DNA from: Candidatus Parcubacteria bacterium
GTDB lineage: Bacteria; Patescibacteriota; Minisyncoccia; Phycocordibacterales; UBA918
Length of the DNA: 39,999 bases
Reading direction: 5' to 3'
Assembly: GCA_021767645.1 (NCBI GenBank)
Contig: JAASSY010000003.1
Location: 1-39,999 of the forward strand
Part shown: positions 1 through 39,999 of the stretch, in pieces
How the letters are laid out: each line of letters starts with the position of its first letter
How positions within the stretch are numbered: position 1 is the stretch's first letter
Program-made: the position numbers and the translations under genes
The notes under the pieces: model-generated
Databases searched by the model: none
What the model was told of the DNA's origin: nothing
The model's input: the letters and a program-made list of their open reading frames with translations, nothing else

Positions 1-73
1 TACCTTGAGTCTTCACGTGATTCCTGGTAGCGTTAGAACATTATCGAGATAATACAGATGACAACAGTAACGT

Positions 74-1180
74 ATGGATTGGTTTAGCACTTCAACCGCT
101 TTGGCACTCGTGCCGACAGTAGCTACAGAACTTCCTTGGCTTGGATACACTGACCTCACACCGGTCGTAACAGCCCTCTTTATTTTTATTGGTCTTAATG
201 CTGCGTTTAAGCTAGTGCAGCTGCTGGTGATTGCTCGGCTCGAAGCCTTATCCCAAAAAACACACACGGATGTAGACGATGTCGTTATTAATGCTCTCAA
301 GGGGATTCGTAACTGGGTTATTACGCTCATTTCGGTGTACATTGCTCTCAAGTTCTTCAGTCTACCGACGTGGGCAACCACTGGTTTTGATGCGGTCGTG
401 TACTTCGCTGTTGCGTGGCAGGCAATTGAATTTGCGCTCCATTTTATTGAGTATGGCGCCACCCGCTTTCTGCACAAGGACGAAGACGGTGACGGGGAAG
501 TGGATCCGAACGCCGCTACTGCAGCTGAGATGGTAAAACTGATCGCACGGATCGTCCTGTGGGCGCTCGGCGGTATCTTCGTCCTCTCTAACTTAGGCAT
601 CGAGGTCACCTCGCTGATCGCTGGTCTGGGTGTTGGTGGTATTGCAGTTGCGTTTGCCCTGCAAGGTGTATTAGGTGACCTGTTTGCCTCATTTTCTATC
701 TATTTTGATAAACCATTTCGGGTCGGTGACTTTATCGTGATTGGTGCTGATGCTGGTACCGTGGAGAAGATAGGTATTAAGTCGACTCGGATCCGCACCC
801 TGCAGGGAGAAGAGTTGGTCGTTTCCAACGCTGAATTGACCACAGCGCGCGTGCAAAACTTCAAGAAAATGGATGAACGCCGTATTGTTTCTCAGTTTGG
901 TGTGACGTACGAAACGCCGCATGACAAGGTGGAAGGCGTTAACGGTATGGTAGAACGAATCTTTAGTACTATCGAAACAGCCCGACTCGATCGAGTGCAC
1001 CTCACCACCTTTGGTGATTCGGCATTACTCTTTGAAGTAGTGTACTACGTCAATTCATCTGACTACACGGTCTATCTCGATGCGCAGCAGCAGTTTAACC
1101 ACGAACTCATGCGTGTCTTTGCCGAAACTGGTATTGAGTTTGCCTACCCGACGCAAACAATATACAACAAGACAGTGTAA
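74..1180 (+). CDS. mscS: Small-conductance mechanosensitive channel (MscS family)
   Basis: N-terminal TM helices, then the MscS signature LIAGLGVGGIAVAFALQ..LGDLFA..DKPFRVGDFI..GTVEKIGIKSTRIRT and C-terminal GIEFAYPTQ. Confidence 0.95.
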   Translation: MDWFSTSTALALVPTVATELPWLGYTDLTPVVTALFIFIGLNAAFKLVQLLVIARLEALSQKTHTDVDDVVINALKGIRNWVITLISVYIALKFFSLPTWATTGFDAVVYFAVAWQAIEFALHFIEYGATRFLHKDEDGDGEVDPNAATAAEMVKLIARIVLWALGGIFVLSNLGIEVTSLIAGLGVGGIAVAFALQGVLGDLFASFSIYFDKPFRVGDFIVIGADAGTVEKIGIKSTRIRTLQGEELVVSNAELTTARVQNFKKMDERRIVSQFGVTYETPHDKVEGVNGMVERIFSTIETARLDRVHLTTFGDSALLFEVVYYVNSSDYTVYLDAQQQFNHELMRVFAETGIEFAYPTQTIYNKTV

Positions 1181-1192
1181 TCTTAATTGTGC

Positions 1193-1229
1193 AATACAAA
1201 AACGACCGCCAAGCGGTCGTTTTTGTATT
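1193..1229. terminator. Bidirectional intrinsic terminator
   Basis: Perfect inverted repeat AATACAAAAACGACCGC-CAA-GCGGTCGTTTTTGTATT between convergent genes. Confidence 0.9.
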
Positions 1230-1254
1230 ATTAGGTGATTAAATAACTACCGAG

Positions 1255-2364
1255 CTACTCAACACCTGCGTCTTGCAGTACGTTTTGTAAGAACGGCACA
1301 ATCAGGTCACGAAACAGCTGTGAACGTAGTGCGACATCACCACGCACGTAGCTATCTAAGTCACGACCACTCTCAGCAGTAATGGTACGATCAATATATG
1401 ATAACGTGAGTGCGCGCAGGCTGCCGCTGCCAAACATATCGGCATTACCTAAGGTACTAATCATACCTAGTGCTCGACCCGCAGGATCAGTTACTGGACT
1501 GCCAGAAACTCCTTGCTCGCCCAGCGGTATGCCAGAAAGACTAAATACATCGGCAACGTTGGCACCGAACGTCATCATTTCGGTGACACGAGTATCAGCT
1601 GATTCTAAGGTGAGTGGTGCGGTAATACTATCGTTGGCAAACACAGTCGCTGCTGGGTAACCAGTCACGCGTACCGGACGACCAATAGCATCAATCGATA
1701 GCAGTTCAGTGTATATATCAAGATACGGGAAACGGGCTGGGGCTGGTTCGTTGTTTAGGCCGTTGCTGATGTAGAGGAGCGCAAAATCACGTTCACCCGT
1801 GCCTTTCGGTTGTGTTTGGGCCAATTCATCGGCGTGTTCGATAATCCAAGCAATCGAAATGTACAGTAGTTCGACTTCGTAGGTTGGTTCTGCTGGATTA
1901 CCAGTCCGTACAATACAATTCCCGTTACCACGAACTTCTTCCAGGATGAGTCCTTGGGCAACATGTGCATTAGTAAGGATGACACCTTGTTCATGGATGA
2001 TAAAACCCGTACCAGTCATGGCGTGGCGCATGTCTCCTGTTTCGTAGGTGCAGTAGAGATTGACGACTGCGTCAGCTGGGTTGGCGGCAGGATCGGTCTG
2101 TTGGGGCTGCGGGACTCCATCAATCACCGTGGCAGTTTGCGGTGGGGCTGTATCGATGAGGATTTGCGGTAGATCACGCTGGTAGCGCGATTCTACGTAC
2201 TGAAGTTGCGGCGCAGTGCCAGCGGTCGGTGCTTCCGTACTCGCTACCTGCGGAGCTGTATCAGCCTCAGGAAGCAGGGATTCAATCTGTGCTGCTAGTT
2301 GGCCAGTGACAGCCAAGTAGGCTTCTAGGATGGCAACCAGGGTGTTTGTAAGTACATTGAGCAT
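1255..2364 (-). CDS. Trypsin-like (S1) serine protease
   Basis: Catalytic triad motifs LTNAHVA, RDFALL and GVSGSPV, with GTGFII upstream; no PDZ domain. Confidence 0.85.
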   Translation of the reverse strand: MLNVLTNTLVAILEAYLAVTGQLAAQIESLLPEADTAPQVASTEAPTAGTAPQLQYVESRYQRDLPQILIDTAPPQTATVIDGVPQPQQTDPAANPADAVVNLYCTYETGDMRHAMTGTGFIIHEQGVILTNAHVAQGLILEEVRGNGNCIVRTGNPAEPTYEVELLYISIAWIIEHADELAQTQPKGTGERDFALLYISNGLNNEPAPARFPYLDIYTELLSIDAIGRPVRVTGYPAATVFANDSITAPLTLESADTRVTEMMTFGANVADVFSLSGIPLGEQGVSGSPVTDPAGRALGMISTLGNADMFGSGSLRALTLSYIDRTITAESGRDLDSYVRGDVALRSQLFRDLIVPFLQNVLQDAGVE

Positions 2365-2469
2365 GTGTAGCCTAGTATAGCAGGCAGTGTATAGGGACAG
2401 GTTCTGCTGGCTGGAAAAAGCTCGTAGTAAGTGGTAAACTGGTGCACGCTACAGGGAAGTCACGTAATC

Positions 2470-2540
2470 GCGGGTGTAGTTTAGTGGTAAAACATCTGCC
2501 TTCCAAGCAGAGGTCGGGGGTTCGATTCCTCTCACCCGCA
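2470..2540 (+). tRNA. tRNA-Gly (anticodon TCC), CCA not encoded
   Basis: Acceptor GCGGGTG/CACCCGC, D-arm with TAGTGGTAA, anticodon arm TCTGC-CTTCCAA-GCAGA, T-loop GTTCGATTC. Confidence 0.97.
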
Positions 2541-2780
2541 CACATATGTTTCCGAACAAGCCCTTGGGGGCTTTTTCGTTTGAAACATAGTGTACGGGTG
2601 AAGTACGTGCCCAATGGCACGTACGTGAGGAATCGAAAGACGGAGTCGGTATACAAGACGAGCGGTCGCCGTTTTTTTAGGGTTTGTGTATGAGGTCATT
2701 ACCGCCAAACCTAGGCCGTTTGGTGGGTTTCGTATCACAAACAGAAAAGCCCCCGGCTGAGGGGCTCTCCTGTTTGTGAT
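2541..2780 (+). other. Highly structured tRNA trailer containing an inverted copy of the tRNA 3' end plus further hairpins
   Basis: 2590-2601 and 2627-2637 are reverse complements of 2532-2543 and 2521-2531; hairpins at 2553-2578, 2603-2624 and 2734-2780. Confidence 0.7.
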
Positions 2781-2891
2781 GGGAAATAGCGTGAGAATAC
2801 TACTCTTTGTATTTCCACATAGCGTAATACCTCCGCTACAGGTAAATTATAGCATACCTTTCACTCCGGGTTGGGTTGCTGTGTATAACTA

Positions 2892-2918
2892 AAGGCCGCG
2901 AGCTCTGCTCGCGGCCTT
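2892..2918 (-). terminator. Terminator of the HU gene
   Basis: AAGGCCGCGAGC-TCT-GCTCGCGGCCTT hairpin just after the HU stop. Confidence 0.8.
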
Positions 2919-2935
2919 ATAAGCGTGTGGAGAAC

Positions 2936-3208
2936 CTATTTTACAGCGTCCTTCAGAGCTTTAGCAGCTCGGAATTTCGGTACGCGCATAGCTGGTACTT
3001 CAATTGCTTCACCCGTGCGAGGGTTGCGGGCAGTGCGAGCGTTACGCATTTTTGCCGAGAAGATACCGAGGCCAGCGATCGATACCTCATCGCCACTTTT
3101 GAGTGTCGATACAAGATTGTCAACGAAGACGTCCATCATACGCTCAGCGTCAGCTTTGGTAACACCGAGTTCTTCGTGGATCTTGTTGATGATGTCAGCT
3201 TTGTTCAT
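2936..3208 (-). CDS. hup: DNA-binding protein HU
   Basis: 90 aa; MNKADII start, GLGIF, ARNPRTGE arm, VPKFRA..LKDAV. Confidence 0.95.
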   Translation of the reverse strand: MNKADIINKIHEELGVTKADAERMMDVFVDNLVSTLKSGDEVSIAGLGIFSAKMRNARTARNPRTGEAIEVPAMRVPKFRAAKALKDAVK

Positions 3209-3373
3209 AGATTCTGAATTTTAGTTTGGGTAAAGTGTCAGTGTAATGACACGTGCCGTAAAAATGGCTTAAAAACATTATATATGAGGAGTTCGGGTCT
3301 GCAACGTCTTGTCGGGCAGTTATTCTATGGTCTAGTTTGAGTGGCTTGGTACGGTATGCTACGATGCCTCGGT

Positions 3374-3949
3374 ATGCAAACTGAAGTGAAAATTGGAGTG
3401 ATGGGAGCTAAGGGAAGTTTCTCAGAAAAAGCCGCCGAAGAATACATTAAAGAACAGAGTATATCGAGCGCTGCGATTGTGCCGTTAGTGAGTGCGGAGT
3501 CAGTTCTTGCCTCACTCGCCACAGGAGATATTGATTTGGGTATTTTTCCAATTGAGAACAGCAACGGGGGAATTGTACTTGAGGCTGTGCACGCTATGGC
3601 AGCCCACACGTTCAACATCAAGCAATTGTTTGAGATCGATGTGCACCACATGTTACTAGTCCAGCCCGGAGTGACGTCATCACACATCACTGCTATTTCA
3701 TCGCACGACCAAGCCCTCAAGCAATGTCGGATGTATCTCAAACGGATTTGGCCTGATGCTGATATTGAGCCGTACGCTGACACGGCTAAAGCGGCCGAAG
3801 ACTTGAGCATAGGGACACTGCCAGATACTACCGCAGTGATTGCACCGCGCCGCTGTGCTGAGATGTATGGTTTGGAGATACTCGAGGAGTCCATTCAAGA
3901 CTTGAAGTTTAACTACACGACATTTGTAGTGGCAACTGCTCAGAAGTAA
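3374..3949 (+). CDS. Prephenate dehydratase-like protein (catalytic domain only, no ACT domain)
   Basis: G.KGSFSE.AA, PIENSNGG.V, SH.QAL.QC, DTAKAA, IQD..NYTTF; start placed at ATG 3374, after TACGAT. Confidence 0.85.
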   Translation: MQTEVKIGVMGAKGSFSEKAAEEYIKEQSISSAAIVPLVSAESVLASLATGDIDLGIFPIENSNGGIVLEAVHAMAAHTFNIKQLFEIDVHHMLLVQPGVTSSHITAISSHDQALKQCRMYLKRIWPDADIEPYADTAKAAEDLSIGTLPDTTAVIAPRRCAEMYGLEILEESIQDLKFNYTTFVVATAQK

Positions 3950-3978
3950 AAACTACCGCCGTGTGAGGCGGTAGTTTT
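3949..3978. terminator. Bidirectional intrinsic terminator
   Basis: AAAACTACCGCC-GTGTGA-GGCGGTAGTTTT between convergent genes. Confidence 0.9.
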
Positions 3979-3995
3979 GTAGAAGAGCAGTATGA

Positions 3996-5519
3996 TTAGC
4001 GGGCGTAACTAACTACTCGAGTCTCTCGGATAACGTGAACTTTAATTTCACCAGGGTAACGCAACTGCGCCTCGATGTTCATGGCGATGGTGCGAGCGAG
4101 CTGGTTAGCTTGCAGGTCTGAGAGCTCGTCTGGATTGACCATAACTCGAATCTCACGACCGGCCGAAATAGCAAAGGCGCGCTGCACCCCGGCAATTTCT
4201 CGGGCAATTGATTCTAGTTCCGTTAAGCGCTTTATGTAGTTTTCAATTGAGTCTCGTCGCGCCCCTGGTCGCGCCCCTGACAGTGCGTCGGCGATTTGTA
4301 CGATAATTGCTTCGGGCGTTTCGTACGGATACTCTTCATGGTGGGCGCGCATGGCGAGGATGACTGCTTCGTCAACGTTGTATTTCTGGAGGATACGGAT
4401 ACCAATCTCGACGTGTGTACCAGGCACCTCATGACTGACTGTCTTGCCGATGTCATGGAGGAGTGCACCAGCCCGTGCCACCGCTGGATCAGCTCCAATT
4501 TCTTCCGCGATAATGCCAGCCATGTGGGCCATCTCAACCGAGTGCGCCAAGACGTTTTGGCCGTAGCTCGTGCGGAAGTACAAGCGACCGAGGATAGTCA
4601 TCAGCTCGGGGTGGAGGTTGGATACACCCGTATCAAAAGCAGCCTTTTCACCCATCTTGCGGACAGTAGTAGCTACTTCTTTGCGAGCTTGTTCGACTGT
4701 TTCTTCTATGCGGGCTGGCTGGATACGACCGTCTTTCATGAGTGTTTCCATAGCTACCCGGGCAATTTCTCGCCGGATTGGATCAAATGAAGAGAGGGTA
4801 ATATAGCCTGGGGTTTCGTCAACCAGTACATCGACACCGGTAATCCGCTCAAACGCTCGTACATTACGCCCTTCTTTACCAATAATTTTTCCTTTGATGT
4901 CTTCGTCGGGAAGTTCGATGTTGGCGGTCATGAAGTGGGTTGGCATCGTGTTGCCGACCCGGTGCATAGCTGCCAAGAGGACGTTCCGAGCTTTGTCTTC
5001 AAAGTGTTCGTCACTGAGAAGAGCTAGTTTATGTAAGCGGTTTTCAAGGTCACACTGGTGCTCAACTTCAAGCTTGGTGTAGAGCTCGTTGAGCGCTTCT
5101 TCTTTGGACAGGCCAGCTATCCGCTCGAGAGCGGCTGTTTGCTCTGCTTGACGTTCATCGAGGCGCGCTTTAATAGCTTTGACTTCGTCAATTTTAGTCC
5201 GCACAGCTTCTTTTTCTGAGTCGAGAGTGATCTGCCGCTCATCGAGCAACTCCTCTTTTTTCTCTAAGCGGTCTTCTTTATGTTTTAGTTTATCTTCGGC
5301 GGCGGTACGGTCAGCTTTAGCCTGCGTAACGAGCTCTTCAGCCTTCGTTTCAGCCTTTTCAACAATATGTAGAGCTCTTTCCTCGGCTTTTAACTGCTGT
5401 TCTTTCAGCTCAAGTTCAAGAGAGTTTTTCTGTGAGAGGGCGTGGAGGTAGCGAAGTGCGTATCCCGCGCCGGTGCCTACTGCCAAACTCGCTGCCGCTA
5501 TCAGGAGAGGGTCTGTCAT
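3996..5519 (-). CDS. rny: Ribonuclease Y
   Basis: N-terminal TM, coiled coil, KH domain (KGKIIGKEGRNVR), HD domain (RTSYGQNVLAHS, LLHDIGK), SGARPGARR, AGREIRV. Confidence 0.97.
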   Translation of the reverse strand: MTDPLLIAAASLAVGTGAGYALRYLHALSQKNSLELELKEQQLKAEERALHIVEKAETKAEELVTQAKADRTAAEDKLKHKEDRLEKKEELLDERQITLDSEKEAVRTKIDEVKAIKARLDERQAEQTAALERIAGLSKEEALNELYTKLEVEHQCDLENRLHKLALLSDEHFEDKARNVLLAAMHRVGNTMPTHFMTANIELPDEDIKGKIIGKEGRNVRAFERITGVDVLVDETPGYITLSSFDPIRREIARVAMETLMKDGRIQPARIEETVEQARKEVATTVRKMGEKAAFDTGVSNLHPELMTILGRLYFRTSYGQNVLAHSVEMAHMAGIIAEEIGADPAVARAGALLHDIGKTVSHEVPGTHVEIGIRILQKYNVDEAVILAMRAHHEEYPYETPEAIIVQIADALSGARPGARRDSIENYIKRLTELESIAREIAGVQRAFAISAGREIRVMVNPDELSDLQANQLARTIAMNIEAQLRYPGEIKVHVIRETRVVSYAR

Positions 5520-5612
5520 ACAAACGAGTATTAATGAATAAGCCAGTCAGTCGTGGACGGTCATGCAGTGTGGTTCTACCATAGCAAAACGAGCTTCGAA
5601 AGTCGATAACCA

Positions 5613-5648
5613 ACAAGCCAACAGCGACCGAGGCCGCTGTTGGCTTGT
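5613..5648 (-). terminator. Hairpin downstream of clpP
   Basis: ACAAGCCAACAGCG...CGCTGTTGGCTTGT 14-bp stem. Confidence 0.7.
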
Positions 5649-5659
5649 AGTGAGTGTGA

Positions 5660-6259
5660 TTATTTAAGAATGGTATCAACGATGCCGTACTCCTTAGACT
5701 CTTCGGCACTCATGAAGAAGTCACGGTCGGTATCTTTCTCAATTTTGGCTAGTTTCTGACCAGTGGCTTTAGCGAGCATTTTGTTGAGACTATCGCGTGT
5801 CTTCAATATGTGTTTGGCGGTAATCTCAATGTCACTGGCTTGTCCTTGGGCTCCGCCCCACGGCTGGTGGATCATCACTTCGGCGTTCGGGAGGATGGAG
5901 CGTTTATCCTTCGCTCCTTGCGAGAGAATGATCGAGCCCATTGAAGCTGCCATACCAGTGCAGACGGTGGCTACGTCTGGTTTGATGTGGTTCATGGTGT
6001 CGACAATCGACAGTCCGGCGGTCACGCTACCACCCGGTGAGTTCACGTAGAGTTGGATGTCTTTCTTTGGATCTTCCGCCTCTAGGAAGAGAAGCTGTGC
6101 CACGACAAGGTTGGCCATGTGGTCTTCAATACCGCCGGTGACGAAAACAATGCGCTCCTTAAGGAGGCGCGAGTAGATGTCAAAGGCTCGCTCACCACCA
6201 TGGGTCTTTTCTACCACCATCGGTACGAGCTGCGCTTGTTCGATTTCAGTGTGTTTCAT
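5660..6259 (-). CDS. clpP: ATP-dependent Clp protease proteolytic subunit
   Basis: [28 protein letters not shown] (catalytic Ser), [13 protein letters not shown]. Confidence 0.98.
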
Positions 6260-6331
6260 ATCCAGTTTAGCTTAGTGTTGCGTCAGTCAGATCGGTCACG
6301 GCAACTAGTGCATCGTAGCAAACTTAGGTCG

Positions 6332-6367
6332 AAAAAGAAAATGACCCACCCCATAAGGGATGGGTCA
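6332..6367 (-). terminator. Terminator after the 38-aa orphan ORF
   Basis: TGACCCA..TGGGTCA stem followed on the minus strand by TTTTCTTTTT. Confidence 0.75.
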
Positions 6368-6387
6368 GATGGTTTGTGGCCTCGGTG

Positions 6388-6504
6388 TTAGATGATATCT
6401 TCAACGCCCACCATGTCACCTTCTGGTCCGGCCGGTACGATAATGTCGTTACCGGGCTTATGGGGCTCAGTGCCGGTGCCAGGCTTGCTAACAGGTTTGG
6501 TCAT
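6388..6504 (-). CDS. Small orphan protein, 38 aa (MTKPVSKPGTGTEPHKPGNDIIVPAGPEGDMVGVEDII), not in the ORF track
   Basis: SD AAAGGAG upstream, promoter TTGATA-N17-TATAGT (6536-6564), terminator downstream. Confidence 0.65.
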   Translation of the reverse strand: MTKPVSKPGTGTEPHKPGNDIIVPAGPEGDMVGVEDII

Positions 6505-6569
6505 GCCTCACTCCTTTCTAATGCCAAGCAATTAAACTATAGCTGAAATGACAGATAGTATCAATCGTT

Positions 6570-6770
6570 TTAGCAGTCTTGGCTGACAGCGTAGAGTAGG
6601 TAACTTAGATTCGATATCGATGCGGTCAAAAACACAGCCCACATGACATTGAACACACCACGTTCAAACCGGTTACCATATGGTCGCAAGTCTGGTTCAA
6701 AAGCAGTGATCATAATGAACATGGTGATGGTGAACAGTAGTAGTGGCACAAGAAATGGCACATATTCCAT
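6570..6770 (-). CDS. Small two-TM membrane protein, 66 aa
   Basis: Two hydrophobic segments; SD GAGGAGG and extended -10 TGcTATACT ahead of ATG 6770. Confidence 0.65.
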   Translation of the reverse strand: MEYVPFLVPLLLFTITMFIMITAFEPDLRPYGNRFERGVFNVMWAVFLTASISNLSYLLYAVSQDC

Positions 6771-6819
6771 AGACCCCTCCTCTTTTCTAGTAGCAGTATA
6801 GCAAACATAGATGCGTGCT

Positions 6820-7074
6820 AAACAAAAGACCAACCACATTGGTCAGTCTTCTGTCGGGTTCCTCACCTAGCTCTAGGGATGAGCTAGGTTTACGGAACGG
6901 ACTACAAGTAATGAATAACGACTTTGTACTCTAGTTTATATGTATGGTTCCTCAGAAATTTCTAGGAGGGAAATTTCTTCACGGAACGGCCCAAAACAAA
7001 AGACCAACCACATTGGTCAGTCTTCTGTCGGGTTCCTCACCTAGCTCTAGGGATGAGCTAGGTTCACGGAACGG
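6820..7074. repeat. 81-bp direct repeat (6820-6900, 6994-7074; 1 mismatch) enclosing three 44-nt hairpin units (6857-6900, 6946-6989, 7031-7074)
   Basis: Direct alignment of the copies; unit = GGTTCCTCA-[8-bp stem, 7-nt loop]-TTYACGGAACGG. Confidence 0.92.
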
Positions 7075-7099
7075 CCTAAAAATATAGTCGCTACGCTCG

Positions 7100-8281
7100 T
7101 TATTTTTGGGCCTCAAGCATTTTCATGACGGCTTCGTTCTGCATGACGCTCGCGACGTACACTTGGACGCGCGCCTTGTCAGCATCCTGATACTGCTCCA
7201 TCAGCTGGTTGACTTGCTCATCGAGCTCTTTCTCGTCTGGTGTAATGTCTTCGGCTTTGGCAATTTCATTAAGAACAAGCTGTAGCTTGGCGCGCTTTTC
7301 AGCGGCGGGTGTCCACTCTTTGATCAGGTCCTCTTTCGTCTTCTTGATGTGGCTGAGGTAGTCGTCCATCTTCAGGTTGTTTCGCTTGAGATCTTCCTCC
7401 ATTTGCGCGAACATTTGGTTCATCTCAGAGTCGATGAGAATTTGCGGTACGACTATCTCGGTCGCCTCGATAATTTGATCGGTGATCGTGCCACGGTGAG
7501 CAGCAGTGGCTTCACGCTCTTTCTCCAGTTCGAGGTGCTCACGGATTTTGGCTTTGAAGTCTGCAACATCTGCAAACTGGCCTGGTTGTCCAAGCTCCTT
7601 AACGTAATCGTCGGTTAGTTCCGGAAGGGGGGCTGTTTCTGGATCGAAAGCCTCCTCCGCTTCGGCGGCTTGTTTCTTGGCCTCACTTTCTGGGGTGGGG
7701 AGTTCGGTAGCGTCAGTTGTTTCATTAGCTTTACTGTCAGATTCATCCGTTGATGCAGCTGCTTTAGCTTGCAAGCGGTCGTACGCTAGCTTGCGACGCA
7801 TGATGTCTTCAATTTGTTTATCGACGTCTTCGTCGGTTACCTCGGTTGATGCTTTCTGTTCATTCGCTCCTTTCGCCAACGCTTTGTAGTCTGGGAGCGT
7901 GACCTCAGGCATGACCGCAACCGTCAAACTAAACGCAAAGGGGTTGTCTTTGGCGAGCTTGGTGATTTGTACTTGGGGGTGACCGATCACATCGAGTTCG
8001 TGTGCGGCCACAATATGTGCGTAGTGATGAGCCAGGGCTCGTTCGGCCATCTCTGTCAATAGCGCGCTTTCGCCGATGTGTTTCTCCAGTACGTCAGCTG
8101 GTACGTGCCCCTTACGGAAGCCATCGAGTTCGACGTTTTCACCTAGTTTCTTGAGAGCTGCTTCACGTTCCTTCGCCACTTCTTCATACGGCAGTTCACC
8201 CGTGATGGTTACCTGCGATTGCTCTTGTGGTTCCACAGTGAACGCTGTTTTGTAATCAATATTGTGTGTGTGTTCAGACAT
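7100..8281 (-). CDS. tig: Trigger factor lacking a recognisable PPIase domain
   Basis: Ribosome-binding motif DGFRKGHVP; LPELTDDYVK and C-terminal chaperone domain; located upstream of clpP. Confidence 0.93.
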   Translation of the reverse strand: MSEHTHNIDYKTAFTVEPQEQSQVTITGELPYEEVAKEREAALKKLGENVELDGFRKGHVPADVLEKHIGESALLTEMAERALAHHYAHIVAAHELDVIGHPQVQITKLAKDNPFAFSLTVAVMPEVTLPDYKALAKGANEQKASTEVTDEDVDKQIEDIMRRKLAYDRLQAKAAASTDESDSKANETTDATELPTPESEAKKQAAEAEEAFDPETAPLPELTDDYVKELGQPGQFADVADFKAKIREHLELEKEREATAAHRGTITDQIIEATEIVVPQILIDSEMNQMFAQMEEDLKRNNLKMDDYLSHIKKTKEDLIKEWTPAAEKRAKLQLVLNEIAKAEDITPDEKELDEQVNQLMEQYQDADKARVQVYVASVMQNEAVMKMLEAQK

Positions 8282-8324
8282 AGTGCCCCGTAGTGTACGT
8301 ATCTCGATTAAAAATGCAAACAAT

Positions 8325-8355
8325 AACACCGCACGTGTCTGACACGCGCGGTGTT
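8325..8355 (-). terminator. Hairpin/terminator
   Basis: AACACCGCACGTGT..ACACGCGCGGTGTT downstream of the 8371-8769 gene. Confidence 0.65.
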
Positions 8356-8370
8356 TTGCCTACTACCACT

Positions 8371-8769
8371 CTATTGAGCCGCGTTCAACTCGTTATCGAT
8401 GGTAGTTAGTTCAGCGTCGAGATTGTCTAGGTCGGTACTCTCTAGATCAGCGGCGATAGTGTCTAGGTTGGTAGAGTTACTCATGGCATTCATGGTGGCT
8501 ACCTCAGCTTCAGCATTTGTACTCTCAGGTTCGTTGTTTTCAGCAGCTGTCGGTCGGTTGTTGTTATCGGGGGTAGGGACTGTATCTGGTGTCGTGAAGG
8601 TGGTACTCCAGAGGTAGAGTCCCGCTAAAATGAGTATAAGCACAATGATGAGAACACCGAGGAGGGCTGTCAGGTGGGTATCATTGGTTGGTTTGGTCGA
8701 GGCACTGTCGGGTATTTTCAGCTCATCGTCACTGATAACAGGTTCTTGTGGTTTGTTTTCTGGAGACAT
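8371..8769 (-). CDS. Hypothetical single-TM membrane protein
   Basis: One strong TM segment (LLGVLIIVLILILAGLYLW), T/P/N-rich linker, acidic helical C-terminus. Confidence 0.8.
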   Translation of the reverse strand: MSPENKPQEPVISDDELKIPDSASTKPTNDTHLTALLGVLIIVLILILAGLYLWSTTFTTPDTVPTPDNNNRPTAAENNEPESTNAEAEVATMNAMSNSTNLDTIAADLESTDLDNLDAELTTIDNELNAAQ

Positions 8770-8771
8770 AG

Positions 8772-9383
8772 TTAGGGTGTTGGGTTATTAGGTAAAGTAG
8801 TGGTGCTTGGCTGCGCACTAGAGGTTGGACGGTTACCAGCCGCAGCTCTTTGGGCGTTTTGCACAGCTGCCCGTAAGGCAGTGCGAGCTGCTACGATATT
8901 TTCACGACTAGCGATGTAGTTGTCTCGTACCGAGGGCCAAACTGTCCGAGGCTGTTCACTGCTAACAAATGCGTTTACCGCTTGATCGATCGAACTAAGT
9001 TCGTTGCGAGCTTGGTTTAATAGAGTAAAAGTCTGACTTAGTTCCAGGTTAGCTGCAGCTGTATCGACACCATCGTCTGCCAAGAGAAAGAGGCGCTCTT
9101 CAAGACGGTCGGCAATGTTTTCCAGGCGGGCAATGGCAGCTTCCATGCGATTTGAGACGTTGGCAGCTAAGTTGCGCAACCGTTCTTGTTGGCGGTCATT
9201 GAGTGCGGCTTGGTTGCGGTCCTGGTTTGCGATGGCCGCTGCGGGTGCAGGCTGGTTAGTTTGCGCGCGAGTTTCGCTGGGTGACGTAGTTGGTCCTTGA
9301 GCATTAGCTACATAGGCAATGCACGTAAAAATTAACATGACGAACAAGGCTACTGTAGTGAATGACGTACGAATACTATTCAT
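8772..9383 (-). CDS. Hypothetical secreted coiled-coil protein
   Basis: Signal-peptide-like N-terminus (..YVANA-Q), long Ala/Arg/Glu helical region; 2 nt from the next gene. Confidence 0.8.
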   Translation of the reverse strand: MNSIRTSFTTVALFVMLIFTCIAYVANAQGPTTSPSETRAQTNQPAPAAAIANQDRNQAALNDRQQERLRNLAANVSNRMEAAIARLENIADRLEERLFLLADDGVDTAAANLELSQTFTLLNQARNELSSIDQAVNAFVSSEQPRTVWPSVRDNYIASRENIVAARTALRAAVQNAQRAAAGNRPTSSAQPSTTTLPNNPTP

Positions 9384-9561
9384 AATGTAAATAAAGTGTA
9401 TCGTTACCAGTAACACACGGAATACCTCCGGTTGTCTCTAGTATAGCTTGCTCTTACGGCAACAATGCGACTAGTGCACAGGTAGTTGTTTCCGCGGTAT
9501 ATTTTAGTAGCATGAGCACTGCGCGTGCTATAATCGCGCCGTTAACCCAAAATTATTGATT

Positions 9562-10092
9562 ATGACTGACTACAATAAACTGTATACTCCCGGTGACACC
9601 AATGCCGGTATGGCAACAACGGTCGTTGAGATCCCGAAAGGGTCGATGCTCAAGGTGGAGTATAATCGTGATAAAGGCACGTTTGAACTTGACCGAGTCG
9701 AGCCAGAAATTTTTGCGAAACCAACGAACTATGGCTTTATTCCGGGTACACTTGATGAGGATGGTGACGAGCTCGACACTCTCATCATGTGTCCAGAGAC
9801 GTTACCACTTGGTGTGGTGGTGGAAGCTCGGATCATTGGTGTCCTCAATTTTGAAGACGATGGAGAAATGGACCACAAAATCATTTGTGTGCCAGCTGAT
9901 GAGCGAGACAGTGGTGACTCAATCACTTCACTCGAGGACTTGCCAGAGCAATGGAAGCGTAAAGTGGAGTATCACTTCAACACCTACAAAGACCTTAAGA
10001 AGCCAGGTACTACGAAAGTTCTCGGCTACGGCGACGTAGAAGACGCCAAGCGAGTCATTACGGAGTGTATCGAGCGCTATCAGAACCAGTAA
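9562..10092 (+). CDS. ppa: Inorganic pyrophosphatase, family I
   Basis: VEIPKGS..K.EY, LDR, NYGFIPGTL..DGDELD, D.K, F..YKDL. Confidence 0.95.
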   Translation: MTDYNKLYTPGDTNAGMATTVVEIPKGSMLKVEYNRDKGTFELDRVEPEIFAKPTNYGFIPGTLDEDGDELDTLIMCPETLPLGVVVEARIIGVLNFEDDGEMDHKIICVPADERDSGDSITSLEDLPEQWKRKVEYHFNTYKDLKKPGTTKVLGYGDVEDAKRVITECIERYQNQ

Positions 10093-10115
10093 GGAGCAGA
10101 TTGTTTTGCTAACAC

Positions 10116-10152
10116 AACGACACCGCGCGCCCTTCGGGCGCGCGGTGTCGTT
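10116..10152. terminator. Bidirectional terminator
   Basis: AACGACACCGCGCGCCC-TTC-GGGCGCGCGGTGTCGTT between convergent ppa and nusA. Confidence 0.9.
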
Positions 10153-10195
10153 TCGTATGAACATACCACGGTATGTTCATTGGTTAGTGTGTCGA

Positions 10196-11674
10196 CTAGT
10201 CTTTCTTTTCAGCGTCTTGGGTATTGGCTTCAGTGATCTCTTCGAGCACTTCATCTTCGGAGGCGCCAGGTCCAGCGTCTTCAGCTTCGTGCATGAGGTC
10301 TTCAGCTTCTTCTGGAGTATCGACTTCGTCGATCTCGTGCACCTGAGCCTCGTCGGTGACGTCACGATCGCTCGTTTCTTCGTCTTCTTCCGGGAGTTCT
10401 GGCTTAGTGGTGGTACCAGTTTCATTGTCCATCATGTCGACGTCTTGGCCAACTTCGGTTGTCGCTGGGGCAGTAATATCGACTGAACCATCGGCGTCAG
10501 CTTCGGCCAGCTCTTCACCGCCGACAGAGACGATATCAATTTTCCAACCAGTTAATTTAGCGGCGAGGCGAACATTTTGTCCACCACGACCAATCGCTAA
10601 TGATTGCTGGTCAGGAGCTACTTCGACAATCGCGTGGCCGCGGTTATCGTCAGCCTCTTCGTCATCGGTTGGCTCGCTTTCAATGGTAACCGAAAGCACT
10701 TGCGCGGGTGAGAGAGCATCTTCGATAAAGTTTTCTGGTTCTTCACTCCACTCAATAATGTCAATCTTCTCACCACCGAGTTCGCTCATGACAGTCGAGA
10801 CACGCACGCCGCGTTGCCCGACGAGTGAACCAACTGGATCAAGGTGTGGGTCAGTCGCCCAGACAGCGATTTTGCTGCGTGAACCAGCCTCGCGAGCGAT
10901 TGCTTTGACTTCCACGGTACCGTTTTGTAATTCGGGAGCTTCAACGGCAAATAGTTCTTCGAGGAAGTCTGCGTGAGCACGCGAGAGCTTGAGGAAGATG
11001 CCGCGAGCAGTTTCGTCTACCTTAAGTAGTACCGCTCGAATACGTTCACCCGGACGAAACCGTTCACCAGGGATCTGTTCCTCGTACGGCATTACGGCGG
11101 TTACTCGGCCGAGATCAACGTAGAGGTTGCCTCGTTCAAAGCGCTGTACCTGTCCGACTACGAGGTCACCTTCTTTCTGGCCAAATTCTGCCAAGGCTGA
11201 CTCTTTTTCCGCTTCTCGTACTTTCTGGATGATGACTTGTTTCGCAGTCTGAGCGGCAATCCGACCGAAGTCATCTTTGGCTTCCAGGGGAAACACCAGT
11301 TCTTCACCCAGTTCCACATCTTTTTTGATGAGACGAGCGTTCTCAAGCATAATGTGTTTTTCGGGATCAAAACGGACGAGTTGCTCGTCGGACTCGTCGG
11401 CTGCTTCGGGAGTTGTTTCAGCTTCGGGTTCTTCACCTTCTGCTAGTTCTGGTTTTAGCATCGATTCGTCAACCACTAATTTTATCTGGTTGAAGACAGT
11501 GGTGCCTGTTTCCATATCAAATTCAGCTCGGATAATTTGTCCGCGCTTGCCGAACTCTTTTTTGTACGCAGTGGCGAGTGATTGTGCGATAGCATCAATC
11601 ATCTTTTCTCGCGCTATTCCGCGTTCGTTTTCCATTTCCTCCAGAACGGAGTTGATTACTTTAAGGTCAAACAT
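10196..11674 (-). CDS. nusA: Transcription termination/antitermination factor NusA
   Basis: FGRIAAQTAKQVIIQKVREAE, S1 domain, AREAGSRSKIAV, GEKIDII, SLAIGRGGQNVRLAAKLTGWKIDI; long acidic tail. Confidence 0.98.
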   Translation of the reverse strand: MFDLKVINSVLEEMENERGIAREKMIDAIAQSLATAYKKEFGKRGQIIRAEFDMETGTTVFNQIKLVVDESMLKPELAEGEEPEAETTPEAADESDEQLVRFDPEKHIMLENARLIKKDVELGEELVFPLEAKDDFGRIAAQTAKQVIIQKVREAEKESALAEFGQKEGDLVVGQVQRFERGNLYVDLGRVTAVMPYEEQIPGERFRPGERIRAVLLKVDETARGIFLKLSRAHADFLEELFAVEAPELQNGTVEVKAIAREAGSRSKIAVWATDPHLDPVGSLVGQRGVRVSTVMSELGGEKIDIIEWSEEPENFIEDALSPAQVLSVTIESEPTDDEEADDNRGHAIVEVAPDQQSLAIGRGGQNVRLAAKLTGWKIDIVSVGGEELAEADADGSVDITAPATTEVGQDVDMMDNETGTTTKPELPEEDEETSDRDVTDEAQVHEIDEVDTPEEAEDLMHEAEDAGPGASEDEVLEEITEANTQDAEKKD

Positions 11675-11898
11675 GCCGATTTTAAAGGAGTGTCACGACT
11701 ATAAAAATTATGGCGGCGCACATTTGCTATTCTTGAGGTAAATGTGCGTCACTCGACGTTTGTGATACCACGAGGGTGGTGATCATACTAGTCGTAACGC
11801 TCACGGTTAGGTTTCTTATATATGAAGGGTATTCCCTCTTTTTGTAACGTACAGATAGGGAGAGCGCGCCCAAGGGCGCGCTCGTATCTGACACTTAT

Positions 11899-11927
11899 AC
11901 TGTATGTCAGTTGTCACTGTTTGTCAA
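11899..11927 (-). promoter_or_regulatory. Sigma70-type promoter for nusA
   Basis: Minus strand TTGACA-N17-TACAGT, about 220 nt upstream of the nusA ATG. Confidence 0.65.
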
Positions 11928-12025
11928 AAGTGGCTACTGAGCTTGATACCTGGGTATAGGCAGTATTTGTGTCGGTCTGTCGCTGCTATACTAAAGGTAA
12001 CGAGTAGGGGTACTCGAACTGTACT

Positions 12026-13774
12026 ATGCGTATTCAAGACGATCAATTACGGCGTTTTGTGCTTGATGCTGGGCTGGTAACCAAGAGTGACTTGGCTGCT
12101 GCCGAGGAAACAGCCAAAGAAGAAAAACGCACGTTAGCGGAAGCACTGATTGCCGGTGGGCATATGAGTGAGGACGATTTGCGTCGGGTTGAGTCGTATG
12201 TGCTCGGTATTCCCTTTGTCTCTCTTAAAGAAGAAAAAATTGAATTTGACGTGCTGTCGCTCATTCCGGAGCCGGTAGCTCGTAATCACAATATCGTAGC
12301 GTTTAAAAAAGATGAGTCGAGTTTGCAAGTAGCCATGCTTGATACAGCAGACTTGCCAGCCATTGATTTTATTAAGAAAAAAACTGGATTGCGTATTTTG
12401 CCACGTCTGACTGACACTGACTCAATGCGCTCAGCTCTCCAGCAGTACCAAAAGACACTGAAAGATGAGTTTGGTGACATTATTTCCAAAGAGAGTTCAG
12501 CTCTCAAAGTGATTGAAGAAGGGGCTGATGACGTCACTGAGGATGAACTGAAAAAAGCGGCTGAAGAGCTACCGGTGGTACGAATTGTTGACACTCTCTT
12601 GCGACACGCCATCATCCAAGGTGCTTCAGATATTCATATTGAACCAATGGAAACGGAGTTGATTGTGCGCTATCGAGTGGATGGTATTTTGCACGACGCT
12701 ATGACGCTCCCAGCGCACGCAGCGTCGAGTATTTCAGCCCGTATCAAGGTCTTGTCAGATCTCAAGCTTGATGAAAAACGACTACCTCAAGACGGACGCT
12801 TTAAGATGGAGATGGATGGCCAAAAGGTTTCGTTTCGTGTGTCAGTTCTACCGATTTTCTACGGGGAAAAAATTGTGATGCGACTTTTGCGTGAGAATCG
12901 TTCTGGCTTTACGCTCGAAGGGATTGGTTTTCACGGTGAGACCGCTGAGCGAGTACAGGAAGCGATGCGACAAAAAACCGGCATTATTCTTGTTACGGGT
13001 CCGACCGGTTCGGGTAAAACGACCACGCTCTACACCATCCTCGACTTACTCAACACGCCGGAGGTTAACATCTCGACAATCGAAGACCCGATTGAATACC
13101 AAATGCCGCGGATTAACCAGACGCAGGTGAAGCCAAGTATTGGTTTTACGTTTGCTAACGGCTTGCGGGCGCTGATGCGTCAGGACCCCGATATTATTAT
13201 GGTGGGTGAGATTCGTGACCAAGAGACTGCCAGCCTAGCAATTAACGCAGCTTTGACTGGTCACCTGGTGCTGGCGACAGTGCACACTAATAGTGCTGCT
13301 GGCACGATCCCTCGCTTGCTGGATATGGGGGTTGAACCATTTCTACTGACATCAACACTACGGGTGGCGATTGGGCAGCGCTTGGTTCGTCGTCTAGAGG
13401 GGGCTGAGGTGGAACAACACGTTCTTACCAGTACCGAAAAAAATAAGCTGGGCAAGAAAGCTGACCTCGACGCCATTCTTGATACACTCAAGGACGAGAA
13501 GGTGGTAAAAAGTTCTGCTACTTGGAACGGGATACCGTTCAAGCGTCCACAAGAAGGTTCGTCTGATGACCAGTACAGCGGTCGAACCGGTATTCACGAA
13601 GTGTTGCCCATTAGTGACACGATCAAGCAAATGATCATGGAAGACAAAACAGCTGATGAGATTGAAGATCAAGCGAAAAAGGAGGGGATGTTGACCATGC
13701 TTGAAGACGGTATTTATAAGGCAGCACGTGGTGCAACCTCAGTGGAAGAGGTGTTGCGCGTGATTAACGAATAA
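12026..13774 (+). CDS. pilB: Type IV pilus assembly ATPase (PilB/GspE family)
   Basis: ASDIHIEP, RLPQDGR, Walker A GPTGSGKTTT, TIEDPIEY, RQDPDIIMVGEIRD, TGHLVLATVHTN. Confidence 0.95.
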   Translation: MRIQDDQLRRFVLDAGLVTKSDLAAAEETAKEEKRTLAEALIAGGHMSEDDLRRVESYVLGIPFVSLKEEKIEFDVLSLIPEPVARNHNIVAFKKDESSLQVAMLDTADLPAIDFIKKKTGLRILPRLTDTDSMRSALQQYQKTLKDEFGDIISKESSALKVIEEGADDVTEDELKKAAEELPVVRIVDTLLRHAIIQGASDIHIEPMETELIVRYRVDGILHDAMTLPAHAASSISARIKVLSDLKLDEKRLPQDGRFKMEMDGQKVSFRVSVLPIFYGEKIVMRLLRENRSGFTLEGIGFHGETAERVQEAMRQKTGIILVTGPTGSGKTTTLYTILDLLNTPEVNISTIEDPIEYQMPRINQTQVKPSIGFTFANGLRALMRQDPDIIMVGEIRDQETASLAINAALTGHLVLATVHTNSAAGTIPRLLDMGVEPFLLTSTLRVAIGQRLVRRLEGAEVEQHVLTSTEKNKLGKKADLDAILDTLKDEKVVKSSATWNGIPFKRPQEGSSDDQYSGRTGIHEVLPISDTIKQMIMEDKTADEIEDQAKKEGMLTMLEDGIYKAARGATSVEEVLRVINE

Positions 13775-13776
13775 CC

Positions 13777-15006
13777 ATGGCTACGTTTACATATATAGGT
13801 AAAGATGAAGCTGGTAAGTCGGTAACGAAAACAATTCAAGCCGACGATCGGTTTGCTGTCTATGAAATAGCTCGTCAAAATGGGCACACTGTAGAGACGA
13901 TTGAGACTACGAAACGTTTCTCATTCAACGGACTAGTGAATGTTGAAGCTATTAATATTGCTATAAGCCGGGTTAAAGATGATGAGCTGGTAATGATGAC
14001 CCGGAACCTCGGTTCAATGCTTGAAGCGGGTCTGCCACTATCACGTGCCTTGTCCGTGGTGGAGCGACAGAGTAAGAATCCGCGTTTGCAAAACATCACC
14101 AAGACGCTCGTTGCTGACATCAATAAAGGTGAAGCTTTTTATACTGCTTTACAAAAGTACCCGAAAACGTTCAGCGATCTGTACGTCGCTATGGTACAGG
14201 CTGGTGAAGAGAGTGGTGGTATGGCGACTGCCCTCGGTACACTCAGTACCCAAATGCAGCGATCATCTTCACTCAAAAAGAAAATTAAGGGTGCTATGAT
14301 CTACCCAGCGATTGTGGTTACCGTACTCGTTATTATCGGTATTCTGATGATGATCTACGTCATGCCGTCGATTACTGATACGTTTAAGAGTCTTGAAGTA
14401 GAATTACCGGGTACTACGCAAGCACTGATGACTATTAGTGACTTTATGGTGGCAAACACTGTACTGGTGATCGTAGGGCTGATCGCAGCGGTGGTTGGTT
14501 TTATGTACAGTTTGCGTACAAAGTACGGTAAAATCGCGTCCTCGTGGGTAATTCCAAAACTACCAGTGATTGGTACGATGGCCAAGGAAACTAATGCAGC
14601 TCGCACTGCCCGTACTCTTTCGTCGCTTTTGTCGGCTGGAGTAGATGTCATCCGCTCGCTTGAAATCACAGAGGAAGTGGTACAAAACTACTTTTACAAA
14701 CAGATAATTGCCGAAGCACGCACTCGCGTTGAGAAAGGTGAGCCACTCTCCGAACTATTTATTGAGCGTGATGACTTGTATCCAGTGCTCGTGGGGGAAA
14801 TGATATCAGTTGGTGAGGAGACTGGTAATATTTCAAATATGCTGGAGGAGCTGGCGGTATTTTATGAAGGTGAAGTGGAACAAAAAACTAAAGACCTCTC
14901 AACCATTATTGAACCGGTACTGATGGTGGTGATTGGCGGTACGGTTGGCTTCTTTGCCCTCGCGATGATTGCTCCTATTTACTCGATTACCGATAGTATG
15001 GGGTAA
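13777..15006 (+). CDS. pilC: Type IV pilus inner-membrane platform protein (PilC/GspF family)
   Basis: AGLPL..AL, AGEESG, AMIYP, VGEETG, IEPVLMVVIG; two GspF repeats; adjacent to pilB. Confidence 0.95.
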   Translation: MATFTYIGKDEAGKSVTKTIQADDRFAVYEIARQNGHTVETIETTKRFSFNGLVNVEAINIAISRVKDDELVMMTRNLGSMLEAGLPLSRALSVVERQSKNPRLQNITKTLVADINKGEAFYTALQKYPKTFSDLYVAMVQAGEESGGMATALGTLSTQMQRSSSLKKKIKGAMIYPAIVVTVLVIIGILMMIYVMPSITDTFKSLEVELPGTTQALMTISDFMVANTVLVIVGLIAAVVGFMYSLRTKYGKIASSWVIPKLPVIGTMAKETNAARTARTLSSLLSAGVDVIRSLEITEEVVQNYFYKQIIAEARTRVEKGEPLSELFIERDDLYPVLVGEMISVGEETGNISNMLEELAVFYEGEVEQKTKDLSTIIEPVLMVVIGGTVGFFALAMIAPIYSITDSMG

Positions 15007-15017
15007 GCCCATTGTGT

Positions 15018-16763
15018 ATGGTTCGACAGCAACAGCAACAGCAACAGGGCTTCACGCTTGTCGAGGTTATTATAGCCAGTGCGATTACCGTGGTGTTATT
15101 TGGTGCGTTGCTCTATGGGACGCAGGCAATGATTAAATTAGTGGTAGCAACTCGAGCACAGACGACGGCTACAACGGTTGCGATGAGCCAGATGGAGTAT
15201 ATACGATCGTTCACTTACGATGAGGTGGGAACGATTGGCGGTATCGTCCCTGGACCAATTCCACAAAATAGCACGACGACCGAAAATGGTGTTACCTACG
15301 CAGTGCGCACTTCGGTTCGGTTGGTGGACGACCCAGCTGATGGCTTTGCCGGTGCTGATAGTAACAGTATTACAGCCGATTATAAGAAGGTACGAGTAGA
15401 AGTGTCTTGGGATGTGGCTGGTGTAGCTGACACAGTTTCGTTTTCTTCAAATGTCGTACCCCCGGGTATGGAAACACTCTCGGGCGCCGGTACTATCAAA
15501 GTGAATGTGTTTGACGCCGCTGTGCAGCCGGTGGCCGGGGCTGGCGTTCGTTTTGTAAACAATGTTGCCACGAGCGCTATTGATACCGTGTATTACACTA
15601 ATCCAGAAGGTGTCGTATATTTACCAGGTGCGCCAGCGGTGCCAGGATACAACATAGATGTTTCACTGAGCGGTTATTCTAGGGACGGCACCTACGTTGC
15701 TAGCAGCACCAACCCGAATCCAACCACCCTACCAGTGGCTGTATCAGAGGGACTTATTTCGACCATGAATTTCCAGATTGATCGATTGAGTACACTGCAG
15801 CTACAAGCCCAAGAGAGTCCAACATTTGCCGGTCTTAATGATTCTTTTGCGACGGGAAGTAACATTAGCCAATTGGCGTCTACCACCTTGACCAGTGGCA
15901 ACATTGTTTTAGAGCAAACCGCCGGAGTGTATGAGCCGGCTGGCGAGGTGTGGAGCACGTCTACTGGTGCACTGTCACTGCAAAATTGGCACTCTGCTAG
16001 CGTGGTCGCCAGTACGACTGCAGGGACGGATGTACGTTTTCGCGTTACCGAGCCAGACGGTAGTGGTGGCATGCAATTGGTGTCAGACAGTGTGTTGCCT
16101 GGTAATAGCACCGGTTTTATTAATGTGGTTGATTTGCGTGACGTGAGTACCAGTACGCACCCAGCGCTCGGGTTGATGGCCGAACTGACGACTACTCAGG
16201 CTACGCAAACACCCGAGCTCTTAGAGTGGTCAGTTGTTGGTGTGGTAGCCAACAATCCAGTGAGCGGTGTTGATTTCGCGCTTACGGGAGCAAAAACGAT
16301 TGGCACCGATGACTCTGGACAGCCAGTGTACAAGCAGCGGTATACTGGTACCACGGATGCGGATGGTATGTGGCTTGAACCAGCCGTTGAGTTTGATCAA
16401 TATACGTTGGAATTACTATCTGGTTCGTATGATGTCTACGAACAGTGTCCCGCTTCACCATTTGCTATCGACCCCGACGAAACAGCTCCTGTAACAGTGA
16501 CGTTGGGGCCACCAACTGCGCAGCAACTACTGGTTAGTGTCACAGAAGCAGACGGAACACCGATCCCAGGGGCCGTTGTGCGGTTACAAAACACCGGTGT
16601 CGATGAAGAAGCGTACACATCGTTGTGTGGGCAGGTATACTTCGGCTCGGGGTTATATGCAGATGATGATTACCAGTTGACCGTATCAGCCGCTGGTTTT
16701 GGCGATAAAACGTTCGCCAGTACGACTGTACATGCGTCAGCCACGTTCCCGGTGACGTTTTAA
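15018..16763 (+). CDS. Large pilin-like protein with Ig/carboxypeptidase-regulatory-like beta domains
   Basis: Class III signal QG|FTLVE plus hydrophobic helix; repeated V.V....PV.GA.V beta-sandwich motifs. Confidence 0.85.
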   Translation: MVRQQQQQQQGFTLVEVIIASAITVVLFGALLYGTQAMIKLVVATRAQTTATTVAMSQMEYIRSFTYDEVGTIGGIVPGPIPQNSTTTENGVTYAVRTSVRLVDDPADGFAGADSNSITADYKKVRVEVSWDVAGVADTVSFSSNVVPPGMETLSGAGTIKVNVFDAAVQPVAGAGVRFVNNVATSAIDTVYYTNPEGVVYLPGAPAVPGYNIDVSLSGYSRDGTYVASSTNPNPTTLPVAVSEGLISTMNFQIDRLSTLQLQAQESPTFAGLNDSFATGSNISQLASTTLTSGNIVLEQTAGVYEPAGEVWSTSTGALSLQNWHSASVVASTTAGTDVRFRVTEPDGSGGMQLVSDSVLPGNSTGFINVVDLRDVSTSTHPALGLMAELTTTQATQTPELLEWSVVGVVANNPVSGVDFALTGAKTIGTDDSGQPVYKQRYTGTTDADGMWLEPAVEFDQYTLELLSGSYDVYEQCPASPFAIDPDETAPVTVTLGPPTAQQLLVSVTEADGTPIPGAVVRLQNTGVDEEAYTSLCGQVYFGSGLYADDDYQLTVSAAGFGDKTFASTTVHASATFPVTF

Positions 16764-16778
16764 TATCATTCGTATCAT

Positions 16779-17393
16779 ATGTTTACCAAACACCAGACAC
16801 GCCTAGCCGGGATGACGCTCATCGAGATGTTGGTGGCTATCAGTATTTTCTCGGTCTTAATGTTTGTGGTGATGTACACCATCTCACAACTCTACCGTTC
16901 AACTGACTATGCTATTAATCAGGCGTACGAGGTGTATGAAGCACGAAATGGTATGGAACAATTGGTGCGCGATCTGCGTGAAGCTACCTTCGCGGACGAC
17001 GGGACGTTCCCGCTGGCCGTTATCGAGACGGACTTAGTAGGTTTCTATAGTGATATCGATCGCGATCTCAGTGTGGAGTATGTCGAGTACGAACAAACAG
17101 GAACGAATTTTTATAAACGTATTTATAATGCTACTAATACTATCCCTGCCTACGACACGTCATCACCTGACGTCGAGCAGCTGGTGTCTGATTATGTGCA
17201 AAACTCAACACTCGGTACGTCAACGTTCTTTTACTATGATGATAGCGGCAATCCGGTAACGGCCAGCGGAAATATTACCGATGTACGCTATATTGAAGTA
17301 CAGATTGCGATTAATATCGACCCCGTAGCGCAACCAGATAATTTTGTGCTGCAAAATGGCGTTGCTCTTCGTAATATTATGAATACACCATGA
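16779..17393 (+). CDS. Minor pilin (PilW/PulJ-like)
   Basis: Class III signal AG|MTLIEMLVAI; L.RDLREA motif. Confidence 0.88.
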   Translation: MFTKHQTRLAGMTLIEMLVAISIFSVLMFVVMYTISQLYRSTDYAINQAYEVYEARNGMEQLVRDLREATFADDGTFPLAVIETDLVGFYSDIDRDLSVEYVEYEQTGTNFYKRIYNATNTIPAYDTSSPDVEQLVSDYVQNSTLGTSTFFYYDDSGNPVTASGNITDVRYIEVQIAINIDPVAQPDNFVLQNGVALRNIMNTP

Positions 17394-18847
17394 CCCAGTA
17401 CTCTCAACAAAAAGGCGCCTTGCTTGTGCTGATTCTCGTTTTCGGGGCTGTATTTACCACCATCATATTTGGTTTTATGAATTATATCGTCAGTCAGTAC
17501 GCAGCCCAGCAGCGGGAGTTTAATGATATGAAAGCGCGTGAAATAGCCGAGGCTGGTATTAATTACTATAAATGGTTTTTGGCGCACAACCCTGATGACG
17601 TGCAGCACGGCACAACCACTCCAGGACCGTACGTGGTGGAATACGAGGATCCGGAAGAAGGTCCAATCGGTGCGTTTTCACTCGATATCACCAGTCGAGA
17701 ATACTGTGGTGAAGTAAGTTCTATCTATATCACTTCGACCGGTTACACGTACGAGAACCCAAGCAGTACTCGTTCGGTGTATGCGCACTACGCACAGCCA
17801 ACCGTAACAGAGTACGCCTACATCATTAACTCCAATGTTTGGGCTGGTGCTGACCGCACAATTATTGGTCCGTACCACTCAAACGGAGGGGTGCGGATGG
17901 ATGGTACGAATAACTCTACAGTGACGAGTGGTCAAGCTACCTGGAACTGTACTAATTCATTTGGTTGTATACCCAGTGATAGTAATGCTGACGGTGTCGT
18001 TGGCAGTGGGCCAAATAGTGATTTATGGTCGTTTCCCTCACCGCCAATTAACTTTACTGGGCTAACGCTCGACCTCTCGACAATGGCGGCAAAAGCACAA
18101 GATCCGACGACTGGTGGAATTTTTATTCCTGAGTCCAGTGGGTATGGTTACCGCGTGCAGTTTCGGACGGACGGTACTGTCGATGTCTACCAAGTTGATA
18201 GCGTCTATACATATGAAGGTTTTGCCAATGGGAGTTGGTCAACCGAGGAGCACATTATTGATACCGAATCGTTTGTAGCTTCGTATGCACTAGACACCAG
18301 CTGCCCACTCATCTTCGTCGAGGATAAGGTTTGGTTGGGTGGCAATGTGCAAGACAAAATATCCCTTGCCGCCGCCGACATTGATACCCCTGGTGTTGAT
18401 CGGTCAATTATTCTGCAAGAAAACATTCAGTATGGCAGTAGTAGTGCTGGCCTCATTGCGGTTGCCGAGGAAGATGTGCTTTTAGGGGTCAATGTGCCAG
18501 AAGATATGGAGATAAACGGTGTGTTTATGGCCCAAAATGGACGGTTCGGTCGTAATCATTACGAACGGGAACGGTTACCAAGGACTTGTGTTGGTTGGGT
18601 GTGGTTGTGGTGTGTAGCCTGGAGTGAACCATTTGCTGGTGATGTATTTAAGGACAGTCTTACTATTAACGGTACTATTTTCTCCAACGGACGAGTTGGT
18701 ACACAGTGGACGAGTGGCGGAACGCCAATTTCTGGTTTTCTGACTCGATATAACAGCTACGACCGCAATTTAGTGATTGATCCACCACCGCTTACACCAA
18801 ACACCTCGGAAGACTATCGCTTCATTGAGTGGCGAGACGTCGATTAG
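17390..18847 (+). CDS. PilX-like minor pilin with large C-terminal domain
   Basis: KG|ALLVL (no Glu5), A..IAEAGI, ITSTG, HSNG, C-terminal WR; overlaps the previous gene by 4 nt. Confidence 0.82.
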   Translation: MTQYSQQKGALLVLILVFGAVFTTIIFGFMNYIVSQYAAQQREFNDMKAREIAEAGINYYKWFLAHNPDDVQHGTTTPGPYVVEYEDPEEGPIGAFSLDITSREYCGEVSSIYITSTGYTYENPSSTRSVYAHYAQPTVTEYAYIINSNVWAGADRTIIGPYHSNGGVRMDGTNNSTVTSGQATWNCTNSFGCIPSDSNADGVVGSGPNSDLWSFPSPPINFTGLTLDLSTMAAKAQDPTTGGIFIPESSGYGYRVQFRTDGTVDVYQVDSVYTYEGFANGSWSTEEHIIDTESFVASYALDTSCPLIFVEDKVWLGGNVQDKISLAAADIDTPGVDRSIILQENIQYGSSSAGLIAVAEEDVLLGVNVPEDMEINGVFMAQNGRFGRNHYERERLPRTCVGWVWLWCVAWSEPFAGDVFKDSLTINGTIFSNGRVGTQWTSGGTPISGFLTRYNSYDRNLVIDPPPLTPNTSEDYRFIEWRDVD

Positions 18848-18867
18848 TTCGTGCTACACTAGTTGGT

Positions 18868-19650
18868 ATGAAGCAACACGTACCATTGATTGTCGGCAAC
18901 TGGAAAATGAACCCAGCTACTGTCGGCGCGGCTAAGAAGCTGTTTCTAGCTATCCGTAAAGCATTGGGTCGGAAGCGCCTTAATGTGCACATCGCAGTAG
19001 CTCCCCCGTTTCCGTTTCTGTCAGAACTGGAGCGCCTGTCACCGTCACAGCGGATTAGTCTGGCGGCACAAGATGTTTTTTTCGAGGCGATTGGTGCACA
19101 TACGGGAGAAGTGTCATTACCTATGCTCAAAAGTGTTGGGGTCACGGCAGTGATTGTGGGGCATTCAGAACGTCGCGCTCGGGGAGAGTCCGACCACGAA
19201 ATTTATGAAGACGTATCAACGCTTTTTAAAAGTAATGTCACTGGAATTATCTGTGTCGGAGAAAACGAACGTGATGATAGCGGTAACTTCTACTCGGTGG
19301 TTGAAGCCCAACTACGGTCTGCTCTACGAGGTGTGCCAAAAACTAAGCTTAAGCAGCTGGTGATTGCCTACGAACCAGTGTGGGCAATCGGGACTGGGGC
19401 GGTTGCGACACCAGAGGATGTGCACGAGATGAAACTATTTATCCAGAAAATTTTAACTGACCACTTTGGGCGTGCCGGAGCTGAGAAAGTGCGAGTGATC
19501 TACGGCGGATCAGTCAAGAAAAAGAATGCAGCCGCGTTGCTTGAAGAGGGTCAAGTCGACGGCTTTCTGATTGGCGGTGCGAGCCTCAAAGCCAAAGAGT
19601 TTGTCAGTATTATCAATATAGCGCATGAGTACGAAAAAACTTCCGTTTAA
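18868..19650 (+). CDS. tpiA: Triosephosphate isomerase
   Basis: GNWKMN, GAHTGEVS, GHSERR, AYEPVWAIGTG, YGGSV, GFLIGGASL. Confidence 0.97.
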   Translation: MKQHVPLIVGNWKMNPATVGAAKKLFLAIRKALGRKRLNVHIAVAPPFPFLSELERLSPSQRISLAAQDVFFEAIGAHTGEVSLPMLKSVGVTAVIVGHSERRARGESDHEIYEDVSTLFKSNVTGIICVGENERDDSGNFYSVVEAQLRSALRGVPKTKLKQLVIAYEPVWAIGTGAVATPEDVHEMKLFIQKILTDHFGRAGAEKVRVIYGGSVKKKNAAALLEEGQVDGFLIGGASLKAKEFVSIINIAHEYEKTSV

Positions 19651-20776
19651 GACGTTGGGTGATCTGACGGTACAAGCTGGTCAACCAGTACTAGTCCGGA
19701 CGTCACTCAATGTCCCTATCAAGGATGGAGTTATTGAGAACCAGTTTCGTATTACTCGGGGATTGGCTACGGTACAACACTTAGTGCAGCAAGGCGGTAA
19801 AGTTGTATTGCTGGGTCATATTGGGAGTAAGGGCGGACAGTCAACAGAGCCGATAGCGGATTTACTTAGTAGTTTAGGGTACTCCGTTACGTTTTGTAAA
19901 TCAGTCAGCGGTGCTGAAGCTAAAAACTGCGTTGATAATGCCGCTGCCGGTAGCGTGATCCTGTTAGAAAATGTACGGCGCGATCCACGCGAAAAACAAA
20001 ATGATCCTGAATTTGCCCGTGAACTCTCTGAACTCGCTGCGGTATATATTAACGATGCGTTTGCCGCTTCGCACCGCGAACACGCGTCGCTAGTTGGTGT
20101 GCCAGCGTTACTACCAGCGTATGCTGGTTTTAATTTTGTCCATGAATACGAAGCTCTATCGCAGATGCGGGCACCAACTTCGCCGTCGCTGTTTATGCTT
20201 GGTGGTGCCAAGTTCGATACGAAACTACCGCTAGTGGAGCAATTTCTGGAGCGATACAGCCGCGTATTTATTGGGGGCGCATTAGCTAACGATCTGTTTC
20301 AGGCACGGGGGTATGAGGTCGGTAATTCACTGGTATCAGATATTTCGCTAGCCAACAACCCTATTGTGCGACACCCTAACTTACTACTGCCAGTTGATGT
20401 CATTGTCACTGATGGTACACGTACCCGGGTGTGCGCACCTGATGCAGTACAGACCAATGAAACTATCTATGACGCTGGGCCGGAGACGGTCACAATGCTG
20501 ACGCCGCTGGTTACACAAGCGCGCAGTATTTTGTGGAATGGTCCACTTGGTAACTACGAAGCCGGTTTCAATGAGCAGACAGAAGCGGCAGCTCGCTTGG
20601 TGGCGGAGGCACCGGGTCACGCCGTGGTGGGTGGAGGTGATACAGTCGCCTCTATTGAGTCACTTGGCGTACAAGAGCACTTCGCGTTTTTATCAACTGC
20701 TGGAGGGGCGATGTTGCACTTTCTCGAGCACGGGACGCTGCCGGCAATAACAGCACTTTCCCAGACCAAAGAGTAA
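19625..20776 (+). CDS. pgk: Phosphoglycerate kinase
   Basis: LNVP, LLENVR, NDAF..SHR.HAS, LGGAK, WNGPLG, GGGDT, STAGGA.L.FL. Confidence 0.95.
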   Translation: MSTKKLPFKTLGDLTVQAGQPVLVRTSLNVPIKDGVIENQFRITRGLATVQHLVQQGGKVVLLGHIGSKGGQSTEPIADLLSSLGYSVTFCKSVSGAEAKNCVDNAAAGSVILLENVRRDPREKQNDPEFARELSELAAVYINDAFAASHREHASLVGVPALLPAYAGFNFVHEYEALSQMRAPTSPSLFMLGGAKFDTKLPLVEQFLERYSRVFIGGALANDLFQARGYEVGNSLVSDISLANNPIVRHPNLLLPVDVIVTDGTRTRVCAPDAVQTNETIYDAGPETVTMLTPLVTQARSILWNGPLGNYEAGFNEQTEAAARLVAEAPGHAVVGGGDTVASIESLGVQEHFAFLSTAGGAMLHFLEHGTLPAITALSQTKE

Positions 20777-21276
20777 TGCAGTATCATAAAACAGTAGACG
20801 CTATTAAGCAGCTGCTTGATACGAAACACATACACTATACTTGCTATGAACACGCTGCGGTGCGCACCTCAGAAGAGGCCGCCGCTATCCGTCCAGAATA
20901 CACGATCGATCAAGGAGCGAAGGCACTGATTGTTCGGATAAAACGAAAAGGTGTAGCAACGGCAGCAGCTAAGCAGTATGTGCAGCTGGTGCTACCTGGC
21001 AGTGCCACATTCACTCCAAAGGTAGTCCGGGCTTCACTCGGGGCTAAGGATATTCGGTTTGCTACTGAGACAGAAGTAGCCGAGCTCACTGGTGGTGTAG
21101 AGCCCGGTGGTGTGCCGCCGTTTGGTAATCTGTTTAATCTGCCGGTCTATGTCGATCCAACGTTATTGCATAACGACATAATTATTTTCAACGCTGGTGA
21201 TCGCTGCTACTCGATTGCGTTGCGCAGTGATGATTATGTAGCGGCGGTCCAGCCAACAGTGGTAACACTCATTTGA
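20776..21276 (+). CDS. YbaK/ProX-family aminoacyl-tRNA deacylase
   Basis: H..VRTSEEAA, AKALIV, RFA, PGGVPPFG, FNAG. Confidence 0.88.
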   Translation: MQYHKTVDAIKQLLDTKHIHYTCYEHAAVRTSEEAAAIRPEYTIDQGAKALIVRIKRKGVATAAAKQYVQLVLPGSATFTPKVVRASLGAKDIRFATETEVAELTGGVEPGGVPPFGNLFNLPVYVDPTLLHNDIIIFNAGDRCYSIALRSDDYVAAVQPTVVTLI

Positions 21277-21279
21277 CGT

Positions 21280-21729
21280 ATGCAGCAACTTACCTTGTGC
21301 TACTTACTCACTGCAACAGACATGTGTCTGGGTTACAAAAAACGTGGCTTTGGTAGTGGTTTGTACAATGGGTATGGTGGTAAGGTGGAGCCAGATGAAG
21401 CATTATTAGCGGCTGCCGTGCGTGAAGTACAGGAAGAAGCAAACGTTGTAGTGCAGGAAACTGATTTACAAGCTGTGGCAGAACTCACGTTTGTCTTCAG
21501 TGATCGAACTCTAGCGGTGGCGGCTTATTTTTGTACTAAATGGCAAGGTACACCACAGGAAACTGAAGAAATGCGACCCGAATGGTTTTCACTGAAAGCT
21601 CTACCGTTCGACCAGATGTGGGCAGATGACATTGTCTGGTTGCCGCGAGCGTTAGCCGGTGAGTATGTTCGAGGAACGGTCTGGTTTGCTGATGATGGAC
21701 GTAGCATTGCCGGTATGGAGTGGCAATAA
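21280..21729 (+). CDS. NUDIX hydrolase, MTH1/8-oxo-dGTPase-like
   Basis: KKRGFG.G.YNG.GGKVE, Nudix box AAVREVQEE, ETEEMRP.WF, MW.DD..W. Confidence 0.9.
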   Translation: MQQLTLCYLLTATDMCLGYKKRGFGSGLYNGYGGKVEPDEALLAAAVREVQEEANVVVQETDLQAVAELTFVFSDRTLAVAAYFCTKWQGTPQETEEMRPEWFSLKALPFDQMWADDIVWLPRALAGEYVRGTVWFADDGRSIAGMEWQ

Positions 21730-21757
21730 ACATGACTGGCTTGTGGCCAGTCATGTT
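21729..21757. terminator. Bidirectional terminator
   Basis: AACATGACTGGC-TTGTG-GCCAGTCATGTT between convergent genes. Confidence 0.85.
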
Positions 21758-21777
21758 GTAAGCAGTGCCATGTGTGA

Positions 21778-22188
21778 TCAGTCTTCTTCTACAGCAGCCT
21801 GAATCTGAGTGGCTACTTGGGCCAAGGTTTCATCGTCAGCTTCACTGCCTTGGGGCATGATGGCACCTAGCGCGGTTTTGGTATCCGTCATCGGATAGAT
21901 TTTAATGTGTACGTGCGGCACATCAAAACCTTCAACCACTAAACAGGTCCGAGCTGCATTGAGTGCAGCATCAGATGCTTGCGCAATTTTCTTGGCTGTT
22001 TTAAAGAGGTGGATATAGGTGTCATCATCGAGATCAAAAGCGTAGTCGATTTCTGTTTTAGGAATGACTAATGACTGTCCTTTAACAGCAGGAAAACGGT
22101 CGAGGATGGCCACACAGTGTTCGTCTTCGTAAATGAAGTGCGCTGGGACTTCTCGGTTAATAATTTTAGTAAAAATTGATTCAGACAT
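21778..22188 (-). CDS. HIT family nucleotide hydrolase
   Basis: SIFTKII..E.PA..IYED, LVIPK, VPHVHIK (third triad His replaced by Lys). Confidence 0.9.
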   Translation of the reverse strand: MSESIFTKIINREVPAHFIYEDEHCVAILDRFPAVKGQSLVIPKTEIDYAFDLDDDTYIHLFKTAKKIAQASDAALNAARTCLVVEGFDVPHVHIKIYPMTDTKTALGAIMPQGSEADDETLAQVATQIQAAVEED

Positions 22189-22236
22189 AGAGACAAACTT
22201 ACGGTTAGCGCTACCATGGTATCATGCTTTGTACAT

Positions 22237-23940
22237 ATGGCGAGGTACGAGACAGCAGCGGATATAACGCCGAGTACGGCAACAGCCTTGGCCGACTATC
22301 CAGCTCTCTTACAGAAACTGCTGCAGACACGTGGTATCACAACCGCTACAGCCGCCGATCTGTTTTTGTCGCCATCGTATGATGATCATTTGCACGATCC
22401 GTGGCTCCTGCACGATATGTCGGCAGCGGTGGAACGAATTGTGCGAGCGCTGGAAGCAGAGGAAACGATAGTTATCTATAGTGACTACGATTGTGACGGT
22501 ATTCCGGGTGGGGTGGTGCTGCATGATTTATTTCGCTCGCTCGGTCATGAGCATTTTACGAACTATATTCCACACCGGCACTTTGACGGTTTTGGTCTCC
22601 ACGAAAAAGCGGTAACTGAGTTAGCTGCGCAAGGAGCGCAGCTACTGATTACCGTCGACTGTGGCACAACCGACGGTGCGGCGGTTGAGCGAGCTCGAGA
22701 ATTAGGTGTTGACGTTATCATTACCGACCACCATCAACCAGGTGAGCAATTGCCGCCAGCTGTGGCGGTGGTGAATCCACAGGTTGGCAGTAGCTACCCG
22801 TTTCCTGATTTGTGTGGTGCGGCGGTCGCTTTTAAATTAGCCCAGGCAGTCCTCGAAAAAACTGAGCATAACCTGGCACCGGGGCAGGAGAAATGGTGGC
22901 TTGATATGGTGGGGCTGGCCACGGTAGCTGATATGGTGCCGCTTATCGGGGAAAACCGTGTGTTAGCACACTATGGTTTGAAAGTTTTACAAAAAACGCG
23001 TCGTCCTGGTTTGCAGCAATTGCTTCGTAAACAACGGGTGCAATCACGCTATCTCACCGAAGATGATATTGGTTTTACGATTGGGCCGCGGATTAACGCC
23101 GCCTCACGGATGGATACACCCGAAGACGCTTTTTGGATGTTGGCGAGCAGTGACGAATCAGAAGCTGGTTCGTACGTGGCACACCTTGAGTCGCTCAATA
23201 ATGAGCGCAAAGGAATTGTTGCCTCGATGACCCGTGAAGCCCATAAAAAACTCAAGACACAGGAGGTGCCTGAGGTGATTGTTTTAGGTAGTCCAGAATG
23301 GCGACCATCATTAGTTGGTTTGGTAGCTAATAAGTTGGCTGAAGAGTATAGTCGACCGGCCTTTGTCTGGGGTCGCGATGGTAACGGTGTACTGAAAGGT
23401 TCAGCTCGTTCGGGCGGTACAGTAAGTGTGCATGCCATTATGGGCGCAGCCGCTGCAGCGTTTACTGAGTATGGAGGACACCACTTCTCTGGTGGGTTTA
23501 GTGTTAAGGAATCTGCTATTCATACCTTAGCTAAGACATTGGAAACTGCGTACGCTTCACTTGACACAACAGCTGCCGCAGCACCAACTGTCACCATTGA
23601 TCACGTTTGTTCGGTTGATGAGTTGACTGCCGAGGTACTTAAGCTACAGCAACAACTCGCTCCGTTTGGTGTGGCTAACCCAAAACCACTCTATCGCGTC
23701 GAAGATGTTTCCCTTACCGAGGTGTCGTTGTTTGGTAAAGGTAAAGAACACACAAAACTCCAGTTTGCCACCAGTGGAATAGTGGATGAGGCAATTGCGT
23801 TTTTTACTACACCGGAGCAGTTTACCAAGGAGCCGAAGGTTGGGCAGACAGTTGCTTTGGTAGCGCATCTTGAAGAGTCTTTCTTTATGGGGCGTCGACA
23901 AGTTCGTTTACGTCTCGTCGATATTCTGGACACTGTGTGA
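22237..23940 (+). CDS. recJ: Single-stranded-DNA-specific exonuclease RecJ
   Basis: DYDCDG, TVDCG, TDHH, ADMVPL.GENR, PRINAA.R, GSAR, GGH, PFG..NP. Confidence 0.96.
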   Translation: MARYETAADITPSTATALADYPALLQKLLQTRGITTATAADLFLSPSYDDHLHDPWLLHDMSAAVERIVRALEAEETIVIYSDYDCDGIPGGVVLHDLFRSLGHEHFTNYIPHRHFDGFGLHEKAVTELAAQGAQLLITVDCGTTDGAAVERARELGVDVIITDHHQPGEQLPPAVAVVNPQVGSSYPFPDLCGAAVAFKLAQAVLEKTEHNLAPGQEKWWLDMVGLATVADMVPLIGENRVLAHYGLKVLQKTRRPGLQQLLRKQRVQSRYLTEDDIGFTIGPRINAASRMDTPEDAFWMLASSDESEAGSYVAHLESLNNERKGIVASMTREAHKKLKTQEVPEVIVLGSPEWRPSLVGLVANKLAEEYSRPAFVWGRDGNGVLKGSARSGGTVSVHAIMGAAAAAFTEYGGHHFSGGFSVKESAIHTLAKTLETAYASLDTTAAAAPTVTIDHVCSVDELTAEVLKLQQQLAPFGVANPKPLYRVEDVSLTEVSLFGKGKEHTKLQFATSGIVDEAIAFFTTPEQFTKEPKVGQTVALVAHLEESFFMGRRQVRLRLVDILDTV

Positions 23941-23946
23941 TACACT

Positions 23947-23972
23947 AAATACTGCGATATATCGCAGTATTT
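23947..23972. promoter_or_regulatory. Perfect 26-bp palindrome, candidate operator
   Basis: AAATACTGCGATA|TATCGCAGTATTT between extended -10 TGaTACACT (23938-23946) and ATG 23975. Confidence 0.75.
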
Positions 23973-23974
23973 TT

Positions 23975-24385
23975 ATGGCACATATTGGTAAAGAAAAGTT
24001 AGATAAGGGTGAGTTCGAACGACTCTTTGGCCGTTTAGTACAGGTTTGCGCCGATGCGACTGAGCGTGACGCACATCCATTACTACACGGTTTGTTGACC
24101 GATACTGAACAAGTTATGCTCACAAAACGCTTTGCCGCAGTGCTTATGTATCATGAAGGGTACTCGTGCTACGTTGTAGAGCGTACGTTGAAAATCAGTT
24201 CCTCAACAGCACTACGAATACGTAAAGCATATAAGACGGGCCGCTACCGTCCTTTAGTCGCTGTGTTTGATAAAGGAAAAGTTAATCGGGAAGAGTTTTG
24301 GCGTACGTTAGAGGTGTTACTTAGGCTGGGTATGCCGTCGATGGGAAGAGATCGTTGGAAACATGTCCCTGGAATGGGTAGTTAA
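23975..24385 (+). CDS. TrpR/YerC-YecD-like helix-turn-helix protein
   Basis: LLT..E..ML.KR.A, then HTH-like GYS...V...LKISSSTALRI. Confidence 0.8.
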   Translation: MAHIGKEKLDKGEFERLFGRLVQVCADATERDAHPLLHGLLTDTEQVMLTKRFAAVLMYHEGYSCYVVERTLKISSSTALRIRKAYKTGRYRPLVAVFDKGKVNREEFWRTLEVLLRLGMPSMGRDRWKHVPGMGS

Positions 24386-24386
24386 T

Positions 24387-24406
24387 TACTGCGATATATC
24401 GCAGTA
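24387..24406. repeat. Second copy of the palindrome TACTGCGATATATCGCAGTA
   Basis: Identical to 23950-23969; separated from the stop codon by 1 nt. Confidence 0.92.
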
Positions 24407-24456
24407 TAAGCTCATCTCACGCTGTCGCTGTGCGTGAGTGTGGTAAGATGGCTCGC

Positions 24457-24873
24457 ATGCAGGAATACATCATTCATACCGATGGCGGCGCGCGGGGTAA
24501 CCCAGGACCAGCCGGTATCGGTGTAGCCATTTTTGAATCTGACGGTACTGAGATAGCCACGGTATCTGAGTACATTGGTGAAGCTACCAATAATGTCGCC
24601 GAATATACAGCGATTGAACGAGCTTTTGCCAAGCTGCGTACGCTCGCACCAGACACGAAGAACGTGCGCGTTACTGTAAAACTCGATAGTCAGTTAGCTG
24701 AGCGTCAACTCAACGGCGCGTACAAAGTGAAAGACGTCACCCTGAAAACGCACTTTGACCGTATCAAAGCTGGTCTTGATGATTTTGCTAGTGTGAAGTT
24801 TGTCCATGTGCGCCGAGAGAACAATAAACGGGCAGACGAACTGGCGAACGAAGCGATGGATAAAGCCATGTAA
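24457..24873 (+). CDS. rnhA: Ribonuclease HI (archaeal/actinobacterial-like type)
   Basis: TDGGARGNPGPAG, TNNVAEY, DSQL, Y.VK, HVRRE.N.RADELAN. Confidence 0.93.
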   Translation: MQEYIIHTDGGARGNPGPAGIGVAIFESDGTEIATVSEYIGEATNNVAEYTAIERAFAKLRTLAPDTKNVRVTVKLDSQLAERQLNGAYKVKDVTLKTHFDRIKAGLDDFASVKFVHVRRENNKRADELANEAMDKAM

Positions 24874-24948
24874 ATAGTTGACCGAGAATATTGATTTGCT
24901 ATAGTCACGTATAGCTCGAATTAACGGGCTTATATAGGGAGTAGAAAA

Positions 24949-25158
24949 ATGAAAGATCTTTTTGGGCAACCCGATGGTTGCGCTGCAGCTGGTGACACCA
25001 TTGCGCCCAAGACAGAGGTACCACTACGTCCAAACCGCGCTCCGGTCATCGGTTGGGTCAATCCGACCGATGATCTCGACGCGATCATGGCTGGCGACGC
25101 AGAGGTTCCCGTCTACAGTCCCGCTGAACCGGGCGACACCATCAAGTTCAAGACTTGA
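24949..25158 (+). CDS. Small orphan protein, 69 aa, Pro/Asp/Gly-rich
   Basis: Promoter TTGACC-N16-TATAGT (24878-24905), SD GGGAG, downstream hairpin 25172-25192. Confidence 0.65.
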   Translation: MKDLFGQPDGCAAAGDTIAPKTEVPLRPNRAPVIGWVNPTDDLDAIMAGDAEVPVYSPAEPGDTIKFKT

Positions 25159-25306
25159 TGATAGGTCATGCGCCGACCCTTACGGGGTCGGCCATTTCTA
25201 TACAGGGGTACAGTTTGACTCTACAGTTGAGTCTGGTAGGTTGGTAAGTAGAGCTGGTTCCATAGGAACTAGCTCATTTTTGTTCAATCAATTCAGGAGG
25301 CGAGTC

Positions 25307-25417
25307 ATGTTTATCATGCTACTTCAGCACCTCAGCATCAATGTCATGGGAGTGCCACCGCGCCAACCGCGCACTATTCGCCTTCTGTATTACAACGAAG
25401 GAGGTCATAGTTCGTGA
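25307..25417 (+). CDS. Putative 36-aa peptide (MFIMLLQHLSINVMGVPPRQPRTIRLLYYNEGGHSS)
   Basis: SD AGGAGG 6 nt before ATG; possible promoter TTGACT-N16-TAGGTT (25215-25242); GC hairpin 25464-25490 downstream. Confidence 0.45.
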   Translation: MFIMLLQHLSINVMGVPPRQPRTIRLLYYNEGGHSS

Positions 25418-25516
25418 CGCGAGCGCTATGACCTGACACCAGACCTAGCGTCGAATTAAATCAGCCCCGGTGTGCTCACGCACCCGGGGCATCCTTGTGT
25501 TTGCTAGACTAAGTAG

Positions 25517-27118
25517 GTGCGGGGACAATTTTTTTATACTGCCATCGTGGCTTTTGCGGTCGGGGTAGGGCTGACTACAGTGTGGTCAACCCCACTTAGT
25601 TTTATAGCGTGGCTCGGAATACTGAGTTTGCTGGCTGCACTGTGTGCCACACGCGCGCACCGAGAAATTAGTTGGCTAGCACTGATGCTTGTTAGTGTCA
25701 GCTTATGTCTGGTCGCTTTGGGTATGTTGCGGGTAGAGCTAGAACCGCCAGTCACTGACCAGAGTTATACAAAGCTTGTTGGTCAGGAAGTCGAGCTTAC
25801 GGGTGTAGTGGTGCGGGAACCAGATCAGCGAGAGCAGACCACACACTTGTACGTCGACGTTGGTGATGTCATGATCTTGGTCTACGCCGAGCGCTACGCA
25901 GCGGTGAATTATGGTGATCAGGTGACACTGGTTGGCGAGCTTGATAGACCAGAAGCATTTACAACTGAGCTCGGGCGTACGTTTGATTATCCTGGTTATC
26001 TACAAGCTCGCGGAGTGGGCTACACAATGTCGTTTGCTGATGTGGTGGTAAAAGACATCAACCAAGCGTCCAGTCTGCTCCACCACTTGTACCAGGTAAA
26101 AGGTGACTTTATGGACAGGTTGGAGCAAGTTTTACCTGAGCCACAGGTGGGGTTAGGCGAGGGTTTGTTACTCGGTGTGAAGCAGGCACTGGGTGAGCAG
26201 TACGAACAAGTGTTTCGCACCACTGGCCTCATGCACATTGTCGTACTTTCAGGCTATAACGTGATGCTGGTGGTCACCTTCTTCATGTACGTGTTGGCCT
26301 ACATTCTCCCGTTTCGCTGGCGCCTCGTGGTGGGTGTGGTGGCGATTGCTGGTTTCGCACTACTCGTCGGTCTTTCTGCCACTGTAGTGAGGGCAAGTAT
26401 TATGGCGAGTTTGCTTCTGTTGCTGCGTTTTACTGGTAATACCTATCACATACTCCGGGCGCTCTGTGTGGCGGGAGTAGTGATGCTGCTATTGAACCCA
26501 TATCTCTTGCTGTATGATATTGGTTTCCAGCTGTCTTTTATGGCAACGCTCGGACTGATTCTGTTTGCTGAACGAGTGTCTGACTATCTCACTTTTATGC
26601 CGGCTTGGCTTGGTTTGCGTGAATTTCTCACTGCTACTTTGGTGACGCAAGTATTTGTTTTGCCACTGCTGTTGTTTCATATTGGTGAGGTGTCGCTGGT
26701 GTCTGTGATTGTGAATGTTCTGGTACTGCCTGCGGTGCCGGTGGCGATGTTGCTTACCTTTGCTGTGGGGCTTATCTCGTACCTGTCTACTTCGTTAGCG
26801 TTAGCGTTGGCCTACCTGCCTTACGTAGCACTCACGTACATACTCGCGGTAGCTCGTTGGTTCGCCGCAGTACCGTTTGCGGCCATAACTGTGCCCGAGT
26901 TTTCTTGGTGGGCGTTTGGGTTGGTATATGGACTGATTGTGCTCGGAGCTGTGGGGTTATTACACCAACGCGAGTCAGTATCTGTCAGTACTGGTGTCAC
27001 GGACGATACGCTGCCTGACGTTTCGCACTGGACAATCGAGTGTGAGTCTGAGGTGCAGCAAAAAGCGGCCTCTTCATCTAAGGCCGCTTCAGCAGAGACA
27101 CCTGTCTTTTTTCGTTAG
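25517..27118 (+). CDS. comEC: ComEC DNA-uptake channel, OB + competence domains only
   Basis: FDY..YL, G..HIVVLSGYNV, RASIM, NP..LYDIGFQLSF.AT, multiple TM segments; no MBL domain. Confidence 0.93.
   Translation: MRGQFFYTAIVAFAVGVGLTTVWSTPLSFIAWLGILSLLAALCATRAHREISWLALMLVSVSLCLVALGMLRVELEPPVTDQSYTKLVGQEVELTGVVVREPDQREQTTHLYVDVGDVMILVYAERYAAVNYGDQVTLVGELDRPEAFTTELGRTFDYPGYLQARGVGYTMSFADVVVKDINQASSLLHHLYQVKGDFMDRLEQVLPEPQVGLGEGLLLGVKQALGEQYEQVFRTTGLMHIVVLSGYNVMLVVTFFMYVLAYILPFRWRLVVGVVAIAGFALLVGLSATVVRASIMASLLLLLRFTGNTYHILRALCVAGVVMLLLNPYLLLYDIGFQLSFMATLGLILFAERVSDYLTFMPAWLGLREFLTATLVTQVFVLPLLLFHIGEVSLVSVIVNVLVLPAVPVAMLLTFAVGLISYLSTSLALALAYLPYVALTYILAVARWFAAVPFAAITVPEFSWWAFGLVYGLIVLGAVGLLHQRESVSVSTGVTDDTLPDVSHWTIECESEVQQKAASSSKAASAETPVFFR
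27060..27089 (-). terminator. SOD terminator embedded in the comEC 3' coding end
   Basis: Minus strand AAGCGGCCT-loop-AGGCCGCTTTTT. Confidence 0.6.
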
Positions 27119-27687
27119 ATGCGGTTTGCGACTACCTCCCAATTGAGGTTGGCAAAGAAGGCTTCCACGTATTGCATTTTTTCTGATGGTGGATGGTCCA
27201 GCATGTACGAGTGTTCCCACATATCGAGCGCTAATACAATGTCAACATCAGCAAGTTGGCCGAGTTGTTGTTCGTCTACCCACGTGCAGACGAGTTGGTT
27301 TTCGGCGCGATCGATGTACGCCATTACCCAACCGACACCACGAGTTTTGGCAATGAGACGAAATTGCTCCACGAACGCATCGAAAGAACCATATTGGTCT
27401 TCGACCATAGTTTTGAAAGGTCCGTCTGGGCATGGTTGCGCACCACCTTCAAACTGGGTGAAGTAGTACTCGTGGTTTTTCATACCACCAAACTCAAAGC
27501 CAAGTCTGCGGCGCATCTCGGCGATAGCGTAGGCATTTTGTTCTGGTTCATTGCTGTAGGCAGCAATCCGCTCGTGAATCAAATTGACGTGTTTGACGTA
27601 ACCTTGGTAGAGACCAATATGTTCGTCGATAGTTTGTTTGGAAATCCCTGTTAGCTCTGGGATGGTAAAAGTTTTTGGTTCGTACAT
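27115..27687 (-). CDS. Fe/Mn superoxide dismutase family protein
   Basis: H..LY.GYV, GGMKNHEYYF, G.GW, LDMWEHSY, NLNW; ligands H/H/D/H are present. Confidence 0.9.
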   Translation of the reverse strand: MYEPKTFTIPELTGISKQTIDEHIGLYQGYVKHVNLIHERIAAYSNEPEQNAYAIAEMRRRLGFEFGGMKNHEYYFTQFEGGAQPCPDGPFKTMVEDQYGSFDAFVEQFRLIAKTRGVGWVMAYIDRAENQLVCTWVDEQQLGQLADVDIVLALDMWEHSYMLDHPPSEKMQYVEAFFANLNWEVVANRI

Positions 27688-27737
27688 AGTCAATGAAGTG
27701 TAATGAGTAACTCGTCATGAGTGTATCATAGTGATAT

Positions 27738-28601
27738 ATGGATGCAGAGGAGCGAGTCTGGGCACGGGTAGTGGTTGTGAGTTTATTATTGGTGGTAGCT
27801 GGCACCATTTGGCTGCTTCCACGGCTGTTGCCGACACCACCGCAGTACCTAGAAGTGCACGTGCTTGATGTTGGGCAAGGTGATGCTATTTTGCTTGAGA
27901 GTCCAAGCGGGCAACAGATGTTGATTGATGGTGGTCGCAATAACCAAGTGCTTCGTTCGCTAGCGGCCGAGCTTGCTTTCTTTGATCGGACACTCGACTT
28001 CGTCGTTGCGACCCATCCTGACGCTGATCATATTGGTGGGCTGGTCGATGTGCTACAGCGGTACACGGTAGAGACTGTATTGGTCACAGACAACCAGAGT
28101 GACACCACCGCTCATGCGGCGTTTACCGCAGCGATTGCTGCTGAGAACGCTGAACGACTAGTGCCCCGTCGGGGGCAGACCATTGACCTCGGGGCTGGTG
28201 TGCTCGTAACAGTGCTCTGGCCAGAGACGAACGCGGCTCGTCTGGAGAGTAACGCTGCATCGGTGGTGTTACATGTCCACTACGGTGAAACGGCCTTTTT
28301 GCTTACTGGTGATAGTCCAAAACGAATCGAAGAATATTTAGTACTGACGTACGGTGAGTATTTAGCGAGTGATGTGTTAAAGGTGGGGCACCACGGCTCA
28401 CGCACGTCAACGGCTGAACTATTTTTAGCAGAAGTTAGACCACAGTACGCAGTTATTTCTGCCGGGGCAGATAATCGCTATGGTCACCCACACGTGGAGG
28501 TAACCGACGCACTCTTTAACGCGGGAGTAACCACCTTTACGACGGCTGAGCAGGGTACGGTATCGTTTATCAGTGACGGTATGACCGTGACACCATACTA
28601 A
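27738..28601 (+). CDS. ComEC-type metallo-beta-lactamase-fold nuclease, stand-alone and membrane-anchored
   Basis: DVGQGDA, LIDGG, THPDADHIGG, LLTGD, KVGHHGS, N.YGHP. Confidence 0.93.
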   Translation: MDAEERVWARVVVVSLLLVVAGTIWLLPRLLPTPPQYLEVHVLDVGQGDAILLESPSGQQMLIDGGRNNQVLRSLAAELAFFDRTLDFVVATHPDADHIGGLVDVLQRYTVETVLVTDNQSDTTAHAAFTAAIAAENAERLVPRRGQTIDLGAGVLVTVLWPETNAARLESNAASVVLHVHYGETAFLLTGDSPKRIEEYLVLTYGEYLASDVLKVGHHGSRTSTAELFLAEVRPQYAVISAGADNRYGHPHVEVTDALFNAGVTTFTTAEQGTVSFISDGMTVTPY

Positions 28602-28632
28602 AATTGGCCAGTCTGTACTGACTGGCCAATTT
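28601..28632. terminator. Bidirectional terminator
   Basis: AAATTGGCCAGTC-TGTACT-GACTGGCCAATTT between convergent genes. Confidence 0.85.
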
Positions 28633-28657
28633 ATTTACTGGTTGTGTGTACACCAAA

Positions 28658-28900
28658 CTAGATAAGCTTGGCAGCTTTGAGGGTCGCGTACGCACCGTTT
28701 TTGGCGATAGTGCGGAGGCCTTTAGCTGATACCTTGACGCTCACGTACTGATCAATCTCAGGGACGTAAATCTTCTTTTTCTGGAGGTTGGGCTGACGGG
28801 TCGTTTTGCCGCACGGGTTAAACTGCGTCGCACGCGTGCGGTTGCTGTAACGACCACCCGTTTGGGTTTTTTTGCCAGTGATGTCGCATTGCTTTGCCAT
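28658..28900 (-). CDS. rpmB: 50S ribosomal protein bL28
   Basis: MAK.C.ITGK....G, PNLQKK, VKVSAKGLRT. Confidence 0.92.
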   Translation of the reverse strand: MAKQCDITGKKTQTGGRYSNRTRATQFNPCGKTTRQPNLQKKKIYVPEIDQYVSVKVSAKGLRTIAKNGAYATLKAAKLI

Positions 28901-29019
28901 AAATAATCAATTTAAGTGGGCGTATACTACCACGGACGCTTTAGATTGCAAGCTACAAGAATCTAGTGTGTCGAAATGATGGTGCGTGAGGGTAGAAAGT
29001 ACGATATAGTGGAGCCCGT

Positions 29020-29658
29020 ATGGAAACTATTTTGATTATCGCTGCCTTGATTATGTCGATTGTGCTCCACGAGATGGCACACGGTTACGCTGCAAACTGG
29101 CTCGGTGACCCCACGGCACGTTTGCAAGGACGGCTTTCAGGCAACCCTTTGGTGCATCTCGACCCAATTGGTTCAGTGTTAGTGCCAGCCCTCTTATTTT
29201 TTGGTAACGCGGGTATTCTCTTCGGTTGGGCCAAACCGGTGCCGTATAACCCCTACAACCTGCGCGACCAAAAGTGGGGCGAGGCGATCGTCGCGGCGGC
29301 CGGTCCAGCCATCAACATCGCTCTCGCTCTATTCTTTGCGCTGCTGATACGTTTCGATGCCCTTTTGGGGCTGCCCGGAAGTTTTATCGAAATCGCTGCG
29401 TACGTGGTGTATATCAACATCCTCTTAGCGTTCTTTAATATGATTCCCATACCACCGCTGGATGGTTCAAAAATTCTCAAAGCCCTCTTGCCGTTTCGCG
29501 CTGCTCGACAGTACGATGAGTTCCTGATGAAAGTGCAGTCATTTGGTTTGATTTTCACCTTCCTTTTTATCTTTCTGTTCATTAATGTATTCTGGGGACC
29601 GTTTTCACAGCTGGTAAATACTGTTTTTACCCTCTTTACCGGTACCCGGTTCTTTTAG
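29020..29658 (+). CDS. Site-2 protease, peptidase M50 family
   Basis: HEMAHG, LGDPTA..GR, GWAKPVP, AGP..N, FNMIPIPPLDGS. Confidence 0.94.
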   Translation: METILIIAALIMSIVLHEMAHGYAANWLGDPTARLQGRLSGNPLVHLDPIGSVLVPALLFFGNAGILFGWAKPVPYNPYNLRDQKWGEAIVAAAGPAINIALALFFALLIRFDALLGLPGSFIEIAAYVVYINILLAFFNMIPIPPLDGSKILKALLPFRAARQYDEFLMKVQSFGLIFTFLFIFLFINVFWGPFSQLVNTVFTLFTGTRFF

Positions 29659-29725
29659 AACGTCTCTACCAGTCGCATTTCTCTTGCAAATTCCGCTGAC
29701 TATAGTATTCTGTCGCTGCTAACTT

Positions 29726-30139
29726 ATGGCAACAATCAATCAATTAACCCGTAAGTCACGTAAGGACAAAGCCCGCAAAACGAAGGTGGCGGCGTTGCAG
29801 TCTGGTTTTAACTCTATCAAGAACAAGCCAAACAGCTACAATTCACCTTTCAAGCGTGGTGTATGTACACGTGTGACGACGAAGACCCCACGTAAGCCGA
29901 ACTCAGCGATTCGAAAGATTGCTCGTGTTCGACTCAGCAACGGTCAGGAAATCACCGCGTACATCCCCGGCATTGGGCATACACTCCAGGAGCACTCCGT
30001 AGTGCTCGTGCGTGGCGGACGTGTCAAAGACATCGGTGTGAACTACACGGTGGTGCGAGGTAAGTACGACGCTACTGGCGTTGACGCTCGACGACGTGGT
30101 CGTTCACGATACGGTGCTAAAAAGCCTAAGGGTGAGTAA
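29726..30139 (+). CDS. rpsL: 30S ribosomal protein uS12
   Basis: [46 protein letters not shown]. Confidence 0.98.
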
Positions 30140-30335
30140 ACTTGCGCTTAGATATTATGTTGGAATAAAGCGATATTCCAAACCACATTACAAATAGTTT
30201 ATATTCGCTACAGATTATCGGATGCGACTCTAAAGAGAGTCATAGGACACCCGTCCTACTTATGCGAAGAATGAAAATATACCGAGCGATGCTCGCACCA
30301 TATTTCTCATACTTCGTCGTTAACGTATACACAAC

Positions 30336-30809
30336 ATGCGACGACCAATTAAAAAACGACCAGACATCCAGCCGGACGTGCGATACGGTTCGGTTGAAGT
30401 GGAGCGACTCATCAATTACTTGATGCTTCGCGGTCAAAAAGAAACCGCCCGTAAAATCGTCTACGCGGCGTTTGAAGAAATCAAAAACGCGAAAGAAGAC
30501 GGTGGTGAACCACTCGAAATCTTCGAAGCAGCCCTCCGTAACGCAGGACCACAGATGGAAGTTCGTTCCCGCCGAGTGGGTGGAGCCAACTATCAGGTAC
30601 CACGGGAGGTGCGTCCAGAACGACGTCTCGCCCTGGCCCTCCGTTGGATTACCGCGGCAGCGCGTAACCAAAAAGGTAAACCAACCTACAAAGCTCTCGC
30701 TAACGAGCTGATGCTGGCTGCTAAGGAAGAAGGTGTGGCAGTGAAGAAGAAAGAAGATACTCACCGCATGGCGGAGGCCAACCGAGCCTTTGCTCACTTC
30801 GCTTGGTAA
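30336..30809 (+). CDS. rpsG: 30S ribosomal protein uS7
   Basis: EVRSRRVGGANYQVP, ALRW, KKEDTHRMAEANRAFAHF. Confidence 0.98.
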   Translation: MRRPIKKRPDIQPDVRYGSVEVERLINYLMLRGQKETARKIVYAAFEEIKNAKEDGGEPLEIFEAALRNAGPQMEVRSRRVGGANYQVPREVRPERRLALALRWITAAARNQKGKPTYKALANELMLAAKEEGVAVKKKEDTHRMAEANRAFAHFAW

Positions 30810-30846
30810 GAAACCAAAAAAAACGCGACTCACTTTGTCGCACTAC

Positions 30847-30892
30847 GAAAAATGGCCCTCCCTGGACTTTTGTCCCAGTCGGGCCATTTTTC
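30847..30892 (+). terminator. Terminator after rpsG
   Basis: GAAAAATGGCCC...GGGCCATTTTTC stem with U-tract. Confidence 0.75.
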
Positions 30893-30907
30893 TTGTGCTC
30901 CTCGTGA

Positions 30908-31291
30908 TTCATCGCATTTATTGATTTCTTTGCCTTGTCTCGTGATGTTGTGCTTGGAAATGGTCACGAGCTGGTAAGAATAAAGTTAGATGTATATAGC
31001 AAGGAAGATTTAAGAGATAAGTATCCAGTTGAGAGTAAAAAACAAATAGAATCACTCGCTACTCACGATGCATTTAACTCCACTGTCGCTATGTCTAATG
31101 CACTAGAGGAGTTCTCGGCAAGAGTGTTAATTTTATCAGCCGAACATGAATATTCCTTAAGAATTTTGCAAGATTCATATCTTAAGCTAATGGAAAGCAT
31201 CACCACATTCATTGTGCATGACAACAAAGCATCAAAAGATAAAAATTTTGTGAATTCCATAAAGCTTTATAGAATTTGGAGCAAGATTTAA
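30908..31291 (+). pseudogene. AT-rich ORF fragment without a credible start, possible foreign gene remnant
   Basis: Frame open from the TGA at 30905 to 31291, only a TTG start and no SD; visibly more AT-rich than its flanks. Confidence 0.4.
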
Positions 31292-31294
31292 AAG

Positions 31295-31327
31295 AAACCC
31301 CGCAGCCGAGTCGTCGGCTGCGGGTTT
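31295..31327. terminator. Bidirectional terminator
   Basis: CCCGCAGCCGA-GTCG-TCGGCTGCGGG flanked by A and T tracts. Confidence 0.85.
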
Positions 31328-31331
31328 GGAA

Positions 31332-31979
31332 TTAGCGAGGGATGTAAATTCCACCCTCGAACTCTAGCCCCAGTAATGCAAACGAAATCCAGACCGGCAG
31401 ATAACCAATATGTCGATTAATTCGGTCGTCGACGAAGAACGTCAAACGTTTGATTTGCGTGCGCGAAAGACTGCCTTCTCTCAAAGCCTGCGCTGTGGCA
31501 TCCACCACCAGCTCATGAATGAATCGATTTTCCAACGCACCTTCTATATGCATGAACGCATTGTAGACTGAGCCCACTTCGTAAAGGTCCTTGATGTGGA
31601 GGTGAGAACTGCCATCTTTACGCAGACGCACCTTACTCGTGCCCAAGGTCAACGATGATGCGTGTTCTTCGCTGAAAGTTTTTGGCGGTGGCAGTTCTGT
31701 GAAAGTGACTGTTTCACCAGCCAGTGCACGACCTACCATATCTCCCAAACGGGATGGTTCACGAGAGGTGTCATATACAGTGATGAGTACCCGGTCTTGT
31801 TTGCCAGTAATCACCTTCAAGGTTTTTCTGTCTTTTTTACTATAGACGTAGTGCGTCTGGCCAATTTTGAGGGTGTGTGGCGACTGGATGAGCGAGACAA
31901 CTTCTTCAATGGTGAGTTGAGTGCGCTTATCGTTTTCGATGCGCTTCCTGGCGTGCTTCGTAATGTGAACGGGGCGCAT
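31332..31979 (-). CDS. Protein with N-terminal DUF4258-like (RelE-related) domain and unknown C-terminal domain
   Basis: ITKHARKRI..R..TIEEV...I..P ... LKVI.....LITVY pattern; SD AAAGGAG; TTGACA promoter upstream. Confidence 0.65.
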   Translation of the reverse strand: MRPVHITKHARKRIENDKRTQLTIEEVVSLIQSPHTLKIGQTHYVYSKKDRKTLKVITGKQDRVLITVYDTSREPSRLGDMVGRALAGETVTFTELPPPKTFSEEHASSLTLGTSKVRLRKDGSSHLHIKDLYEVGSVYNAFMHIEGALENRFIHELVVDATAQALREGSLSRTQIKRLTFFVDDRINRHIGYLPVWISFALLGLEFEGGIYIPR

Positions 31980-32115
31980 GTGTTTCTCCTTTCGATGTTC
32001 GAGCTGGTGTAACAATATAACACTATATATCTTTGTCAATATTCAGATGTGAGAAGGTGCCTCTTCAAAAAGGGAATGATTTTACTTTACTCTTATATAG
32101 TGTACGCTACGGCCC

Positions 32116-33603
32116 ATGTCAAAAGCGCAAGGAGTGATTTCTTTCAAACGGGTGTCATTTGAGTACGATGCGACCAAACCAATCTTAACTGAAGCTGATT
32201 TTTCGGTGCGCCGAGGCGCTAAGCTGACCCTCATGGGGCAAAATGGGGCGGGGAAGTCGACTATCTTTTCGTTGATTACTGGCGCCTTGCAGCCAGAGGA
32301 GGGTGATATACACGTAGAACCACGGATTACGATTGCGTTGGCACGACAGATGATCCCGCGTGAAGAATTATCGCAAACCGTGCGGGAGTTTTTTCAAAAC
32401 TGTTTTACCGAAACAGTCTACAACATTGATCCCAAAATCGATGCGGTATTAGAAGTGGTGAATTTGGTGCCGACTGAAAAGCAGCAAGCCACCTTTAAAG
32501 ATCGGACAGTCGGTAGTTTTTCGGGCGGTCAACAAGCCCGCCTTCTGTTAGCGTCTGCACTTATTCAAGAACCAGATATTCTGCTACTCGATGAGCCAAC
32601 AAACAACCTCGACAGCGCTGGTATTGCTCACTTGACTGAATTTCTTAAGGAATACCGCAAGACTGTGTTAGTGATTTCGCATGATGCTGACTTCTTGAAC
32701 GCTTTTACCCACGGTGTGTTGTATCTTAATACCCAGAAGCGTCAGATTGAATTGTTTCAAGGAAATTATCATAAAGTAGTAGGCCAGATTGCTGCCCAAG
32801 TAGAAAAAGAAAAGCGTCAAAACGCCCAACTACAGAAACAGATCAAAGCCGATAAGGAGAAGATTAACTACTTCTCAAACAAAGGTGGAAAAATGCGTAT
32901 GGTGGCGAAACGGATGCGCGATGATATTGCTGAGGCAGAAGAGAACAAAATTGACGTGCGCCAAGAGGACAAAACCATCCGTCCTTTCACGATTGAGCCA
33001 CATAGTGATGTACCGCTTGAAGTTGTGCAGCTTGACTCAGTCAAAGTGATTAAAAATCATGAGCCGAAAGATTGTCGCTGTGATGTCACACTGCAGCGTG
33101 GTCAGCACTTACGGATCGTTGGTCCAAACGGTATTGGTAAGACAACGTTGCTTGAGAGTTTGGCAGGAGGTGATGCTACCGGTGAACATATAGCGGCTGG
33201 GGTGCGGATTGGGTACTATCGGCAAGACTTTTCCAATCTCGATTTTAACGCCACGGTGTTTGATACGCTGATGGACTCGATGCGAGAAAAGTTTGAAGAA
33301 GATATGCGCTCAATAGCAGCTGGCTTTTTGTTGTTGAGCGATGTGATGCGAACGAAGGTAGGTAGTCTTTCAGAAGGACAGAAAGGCTTGTTGGCGTTTG
33401 CCAAGCTGACTATGGAGCAGCCAGGACTCTTAATTCTTGATGAACCAACCAACCACATCAACTTTCGACACATCCCGGTAATCGCTCAAGCTTTACATAA
33501 CTACAAAGGAGCTATGATCCTTGTTTCTCACGTACCTGATTTTGTAGAACAGATACGGATTGATCAGACGCTCGATCTGGCTACGCTTAAAGCTAAGAAA
33601 TAA
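32116..33603 (+). CDS. ABC-F family ATPase (translation-associated)
   Basis: Two ABC domains (GQNGAGKST/FSGGQ/LLLDEPTNNLD; GPNGIGKTT/LSEGQ/LILDEPTNH) with helical linker and no TM. Confidence 0.93.
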   Translation: MSKAQGVISFKRVSFEYDATKPILTEADFSVRRGAKLTLMGQNGAGKSTIFSLITGALQPEEGDIHVEPRITIALARQMIPREELSQTVREFFQNCFTETVYNIDPKIDAVLEVVNLVPTEKQQATFKDRTVGSFSGGQQARLLLASALIQEPDILLLDEPTNNLDSAGIAHLTEFLKEYRKTVLVISHDADFLNAFTHGVLYLNTQKRQIELFQGNYHKVVGQIAAQVEKEKRQNAQLQKQIKADKEKINYFSNKGGKMRMVAKRMRDDIAEAEENKIDVRQEDKTIRPFTIEPHSDVPLEVVQLDSVKVIKNHEPKDCRCDVTLQRGQHLRIVGPNGIGKTTLLESLAGGDATGEHIAAGVRIGYYRQDFSNLDFNATVFDTLMDSMREKFEEDMRSIAAGFLLLSDVMRTKVGSLSEGQKGLLAFAKLTMEQPGLLILDEPTNHINFRHIPVIAQALHNYKGAMILVSHVPDFVEQIRIDQTLDLATLKAKK

Positions 33604-33644
33604 CACGCACGAGCGTACCCTATGATGCGAAGCATGTCGTTGTA

Positions 33645-34634
33645 TTAAGGGCGCCGTGAAAGTCGTGCTGCCAGACGTAACGTGCCAAACAGAAGGAAAA
33701 CCAAGAGTCCTACTTGGATGAGTATTGGATACGATAGGAGCCAAGACGTGATGGTTAATATGGCGGTATAGATACCTCGTACAATATTTTCCACGAAGGT
33801 GAATACGTCACCAAAAAACCCTGGGGGTTTCTCTGGTGGTGATGGTTGTGTATCACTGCGTATTACTGCTCCAAATCCATCTTCGTTGACTGGTACATCT
33901 GGATCAGCTTGTTGGGTGGCAATAGTTAGGTCACGGTTTGCCCGATAGTTGTCCAGCCGTCGTTTAGTGGTGTTGCTCCAGTTGGTGATGTTACGTAGAA
34001 GTGTTTCGGCCCGTGATGGCGTCAGGAAACGTTCGAGACCTTGTGCGGTAGATGTGGTACTCGAACTGGTAGCGGTGAGGGTTGTCGTTGCCAGGTTACC
34101 AGTTTCATTGGTAGGTGCTGGTTCTGGTGTGTTGTAGGTAAGTGGATCAGTACCTCGCGCTCGTTCTTCGTCGTCAGTTAGTCCGTCACCATCATCGTCA
34201 GTATCGGTTTCGTTGCCGATGCCATCGCCATCAGTATCGTAGTCTACAAACAGGATGTCGTCGGCTAAGGAGGCAGTCACGGTCGTACGTTCTTCACTCC
34301 CGTCCACACGACTGAGTTCAAGACGTGAGAGCTCAGCGCGTACGGTGTGTTCACCGTAGTCTGGTGTCCAGTCTGCCCAGCTTTCGACAATTCGTCCGTC
34401 GAGTGCGGCAACACTTTTACGAGTGAGTACCTGATCATCGATGTAGAAGGTGACCGTGCCAGCTAGTTCAGCCCCTGTGTTGTTGCGGACTGCGACGTAG
34501 ATGCGGACTGGTTCATCGACAAAAACCGTTTCTCGGTCGTACCAGAGACCTTGTACAAAACCAGCGCTGTCGGTTTGGGCCAAGCTAAGACAGGGTATGA
34601 GGAGGACACAAGCGATCGCAATAGTGCGTTTCAT
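33645..34634 (-). CDS. Surface protein: signal peptide, Ig/CARDB-like domain, Asp-rich Ca-binding (TSP3-like) repeats, C-terminal TM anchor
   Basis: SLA-Q cleavage site; DTDGDGIGNETDTDDDGDGLTDDEE..GTDPL; hydrophobic C-terminus. Confidence 0.82.
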   Translation of the reverse strand: MKRTIAIACVLLIPCLSLAQTDSAGFVQGLWYDRETVFVDEPVRIYVAVRNNTGAELAGTVTFYIDDQVLTRKSVAALDGRIVESWADWTPDYGEHTVRAELSRLELSRVDGSEERTTVTASLADDILFVDYDTDGDGIGNETDTDDDGDGLTDDEERARGTDPLTYNTPEPAPTNETGNLATTTLTATSSSTTSTAQGLERFLTPSRAETLLRNITNWSNTTKRRLDNYRANRDLTIATQQADPDVPVNEDGFGAVIRSDTQPSPPEKPPGFFGDVFTFVENIVRGIYTAILTITSWLLSYPILIQVGLLVFLLFGTLRLAARLSRRP

Positions 34635-34688
34635 TACTTCATTATATACATACATGACGGCTTGGACAGCCTGCGCTATACTGGGGCA

Positions 34689-35150
34689 ATGTTGAAATAC
34701 ACTCTATTCATCTTCGCAGTGCTCGTGGCCAACGTGGCCTTTTGGTATGCTGGCGGTCCAACACTGTGGCAATCGGCACCCGCACCATCTTCTGGCAGCA
34801 ACGCATCGCCAGCTGTGGTCGACGCCTTTATTTTTACTTTACAAGAAGAGGTGAATAAGAAAACTGGCCAACCGATCGAAGGTTACGAACCGGCCATGTT
34901 TTTGGCGGTATTTCCTGGTTTAACGAAGAGTGATTTTGCTGGGGTAGACGCTAGTATTGGCACGTATCAGTTTGCCAACGGGCAGCTGCGTCTGGATATG
35001 GACGGGGCAGAACTCGTTCACTCTGCTGCTGGTGCTGTTACGCGCCAAGGGATGGAGACACTACTATATAACGTCGGCGAGCGCATTGGGGTAGATGTAC
35101 GAGGTGACGGTACGCTGACTGATGTCATGCGGTACTTGATTGAGCAGTAA
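34689..35150 (+). CDS. Hypothetical exported/membrane-anchored protein
   Basis: Hydrophobic N-terminus from ATG 34689, preceded by TATACT. Confidence 0.78.
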   Translation: MLKYTLFIFAVLVANVAFWYAGGPTLWQSAPAPSSGSNASPAVVDAFIFTLQEEVNKKTGQPIEGYEPAMFLAVFPGLTKSDFAGVDASIGTYQFANGQLRLDMDGAELVHSAAGAVTRQGMETLLYNVGERIGVDVRGDGTLTDVMRYLIEQ

Positions 35151-35152
35151 CT

Positions 35153-35530
35153 TTAGGCCGCCCAAAGTCCCAACCAGGCGCCCAGATAGTGGACTACCAC
35201 GTAAAGAAAGAAGATGTAGCCGAGTACGCCGGCGATGAGTGCCAGGGCTACGTAATTGATAATCTCGTTGCGACGACGCTTTGCTTCGTCGATGGTACAA
35301 ATACCTTTTTGTCGAGTGAGGTATAGATAGATTGCGGTGAGTAGTGCTACGAGTCCAACGCCACGGAAGGCCCATTTATACTCACCGTAGAGCGTGTCAG
35401 CTAAGGATGAAGCAAAGCTAACGGTAGACAAACCCAGTAAGACAAAAATAAGTGGCGAGAGGCAACAGAGTGAAGCAATGATGACAGGAACGCCGCTTAC
35501 TCGAAGCAGGTCTTTAATGTATTGTTTCAT
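35153..35530 (-). CDS. MerT-like three-TM metal transporter
   Basis: IASLCCLSPL Cys pair in TM1, three TM segments, Cys in the cytoplasmic loop. Confidence 0.65.
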   Translation of the reverse strand: MKQYIKDLLRVSGVPVIIASLCCLSPLIFVLLGLSTVSFASSLADTLYGEYKWAFRGVGLVALLTAIYLYLTRQKGICTIDEAKRRRNEIINYVALALIAGVLGYIFFLYVVVHYLGAWLGLWAA

Positions 35531-35553
35531 ATACACTTAGTATGCCATAACCG

Positions 35554-35582
35554 TTGCTGTTTTGCGGTAAATACCGTATAGT
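35554..35582 (+). promoter_or_regulatory. Promoter for the detached fusA
   Basis: TTGCTG-N17-TATAGT, followed by a structured leader (GCGCGGCGCC-AAC-GGCGCCGCGC). Confidence 0.55.
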
Positions 35583-35719
35583 ACTGCCGATTGAACTCAG
35601 GAACACTGAGTCATGTCTCTTTCGCAGGAAAAGGTGCGCGGCGCCAACGGCGCCGCGCCCTGTGTACCGCGTAAAGGGAGGTCAGGTATTAACACAATAT
35701 ATAAGTAATTATAATTAGT

Positions 35720-37885
35720 ATGGCTAGGGAATTCCCAATCGAAAAGATGCGTAACTTCGGTATTGTTGCGCACGTGGACGCGGGTAAGACAACAACGTCT
35801 GAGCGCGTACTCTTTTATACCGGTATGAGTCACAAAATTGGCGAGGTACACGACGGTGCCACCGTGACCGACTGGATGGAACAGGAACGTGAGCGCGGTA
35901 TCACTATTACTGCGGCGGCGATTTCGTGTCACTGGACAAAAACGATGGAAGAGGACCGCAAGAACAAGGACCTCATGACAACGTTTAACATCATTGATAC
36001 GCCAGGACACATTGACTTTACTGCTGAAGTAAAACGGTCGATGCGAGTGCTCGACGGAGCGGTAGTTGTGTTTGACGGAGCGGCTGGTGTGGAACCTCAG
36101 ACTGAGACTAACTGGGGCTACGCTGATGAAGCTGGTGTCCCACGACTGTGTTTTGTAAACAAAATGGACAAGCTCGGTGCCGACTACGATGCGTCGATTA
36201 AGTCTATCCACGACCGACTGTCACCAAAGGCAGTACGTATCCAGCTGCCTATTGGCAAGGAAGACACACTATCTGGTGTGGTTGACCTCATTACCATGAA
36301 GGCCTACCGTTTTGCCGGCACGATGGGTATGGACGTGACCGAAGAGGAGATCCCAGCCGATATGCAGGAAGAAGCCGAAAAGTGGCGTGCTGAGCTTATC
36401 GAACAGGTGGTAGCCCACGATGACGACATGATGGAAGCGTACCTTGGTGGTGAAGAGCCAAGTAACGAAGACTTGAAAAAAGTGTTACGAAAAGCAGTAC
36501 TCGCCAACGAAATCTTCCCTGTACTGACTGGTTCTGCCCTGAAAAACATTGGCGTCCAGCTCGTTCTTGACGCAGTGGTAGACTATCTGCCGGCCCCAAC
36601 CGACCTCCCGCCGGTAGAAGGTACCAACCCGAAGACTGAAGAAAGTATCCAACGCCTTCCGTCAGACGATGAGCCATTCTCTGCGCTGGCCTTTAAGCTC
36701 CAGGATGATAAGTTCGTGGGACAGCTAGCCTTCTTCCGGGTGTACTCTGGTACCGTGCAGGCTGGTTCATACATCCTCAACTCTTCAACCGGCAATAAAG
36801 AACGTGTGGGGCGTATTGTGCGCCTGATGGCCGACAAGCGTGAAGAAGTTGATGAAGTACACGCTGGAGAGATTGCCGCGGCAGTAGGTATTAAAGAGGT
36901 AAAAACTTCACACACCCTCTGTGCCGAGAGTGATCCAATTGTACTTGAGCAGATTACCTTCCCGAAACCAGTGGTAGCCGTTCGAGTTGAGCCAAAAACG
37001 AAGAACGACCAGGAGAAGATGAGTACCGCTTTGAAGCGATTGGCTGATGAAGACCCAACCTTCACTGTTTCAACTGACGAGGAAACCCTCGAGACCATTA
37101 TTGCTGGTATGGGTGAGCTTCACCTCGACATTATTGTCGACCGCATGAAACGTGAGTTTGGTGTAGAAGCCAACATCGGTGCACCACAGGTGGCGTACCG
37201 TGAGACAATTCAGCGCGAAGCTGAAGCAGAGCACAAGTACGTCAAGCAGTCTGGTGGTCGTGGTCAGTACGGACACGTGAAAATCCGCATCAAACCAATG
37301 GAAGAGTTGGCGACCGATGCAGACGGCGAAGATGTAAAAGTAGCGAAAAACGTCACCCGCGAAGATCACTTCGAGTTCATCGACAACATCAAGGGTGGTG
37401 TGATTCCAGGTGAATTTATCCCAGCGGTTATGAAGGGGGCAAAAGAAGCTATGAGCCGTGGGTTTGTCGCCGGTTACCGCATGGAAGATATTTCGGTAGA
37501 ACTGTTTGACGGTTCTTACCACGACGTCGACTCGAGTGAAGTAGCTTTCCGTCTAGCAGCGATTAACGCCTTTAAAGACGCTGCCGCAAAAGCTGGTCCA
37601 GTTATCTTGGAACCGATTATGAAAGTAGAAGTTCGGACACCGGAAGAATACATGGGTGATATCAACGGTAACCTCTCCAGTAAGCGTGGTCAGGTAGAAG
37701 GTACCGAAGAAATGGGCGGTAAGACTATCGTCCACGCCAAAGTACCATTGGCCGAGCTGTTTGGGTACACCAACACGCTCCGTTCGATGACACAAGGCCG
37801 AGCTTCCATGACGATGGAGTTTGATCACTACGACGTGGTGCCGCCAAACGTCGCCGAAGACATTAAGAAGGCAAGGGGCGTCTAA
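35720..37885 (+). CDS. fusA: Elongation factor G
   Basis: [56 protein letters not shown]. Confidence 0.99.
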
Positions 37886-38160
37886 GGGTCTTTAGAGAAA
37901 GTGACCACTTTCGGCTCTTAGATGAGACGGAGCGATGTTTTCTGCTCGTTACTAGAGCAGAAAACCAGCGAGTCGGGTGAGACAGCCTGAGAGGCTGTTG
38001 CAAGAGGTTGCCTGCGATTTTGCAGGATGAAAAATAGCAACAACCTGTACTGCTTATGTAAGAAGAACAAGTACTTAGTAAAATGCCGCGCCAGCGGCTA
38101 TTTTACTTAGAAACCAGTGGGTCAAGGGTCTGGAAAGCAGTGGAGTTTGGTTTCTGTGAA
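37879..38160 (+). other. Hairpin-dense non-coding element after fusA
   Basis: Successive stems CGTCTAAGGGTC/GGCTCTTAGATG, GTTTTCTGCTC/GAGCAGAAAAC, ACAGCCT/AGGCTGT, CCTGC/GCAGG, AGTAAAAT-GCCGC/GCGGC-ATTTTACT. Confidence 0.6.
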
Positions 38161-38251
38161 AAAATACTCATAAAACGCCTGCGTCAAGTGCATAGGGTTT
38201 CGTGGATAACTCATCGCTGTGTCAAGCCTCTAAGGTAGTAGAATTGAGAGT

Positions 38252-39364
38252 ATGAAATATATTGCATACAATCTACCCACCACATTACTCGTATTCGCAG
38301 CGATACTTTTTACTAGCACATTCTTTTTTTTAGTAGGCACAACACCAGCTGTAGCAGCTCCGTCAGACTATCCTACAGAACTCACTGGCTATATATGGGC
38401 TGGTACTCAAGATGCTGCTGATGGTACTGCGCAAGGTATTGGCTGGATCTCACTTAACTGTGAAAACGAATCGCCGTCTTGTCCAGTTGACTACGGAGTG
38501 GAGATTACCGACGGTGGTTCTGACGTTAATGGCTACCTACTACAAGGCGAAGCGTGGGCAGGCGGAGCAACCAGTTCTATCGGCTGGGTCACCTTTGAAC
38601 CTAGCGACTGTCCAGCTCAAGACCCGACTGATTGTCGAGCTCGGTTAAATCCAGTTACACTAGAGTTCACAGGTTGGGCTCGTGCTTGTTCAGTATATGT
38701 AAGTGGCTGTTCTGGTGCTCTTAAGTCAAATGCAGATAAGTTAGCTGATTGGGACGGCTGGATTTCACTAAATAGTGCAAATCACAGCGGTGCTATCTCA
38801 TACGGAGTAGCGATAAATGGTGCTGGAACAAATTTTGATCCAGCCAGTTGGGCGTGGGGTTCAAATGTCCTGGGACAAGTAGGTTCATGGGGTATGGCAG
38901 GTCTACGTAGTCGAGGCGGTCCTGGTGACCCGGATGATGGTCTGGCTTGTGTGGCAGAGCAAGGTACGACGTATGAGTGTATTGGTAATATATCTTCTTC
39001 AACAACAGTGTATCCATCCTGTTATACTGAGACAGATTCAATTGACTGCACAAGTAGTGGTGATGTGTGCAACCCAAGCACCGGTCAATGCGTTGCCAGC
39101 TTCACTGCTTCCGGAACGATCGAGGTATCACCGTCAATCGCACGGCGCGGGAGTGACGTAGAGGTTACTTGGAGCGGTGTTACCGGAGCCGGAGCCAGTT
39201 GTGAGGTTGCTGTTTCTGACGGCGGCTCGATTCCGATTGCAGCAGCAGACGGTTCAGACACGTACACCATTAACGCCAACATTACTACGTTCACGATTGA
39301 GTGTAATGGTATGCCGGGTGACAGTGTGACGGTCGAGGCCATCGGTACCTCATTTGAGTCCTAA
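38252..39364 (+). CDS. Secreted Cys/Trp/Gly-rich surface protein with internal G.AW...IGWI repeats and C-terminal Ig-like domain
   Basis: Signal peptide (PAVA-A); GYIW..IGWISLN, GEAW..IGWVTF, GWA..GWISLN, SWAWG; paired cysteines. Confidence 0.82.
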   Translation: MKYIAYNLPTTLLVFAAILFTSTFFFLVGTTPAVAAPSDYPTELTGYIWAGTQDAADGTAQGIGWISLNCENESPSCPVDYGVEITDGGSDVNGYLLQGEAWAGGATSSIGWVTFEPSDCPAQDPTDCRARLNPVTLEFTGWARACSVYVSGCSGALKSNADKLADWDGWISLNSANHSGAISYGVAINGAGTNFDPASWAWGSNVLGQVGSWGMAGLRSRGGPGDPDDGLACVAEQGTTYECIGNISSSTTVYPSCYTETDSIDCTSSGDVCNPSTGQCVASFTASGTIEVSPSIARRGSDVEVTWSGVTGAGASCEVAVSDGGSIPIAAADGSDTYTINANITTFTIECNGMPGDSVTVEAIGTSFES

Positions 39365-39392
39365 CAAATTATACGCATAAACGATTCACACT

Positions 39393-39758
39393 ATGAATTT
39401 CAACACGCCAATGCTTCCAGCCGTCAAGTTTGCCATCGTCATTGTGCTAGCAATAGCGGTTGTGATCTACGCCCAAGTAGTATGGCAGCAGTACCAAGAA
39501 AGTCAGCAGGTAGTAGAGAATGAAGTCACTGAACCGATAGTTGATACAAGTCCACAGCCCACCGGTAGTCTGACCGATGCAGAACGCCAAGCAGCTTTTG
39601 CGGAGCTACGACAACAAATCGGCACGTCGACCATGACTGATGCAGAACGCCAAGCAGCCTTCGAGCGTCTTAGAGCTGAACAGACTGCCTCAGGTGCAGT
39701 CTTGACTGATGCAGAACGCCAAGCAGCTTTTGCGGAGCTGCGTGCACAGCAAAACTAG
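39393..39758 (+). CDS. Membrane-anchored protein with three TDAERQAAF repeats
   Basis: N-terminal TM segment; three near-identical helical repeats. Confidence 0.8.
   Translation: MNFNTPMLPAVKFAIVIVLAIAVVIYAQVVWQQYQESQQVVENEVTEPIVDTSPQPTGSLTDAERQAAFAELRQQIGTSTMTDAERQAAFERLRAEQTASGAVLTDAERQAAFAELRAQQN
39570..39745 (+). repeat. Three intragenic repeats (starting 39570, 39633, 39702)
   Basis: Core GATGCAGAACGCCAAGCAGC is identical in all three copies. Confidence 0.9.
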
Positions 39759-39789
39759 TCGTTGTACGTAGAGTCGTCAAAACTACAAA

Positions 39790-39816
39790 AAACGAGCTGC
39801 CCCGGGCAGCTCGTTT
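39790..39816 (+). terminator. Intrinsic terminator
   Basis: AAACGAGCTGCC..GGCAGCTCGTTT. Confidence 0.85.
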
Positions 39817-39866
39817 CTGTGTAAAACTGAGTTGTTATATGTCCTGTAAGGTTATACTAACAGTAT

Positions 39867-39999
39867 ATGAAAAATTTATCTTTCCTCATCATCGCCGTTA
39901 CGTTACTCATCGGTCTTGACTACGTCGGCGCGTGGACCGCACCGACAAATAACCCGCCAAACCAAAATGTAGCCGCTCCGGTGCATACTGGCACTGCCA
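39867..39999 (+). CDS. Partial secreted protein running off the window (MKNLSFLIIAVTLLIGLDYVGAWTAPTNNPPNQNVAAPVHTG...)
   Basis: TATACT 8 nt upstream; signal peptide then a W..P...PP..NV.AP motif; open to the window end. Confidence 0.75.
   Translation, partial: MKNLSFLIIAVTLLIGLDYVGAWTAPTNNPPNQNVAAPVHTGTA

Follow-up and report, generated by a model that had tools for sequence, protein, structure and literature searches.

The trailer of tRNA-Gly(UCC)

Why should a tRNA gene be followed by an inverted copy of its own 3' end? The question is raised by a locus in the stretch of DNA analysed here (hereafter the window; 39,999 nucleotides of contig JAASSY010000003.1 from a Candidatus Parcubacteria bacterium). 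A gene for tRNA-Gly(UCC) without encoded CCA was placed at 2470..2541 on the + strand by both ARAGORN and Rfam, the latter scoring 73.2 bits for RF00005 (2470-2540) against a gathering score of 29. Its tail, designated X (2521..2543, + strand), consists of the T loop, the 3' strand of the T-stem, the 3' strand of the acceptor stem, the discriminator and 2-3 trailer bases, and was recognised by inspection and repeat search as the stretch whose antisense copy stands in the trailer.

All features that follow lie on the + strand. A linker hairpin with the outer stem ATATGTTTC/GAAACATA (2544..2589; consensus scan and fold) contains an inner, terminator-like stem at 2558-2573 (consensus scan), which is followed by the T run TTTCGTTTGA; by pattern match, this G+C-rich hairpin plus T run is a predicted intrinsic terminator. 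The antisense copy, X', starts straight from the linker hairpin, takes in the trailer bases and was resolved by the repeat search into two halves. The first, X'a (2590..2601), is antisense to the acceptor 3' strand, discriminator and trailer bases, and pairs with 2532-2543 at 11 of 12 positions, the single mismatch being A.C. The second, X'b (2627..2637), is the exact reverse complement (11/11) of the T-stem 3' strand and T loop at 2521-2531, and corresponds to the 5' strand of helix P1 in the intact units described below. The halves are separated by hpB (2602..2626; repeat search), a hairpin with a perfect 9-bp stem (2603-2611/2616-2624) and the four-nucleotide loop CAAT, flanked by an unpaired A on its 5' side and GT on its 3' side; identical branch position and flanks were found in relatives and at other tRNAs. 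The whole arm is complementary to the last 23 nt of tRNA-Gly at 22 positions, and the complement is of the Watson-Crick kind: the arm has A facing U at positions at which the 5' strand of the tRNA itself forms G.U. A sequence-only reading of the window had described these pairings correctly, together with the inner stems of the fold-back, which belong to the hairpin that also scores as terminator-like.

The predicted minimum free energy (MFE) structure of 2470-2700 (-97.1 kcal/mol, z = -6.1) was equalled by none of 200 shuffles. In this model the 3' half of the tRNA pairs with the trailer and the cloverleaf is absent. When the tRNA's last 25 nt were reverse-complemented and aligned with the 200 nt downstream, the gapped local score was 29, which exceeds the maximum of 22.8 in 50 shuffles and makes a chance origin of the antisense copy unlikely.

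A truncated copy of a larger unit

Behind the arm, a truncated core of the kind termed type 1 was recognised (2638..2667, + strand) from an nhmmer match to the C4 unit and from comparison with the orthologous locus of genome G013. The nhmmer match covers 2628-2665, a stretch also common to the C20 unit, and homology to the G013 ortholog stops at 2653. The truncated core has kept the junction A, the P2 5' strand GAC, GGAG, the 5' half of a GGTATACAAG-type P3 and GTC, and has lost the P3 3' half, the GGGGU junction, P4 and the direct copy of X. The 5' features of type 1 are present across 2590-2664 (an antisense arm ending in ..TCGAA, then A, a P2 of the form GNC, GGAG and the start of P3), and the window's P2 pair GAC/GTC obeys the covariation rule of the family.

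The rest of the unit is replaced by sequence at 2668..2790 (no strand assigned) that is not alignable to intact units. It contains two more hairpins: one at 2702-2726, and one at 2731-2785 that is terminator-like on either strand. A search with the 19-nt tail at up to 3 mismatches found no second copy of X in the 40-kb window, comparison of 2666-2800 with 2506-2590 gave no direct-copy remnant aligning above shuffles, and for an orthologous second terminator in the window the alignment was no better than shuffles. An attL/attR-type direct repeat is thus missing from the window copy, whereas intact family members have one. Because homology ends at 2653-2665 and X is absent, the window copy is regarded as a truncated family member; with X lost and the core broken after about 30 nt, X' therefore faces only the tRNA. 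No function is expected of this copy beyond the terminator-like hairpin.

On a soil-metagenome contig with an identical tRNA, 73 other letters replace 2543-2624 and are followed by X'b and a complete type-1 core. The window itself holds a second family locus at 37930..38075 (+ strand; sequence and type-2 model R1), where a type-1 core is directly followed by a type-2 core (R1 match 38002-38066, E = 1e-8). It lies behind a protein gene, and ARAGORN placed no tRNA beside it.

Architecture of intact units

An intact unit has the order tRNA, linker hairpin (usually terminator-like), X', three-way-junction core, X and original trailer. It is about 100-200 nt long, non-coding and without an ORF, and its core is of one of two types. 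X' is complementary to the tRNA tail by Watson-Crick pairing, from the trailer back as far as the T loop, and a hairpin at the acceptor/T-stem boundary often divides it; X is a direct copy of the tail from about G53-C56 in the T loop to the discriminator. X' pairs with X to close the core as helix P1, the paired strand being the tRNA-sense strand. The sequences of X', the P4 5' strand and X match each tRNA, and the linker and P2-P3 are common to units. Arm length varies from 7 to 23 nt, with 7-8 nt at Lys and Ala-GGC. At locus L040 of genome G041, the first X and the tRNA run into the element linker right after the discriminator, and CCA stands only behind the last X. Decayed and truncated copies also belong to the family.

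The earlier statement that integrative elements leave direct, not inverted, repeats of tRNA ends is correct in general and incomplete for this case: family members have direct as well as inverted repeats, and in the window copy the direct repeat has been lost. The suggestion of a small non-autonomous element with an arm matching its target came close to the data, in which the arm stands between a linker module and a conserved core common to loci.

Alignments A3 and A4 were fitted to the model, a procedure that favours pairing counts. In the type-2 alignment 97% of cells were paired, with changes on both sides (compensatory) in 21 of 26 pairs. None of 500 shuffles was as good, and slid controls were 29–47% paired. 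Mispairs were biased towards those expected of the sense strand, with 30 G.U against 5 A.C in 41 copies from 29 genomes. Type 1 was analysed by single folds and a strict pattern, a covariance model having been dropped on account of the poor quality of MAFFT alignment A1 within the variable hairpins; in single folds it adopts the same junction topology as type 2. Its P2 helix covaries (GAC/GTC, GCC/GGC, GGC/GCC and GTC/GAC), with three exceptions noticed in about 150 listed rows. The sequence of some P3 subtypes, the GGTATACAAG type among them, is conserved over many genera, an observation that speaks for a cellular function no less than for a selfish element. A hammerhead junction was considered and rejected on inspection, as the order GAAA, helix, junction leaves no CUGANGA strand; Rfam was also silent.

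Recurrence, distribution and turnover

Antisense copies were found at other tRNAs of this genome and of its relatives, with the arm covarying with each tRNA, the outcome that the sequence-only reading had named as support. In the 605-kb genome from which the window comes, the inverted score lay above each tRNA's 50 shuffles at 10 of the 28 tRNA genes, and at two of these ten loci the copy is split by a 25-28-nt hairpin, as in the window. Direct copies scoring at least 28 occur at 8 of the 28 genes, all within about 450 nt of their tRNA. Encoded CCA is missing from 24 of the 28. A call of an 88-nt 'tRNA-Gly(CCC)' in this genome proved to be an artefact of a unit.

The syntenic orthologous tRNA-Gly(UCC) locus carries a full unit in 12 of 17 relatives, and the tRNA and terminator only in the other five. 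Across the orthologs X'a and X'b follow the tRNA (CCTC/GAGG, CTTC/GAAG, CCCC/GGGG, TCGCCC/..GCGA and TATCCC/GGGATA), complementarity extending to 2-3 bases beyond the discriminator. In the closed genome G071, arms and/or direct copies are present at 22 of 37 tRNA/tmRNA genes (inverted 15, direct 16, both 9), the tmRNA gene included. For 28 of the 30 best type-2 matches in other genomes, a tRNA lies upstream on the same strand, at a distance of at most 100 nt in 25 cases; these tRNAs represent 12 amino-acid classes, and X matches the tRNA tail over at least 17 nt in 18 of the 30. Cores were also found behind protein genes, and one copy on the opposite strand.

Model R1 gave 18 matches in the window's own genome. 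Within the order it matched 73 of 121 genomes, the highest number per genome being 33, compared with one weak match in 150 other genomes of the phylum. The type-1 signature was detected in 64 of the 121 genomes, and a reversed control pattern in none. Rfam searches returned only the tRNA and chance microRNA-type rows for window positions 1800-3400 (E up to 10), and only tRNAs and chance rows for 13 loci with intact units (E up to 1); no Rfam family corresponded to the arm, the linker or either core, the hammerhead, twister, pistol, hatchet, HDV-like, YrlA and group I/II intron families included. A search of full-text articles found neither tRNA-linked antisense or sense copies nor these cores; motif lists in supplements may still contain the family. 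In part of the text of PMC12045711, the TIGR-Tas arrays described are unrelated and have no tRNA link; sections of bioRxiv 10.64898/2026.10.21.760802 contain no tRNA-tail family, and portions of PMC9897764 treat integration fragments of kb scale only. For a viral origin, a 19-base type-2 motif in one variant gave no match in IMG/VR. The units constitute a large, apparently undescribed family of small structured non-coding elements, found behind most tRNA genes of these ultra-small bacteria.

Species relationships were taken from a tree of one protein, RNase Y, on which filled and empty loci interleave among close relatives. The empty G020 is the sister of the filled G010 (support 100/99), the empty G014 and G019 form the sister group of the filled G006 and G013, and the closest pair, G001/G018, differs by type-1 versus type-2 cores. 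The 5' modules conflict with this tree: that of G018 is 80–85% identical to those of G006, G012 and G013 and 71% to that of G001, and that of G011 is 76–78% identical to those of G007 and G010 and 42–44% to those of its clade mates G003 and G004. Within G071, P2-P3 is identical at 50 of 50 positions behind tRNA-Pro and tRNA-Gly, and P1, P4 and flanks at only 21 of 34. Identical tandem pairs 140-180 nt apart occur in many genomes; in short-read MAGs, such tandem copies may be mis-assemblies.

Search for an associated enzyme

The window's own genome is a 43-contig MAG with a completeness of 93.7%. It encodes one tyrosine recombinase (PF00589; C41:17886-18407), which lies inside no unit, and no integrase was found within or beside any copy examined. 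Matches to the reverse transcriptase domain RVT_1 (PF00078), the TnpB domain (PF07282) and the Y1 (HUH) transposase (PF01797) numbered zero in this genome. The enzymes expected of retroelement-derived (SINE-, retron- or retrozyme-like) repeats, and of REP/REPIN with RAYT or IS200/IS605-derived palindromic elements, were accordingly not detected in it. The only match to the IS110 domain (PF01548), which would mark the DEDD (RuvC-like) recombinase of a bridge-RNA element, scored 19.9 bits, below the 29-bit cut-off, in a 152-aa frame whose N-terminus we take to resemble RuvX/YqgF. A link to reverse transcriptases was dropped, as a cross-count showed no association of RVT_1 with type-2 cores: it was found in 33 of 73 genomes with type 2 and 16 of 48 without, and 40 of the 73 have none.

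RNase Z was likewise considered. No match over the cut-off was obtained in the own genome or in the 121 genomes of the order, nor in any of 151 genomes across the phylum, roughly 18 of which have a plausible short form. Because this absence is phylum-wide and the elements are restricted to the order, the two do not track each other and the link was abandoned.

Relation to known systems

The integron attC site and the attP hairpin of CTX phage act as a folded single strand, conserved in structure and variable in sequence, in which a copy of the duplex target is rebuilt. The units would share these traits, together with bulged bases, a variable terminal structure and, from our analysis of mispairs (G.T 30 versus A.C 5), apparent strand asymmetry. 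Unlike these sites, they have no integron-integrase context, there is one tyrosine recombinase in the genome, and each target is a different tRNA.

In IS110 bridge RNAs the guide halves flank a stem, and group IIC introns sit just behind terminator hairpins. Like bridge RNAs and the EBS-IBS pairing of introns, the units possess a segment complementary to the flanking target, split by a hairpin and placed behind a terminator hairpin. They differ in having no associated recombinase or reverse transcriptase and no Rfam intron or bridge-type match, and in a complement of up to 23 nt that is masked by its own sense copy.

The 3'ETS-leuZ of E. coli is a small RNA derived from a tRNA trailer. Plants have dicistronic tRNA-snoRNA genes whose products are released by RNase Z (papers cited in part of PMC12045711). 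Common to these and the units is a structured, RNA-like segment (predicted, in the case of the units) directly 3' of a tRNA on the same strand; the tRNA tail is copied in neither sense in those systems, and they do not form multi-copy families.

Integrative elements of tRNA and tmRNA genes share with the units a direct repeat of the tail that starts in the T loop and the use of tmRNA genes (as far as covered in portions of PMC9897764). In both, the tRNA is rebuilt with element-side sequence and the element's own terminator, and the displaced tail (with CCA in L040) is found at the far end. Unlike integrative elements, the units measure 100-200 nt, contain no integrase or ORF, have covarying three-way-junction cores and a copy of the target in antisense, and occur at most tRNAs of one genome. 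MITEs and the REP/BIME/REPIN and RPE repeats are, like the units, short, non-coding, multi-copy, hairpin-rich and intergenic (compare PMC3184786), and are often located near terminators in genome-specific subfamilies. In contrast to MITE and REP repeats, the arms of the units are not fixed terminal repeats; they are matched to the neighbouring tRNA in both senses, and no RAYT/Y1, IS110 or TnpB partner of the kind associated with REP/IS elements was found.

Origin of the window copy

The window copy is probably a relic: it would be the 5' half left over from one copy of a structured repeat element that is tRNA-anchored and protein-less. On the best reading, the element family is order-wide and has its anchor points at tRNA and tmRNA 3' ends, more rarely at other terminators. 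Recombination within X between a tRNA gene and a unit of the form [X-linker-X'-core] would give the layout, in a Campbell-type insertion that would replace the tRNA tail and supply a new terminator. Units could be lost or duplicated when X repeats recombine or slip on one another. Unit lineages would keep to one tRNA type and spread among related genomes, and P2-P3 core modules could be swapped between units inside a genome. X' might stay complementary because the closing helix is under selection, because the hairpin provides a template for correction, or for both reasons; such templated correction, like lineage fidelity, is offered as a proposal for the source of tRNA matching. Against the best reading, the searches tied no enzyme to the units, and the terminator-like hairpin before X' makes transcription of the unit uncertain. 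That the window's arm is still complementary at 22 of 23 positions despite its lost partner fits recent decay and selection for tRNA pairing alike.

A more tentative possibility is that the units represent a new class of element, a protein-less one-strand rod (RNA or single-stranded DNA) that mimics, as a duplex, the final third of a tRNA or tmRNA and inserts at, or acts on, tRNA-like 3' ends. Such a rod would carry two side hairpins and a conserved three-way junction, and would use target mimicry or a guide. It might be a self-customising, site-specific mobile element without dedicated recombinase, or a set of per-tRNA guide RNAs directing an enzyme to the tail.

The units could instead be resident, non-mobile structured RNAs ('tRNA companions'), produced by read-through of tRNA genes and serving a cellular function such as handling of tRNA/tmRNA 3' ends; the X'/X rod would then be a closing stem and the window copy a pseudogene. 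The strong covariation, the sense-strand G.U bias, the presence in most sampled genera of the order, the P3 subtypes conserved in sequence across genera and the negative search for a mobility enzyme all argue for such RNAs, as does the lack of RNase Z over the cut-off in the order and in the window's own genome, where 24 of 28 tRNA genes encode no CCA. We consider this unlikely, since filled and empty loci interleave in close relatives and whole units are replaced between sister species, decayed and truncated copies exist, a terminator-like linker stands upstream, and copies occur behind protein genes, one of them on the opposite strand. The lack of RNase Z, moreover, is not specific to the order to which the elements are restricted.

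Template switching at a hairpin, which extends a quasi-palindrome, is a general mutational mechanism, and at the terminator hairpin it could have inverted the tRNA tail without any element or function being involved. The perfect Watson-Crick arm, with A opposite U where the tRNA 5' strand has G.U, its continuation from the linker hairpin into trailer bases, and its variable length of 7-23 nt would all suit such an event. As the whole explanation it is improbable, leaving the conserved cores, the splitting hairpin with its flanks, the direct copy and the common linker and core subfamilies unaccounted for; it survives only as a possible means of keeping X' matched.

The sequence-only reading had also put forward a cis-antisense switch, in which the trailer arm, present in precursors extended by read-through, would invade the acceptor and T arms of tRNA-Gly and thereby govern how this tRNA folds, matures or decays. 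The MFE structure of 2470-2700 does pair the tRNA 3' half with the arm, 22/23 complementarity has been retained although the usual partner X is gone, and three of four arm deviations among orthologs are G.U-compatible. Nothing found supports the switch specifically, however: intact units offer the arm its own partner downstream, a predicted terminator lies between the tRNA and the arm, and the unit is absent at this tRNA in 5 of 17 relatives. The one mismatch in the window is A.C and not G.U, arms shrink to 7-8 nt at Lys and Ala-GGC, and cores also stand behind protein genes, once on the opposite strand. The switch is accordingly judged quite improbable.

Very improbable is a scar left by a prophage or island that a tyrosine integrase inserted in the tRNA T loop and that was later deleted down to its att-proximal ends. 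Direct repeats from T loop to 3' end and use of tmRNA, as shown by the family, are the textbook footprint of such integrases (Williams 2002 and Reiter 1989, as cited in part of PMC9897764), but the units are uniformly 100-200 nt long, contain an antisense arm as well as helices that covary, stand behind the majority of a genome's tRNAs with cores in common, and in no copy examined contain or adjoin an integrase. Finally, chimeric reads can create palindromes and the window comes from a 43-contig MAG, but an assembly fold-back artefact can be dismissed, since an independent Logan contig of run X1 (1864 nt) covers 2300-2900 with no differences or gaps, so that the fold-back is not specific to one assembler, and the same architecture is present in 12 independently assembled relatives and a closed genome. 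X1 is probably the source sample, and its contig hence derived from the same reads. Among the 18 runs listed, none was an RNA data set, and the run sequences compared with the window were DNA contigs; those of the small-share runs X2-X4 matched mainly the tRNA and short parts of the element.

Implications

The window itself yields a modest message, its copy being a broken relic. If the proposed reading of the family is true, streamlined genomes of 0.6-1 Mb hold tens of copies of a structured element undescribed in the databases and papers searched, each matched to its own tRNA or tmRNA in both antisense and sense. In practice, units cause false tRNA calls and are likely assembly break points. 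The family also raises the questions of how a unit without an enzyme keeps a 20-nt match to a dozen different targets, whether a folded single strand mimicking the duplex of a tRNA gene serves recombination or guiding, and how tRNA 3' ends are finished in cells without encoded CCA or a recognisable RNase Z.

Inverted tail of tRNA-Gly(UCC)

The only tRNA gene of the window is tRNA-Gly(UCC) at 2470-2541 on the forward strand (Rfam, 73.2 bits). The sequence-only reading had described an inverted, hairpin-split copy of its 3' end, and all elements of that description were found at their positions. On the forward strand, GAGGAATCGAA (2627-2637, half X'b of the antisense arm X') matches the reverse complement of 2521-2531 exactly, and GTGTACGGGTGA (2590-2601, half X'a) pairs with 2532-2543 at 11 of 12 positions. 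A perfect 9-bp hairpin (2603-2611/2616-2624) lies between the two halves, and the hairpin of the inner stems (stem 2558-2573, with a T run) fits a terminator pattern too. The gapped inverted match to the tRNA-Gly tail scored 29, against a maximum of 22.8 in 50 shuffles, and the fold-back was favoured over the cloverleaf in the predicted fold of 231 nt (z = -6.1). An assembler artefact was ruled out because an independent contig from the probable source run showed no differences over 2300-2900. None of the 18 sequencing runs listed for the stretch was of RNA, which bears on its expression in neither direction.

The surrounding non-coding stretch (2365-3324, about 960 nt) is unusually long for a 0.6-Mb genome. 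It holds a further hairpin at 2702-2726 and a long one at 2731-2785, which is terminator-like in both directions and whose loop-side sequence is similar to the inverted sequence of the first terminator.

Recurrence in the source genome

For all 28 ARAGORN tRNA calls of the source genome (605 kb in 43 contigs, 93.7% completeness; the window is contig C9), the 3'-terminal 25 nt were reverse-complemented and compared with the 200 nt downstream. The recurrence at other tRNAs proposed as a check was borne out, with inverted matches above all of their own shuffles at 10 of the 28 genes. The best were those of Ser-GGA and Ala-UGC (21/22 each), Val-UAC (15/15) and Asp (18/19), and arms split like that of the window copy were seen at Gly-GCC (25-nt hairpin) and Arg-UCG (28-nt hairpin). 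Unexpectedly, eight of the 28 genes also had a direct downstream copy of the tail (score at least 28), always within about 450 nt of the tRNA; no islands were present. Reading of the sequences showed the same kind of unit behind 16 or more of the 28 genes, and R1, a model of one of two core types (type 2), identified 18 copies. An 88-nt ARAGORN "tRNA-Gly(ccc)" at C18:8444-8670 is an artefact, pieced together from a companion unit and a direct repeat (25/25) of the tail of tRNA-Ile(UAU). The core at this locus is on the strand opposite to tRNA-Ile, next to its duplicated tail.

Structure of the unit

An intact unit runs from the tRNA through a linker hairpin, X', core and X to the original trailer. 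The linker hairpin usually carries A and T tracts and is terminator-like. X' is antisense to the tail, reaching from the trailer bases to T54, and is often interrupted, close to where acceptor and T stem meet, by a hairpin flanked by an unpaired A on its 5' side and by (C/U)GU on its 3' side. X repeats the tail in direct orientation, starting at about G53-C56 and ending at the discriminator. X' is genuinely complementary to the tail rather than copied from the tRNA 5' half: where the tRNA pairs G with U in its own T stem, X' carries A instead, and its span includes bases of the T loop and the trailer.

Both core types are three-way junctions. Type 2 comprises P1 (X'b/X), GAAA, P2 and P3, (G)GUAC(U), and P4, which has a UGUAA loop and a 3' strand that passes unbroken into X. 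Across 9 type-2 copies, 97% of cells were paired, with changes on both sides in 21 of 26 pairs; none of 500 shuffles was as good, and slid controls reached 29–47%. Type 1 has the same topology (..TCGAA A GNC GGAG [P3] CGA GN'C GGGGU [P4], then X), and N and N' covary nearly without exception (three exceptions seen, about 150 matches listed). In 41 copies G.U pairs outnumbered A.C pairs (30 vs 5), indicating that the folded strand is the tRNA-sense strand, as RNA or single-stranded DNA.

In the window copy, 2638-2667 corresponds to the first ~30 nt of a type-1 core (A, GAC, GGAG, the 5' half of a GGTATACAAG-type P3, and GTC). Its arm and core start match units on contigs C4 and C20, and it also matches the orthologous unit of a relative (G013) as far as 2653, beyond which the sequences are unrelated. 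No second X, as a direct copy of the tRNA-Gly tail, was found anywhere in the 40-kb window, nor was a remnant of X detectable behind the window copy. An identical tRNA on a soil-metagenome contig is followed by its own 73-nt linker/arm, X'b and a complete type-1 core. The window finding is thus securely a truncated member of a large, structured repeat family anchored to tRNA and tmRNA tails, and its antisense arm represents the 5' strand of the helix that closes the family's units. The cis-antisense switch that had been proposed is conceivable in read-through transcripts of the window copy, though no feature of the family calls for it.

Distribution and known families

Of the 121 genomes sampled from the order, 73 carried type-2 cores, with as many as 33 in one genome and with 72 of 119 genera represented; in 150 genomes elsewhere in the phylum, R1 gave one weak partial match. 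The strict type-1 signature occurred in 64 of the 121 genomes, with no matches for the reversed control. RNase Y identified as relatives MAGs that bear the labels Kaiserbacteria, Paceibacteria or Parcubacteria, which confirms the group named in the sequence-only reading. Among the best 30 type-2 matches in other genomes, 28 had a same-strand tRNA upstream (25 within 100 nt), and X fitted the tail over at least 17 nt in 18. The closed genome G071 (742,714 bp) has 13 type-2 copies behind 12 different genes, including the tmRNA gene; its 37 tRNA/tmRNA genes show an inverted copy in 15 cases, a direct copy in 16 and both in 9. The companion unit of this tmRNA gene (L158, G071:C1:85538-86092) has, besides an antisense arm, a direct but weaker copy of the tRNA-like 3' end.

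Protein genes precede a minority of cores, including 4 of the 18 R1 cores of the source genome, one of them at window position 38,002. There, at 37930-38075 (+), a type-1 core is directly followed by a type-2 core (R1 match 38002-38066), 3' of a protein-gene stop codon and 5' of a terminator-like hairpin. Since no tRNA is nearby, cores are not strictly bound to tRNA genes.

No Rfam family matched the window arm, linker, cores or intact units, one motif variant searched in IMG/VR gave no matches, and no published description of the units was found in the parts of the literature consulted.

Candidate enzymes and tRNA 3' maturation

The source genome encodes one tyrosine recombinase; RVT_1, a TnpB domain and a Y1 transposase were not found in it, and an IS110 domain was matched below threshold only. 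RVT_1 was present in 33 of 73 genomes with type 2 vs 16 of 48 without. The IS110-domain match is a 152-aa frame (C29:2126-2470) directly after a type-2 core. Its N-terminus (MGIDFGTKK) presumably resembles RuvX/YqgF, and the match probably reflects a shared RuvC-like fold.

The source genome also has RNase III, a CCA-adding-type enzyme and an RNase P RNA that scores 92.8 bits, just below gathering. The only PolyA_pol/CCA-adding-type gene (C41:9269-9652) has an unusually long open frame of 623 aa and lies about 200 nt from tRNA-Arg(UCG), whose unit is a split-arm type 2. Encoded CCA is missing in 24 of 28 tRNA calls, most of which read N73-C-A. No RNase Z above the family cut-off was found in the source genome, 121 genomes of the order or 151 of the phylum, with few short-form candidates; because it is equally missing across the phylum sample while the elements are order-specific, its absence does not explain them.

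Gain, loss and replacement of units

Relatives keep the tRNA-Gly(UCC) locus in synteny with RNase Y. A full unit was present at 12 of 17 such loci in other genomes (type 1 in 10, type 2 in 2; arms split in 9, unsplit in 3), and tRNA plus terminator only at 5. The arms track tRNA differences in the T stem, the acceptor and 2–3 bases past the discriminator; of four deviations from complementarity three are of G.U type, and the single A.C is that of the window. In the RNase Y tree, filled and empty loci are interleaved, the closest species pair (G001/G018) differs in both linkers and core types, and 5' modules cluster contrary to the tree. These results, based on a single marker gene, indicate rapid turnover of units by gain, loss and replacement.

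From the unit layout we infer a Campbell-type insertion via recombination within X. In one relative (G041) the element linker starts straight after the discriminator of the tRNA and first X, and the original gene's CCA is found only on the last X. Identical tandem pairs, 140–180 nt apart, occur in many genomes. Behind tRNA-Pro and tRNA-Gly of G071, P2-P3 are identical at 50 of 50 positions, compared with 21 of 34 for P1, P4 and flanks.

In the proposed mechanism, units would be inserted or replaced by recombination within X, and lost or duplicated between X repeats. P2-P3 modules may be swapped inside genomes, and X' might be maintained through selection acting on the helix, through templated correction inside the hairpin, or both. 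Unit lineages would keep to one tRNA type, with transfer among related genomes via the conserved tRNA gene.

Follow-up and report, generated by a model that had tools for sequence, protein, structure and literature searches.

A two-hairpin repeat at gene boundaries in Patescibacteria and its three variant hairpin copies between tig and clpP

The three hairpin units that follow the trigger factor gene tig in the window (39,999 nucleotides of contig JAASSY010000003.1 from a Candidatus Parcubacteria bacterium) are copies, in variant form, of hp2, which is the second hairpin in a two-hairpin repeat of about 85 nt, and are not a device specific to this locus. The family is uncatalogued and consists of small folded repeats at gene ends of Patescibacteria. 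On balance we read it as a proliferating structured repeat of the REP/MITE kind, the three units being hp2 copies that came to lie on the tail of the tig mRNA; this is probable, by a modest degree, rather than settled. Patescibacteria (CPR) genomes are tiny and tightly packed, so a repeat with a conserved shape that sits exactly at gene ends needs explaining.

Results

Three hairpin units and two predicted terminators behind tig

On the minus strand, the sense strand of this locus, the pattern GTTCC-GTRAA-(8-bp stem, 7-nt loop)-TGA-GGAAC has three matches against 0.00 expected from 100 dinucleotide shuffles, spaced 85 and 89 nt apart from start to start (Table 1). An earlier note on this DNA had described three such units with fixed ends at that spacing, and they are there as described. 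Unit A has a GUUCC/GGAAC base, a GUGAA/UGA internal loop, a stem of 8–9 bp and the loop AUCCCUA. Unit B has the same ends with another stem, five of its eight pairs being changed on both sides, and the loop CCUCCUA. Unit C differs from unit A by one change (GUAAA for GUGAA) and is a recent duplicate of it. Units A and C share the 8-bp stem CCTAGCTC/GAGCTAGG, and the stem of the middle unit is GAAATTTC/GAAATTTC; the DNA loops, in the order A, B, C, read ATCCCTA, CCTCCTA and ATCCCTA, all of 7 nt and all ending in CCTA. The sequence therefore agrees with the note that the middle stem is swapped with its geometry kept and its loop still ending in CCTA. The opposed GA/GA dinucleotides, also reported there for the units, are found in A and B, but in unit C the 5' dinucleotide is AA.

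Downstream of units A and C alike comes a 15-bp hairpin with an ATG loop and then a T run, and the G.U pairs of this hairpin are possible on the minus strand only, again as had been noted. One of the readings offered at that time was a structured RNA followed by a terminator, and for its second part our scan concurs, since both hairpins with their T runs are predicted to be minus-strand intrinsic terminators. Being predicted to work on that strand only, they argue for minus-strand transcription of the units. The 291-nt stretch as a whole has a folding energy of -120.5 kcal/mol (z = -10.15), equalled by 0 of 200 shuffles.

Table 1. Features of the tig–clpP region (positions are those of the window)
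Feature	Position	Strand	Basis or remark
tig (trigger factor) gene	7100..8329	minus	ORF list, sequence; relatives matched with tblastn
hp1 (hairpin 1 of the full element)	7075..7110	minus	model R3, alignment, lower-stem covariation
Unit A, local variant of hp2	7031..7074 (pattern 7032-7072)	minus	R1, 53.6 bits
Intrinsic terminator 1 (predicted)	6993..7028	minus	15-bp hairpin, G.U pairs, AUG loop, U run; terminator scan
Unit B, hp2 without its own hp1	6946..6989 (pattern 6947-6987)	minus	R1, 49.8 bits
Unique spacer between units B and C	6901..6945	minus	sequence; covered by 163-nt read contig
Unit C, hp2	6857..6900 (pattern 6858-6898)	minus	R1, 53.6 bits
Intrinsic terminator 2 (predicted), duplicate of terminator 1	6820..6854	minus	sequence; terminator scan
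Copy 2 of the duplication	6820..6910	strand-neutral	copy 1 is 6994-7084
Small ORF, 66 aa, hydrophobic	6570..6770	minus	next gene before clpP; outside the repeat
clpP gene	5660..6259	minus (sense)	

Unit C and the second terminator are accounted for by a direct duplication of 91 nt at 96% identity, the two copies lying 174 nt apart. The earlier note had put the duplication at 81 bp and had asked for confirmation from reads; it is real, and slightly longer. In contigs that were assembled separately from the reads of a public run, the breaks fall precisely at the repeat, and the repeat piece has a depth of 27.1, about three times the 9.2–9.4 of its flanks. A 163-nt read contig with a depth of 14 joins the unique middle (unit B and the spacer) to repeat sequence on both sides. 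From these depths and joins it follows that the duplication is not an artefact of assembly GCA_021767645.1, with the qualification that the public run may be the source sample and that the support from its reads is not biologically independent. Beyond the second terminator, the small ORF has a strong Shine-Dalgarno sequence at about 6774–6784 and no tblastn match in 31 related tig–clpP loci.

The units belong to a dispersed hairpin family

Related copies were first found with looser structural scans for a GUUCC/GGAAC base and a YCCUA loop. R1, a covariance model built from nine copies, finds exactly those nine in the 605-kb genome (E <= 2.4e-6; the next best match has E 3.4). Of 100 further genomes sampled from the genus, 71 contain R1 matches, at 1–22 per genome; the genus matches number roughly 320. 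A lack of other copies, which the earlier note had named as grounds for giving up its reading, is thus not what the custom model shows. The nine copies in this genome lie between tig and clpP (three), downstream of groEL (two), downstream of ssb, upstream of rpsS, between a pair of secreted-protein genes and upstream of grpE-dnaK. The strict pattern of the window occurs nowhere else in the 605-kb genome and in 0 of 60 relatives; three metagenome-contig matches to it were rejected as chance, the inner hairpin being absent. The GTRAA/TGA form, as seen in the looser scans, has four copies in this genome and represents a local subfamily.

In an alignment of 41 hp2 copies, paired cells make up 98.8%, and both sides have changed at 10 of the 13 pairs. 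This pairing and covariation were reached by 0 of 500 shuffles, and slid controls were at most 49% paired. The main form of hp2 has a 5-bp base, a variable stem of 10 bp, a loop of 7–8 nt (most commonly CUUCCUA) and an invariant CU bulge, which is present in all 32 full copies; the family at large has a continuous helix. All three units have the defining features of hp2, namely the GUUCC/GGAAC base, a variable stem of 8–10 bp and a loop ending in CCUA, and the variant in the window carries its GURAA/UGA internal loop in place of the CU bulge.

The GA dinucleotides of this internal loop are what had suggested a kink-turn-type pair in the earlier note. Kink-turns have a three-nt bulge followed by tandem sheared G.A/A.G pairs, placed between a regular and a non-canonical stem, and on this reading a protein of the L7Ae type would bind each unit, much as such proteins bind box C/D RNAs. 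The likeness lies in units A and B, where GA dinucleotides are opposed across the internal loop next to a regular 5-bp, G+C-containing stem. However, two unpaired nt rather than three precede the GA on the 5' side, the key G is variable (unit C has A in its place), and none of the 32 full members has an internal loop at this position, their CU bulge being on the other strand only. Furthermore, no Rfam C/D or kink-turn-containing family matches the element. Bulge length, unit C and the family alignment all speak against the kink-turn, which we therefore drop as extremely improbable.

hp1 and the complete element

Oriented flanks of hp2 share about 45 conserved nt upstream, which form a first hairpin, hp1. 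At the base of hp1 is a lower stem that covaries. A first tandem G.A step leads to a helix of four to five pairs, interrupted by one bulged A, and above this helix come another tandem G.A step, two G-C pairs and the loop, which is either G-N-A or GNRA. Some copies have an ordinary Watson-Crick stem with the same geometry instead. At tig, an A-rich 5' arm leads into the invariant top GAGCG-T-AGCGAC, where a GUA triloop sits on two G-C pairs and tandem G.A pairs, and this is followed by UAU and a U-rich 3' arm. The tig stop codon TAA (7100–7102) lies within the 5' arm, 1 nt before the top. The hp1 model, R3, has its best match in the genome here (7072–7113, 52 bits, E 1.5e-7), and the tig hp1 was aligned with 21 copies from other genera. 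R2, the model of the full element, scores 33.7 bits at 7028–7116, which covers hp1 and unit A; hp1 lies directly 5' of hp2 for unit A, and units B and C are hp2 alone.

Both hairpins have kept their fold through compensatory change. In 32 copies of the full element, 88.6% of cells are paired and 21 of 29 pairs have changed on both sides, matched by 0 of 500 shuffles, and the two tandem G.A pairs are kept in 26 and 28 of the 32 copies. The covariation observed in the lower stem of hp1 was likewise reached by 0 of 500 shuffles. Selection for shape in a structured element, as the earlier note had supposed, is borne out by this record.

It should also be noted that the units first described are the second half only of a two-hairpin element, a point which had been missed, and that hp1 is the more widely conserved half. 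A mini-ORF starting from the element's ATG was considered and rejected, the frames differing between copies, and inspection of the antisense strand of the element by eye gave no convincing -35/-10 pair for an outward promoter.

The two modules differ in phylogenetic range

hp1 is order-wide but patchy, and hp2 is found within the genus. Of the 401 genomes examined in the order, 63 carry the top of hp1 (GAGCG-N-AGCGAC-TAT), and these represent 48 of 223 genera; the matches number about 125, and the reversed control gave 0. Among 150 genomes sampled across the phylum, with only some of the candidates scored, none was seen to have it. With R2, three weak but genuine relatives were recovered outside the genus, among 149 other genomes of the order, and one of these three has the same architecture with a different loop. 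The relatives that carry names are uncultured Saccharibacteria, Paceibacteria and Patescibacteria assemblies.

hp1 lies against gene boundaries

The hp1 end of the element lies flush against gene boundaries. Positions in the genus were taken from 108 hp2 matches, the best-scoring ones only and with orthologous, non-independent copies included. When the upstream ORF is on the same strand, its stop lies 24–42 nt before hp2, i.e. inside hp1, in 31 of 63 copies; when it is on the opposite strand, its start codon is 34–45 nt away in 19 of 41 copies, ten of them at exactly 35 nt. Counted together, the hp1 end is flush with a stop or start codon in about half of 104 genus cases, and distances to genes on the hp2 (3') side are broad. 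The reading frame of secF ends at a TAG within the hp1 loop, and the TAA of the element serves as the stop of several genes. The genes next to the element are varied housekeeping genes, in relatives dnaN, dnaB, rplJ/rplL, rpsP, rpsS, efp, secF, smc, recA and many others.

Outside the genus (20 loci), 17 of 21 upstream features share the strand of the hp1 motif, which begins 7–11 nt past a tRNA 3' end (five cases) or 2–10 nt past the stop of an ORF (five cases). In the order-wide copies, the lower stem of hp1 extends into the gene end, and the UAA that precedes the top is often the gene's own stop codon, as it is at tig.

These positions bear on what we rank as the main rival to a proliferating repeat, namely that hp1, together with hp2, is a gene-end RNA signal of the host, either an unconventional intrinsic terminator, perhaps one recognised by a factor, or a hairpin for processing or protecting the 3' ends of tRNAs and mRNAs. 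If so, the tig copy would take an active part in forming the 3' end of the tig transcript. The breadth of the hp1 top within the order, with no match in the reversed control, the sense position behind tRNA genes and stop codons in other genera, the doubling of its UAA as a stop codon and the covarying lower stem all suit such a signal. So does the base composition, as in 11 of 22 hp1 copies at least five of the seven bases after UAU are U, giving an A-tract/hairpin/U-tract geometry. A further terminator-like site within 110 nt downstream was found for 18 of 108 genus copies against 12 of 108 controls, which is no clear enrichment, and for this reason the element can be said to be often the only structure behind its gene. 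In relatives, moreover, ordinary terminators stand at exactly the same place after tig, and copies of the element persist at orthologous sites (see below).

Against this, roughly one in three copies in the genus either runs antisense to the genes on both sides or abuts a start codon, where a terminator would make no sense; the neighbours are in the orientations opposite/opposite in 22 and opposite/same in 16 of the 108 copies. Copies also lie between the co-transcribed genes rplJ and rplL, 24–27 nt ahead of the next start, and between two tRNA genes. At tig and groEL a canonical terminator comes downstream of the element and would be redundant. The G+C-rich stem of hp1 has two to three Watson-Crick pairs plus G.A pairs, and a signal of the host would have to be reconciled with the patchiness of hp1, including the lack of a match in the scored part of the phylum-wide sample. 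Taken together, we consider a host gene-end signal possible but rather unlikely.

Gain, loss and persistence between relatives

At orthologous sites the element is present in some species and missing from others; both orientations are found, and some copies are grouped in tandem or inverted nests. In relatives the tig–clpP synteny is kept, yet the site is occupied in one or two of 29 relatives; counted by locus, R1 has a match near clpP in two of 32 (one strong, one weak). Compact relatives have the tig stop, then a terminator, then clpP. Given a conserved synteny and a site that is rarely occupied, the array behind tig is best described as one inserted element plus the local 91-nt duplication. 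Upstream of rpsS the site is occupied in four of 30 loci, one of them weakly, and behind dnaB the element is found in both orientations. A comparison of one genome pair (G024 and G001) gave no clean empty site, the two genomes being highly diverged.

Copies at orthologous sites (upstream of rpsS; between rplJ and rplL) are still recognisable where the flanking intergenic DNA can no longer be aligned, and the differences between them are compensatory. Judged by these alignments, the persistence looks like purifying selection in place, which would favour either a host function or repeated correction of the element.

No link to known families, Y1 transposases or phages

Rfam 15 has nothing over the element, whether the whole window was searched at gathering thresholds, positions 6700–7200 at E <= 10, or 40 related loci at permissive E. 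The earlier note had not recognised the family and had named a match to Rfam or REP as grounds for giving up its reading; no such match appeared. A weak PVT1_7 match (E = 8) was set aside as chance. A T-box (RF00230) was likewise rejected, with no match in 6700–7200 of the window and with a thrS T-box elsewhere in this genome that lacks the element. One relative carries the element inside a sub-threshold T-box leader (38.8 bits, cut-off 93), between Stem I and the rest. In the literature, a search at the level of records returned no relevant report on Saccharibacteria REP, on Patescibacteria structured RNA motifs or on four 12-mers of the hp1 top, the hits being unrelated papers or coincidental primer matches.

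If the element acted as single-stranded DNA, its hairpins would fold in that strand, and a recombinase, a transposase or a protein of replication would recognise them, much as happens with REP/RAYT, IS200/IS605 ends or integron attC sites. Its ends, bulge and loop are conserved and its stem varies, as in DNA sites recognised by structure, and both orientations are in use. G.U and A.C cells are about equally frequent in the family alignment (13 vs 14), so there is no RNA-type wobble signature, and the count is uninformative on strand or RNA. DNA, too, forms very stable G-N-A triloops when C-G closes them, and its tandem sheared G.A pairs are likewise very stable. In addition, template switching at quasi-palindromes can correct one arm from the other, which could give apparently compensatory change without selection on RNA.

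Against this reading, the genome with nine copies has no match to Y1_Tnp (PF01797), and among 100 genomes of the genus the element and Y1 occur together in 48, the element without Y1 in 23, Y1 without the element in 16 and neither in 13. The table therefore shows no dependence on a Y1/HUH transposase. The co-occurrence with HUH/RAYT transposases that the earlier note had proposed to look for is thus not seen, 23 of the 71 element-bearing genomes being without Y1. An origin from IS200/IS605 ends was rejected, as R1 run with filters off against six IS loci had a best E of 0.28. Viral contigs held a single match to the hp1 pattern, so the element is not phage-borne, and in five nearly closed genomes its orientation was mixed with respect to replication direction, with the position of dnaA as a rough proxy for the origin. 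We regard action as single-stranded DNA as improbable.

A regulator of the tig–clpP locus

As six of the nine copies in this genome lie beside chaperone or protease genes (the tig/clpP, groEL and grpE-dnaK sites listed above), the array might be a local proteostasis regulator, namely a cis-acting RNA, such as a thermosensor or decoy, that controls clpP or the small ORF, with C/U-rich loops that resemble the anti-Shine-Dalgarno core and pair with the ribosome-binding site of the small ORF. The loop of unit B with its closing bases, CCCUCC, does have a complement, GGAGGG, within the Shine-Dalgarno region of this ORF. However, the element in relatives stands beside many unrelated genes and is near clpP in only two of 32 related loci. 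Between the units and the small ORF stand two terminators, and this ORF has a -10-like box of its own; copies before rplL have no Shine-Dalgarno sequence to pair with; and a related genus has a different loop. A dedicated local regulator is therefore very improbable.

Discussion

A repeat probably inserted between stop codon and terminator

Returning to the proliferating repeat that we favour, the tig–clpP array can be explained as follows. One full element, hp1 with unit A, stands between the tig stop codon and the intrinsic terminator of tig, where it would have inserted; unit A and the terminator were then duplicated, giving unit C and terminator 2; and a second, different hp2 copy, unit B, lies between the two duplicate parts. 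The family as a whole appears to behave like a small, non-autonomous repeat that spreads. Its fold, which may matter in RNA or in single-stranded DNA, may be kept because spread or recognition needs it, or because the arms of the palindrome correct each other when the DNA is copied. At tig the element would be a passively transcribed, structured mRNA tail ahead of the real terminator. The tig copy would at most modulate 3'-end stability or read-through, and there would be no dedicated regulator of tig or clpP.

Several points count against this explanation, among them the persistence of copies at orthologous sites and the lack of a tie to Y1 transposases or IS200/IS605 ends. No means of movement was found for the repeat, and 41 oriented copies showed neither target-site duplications nor terminal inverted repeats beyond the hairpins. 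Furthermore, a top of hp1 that is invariant across 48 genera and stands in sense position after tRNAs and stop codons is easier to reconcile with a gene-end signal than with junk. In its strongest version, hp1 alone, or the hp1–hp2 pair in the genus, would be a gene-end signal not described before and shared by a whole Patescibacteria order, a mini-hairpin of invariant sequence, held by G.A pairs, which a conserved factor reads on the RNA so as to end, cut or protect the 3' ends of tRNAs and mRNAs at the stop codon. We hold this bolder version to be unlikely. Were it true, hp2 would be a variable partner whose exposed loop resembles the anti-Shine-Dalgarno core or the loop of an anticodon, and the dispersed and sometimes antisense copies would be secondary spread.

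Whatever its role, the family is useful, as it combines clean, alignable covariation, modules of different range, a locked position and no recognisable transposase partner. It offers a tractable case of how small repeats spread in streamlined genomes and, possibly, of unconventional transcript 3'-end signals in CPR bacteria. The models R1, R2 and R3 can be used to mask or annotate the elements, which avoids confusion with riboswitches, small RNAs and CRISPR-like arrays.

Comparison with known systems

The kink-turn comparison, discussed with hp2 above, concerns single units; the following systems compare with the element as a whole. hp1 resembles an intrinsic terminator in its place right after tRNA genes and stop codons and, in about half of the order-wide hp1 copies, in its A-rich 5' arm, compact top and U-rich 3' arm. 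It differs in that its top is invariant in sequence and held by G.A pairs instead of a G+C-rich stem, and in that many copies of the element are antisense or between co-transcribed genes or, at tig and groEL, are themselves followed by a canonical terminator.

Rickettsia palindromic elements, the Correia elements of Neisseria and other MITEs are folded repeats of about 100 nt in or near the genes of compact genomes; such small repeats can supply gene ends and are polymorphic between relatives. The present family also supplies gene ends, with the TAG used by secF and the element's TAA serving as stops. Unlike MITEs, it lacks the combination of a terminal inverted repeat and a target-site duplication, no cognate DDE transposase was identified, and the top of hp1 is conserved at the level of the order.

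REP/BIME elements are short extragenic hairpin repeats located between a stop codon and a terminator or between two genes of the same operon. They are found in both orientations, at times grouped into tandem or inverted clusters, and their copy number varies between relatives. REP hairpins have a conserved GTAG tetranucleotide at the 5' foot. Like REP/BIME elements (REPINs) of Proteobacteria, our family comprises clustered extragenic hairpin repeats in both orientations with variable copy number. However, it has 1–22 copies per genome rather than hundreds, it has no GTAG head (the 5' feet are UUUN-GUUCC for hp2 and UAAS for hp1), and it does not depend on a RAYT/Y1 transposase. It is further distinguished by two unlike hairpins whose features are non-palindromic and specific to one strand, namely tandem G.A pairs, G-N-A/GNRA loops and an invariant CU bulge, and by having one end locked onto stop codons, start codons or tRNA 3' ends.

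Placement of the element in relatives and near chaperone and ribosomal genes

The element is a two-hairpin repeat of about 85 nt comprising a first (hp1) and a second (hp2) hairpin. In one relative, at locus L033, a full hp1-hp2 copy lies between the very short Stem I of a sub-threshold T-box and the F-box/Stem III region; no Pfam family was assigned to the 104-aa ORF downstream. The thrS T-box leader of G000, the genome of the window, scored 35.7 bits against a cut-off of 93, and its T-box core is clear. Also in G000, the spacer between rpsI and grpE/dnaK is full of hairpins (z = -12.13), with an hp2-like copy followed by an hp1-like copy, which is an unusual order.

Two relatives, G024 and G001, are identical in a stretch around one element (L024 on G024:C18 and L025 on G001:C20), although they otherwise share about 76% identity in coding DNA. 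This may reflect transfer, or a single contig common to both bins.

Many genomes of the genus carry another conserved stem-loop-like stretch upstream of rpsS, approximately 50 nt long and distinct from the element, which may be a ribosomal-protein leader. The L116 copy starts with GGGAACCUCUGUUAAGG, pairing with ...AGAGGUUCUC. In G000 the usual S10 operon order is broken between rplB and rpsS by an insertion of three ORFs whose function is not obvious.

Features considered in this section
Feature	Location	Strand	Context
Stem-loop-like stretch	L108, L112-L114, L116-L118, L120, L131, L133, L135		about 60-110 nt upstream of rpsS
Three-ORF insert	G000 contig C35:14688-15678		S10 operon
390-nt spacer	G000 contig C31:4650-5040 (locus L004 250-640)		between rpsI and small-ORF/grpE/dnaK genes
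T-box leader, sub-threshold	G000 contig C1:3720-3905 (locus L049 1501-1686)		upstream of thrS
T-box, sub-threshold, 38.8 bits	L033 1433-1683 (relative)		upstream of 104-aa ORF
Hydrophobic ORF, 66 aa	window 6570-6770	(-)	between repeat array and clpP
tRNA-Gly(UCC)	window 2470-2541		G000

The tig-clpP region and likeness to known structures

The Shine-Dalgarno sequence of the 66-aa ORF beside clpP is very strong, and the ORF also has a -10-like box; tblastn against 31 related tig-clpP loci gave no match to it. At the tig end, a 151-nt contig (depth 3) from a second, unrelated marine run is 95-99% alike window 6979-6996 and 7100-7214. It passes from the end of tig through 18 other letters to the start of unit B, the middle hp2 unit of the array, suggesting that a related strain exists in which the arrangement is simpler.

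The commonest hp2 loop, CUUCCUA (10 of the 32 copies), is one letter off the anticodon loop of the G000 tRNA-Gly(UCC), CUUCCAA, a likeness that may be coincidence. The tig terminator of a relative (L075) has a C-GAA-G type triloop at its tip, as do ordinary terminators in the genus. The invariant top of hp1, with its tandem G.A pairs and G-N-A triloop, may therefore be an extreme version of a common local terminator style.

Follow-up and report, generated by a model that had tools for sequence, protein, structure and literature searches.

Patescibacteria carry very few recognisable regulators, and transcription control and termination in these organisms are almost uncharted. The closest described systems are those of TrpR and HisR (YerC), which bind 20-bp palindromes and often autoregulate (PMC9413887). 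The HisR motifs are palindromic, 20 bp in length and lineage-specific, and the regulator's own site precedes its gene in about half of the genomes; HisR controls his genes and transporters, and the part of that study consulted here reports no downstream site (PMC9413887). Here we describe a small TrpR/YerC-like gene, located in a 39,999-nucleotide stretch of patescibacterial DNA (the window), which has a palindrome both in front of its start codon and directly behind its stop codon. A full-text literature search retrieved no description of such a bracketed layout within the library searched, outside which other papers are possible.

The window locus and its protein

The 21-mer TACTGCGATATATCGCAGTAT is located at positions 23950-23970 and 24387-24407, flanking the gene of the 136-residue protein (Table 1); it had 0 occurrences in 100 dinucleotide-preserving shuffles. 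Read as a direct repeat, the upstream site O1 and the downstream site O2 match over 25 nt with one mismatch. The original prediction, made from the letters of the window, had described identical palindromes at both ends of the gene, with a 26-bp perfect palindrome between the -10 box and the ATG; both were borne out, and the 605-kb genome holds only two copies. It had also named a generic genome-wide repeat as the case that would speak against it. In the assembly searched (605,227 bases, 43 contigs, 93.7% complete), the 20-mer core is present in just two places, both at the bracket, even at up to 4 mismatches; the palindrome is therefore not a genome-wide repeat.

Table 1. Features of the bracketed locus, in window coordinates
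Feature	Position	Strand	Basis and remarks
recJ (single-strand DNA exonuclease)	22216..23940	+	Pfam DHH, DHHA1, RecJ_OB; upstream neighbour of the putative repressor gene
recJ stop codon	23938-23940	+	Abuts the -10 box of the putative repressor gene
TACACT, putative -10-like hexamer of the repressor gene	23941-23946	+	Sequence; TGTGA before it makes it extended -10-like
O1, 26-bp perfect palindrome AAATACTGCGATATATCGCAGTATTT	23947-23972		Centre 15 nt before the ATG
136-aa TrpR/YerC-like helix-turn-helix gene (putative repressor)	23975..24385	+	ATG 23975, TAA stop 24383-24385
O2, 20-bp perfect palindrome TACTGCGATATATCGCAGTA	24387-24406		One base past the TAA stop
TGGTAAGAT, putative extended -10 of rnhA	24441..24449	+	Sequence; 7 nt ahead of ATG 24457
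rnhA-like RNase H gene	24457..24873	+	Pfam RVT_3, RNase_H; alternative start 24448; downstream neighbour

Pfam matches of both neighbours confirmed the predicted site-gene-site unit between recJ and rnhA. The other neighbours are pgk, YbaK-like, Nudix, HIT, comEC and sodA; as had been claimed, no trp genes are present within about 4 kb of the repressor gene, no his genes adjoin it, and no restriction-modification (R-M) genes are present at the locus. Orthologues of rnhA were found in 59 of the 61 genus genomes; in relatives, recJ and rnhA overlap or adjoin directly. Because the extended -10 of rnhA sits so close to its ATG, the rnhA transcript is suggested to be leaderless, and the relatives show the same geometry (6-9 nt). 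A simple sigma-70 promoter scan, with a -35 box required, returned 0 sites; a terminator scan returned one unrelated minus-strand site inside the repressor gene and nothing else. As RNA, O1 would fold at -13.3 kcal/mol (z -5.2) and is followed by a run of U, and O2 would also form a stable hairpin (z -4.5). In the window, O2 has 10-nt arms only, with no extended hairpin and no clear T-run after it, so the terminator side is weakest at this very locus.

Taken alone, the window protein gave a sub-threshold match to HTH_23 and no match to PF01371 (Trp_repressor) at E<=0.1 in Pfam; its NCBIfam matches, to the IS630 N-terminus and Cbp1, were at chance level (E about 0.02), and a metagenome scan with this single query returned no match. 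Its relatives form 1312 clusters at E<=1e-10. PF01371 was matched by 14 of the 20 aligned relatives (best 1.1e-8), and one relative, P0002, which is 53% identical to the window protein, has a precomputed PF01371 match. By sequence profile, the closest proteins are those of HisR, the YerC/YecD branch; the family profile matches 3KOR (E 7e-6), 3G1C and 3FRW, with a range from E 7e-6 to 7e-5. The AF2 model of the window protein contains seven helices (pLDDT 83.6). In a Foldseek search with this model, ranks 1-24 are all TrpR or TrpR-like chains, with target-normalised TM of 0.60-0.78, probability of 0.87-1.0 and weak E-values of 0.05-0.7. Model and search thus agree on an all-helical TrpR fold with a helix-turn-helix, whose predicted recognition helix spans approximately residues 75-87 (ISSSTALRIRKAY). 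The protein ends in a conserved C-terminal extension of ~40 residues, which is absent from the ~100-residue solved TrpR-like proteins. Pfam identified no recombinase, transposase or other catalytic domain in the window protein or the aligned relatives. Taken together, the window protein is a divergent TrpR/YerC-like helix-turn-helix protein; the label 'TrpR-like' of the original prediction is valid for the family, by Pfam, Foldseek and profile, and not for the window protein alone. The sites are perfectly two-fold symmetric, as would suit a dimeric protein.

Bracketing palindromes across the family

The bracketing layout recurs family-wide, with a site sequence that is particular to each member. 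Of 99 homologous loci in the genus, 80 have a word of at least 14 nt in common between the flank just ahead of the start and the one just behind the stop; of 2000 mismatched locus pairs, 79 did. The remaining ~19 loci, without such a word, include some at contig ends and some with masked or broken genes. In the 80 loci, the shared word is almost always a perfect palindrome. Distant members of the phylum share a word of at least 12 nt in 17 of 21 loci, and the same is true of 13 of 14 loci from metagenomes and named genomes, a set with some overlap, both internally and with the genus loci given above. We observed 54 distinct half-sites among 79 loci, and all 33 pairs of paralogues within one genome differ at 3 or more of the 10 half-site positions; the palindrome of one paralogue reads AACCTTTCAATCGATTGAAAGGTT.

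Up to position 11, counted from the centre, O1 and O2 agree in at least 84% of loci, an agreement that at positions 1-7 is partly due to the way the loci were selected; past position 13, the agreement is about chance. The shared core is thus a window of 22-26 bp, the size of a TrpR-type operator. From centre to centre, the two sites are 415-553 bp apart in the 79 loci, with a mode of 445-447 bp; the distance is 437 bp in the window. The spacing gave no clear signal of helical phasing (Rayleigh p about 0.05 at 10.5-10.7 bp, from loci that are non-independent).

The two sites occupy different positions relative to the gene. The upstream palindrome overlaps the -10 box and the transcription start. 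At loci in the recJ and dprA contexts, the left arm of O1 adjoins a TATAAT-like box, and 11-17 nt separate the O1 centre from the ATG. In the tatD context, leaderless genes diverge from O1, which is placed between their two extended -10 boxes; being upstream of both leaderless starts, it would not be transcribed. The downstream copy is centred 7-17 nt from the stop codon, and is found both where the next gene is co-directional and where it is convergent. The self-symmetry of O2 extends beyond that of O1 (0.71 versus 0.57 at position 14, ~0.6 versus ~0.4 at positions 16-18), and its hairpin is therefore longer than the shared core; family-wide, a longer hairpin, specific to the locus, has the downstream copy at its tip. 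Runs of A and T flank many of the family palindromes, as they do the canonical bidirectional terminators of the genome.

The sequence of the palindrome tracks the second residue of the recognition helix across loci. Half-site positions 6-9 covary most with this residue, number 76 (z 5.8-9.6), a signal which is partly one of clade; helix-turn-helix residues 65, 69, 79 and 80 come next. All six proteins with K or R at position 76 have a G[AG]AC core, and GGAGT is present in 6 of 11 proteins with E or Q. Among the few phylogenetically independent pairs, 3 of 3 K/R pairs and ~2 of 4 E/Q pairs agree with this and none is opposite, with p of at least 0.25. The expectation that paralogues would each have a palindrome pair of their own, co-varying with the recognition helix, was borne out: a pair was found in 80 of 99 loci, and it tracks residue 76. 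The bracketing palindromes are very probably the binding sites of the protein itself.

In addition to the bracket, the repressors of relatives have 1-6 extra perfect or near-perfect sites, giving 3-8 sites per genome. Some are at gene ends in long palindromes, 3' of clpP and 3' of mutY; others lie in frame within ORFs, namely rnhB, tsaC, leuS, mutY, rsmI, DUF2238, argS, truB and murD. Those in rsmI, DUF2238 and rnhB are at conserved codon positions. At ORF-internal sites, a roadblock would be the sole possible mode of action. We rejected the idea that a mobile palindrome of fixed length had inserted into these ORFs, the length differences to orthologues being 0, 1, 3, 3, 4, 13 and 20 residues. 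Target-site duplication was likewise rejected as the source of the bracket, because the repeat tracks the protein and its register to the promoter is fixed.

Proposed mechanism and alternatives

With moderate confidence, we propose that the gene encodes an autorepressor with a promoter operator, O1, and a stop-proximal operator, O2, which serves as roadblock and terminator. The protein would be a dimeric TrpR/YerC-type repressor, whose sole detectable targets in this genome are the two bracketing palindromes. O1 occupies the DNA between the -10 box and the start codon; once bound, the protein would silence its own promoter and also stop read-through from recJ. O2 would most likely act as a protein-reinforced stop, roadblock plus hairpin, which closes the transcription unit and insulates rnhA, with its own leaderless promoter, from transcription coming through recJ or the repressor gene. 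The data show how the locus is built, that this is conserved, the covariation and the conserved synteny, from which we infer binding, repression and the roadblock role of O2. Protein and sites would have co-evolved in place, hence a private specificity for each family member. Regulation of itself alone seems pointless, and a further target may lie in the ~6% of the genome that is unassembled. Control of rnhA, which had been suggested originally, is possible but weak in the window, where the O2 centre is 51-60 nt upstream of the rnhA start.

The original prediction offered two readings, looping and mobility. Looping autorepression, in which dimers on O1 and O2 would join as a tetramer, so that the 437-bp gene is looped out and repression becomes tighter, while O2 has no role in termination, is compatible with the autorepressor proposed above, and part of it fared well: the data argue for recognition of both sites and for autoregulation. 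The loop itself we consider unlikely. Two identical operators at the spacing found in the 79 loci would suit it, as would the conserved C-terminal extension, which could mediate association, and the auxiliary operators of lac lie ~400 bp away; the spacing, however, has no clear helical phasing, and a loop anchor need neither hug the stop codon nor sit in a longer, locus-specific hairpin. The solitary extra sites in relatives, far from any partner, also do not fit. If the palindromes instead acted at the RNA level only, as 5' and 3' hairpins (a terminator of recJ, and a terminator or stabiliser of the gene) with no protein bound, the stable folding of both copies, the U run after O1 and the A-run and T-run flanks would be accounted for. 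We find this scarcely credible, as it leaves unexplained why the two hairpins are identical, why this identity ends ~11-13 nt from the centre and why the sequence tracks residue 76; besides, O1 of the tatD context would not be transcribed at all.

The second reading of the original prediction was a minimal mobile or excisable cassette, with palindromes as recombination ends that are recognised by the encoded protein and of which excision leaves one. Among the 24 recJ-rnhA junctions inspected, just 3 contain the gene, which is indeed missing from the closest RnhA relatives. However, when the 21 empty junctions were inspected, a family-like palindrome, solo and degenerate, was found in one (L033) and none in the other 20. 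Heterogeneous contexts across the phylum would likewise suit a cassette. The contexts are clade-specific (recJ-rnhA, tatD, dprA-topA), with one change on the tree for the tatD group, one for dprA-topA (support 100) and two for recJ; such conserved contexts argue against a mobile cassette. At least 10 different palindromes occur among the 12 recJ-rnhA members, implying change in place, and O1 is integrated with the promoter boxes at fixed distances. Despite a weak similarity to transposase N-terminal helix-turn-helix domains, the family has no recombinase, transposase or other catalytic domain; among viral contigs, pattern matching gave 32 candidate stretches, none confirmed as a relative. Of the sequencing runs, just the probable source DNA run was listed for the locus, and no RNA run; the contigs of that DNA run match the assembly at the locus and contain neither joints nor variants, although rare forms would not be visible in contigs. 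A cassette is thus very unlikely. Quite improbable, too, is a site-specific architectural protein with a task outside transcription, for instance to bridge or mark a few chromosomal sites or to protect palindromes, for which the bracket would only set its own level. Relatives have several sites per genome, many of them inside ORFs at conserved codons, where classical promoter control is impossible, and the neighbours are often genes of DNA metabolism (recJ, rnhA, tatD, dprA, topA); against this, the window genome has no sites beyond the bracket, and the O1 positions fit promoter occlusion.

The autorepressor with its stop-proximal operator may be one case of something wider. A search of 41 genus genomes gave no match to the Rho RNA-binding domain above the Pfam cut-off, whereas 9 of 14 control genomes were matched. 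Tentatively, and as a rather unlikely extension, Patescibacteria, seemingly devoid of Rho in this genus, could use a fast-evolving TrpR-like family as private, sequence-specific roadblocks or terminators: each paralogue would mark its own gene ends, a few gene boundaries and in-frame sites of housekeeping genes, and protein and all palindromes would change in concert, symmetrically in both arms and at every site. If true, the family would amount to a naturally occurring collection of orthogonal repressor-operator pairs whose recognition code can be read. For each family member, the putative target can be read off the DNA that flanks its gene on either side, which yields dozens of natural candidate protein-operator pairs (54 half-sites in 79 loci) without experiment. 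Three matters become testable: the drift of DNA-binding specificity when a regulator has very few targets, the use of protein roadblocks in place of Rho in these organisms, and a simple recognition code relating residue 76 to the core bases. In synthetic circuits, the pairs could also find use as orthogonal parts.

Comparison with known systems

In having palindromes of its own on both sides of the gene, and further copies at other places in the genomes of relatives, the layout resembles REP/RAYT and Xer-dependent dif modules. A REP/RAYT element (REPtron) was ruled out by the lack of Y1_Tnp/HUH or any other catalytic family and by the two genome copies only; an insertion sequence or MITE-like cassette by the lack of a transposase domain, the clade-specific contexts and a palindrome pair that is unique to each locus. 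For an Xer-dependent dif module, the paralogous cassettes of one genome are too different from each other (33 of 33 pairs), and because their palindromes differ, a common Xer-type recombinase cannot serve them all. Controller (C) proteins of R-M systems with their C-boxes are alike in being small helix-turn-helix autoregulators with diversified specificities, whose co-resident systems show no cross-talk; they differ in belonging to another fold family, in having sites upstream only and in their linkage to R-M genes.

Compared to E. coli TrpR, the family has in common the all-helical fold, a palindromic putative operator of ~20 bp and, as suggested here, autoregulation. Operators of trp have a GNACT-type half-site core, often with a GTTAAC centre, and the family sites are alike. 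Different from E. coli TrpR, the protein studied here has no trp genes nearby and an extra C-terminal segment of ~40 residues, a second putative operator lies directly past its stop codon, and the family has dozens of private specificities. Different from HisR, its candidate targets are the two ends of its own gene, to which relatives add other gene ends and ORF-internal sites. In lac (O1/O2), gal and deo, one repressor has two operators a few hundred bp apart, as is proposed here; in our case, the second putative operator follows the regulator's own gene at its 3' end, within a hairpin, and no phasing signal was found in the spacing.

The family also resembles systems of roadblock repression and protein-dependent termination: its sites are found inside transcription units or at their ends, positions from which a bound protein could do no more than block elongation. 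CcpA, CodY and PurR have intragenic or downstream operators and repress by roadblock; they are global regulators without self-bracketing, whereas here each paralogue has a private site.

Twin palindromes and the protein between them

Two copies of the 21-mer TACTGCGATATATCGCAGTAT bracket the repressor gene of the window, as the original prediction had described; the coordinates were confirmed, and the 21-mer is absent from all 100 shuffles of the window. The pair is a real and clean example of a conserved layout. With four mismatches allowed, the 20-mer has no third place anywhere in the assembly (605,227 bases, 43 contigs, 93.7% complete), so the palindrome is not a generic genome-wide repeat. 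Perfect palindromes whose arms reach at least 8 nt number just 42 in the assembly. Downstream of rnhA, ComEC appears to be split in two, with sodA between the parts (25517-28601).

Features of the repressor locus and related sites (window positions unless a contig, C, is named)
Feature	Position	Strand	Description
recJ			Upstream neighbour of the repressor gene
TACACT	23941-23946		Immediately 3' of the recJ stop codon, before O1
O1 (upstream palindrome)	23947-23972		26-bp perfect palindrome between TACACT and ATG (23975)
First 21-mer copy	23950-23970		Core of O1
Repressor gene	23975-24385	+	136 aa
O2 (downstream palindrome)			20-bp perfect palindrome, begins 1 base past the TAA stop of the repressor gene
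Second 21-mer copy	24387-24407
RNase H gene (rnhA)			Downstream neighbour
ComEC competence domain	25517-27118	+
sodA	27115-27693	-	Fe/Mn superoxide dismutase gene
Metallo-beta-lactamase domain protein	27738-28601	+
TGAACATACCATGGTATGTTCA copies	C7:3264, C17:1489, C27:13374, C29:21124, C34:6444		Near-copy upstream of trmD (C24)
C33-type palindrome	C35:18502		4 mismatches; between S10 and L3
Extra site			recJ-context relatives; 3' of tig-clpP, within 40-nt palindrome
Extra site			recJ-context relatives; 3' of mutY, within 34-nt palindrome
Extra sites			recJ-context relatives; inside ORFs of rnhB, tsaC, leuS, mutY
In-frame sites			Loci L181, L191 (rsmI); L182, L192 (DUF2238); L170, L183 (rnhB); L172, L185 (leuS)

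Taken alone, the window protein gave only a HTH_23 match below threshold and no match in NCBIfam. Twenty homologues from related genomes were aligned, and the columns E45, K51, R52, S75 and T78 are invariant; 14 of the 20 match Pfam Trp_repressor, and the alignment profile matches the YerC-type structures 3KOR, 3G1C and 3FRW (E 7e-6 to 7e-5). The AlphaFold model of the window protein (pLDDT 83.6) contains seven helices, and its top matches in the PDB are TrpR-like chains only, with target-normalised TM of 0.60-0.78 and weak E-values. Searching 1.84 billion representatives with a profile returned 2677 clusters at E<=1e-3, of which 1312 reach E<=1e-10 and 149 reach E<=1e-30; almost all are stand-alone proteins of 130-150 aa. 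Related loci include records from Candidatus Saccharibacteria, Zambryskibacteria and Gottesmanbacteria. Within the genus, 74 of 128 genomes carry at least one family match (E<=1e-5), with one to five each. Many genus genomes also carry a second, weaker-matching class of family-related ORFs of ~150 aa (E 1e-13 to 1e-7), none of which was found in the window genome.

Self-bracketing and private sites across the family

For 99 strongly matching loci of the genus, we compared the 110 nt before the start codon with the 110 nt after the stop codon. In 80 loci, an exact word of 14-30 nt occurs in both flanks. When flanks were paired across different loci as a control, 79 of 2000 draws shared such a word, and those were related loci with the same site. 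The other 19 loci include contig ends (L019, L130), a masked upstream flank (L007) and a broken gene (L018), and several of the rest have partial matches of 10-13 nt. The palindrome centre could be placed in 79 loci, with median arms of 13 nt in the upstream and 14 nt in the downstream copy. The upstream centre clusters at 11-17 and 27 nt from the ATG, the downstream centre lies mostly 7-17 nt past the stop codon, and the two are 415-553 bp apart. At least 12 nt are shared between the flanks in 17 of the 21 loci that represent other families of the phylum, including one match far from the gene (L144) and one direct repeat that is not a clean palindrome (L141), and in 13 of 14 loci, some of them duplicates, from metagenome and named-genome collections. 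The paralogue on contig C33 of the window genome is bracketed by AACCTTTCAATCGATTGAAAGGTT. Self-bracketing by a palindrome pair is a trait of the family, distant members included.

That each paralogue would have its own palindrome pair, co-varying with the recognition helix, is borne out by these brackets and by the half-sites (palindrome arms numbered from the centre). There are 54 different 11-nt half-sites among the 79 loci, and all 33 paralogue pairs inside one genome differ at three or more of 10 half-site positions. The register is fixed: one centre triplet (AAC, GAT, GAA, AAT or TAT), one variable base and one 5-nt core, such as GTACT, GGAGT or GAAAG, and GCAGT in the window. Mutual information between protein columns and half-site positions was scored against shuffles. 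Residue 76, which comes second in the predicted recognition helix, has the strongest association with core positions 6-9 (z 5.8, 9.6, 8.4 and 6.0), followed by helix-turn-helix residues 65, 69, 79 and 80. Centre positions 1, 3 and 4 covary with N-terminal residues 2-5 (z up to 44), which may be a clade signal. A G[AG]AC core accompanies K or R at 76 in all six such proteins, and GGAGT accompanies E or Q in six of 11; phylogenetically independent pairs always agree in direction (3/3 for K/R), in numbers too small for significance. In the nearest relative with the recJ-rnhA context (L155/L156; identity to the window 63% for RecJ, 64% for RnhA and 45% for the repressor), the CGATATATCG centre is kept, the arms are GTACT, and P76 stands where the window has S76. 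The site of L166 is a hybrid in which one arm is GCAGT.

Further copies and genomic contexts

No third copy of the window palindrome was found in its genome. The C33 palindrome recurs there as a perfect match upstream of dnaG and, with one mismatch each, in the gaps that separate a Na/Ca exchanger gene from truB and a KH-protein gene from trmD. Three recJ-context relatives have private palindromes with 1, 1 and 4 further copies, and eight further genome-site sets have 1-6 extra copies, several of them in frame in the housekeeping genes rsmI, DUF2238, rnhB, leuS, argS, truB and murD. The 20-bp in-frame sites encode peptides such as NSTVNRT, FSTVNST and NSTIYRT. Those in rsmI and DUF2238 stand at identical codon positions in two genomes, each with its own genome's variant (CGGTTAACCG versus CTGTTAACAG); in L181, the rsmI ORF contains a 40-nt perfect palindrome. 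Site-bearing ORFs differ from their orthologues by 0, 1, 3, 3, 4, 13 and 20 aa, a spread that argues against a fixed-length insert as the source. If bound by the protein, ORF-internal sites can affect transcription solely as roadblocks. The Rho RNA-binding domain was above the Pfam cut-off in none of 41 genus genomes, versus 9 of 14 control genomes.

Outside the window, the same genome contains five copies of a second repeated perfect palindrome, TGAACATACCATGGTATGTTCA, and this set looks like the regulon of another regulator. On contig C35 (16000-20500), two extra ORFs between ribosomal protein genes S10 and L3, together with the 4-mismatch copy of the C33-type palindrome, break the usual operon order.

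The unit had also been proposed to be a minimal mobile cassette with recombining ends. Empty recJ-rnhA junctions, which such a cassette could leave, were indeed found: among 24 junctions sampled through rnhA, three contain the repressor gene and 21 do not. Just one of the empty junctions (L033) has a family-like solo palindrome, and it is degenerate; in some, recJ and rnhA overlap, and several others contain unrelated small ORFs. Neighbour clustering gave three main contexts, namely divergent tatD with metG or a hydrolase gene downstream (36 loci), recJ-X-rnhA (12 loci) and dprA-X-topA (11-12 loci). Mapped onto an IQ-TREE phylogeny of 95 proteins, the tatD, recJ and dprA-topA labels need 1, 2 and 1 changes, versus 11-19 when shuffled. 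At least 10 different palindromes occur among the 12 recJ-context members, one of which belongs to another family of the order, so specificity changed in place. No recombinase or transposase domain was found in the protein, no viral relative of it was found, and the source contigs contain no alternative joint at the locus. These clade-specific contexts, the in-place change and the three negative searches argue against the cassette, and mobility of the repressor gene is unlikely.

The recJ-rnhA junction is a variable spot; six junctions (L034, L038, L039, L047, L049, L050) hold 260-310 bp instead of the repressor gene, with unrelated small ORFs and terminator-like hairpins.

Placement and proposed action of O1 and O2

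At recJ-context and dprA-context loci, O1 adjoins a TATAAT-like box on its left-arm side, so that transcription should begin within the palindrome. At tatD-context loci, the palindrome is placed between two divergent extended -10 boxes, each 6-8 nt before an ATG; a single site should then control both leaderless genes. Both placements are classical for a repressor. Start codons that lack a Shine-Dalgarno sequence and have an extended -10 box 6-9 nt ahead of them are seen in the window (24441-24459), in L022 and in many tatD-context loci, which suggests that leaderless transcripts are common in the genus for rnhA, tatD and repressor genes.

Up to position 11, O1 and O2 match each other in at least 84% of loci; past position 13 their agreement is near chance. 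The self-symmetry of O2 persists further out (0.71 at position 14, ~0.6 at positions 16-18); because symmetry outlasts agreement, O2 forms the tip of a hairpin that is longer and locus-specific. O2 is kept with either a co-directional or a convergent next gene. In the window, 51-60 nt separate the O2 centre from the rnhA start, and a putative extended -10 follows closely downstream of O2; the O2-to-rnhA distance is 18 to 145 nt in other recJ-context loci. L076 (relative genome G119) has a third copy of its private palindrome, ATATGTCGATTAATCGACATAT, in the stretch from the repressor gene to rnhA, where a canonical terminator precedes the copy and the rnhA promoter follows it.

The most likely mechanism is autorepression, in which the TrpR/YerC-like protein would bind O1, while the stop-proximal operator O2 and its hairpin would close and insulate the transcription unit; this terminator side is weakest at the window locus, where the O2 arms are 10 nt only. 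The original proposal had joined autorepression to looping between O1 and O2. Looping is a compatible alternative; the O1-O2 spacing has no clear helical phasing. No published description of the self-bracketing layout was found in the literature searched. At this locus, a TrpR/YerC-like repressor gene stands between two copies of a private operator, which its product is predicted to bind.

Follow-up and report, generated by a model that had tools for sequence, protein, structure and literature searches.

Results

The intergenic region downstream of fusA

The window, i.e. the whole stretch of 39,999 nucleotides analysed here, carries on its plus strand the gene for elongation factor G, fusA, an open reading frame (ORF) at 35720..37885 in the ORF list with the Pfam domains GTP_EFTU, EFG_III, EFG_IV and EFG_C and the stop codon TAA at 37883-37885. 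The last bases of the gene are the copied target, here called X1 (CGTCTAAGGGTC, 37879..37890, TAA included; all features below are on the plus strand). X1 is the 5' strand of a fold-back, in which it pairs at 12 of 12 positions, three of them G-T, with the antisense arm X' (GGCTCTTAGATG, 37913..37924) around an inner hairpin in the loop (37895..37912). X' is located immediately 5' of a structured core, and this placement is the same as for the arms of other units.

The core, which is of the CGGAG type, opens with the 5' box AG-N-CGGAG (AGACGGAG, 37925..37932, N being A37927). Then follow the variable hairpin A of the MFE fold (37937..37965), which resembles the type C copies C10:699, C27:176, C30:64 and C20:613, and the 3' box GAG-N'-CGGG (GAGTCGGG, 37970..37977), whose N' (T37973) is the partner of A37927. 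A pattern match identified a nested type B domain at 37979..38068, with hp1 at 37979-38001, hp2 at 38005-38046 and GTAC plus hp3 at 38047-38068, and the same nesting is found in L172 and L039. The 3' helix of the CGGAG-type core (38069..38120) is built of AAGTACTTAG, a hairpin and CTTAGAAACCAGTGG, and was assigned by eye against the consensus of 27 metagenomic units; in that comparison the helix AAGTACTTAG...CTTAGAAACCAGTGG is a diverged version of GCACTTAG...CTTAGTGACTCGTGAC. The last part is a candidate X2 (GTCAAGGGTCT, 38121..38131), which weakly repeats the end of fusA (GTCTAAGGGTCT, 37880-37891) in sense orientation, with an exact match of only 8 bases that was not above shuffles (row L010). 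As a whole the fusA spacer is a composite unit, in which the arm is followed by a CGGAG-type core, with a type B domain of three hairpins nested in it, and by the weak direct copy of the gene end. It folds better than shuffled sequences (z -3.6), and its MFE fold pairs GACGGAGCGATG with CATCGCTGTGTC (38212-38223), unlike the covarying pairing of the boxes.

By itself, the 12-bp fold-back of the window is weak evidence. The 8-mer AGACGGAG gave 2 matches in the window versus 0.97 expected, and as at least 2 were obtained in 28 of 100 shuffles the count alone is not significant; the whole genome holds 18 copies, mostly within coding sequence. When the duplex between the fusA end and its downstream region (-16.7 kcal/mol) was compared with those formed by fusA ends of other genomes, the own end ranked 13 of the 25 tried. 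Contiguous stems of at least 12 bp overlapping a stop codon were found in 9 of 391 long ORFs and in none of 391 shuffled controls. fusA is among these nine, and most of the others are plain terminators.

The unit in the tRNA-Gly trailer

The second unit of the window follows the gene for tRNA-Gly(TCC) (2470..2541), whose positions 54-73 (2521-2540) are its X1. A terminator-like hairpin (2558..2573) is the centre of a long palindrome, in which X1 and the trailer are followed by the reverse complement of the trailer and X'. The antisense arm (2582..2637) comprises the reverse complement of trailer and acceptor strand (2582-2601), an inserted hairpin (2602-2624) and GTGAGGAATCGAA (2625-2637), which is antisense to the T-loop and T-stem of the tRNA and ends in GAA. 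Next comes AGACGGAG (2638-2645), as the start of a CGGAG-type core (2638..2693) in which the boxes are fused to AGACGGAGTCGG (2638-2649) and followed by a variable hairpin. Judged against the full unit at C4 this core is truncated, with 3' helix and X2 absent; over a stretch of 37 bases it shares 89% identity with C4:212-248 and C20:469-505. The tRNA-Gly trailer folds better than shuffles (z -9.1).

An earlier note on this DNA had described the fusA fold-back and the tRNA trailer from the letters alone, and its sequence facts are correct (12/12 pairing, three G-U pairs, AGACGGAG at both positions). Its long stem, opened by GAC-GGAG and closed on GAG(G)TC, is only approximately correct: the box covaries with GAGTCGGG, and the two boxes of the tRNA trailer are joined into one. 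The sense copy of the gene end 3' of the core, the existence of several core types and the nesting of cores had been overlooked.

Antisense arms are specific for the adjacent gene

The host genome is 0.6 Mb in size, 94% complete and has 28 tRNAs. A downstream arm with an antisense score of at least 8 was found at 14 of them; nearly all of these arms end in GAA, the complement of T54-C56, and at 12 of the 14 loci the own tRNA was the best scorer. Own-tRNA scores of at least 10 were obtained at 10 of the 28 tRNAs, compared to 25 of 756 mismatched pairs. From two instances the earlier note had proposed a constant core and, as the variable part, an arm complementary to the upstream gene's 3' end. 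This idea holds well beyond those two, at tRNAs, at fusA loci and in metagenomes, and further copies with complementary arms exist, with units at about half of the 28 tRNAs.

For fusA, 30 loci were fetched and the C-terminus could be located in 25. Ten of the 25 have a unit with an arm matching the fusA tail of their own genome, and about 14 have a terminator only. At least nine other genomes of the genus carry a unit after fusA, with arms clearer than the one at fusA in the window. In the 10 element-bearing loci, duplexes with the own tail had a mean of -22.1 kcal/mol versus -15.6 kcal/mol for foreign tails, and the 15 element-free loci gave no own-tail signal. In 8 of 10 loci the sense strand gave the more stable duplex with the own arm (Wilcoxon p ~0.01). 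An ungapped test restricted to Watson-Crick pairs was weak at fusA, and the score of the fusA locus in the window (6) equalled background.

Units are present at the fusA end in some species and absent in others, and the same fusA site holds different core types in different genomes. No filled/empty allele pair with near-identical flanks was found. The fusA DNA of the species compared is 70-79% identical, and a search of metagenomes with the exact fusA end, aimed at alleles of the same species, gave 0 matches. Because such a pair is missing, insertion is deduced from the comparison between species only.

Anatomy and distribution of the family

The fusA hairpin belongs to a dispersed family of folded modules of 100-260 bases in tiny-genome bacteria. 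The order of parts in a unit is gene end X1, loop or terminator, antisense arm X', structured core and sense copy X2, where X' is antisense to the last 12-25 bases of the adjacent gene and the core is of the CGGAG type or of the three-hairpin type B, which can be nested. X1, often with its own terminator, lies immediately upstream of the unit. X' can pair either with X1, forming the fold-back, or with X2, closing the unit. The orientation of the units is always the same as that of the upstream gene. In CGGAG-type units, 8 of 17 arms match X1 without mismatch over 15 bases, often with a decayed X2; a test of arm-versus-X2 divergence was not significant overall. In type B the arm sits within the unit, between hp1 and hp2.

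At tRNA genes the break point is constant, at T-loop positions 54-56, and the sense copy, located 3' of the core, begins at T54-C56; at times the repeat extends through the terminator. The arm can be prolonged by a reverse complement of the trailer, with the terminator loop as the centre (C4 and C9:2521-2637, with a 29/29 palindrome in L357). Mirror forms also occur, where a copy of tRNA positions 1-53 is followed by the unit and then by the intact tRNA. Of 55 type B units, 28 had flanking direct repeats, 15 to ~100 bases long, that scored above all 30 shuffles. Nested units and tandem arrays are present, 42 metagenome contigs carry units, and some units are located at gene 5' ends with the start of the ORF duplicated (L178, L179).

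Among the genomes searched, the family is confined to a clade of small genomes (0.5-1.7 Mb) that bears candidate-phyla-radiation names. The strict type B pattern had 0 matches in 400 other genomes sampled across the phylum, being an exact pattern that misses diverged relatives. In viral contigs the strict pattern gave 0 matches and the loose pattern chance matches only (80 loci inspected). Chance matches also predominate among the matches listed from the loose-pattern contig scan, where at least eight have recognisable hairpins (L047, L058, L072, L076, L092, L097, L106 and the doubtful L086). Repeats at contig ends and the C10/C13 overlap carry units, which in such positions probably break assemblies.

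The cores covary

The conserved box AG-N-CGSAG, which has AGACGGAG among its variants, covaries at N with N' of the downstream GAG-N'-CGGG, as the two form a Watson-Crick pair in 21 of 25 units compared to ~8.6 expected from base composition. In type B, covariation of hp2 and hp3 across 54 units is strong: 96.4% of cells are paired versus 78.1% in shuffles, a value reached by 0 of 500 shuffles, and double changes occur in 139 cells versus 33 in shuffles. With regard to the strand, a free-energy test of whole units was not significant. A conserved C-A mismatch in hp2 becomes a G-U pair if the other strand is read, and in our reading of the alignment the loops of hp1 and hp3 would be of GNRA type with U-G closure only on the sense strand. 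At gathering score, a search of the whole window against Rfam 15 returned the tRNA alone, and the best match at permissive thresholds in 37800-38300 was isrK, with 16.9 bits versus a gathering score of 50 (E 0.27). New RNA-family models could readily be built on the two covarying core families.

Enzymes that could mobilise the units

We searched for RVT_1 across the genus and for Phage_integrase, Y1_Tnp, IS110 DEDD, TnpB, Resolvase and Cas1 in this genome. RVT_1, Y1_Tnp, TnpB and Cas1 had no match in this 94%-complete genome. The suggestion in the earlier note of a co-distributed HUH/Y1 transposase or reverse transcriptase was not supported: neither was found in this genome, and the reverse transcriptases found in 17 of 61 genomes of the genus do not track the elements (G007, 99% complete, has 5 type B copies and no reverse transcriptase). 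The sole IS110-like match, a 152-aa ORF with 19.9 bits against a cut-off of 29, is more likely RuvC. Among the families covered we found no parent transposase for a MITE-type reading (Y1_Tnp and TnpB absent, IS110-like match sub-threshold) and no partner for a bridge-RNA or omega-RNA system (IS110-type DEDD, TnpB).

Four large serine recombinase genes and one tyrosine recombinase gene are present. The serine recombinase paralogues are only 67% identical to one another, and three of the four genes face a tRNA-His or tRNA-Glu gene in convergent orientation. Other contigs hold "orphan" units whose arms are of the His or Glu type, and overlaps of contig ends did not connect these units with the contigs of tRNA-His or tRNA-Glu. 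In L334, tRNA-Gln is separated by a 6-kb stretch with a serine recombinase gene from a CGGAG-type unit, which is followed by X2. The surroundings of 43 metagenomic units, searched for up to 9 kb, contained no serine recombinase, and three of four tRNA-adjacent recombinase loci in near-complete relatives had neither a repeat of the tRNA end nor a unit within ~36 kb. Followed through 9 loci in 5 near-complete relatives and the 43 metagenomic units, a large serine recombinase as general explanation was backed by L334 only, and was rejected.

Discussion

A proposed duplicative insertion element

Presence or absence between species, nesting and flanking duplications suggest that the units are mobile. 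We favour the reading, with a probability of roughly 0.45, of a modular, non-autonomous element with dispersed copies and duplicative insertion; the fusA fold-back would mark the left edge of one such copy. Duplicative insertion would leave the host gene intact. One junction would be fixed, at tRNA positions 53-56 or immediately after the conserved ...GGNGT of fusA, and the other variable, so that the stretch between them, 15 to ~100 bases, would be duplicated.

Judging from the anatomy alone, we prefer copy-choice synthesis as the mechanism. A nascent strand may stall at the hairpin of the gene end or terminator, fold back and copy the peeled-off gene end, which would give X'. It would next switch to a core copy elsewhere, and finally use a few bases in common to anneal again at the fixed point, recopying the gene end as X2. 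If this is right, the trailer and terminator of X1 should recur after X2. They do so at C27, L003, L195 and L199, but at L357, L204, L181 and L047 the repeat ends near the tRNA end. A simple fold-back also does not explain the type B arm, placed between hp1 and hp2. Since the core folds on the sense strand, a single-stranded form (RNA or DNA) probably matters, either for the spread of the units or for a secondary role in read-through transcripts. A bolder version, which we regard as unlikely, is that of a protein-free mobile element, whose hairpin-rich core would make the replication or repair polymerase of the host fold back at the terminator hairpins of gene ends and switch template, surrounding itself with one inverted and one direct copy of the gene end and leaving the gene unbroken, or of a new class of structured RNA that would direct or catalyse its own insertion.

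Alternative explanations

The units might instead serve the host as cis-acting RNA modules at gene 3' ends, their spread being secondary. Here X' would pair with the gene end (T-arm or stop-codon region) on read-through RNA and the core with the X':X2 stem would be the alternative state, giving a device for termination, insulation, stability or processing, or a check on read-through. The constant co-orientation with the upstream gene, the strong covariation of the cores, the putative sense-strand GNRA-type loops of hp1 and hp3 and the preference of fusA-arm G-U pairs for the sense strand are all in line with this, as is the frequency of stems at stop codons and tRNA ends, given that none of the 391 shuffled controls had one at the stop codon. 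CGGAG-type arms, moreover, remain perfect against X1 and X2 decays, which looks like selection on X1:X' pairing and would favour a functional role. On the other hand a terminator usually separates X1 from X', so that X' would be transcribed on read-through only, and half of the tRNAs and about 14 of 25 relatives (at fusA) do without a unit. Units at gene 5' ends do not fit a 3'-end device, tandem arrays and nesting look selfish, and the whole-unit strand test was not significant. All in all we consider a host-serving module somewhat unlikely. Quite improbable, in our view, are attachment-site ends of integrative islands, aimed at tRNA T-loops or gene ends by a site-specific recombinase, either a large serine recombinase or, as in CTX phage, the one tyrosine recombinase with a folded single strand as its substrate; the short units would then be cargo-less mini-islands mobilised in trans. 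K. P. Williams reportedly noted in 2002 that elements integrating into tRNA genes typically have a direct repeat with its start in the T-loop, and the tRNA-linked units have a repeat of this kind. CTX-type integration of a folded single strand leaves a half-site, a loop, an antisense arm, the element and a half-site, which equals the order of parts in a unit. The five recombinase genes of the genome, the convergence of three of the serine recombinase genes with tRNA-His or tRNA-Glu genes together with the matching orphan arms elsewhere, and the arrangement in L334 also point in this direction. L334 is, however, explained equally well by an island that inserted between the tRNA and a pre-existing unit, and the 0 of 43 metagenomic units with a serine recombinase nearby, the relatives' recombinase loci devoid of repeat and unit, and the low identity of the paralogues argue against islands. 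Nor does a single recombinase specificity explain arms that differ from locus to locus, or a direct repeat of such variable length.

Whether the fusA fold-back is a unit at all can be questioned, as it could be a chance or ordinary terminator-like stem, with only the downstream cores being real repeats. The insignificant 8-mer count, the middle rank of the own-locus duplex, the three G-T pairs and the Watson-Crick score at background would all agree with chance. We find this very doubtful, given that the arm is placed exactly as in other units, directly 5' of AG-N-CGGAG, that shuffled controls lack stop-codon stems of this length and that the fusA end carries clearer arms in nine other genomes. 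Remnants of an RNA-guided mobile element, of the bridge-RNA IS110/IS1111 or the IS200/605 omega-RNA type, would account for a variable, flank-complementary segment beside a conserved structured scaffold, the arm being the target guide. Guides of bridge- and omega-RNA systems, however, are not known to come with a direct copy of the target or to change per locus, and with Y1 transposase and TnpB absent, a lone sub-threshold IS110-like match and no Rfam match even at permissive thresholds, this origin is hardly conceivable.

Other candidates were rejected on structural grounds. A retroviral-type primer-binding site does not fit arms that track the reverse complement of the gene trailer rather than CCA, and RVT_1 is absent here. 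T-boxes and group I/II or bulge-helix-bulge introns do not agree with an intact tRNA outside the unit and with cores this small, and hp1 is on the wrong side for the arm to be a degenerate tRNA 5' half. Upstream of X1, too, a core would be needed for a classical tandem inversion duplication, and P-nucleotide-type hairpin opening does not produce X2.

Implications

Dozens of repeats are not expected in very small, streamlined genomes; this one has a unit at about half of its tRNA genes and at a gene central to translation. The layout shows how DNA can be inserted at essential genes that nevertheless stay intact. Should copy-choice by the host polymerase or a folded single strand prove true, this would bear on the origin of transposase-free repeats and on the design of gene-preserving insertions, and with a protein-free element or self-inserting RNA some of the smallest bacterial genomes would host a kind of genome parasitism that is new. 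The units also matter for the annotation of such genomes, in which they create pseudo-tRNA fragments and long palindromes besides probable assembly breaks.

Comparison with known systems

A literature search at the level of listings and abstracts found nothing relevant on such a layout, and among the systems seen in this way we could match the order of gene end, inverted copy, structured core and direct copy to no described element. Several known systems share part of it. MITEs, REP/BIME, Correia and RUP-type elements are likewise short, multi-copy, mostly intergenic, hairpin-rich, non-coding and located at gene ends, and they too break assemblies and are polymorphic between relatives. The units differ from MITEs and REPs by having no shared terminal inverted repeats, since the outer arms follow the neighbouring gene and only the internal cores are common, and no target duplication of fixed short length (15 to ~100 bases instead); the flanking copies are one inverted and one direct copy of the neighbouring gene.

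With tRNA-targeting integrative elements (attL/attR) the units share a direct repeat from the T-loop to the tRNA 3' end or beyond, an intact tRNA and possible arrays. They are, however, only 100-260 bases long, have no integrase and carry an additional antisense copy of the tRNA end, and the same cores are found at fusA and at ends and starts of other protein genes. The attP hairpin of CTX phage, used by XerCD, resembles them in its hairpin of sense and antisense target and in the order site, loop, antisense arm, element, site, and integron attC sites in being gene-specific structured sites at gene 3' ends, whereas the arms of the units follow many targets in a genome with one tyrosine recombinase only. 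Archaeal non-canonical tRNA introns, split tRNA genes and the guide pairings of group I/II introns also have an insert complementary to part of the adjacent exon or tRNA at a defined position. Here the intact tRNA is outside the unit and so splicing is not needed; no bulge-helix-bulge was seen by eye and no intron or ribozyme by Rfam. Tandem inversion duplications and snap-back template switching also have the order sense, palindrome, antisense, junction and sense, a turn-around at a terminator hairpin and a variable duplication length. The units differ from these in that the second junction is always with one of a few conserved cores, on a scale of tens of bases and at dozens of sites.

Units at the fusA and tRNA-Gly loci

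The sequences behind fusA and tRNA-Gly in the window belong to a family of non-coding units that is restricted to one clade. The units are modular and structured, they are polymorphic between species, and each lies between an inverted and a direct copy of the end of the neighbouring gene. Behind the gene's own end (X1), a unit consists of an antisense arm (X'), a core of either the CGGAG type or the three-hairpin type B (hp1-hp3), and a sense copy of the same gene end (X2). The window is contig C9 of an assembly of 605,227 bases (43 contigs, 49% G+C, 93.7% complete); C numbers denote its contigs and L numbers loci fetched from relatives or metagenomes.

The fusA ORF (35720-37885, TAA at 37883-37885) encodes the full EF-G domain set, and its end folds back as the earlier note had described: CGTCTAAGGGTC (37879-37890), which includes the TAA, pairs at 12 of 12 positions, three of them G-T, with the arm GGCTCTTAGATG (37913-37924) around an inner hairpin (37895-37912), and the box AGACGGAG follows at 37925-37932. 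The parallel drawn with the trailer of tRNA-Gly(TCC) (2470-2541) was equally accurate, as an arm antisense to the tRNA's own T-loop and T-stem, GTGAGGAATCGAA (2625-2637), is followed directly by AGACGGAG at 2638-2645. The fusA spacer holds a composite unit with type B nested in the CGGAG type, a nesting also seen in L172 and L039. After the arm and 5' box come hairpin A (37937-37965), the 3' box (37970-37977), the nested type B domain (37979-38068, with the pattern GGTTGCC...CAACCTGTAC at 38006-38050), a diverged 3' helix (38069-38120) and a weak X2, GTCAAGGGTCT (38121-38131). The tRNA-Gly unit is truncated, with its boxes fused at 2638-2649 and then one hairpin, and has neither 3' helix nor X2.

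By themselves these two loci are thin evidence. Both the fusA spacer (z -3.6) and the tRNA-Gly trailer (z -9.1) folded better than their shuffles, and stems of at least 12 bp over the stop codon were found in 9 of 391 long ORFs vs. none of 391 shuffled controls, fusA being one of the nine and the rest mainly plain terminators. The AGACGGAG 8-mer is not enriched (2 occurrences vs. 0.97 expected, with as many in 28 of 100 shuffles), and the majority of its 18 copies in the genome lie within genes. When the fusA ends of other genomes were compared on the same downstream region, the window's own duplex ranked 13th of 25.

Further small repeats were seen in this contig. A hairpin, AGTACGTGCCCAATGGCACGTAC (2602-2624), splits the tRNA-Gly antisense arm and has GTGA on either side, as if it were a separate insertion with a 4-base duplication. 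Another hairpin, ATTACCGCCAAACCTAGGCCGTTTGGTGGG (2698-2727), is a member of a different small repeat family (C29:7147, C30:3968, and on the minus strand C36:20153-20182 and C4:5963-5991), and when the genome was compared with itself, two 91-base stretches (6820-6910 and 6994-7084) each matched elsewhere.

Arms are specific for the adjacent gene

For all 28 tRNAs we scored the ungapped antisense match to the tRNA's own last 24 bases within 40-250 bases downstream. The results showed scores of at least 8 at 14 tRNAs; upstream control regions mostly gave 5-6, with a few up to 14. The arms are specific for their own tRNA, which scored highest at 12 of the 14 arm-bearing loci, and scores of at least 10 were reached by 10 of 28 own pairs vs. 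25 of 756 mismatched tRNA/downstream pairs. Almost every arm has GAA, complementary to T54-C56, as its last three bases. Few kinds of core follow the arms, namely type B and the CGGAG type to which both starting instances belong. Over 37 bases the tRNA-Gly trailer copy is 89% identical to one at C4:222, which is itself preceded by an arm complementary at 18 of 18 positions to the tRNA-Ser 3' end; a third copy of the stretch lies at C20:469-505. In type B units X2 begins at T54, in CGGAG-type units at C56. It is frequently perfect, and in some cases it extends beyond the tRNA to include the trailer and the terminator; the direct repeats at C27 and L003 are thereby 50-65 bases long. Tandem units occur at tRNA-Tyr (C22) and as a perfect 115-base array after tRNA-Cys (C10).

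The same specificity was visible behind fusA. Among 30 fusA 3' flanks of the genus (fusA DNA 70-79% identical), the C-terminus could be located in 25, of which 10 carry a unit directly after the gene and about 14 a terminator alone. The C-terminal tails vary by genome (KSE, KND, KSEVEA, RATEDDE and others), and the arms at the ten element loci match each genome's own tail, with mean duplex energies of -22.1 kcal/mol vs. -15.6 for foreign tails; the own tail ranked first in 4 and in the top six in 9. At the 15 element-free loci no own-tail signal was seen (-16.2 vs. -16.4). L015 shows a 12/12 fold-back at the fusA end, and L017 an arm together with a 22/24 sense copy of that end, stop codon included. 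Depending on the genome, the site is filled by type B, by the CGGAG type or by one nested in the other. Since arms are tRNA-specific and match each genome's own fusA tail, the central idea of the earlier note, a dispersed element whose arm is complementary to the upstream gene end, holds at dozens of loci.

The gene after fusA is also variable. The window has, instead of tuf, a 370-aa ORF (38252-39364) with a signal-like N-terminus and without a Pfam family; several relatives have a similar glycine/tryptophan-rich ORF and others tuf behind a conserved leader. Within the genus, the fusA end thus resembles a hot spot of rearrangement.

The type B pattern was present in 20 of 41 genomes searched: that of the window, 18 of 24 others of the genus and 1 of 16 from other families of the order, with none in any genome for the reversed pattern. 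A stricter pattern gave no match in viral contigs or in a sample of 400 other genomes from across the phylum; being exact, it would miss diverged relatives. Public records with recognisable copies bear candidate-phyla-radiation names that disagree with one another.

Anatomy and strand of the cores

In an alignment of 54 type B units, 96.4% of the hp2 and hp3 cells were paired vs. 78.1% in column shuffles (reached by none of 500), with 139 double-change cells vs. 33; slid registers gave at most 56.6%. The six outer hp2 pairs are preset by the search pattern and thus uninformative. For the CGGAG type, a metagenome scan with the conserved 3' end as query returned 42 loci, at least 14 with the cognate tRNA 127-493 bases upstream. 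By eye, the consensus runs from X' ending in GAA through AG-N-CGSAG, one or more variable hairpins, GAG-N'-CGGGGTCGCGAGCACTTAG, a hairpin and CTTAGTGACTCGTGAC to X2. The variable bases N and N' form Watson-Crick pairs in 21 of the 25 instances defined by regex (C-G 10, G-C 7, A-T 4) vs. about 8.6 expected from base composition, and several of the remaining four appear to be spurious regex matches. In the window's fusA unit the pair is A37927/T37973; thus the constant core proposed earlier survives as a conserved structural box, of which AGACGGAG is one of three covarying versions rather than itself constant.

Several features point to the sense strand. At 8 of 10 fusA loci the duplex with the own arm is more stable on that strand (p about 0.01), folds contain 170 G-U pairs vs. 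106 on the other strand, the hp1 and hp3 loops are GNRA-like and U-G closed only there (read from the alignment), and the 3' helix has a conserved G-T pair (read from the CGGAG-type comparison). Two observations count against the sense strand: whole-unit folding energies did not differ between strands, and a conserved hp2 C-A mismatch would be a G-U pair on the opposite strand. On balance these comparisons suggest a likely folded sense-strand form, either RNA or single-stranded DNA.

Duplications around the units

Flanking direct repeats of 15 to about 100 bases exceeded all 30 shuffles in 28 of 55 type B units. One junction is fixed, by eye always after a G-rich GGNGT(T), and the other is variable. 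Mirror-image cases (L168, L171, L198) have a copy of tRNA positions 1-53, the unit and then the intact tRNA. In L178 and L179 units lie inside protein-gene starts, where duplication of the ribosome-binding site and of the first codons leaves an intact gene behind the unit. The arm often extends into the reverse complement of the trailer, and X1, trailer, terminator, reversed trailer and X' thereby form one long palindrome (C4; window 2521-2637; 29/29 in L357).

In L170 (G004:C4:57810-58450 of another genome, minus strand) a protein-gene end is present in three copies. Each is followed by its antisense arm and then by a type-B-like unit, and the hp2 stem sequence differs between these units; every mismatch of the first arm is G-T on the sense strand. 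Short repeats end many contigs of the assembly, including the window (39853-39999), and the ends of C10 and C13 share a 63-base overlap that lies within a type B unit, so the units probably break the assembly. A 218-base repeat (C14:5637-5853 and C33:34150-34367, 97% identical) contains a direct repeat of its own, made up of a 38-base block and a terminator copy, in a layout that recalls X-T ... X-T. A structured-looking 162-base repeat after gene ends (C36:19983-20143 and C41:1606-1767, the latter on the minus strand; 88% identical) may represent another element family or else a two-copy small RNA gene.

Possible origin of the units

We infer, with a probability of roughly 0.45, that the units are non-autonomous insertions that arise by duplication and leave the host gene intact. 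In the mechanism we prefer, synthesis would fold back at the gene-end hairpin, switch template into a copy of a core and re-start at a fixed G-rich/T-loop point. Such a mechanism would account for the terminator-centred palindrome, the coincidence of the X' end with the X2 start, the variable repeat length and the lack of an enzyme; it leaves unexplained that many repeats end at the tRNA end and that in type B the arm is placed between hp1 and hp2. As the main rival we consider a cis-acting RNA module, which we regard as rather unlikely; the best argument for it is that CGGAG-type arms keep perfect complementarity to X1 as X2 decays (no mismatch in 15 bases in 8 of 17 units).

A co-distributed Y1 transposase or reverse transcriptase, as once envisaged, was not borne out. 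RVT_1, Y1 transposase, TnpB and Cas1 were all absent from the 93.7% complete genome, and 17 of 61 genomes in the genus have a reverse transcriptase, whose distribution does not follow that of the units. The genome has one tyrosine recombinase, and a sub-threshold IS110-like match is probably RuvC. It also has, within 0.6 Mb, four large serine recombinase genes (441-592 aa ORFs; C33:54375-54815(-), C15:263-703(+), C38:4915-5349(+), C12:5508-5945(-)), three of them convergent with and just downstream of tRNA His, Glu-ttc and Glu-ctc, an arrangement also seen at 4 of 9 recombinase loci of relatives. That the units are mini-islands driven by such recombinases appears improbable, more so than the RNA module. 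In L334 tRNA-Gln is separated from a unit with X2 by 6 kb that include a recombinase gene, an arrangement as well explained by an island that landed between the tRNA and an older unit. 'Orphan' units matching the recombinase-adjacent tRNA types sit on other contigs. As a general rule the link fails, since three other tRNA-adjacent recombinase loci of relatives have no tRNA-end repeat and no unit within about 36 kb, and none of 43 metagenomic units has a serine recombinase within 9 kb.

Rfam held nothing resembling either core, and the part of the literature consulted contained no comparable element, which could have been described elsewhere. The units do not show the defining features of MITEs and lack the integrase that tRNA-integrating elements require. 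We place the family among the miniature non-autonomous repeats, as a new form of that kind.
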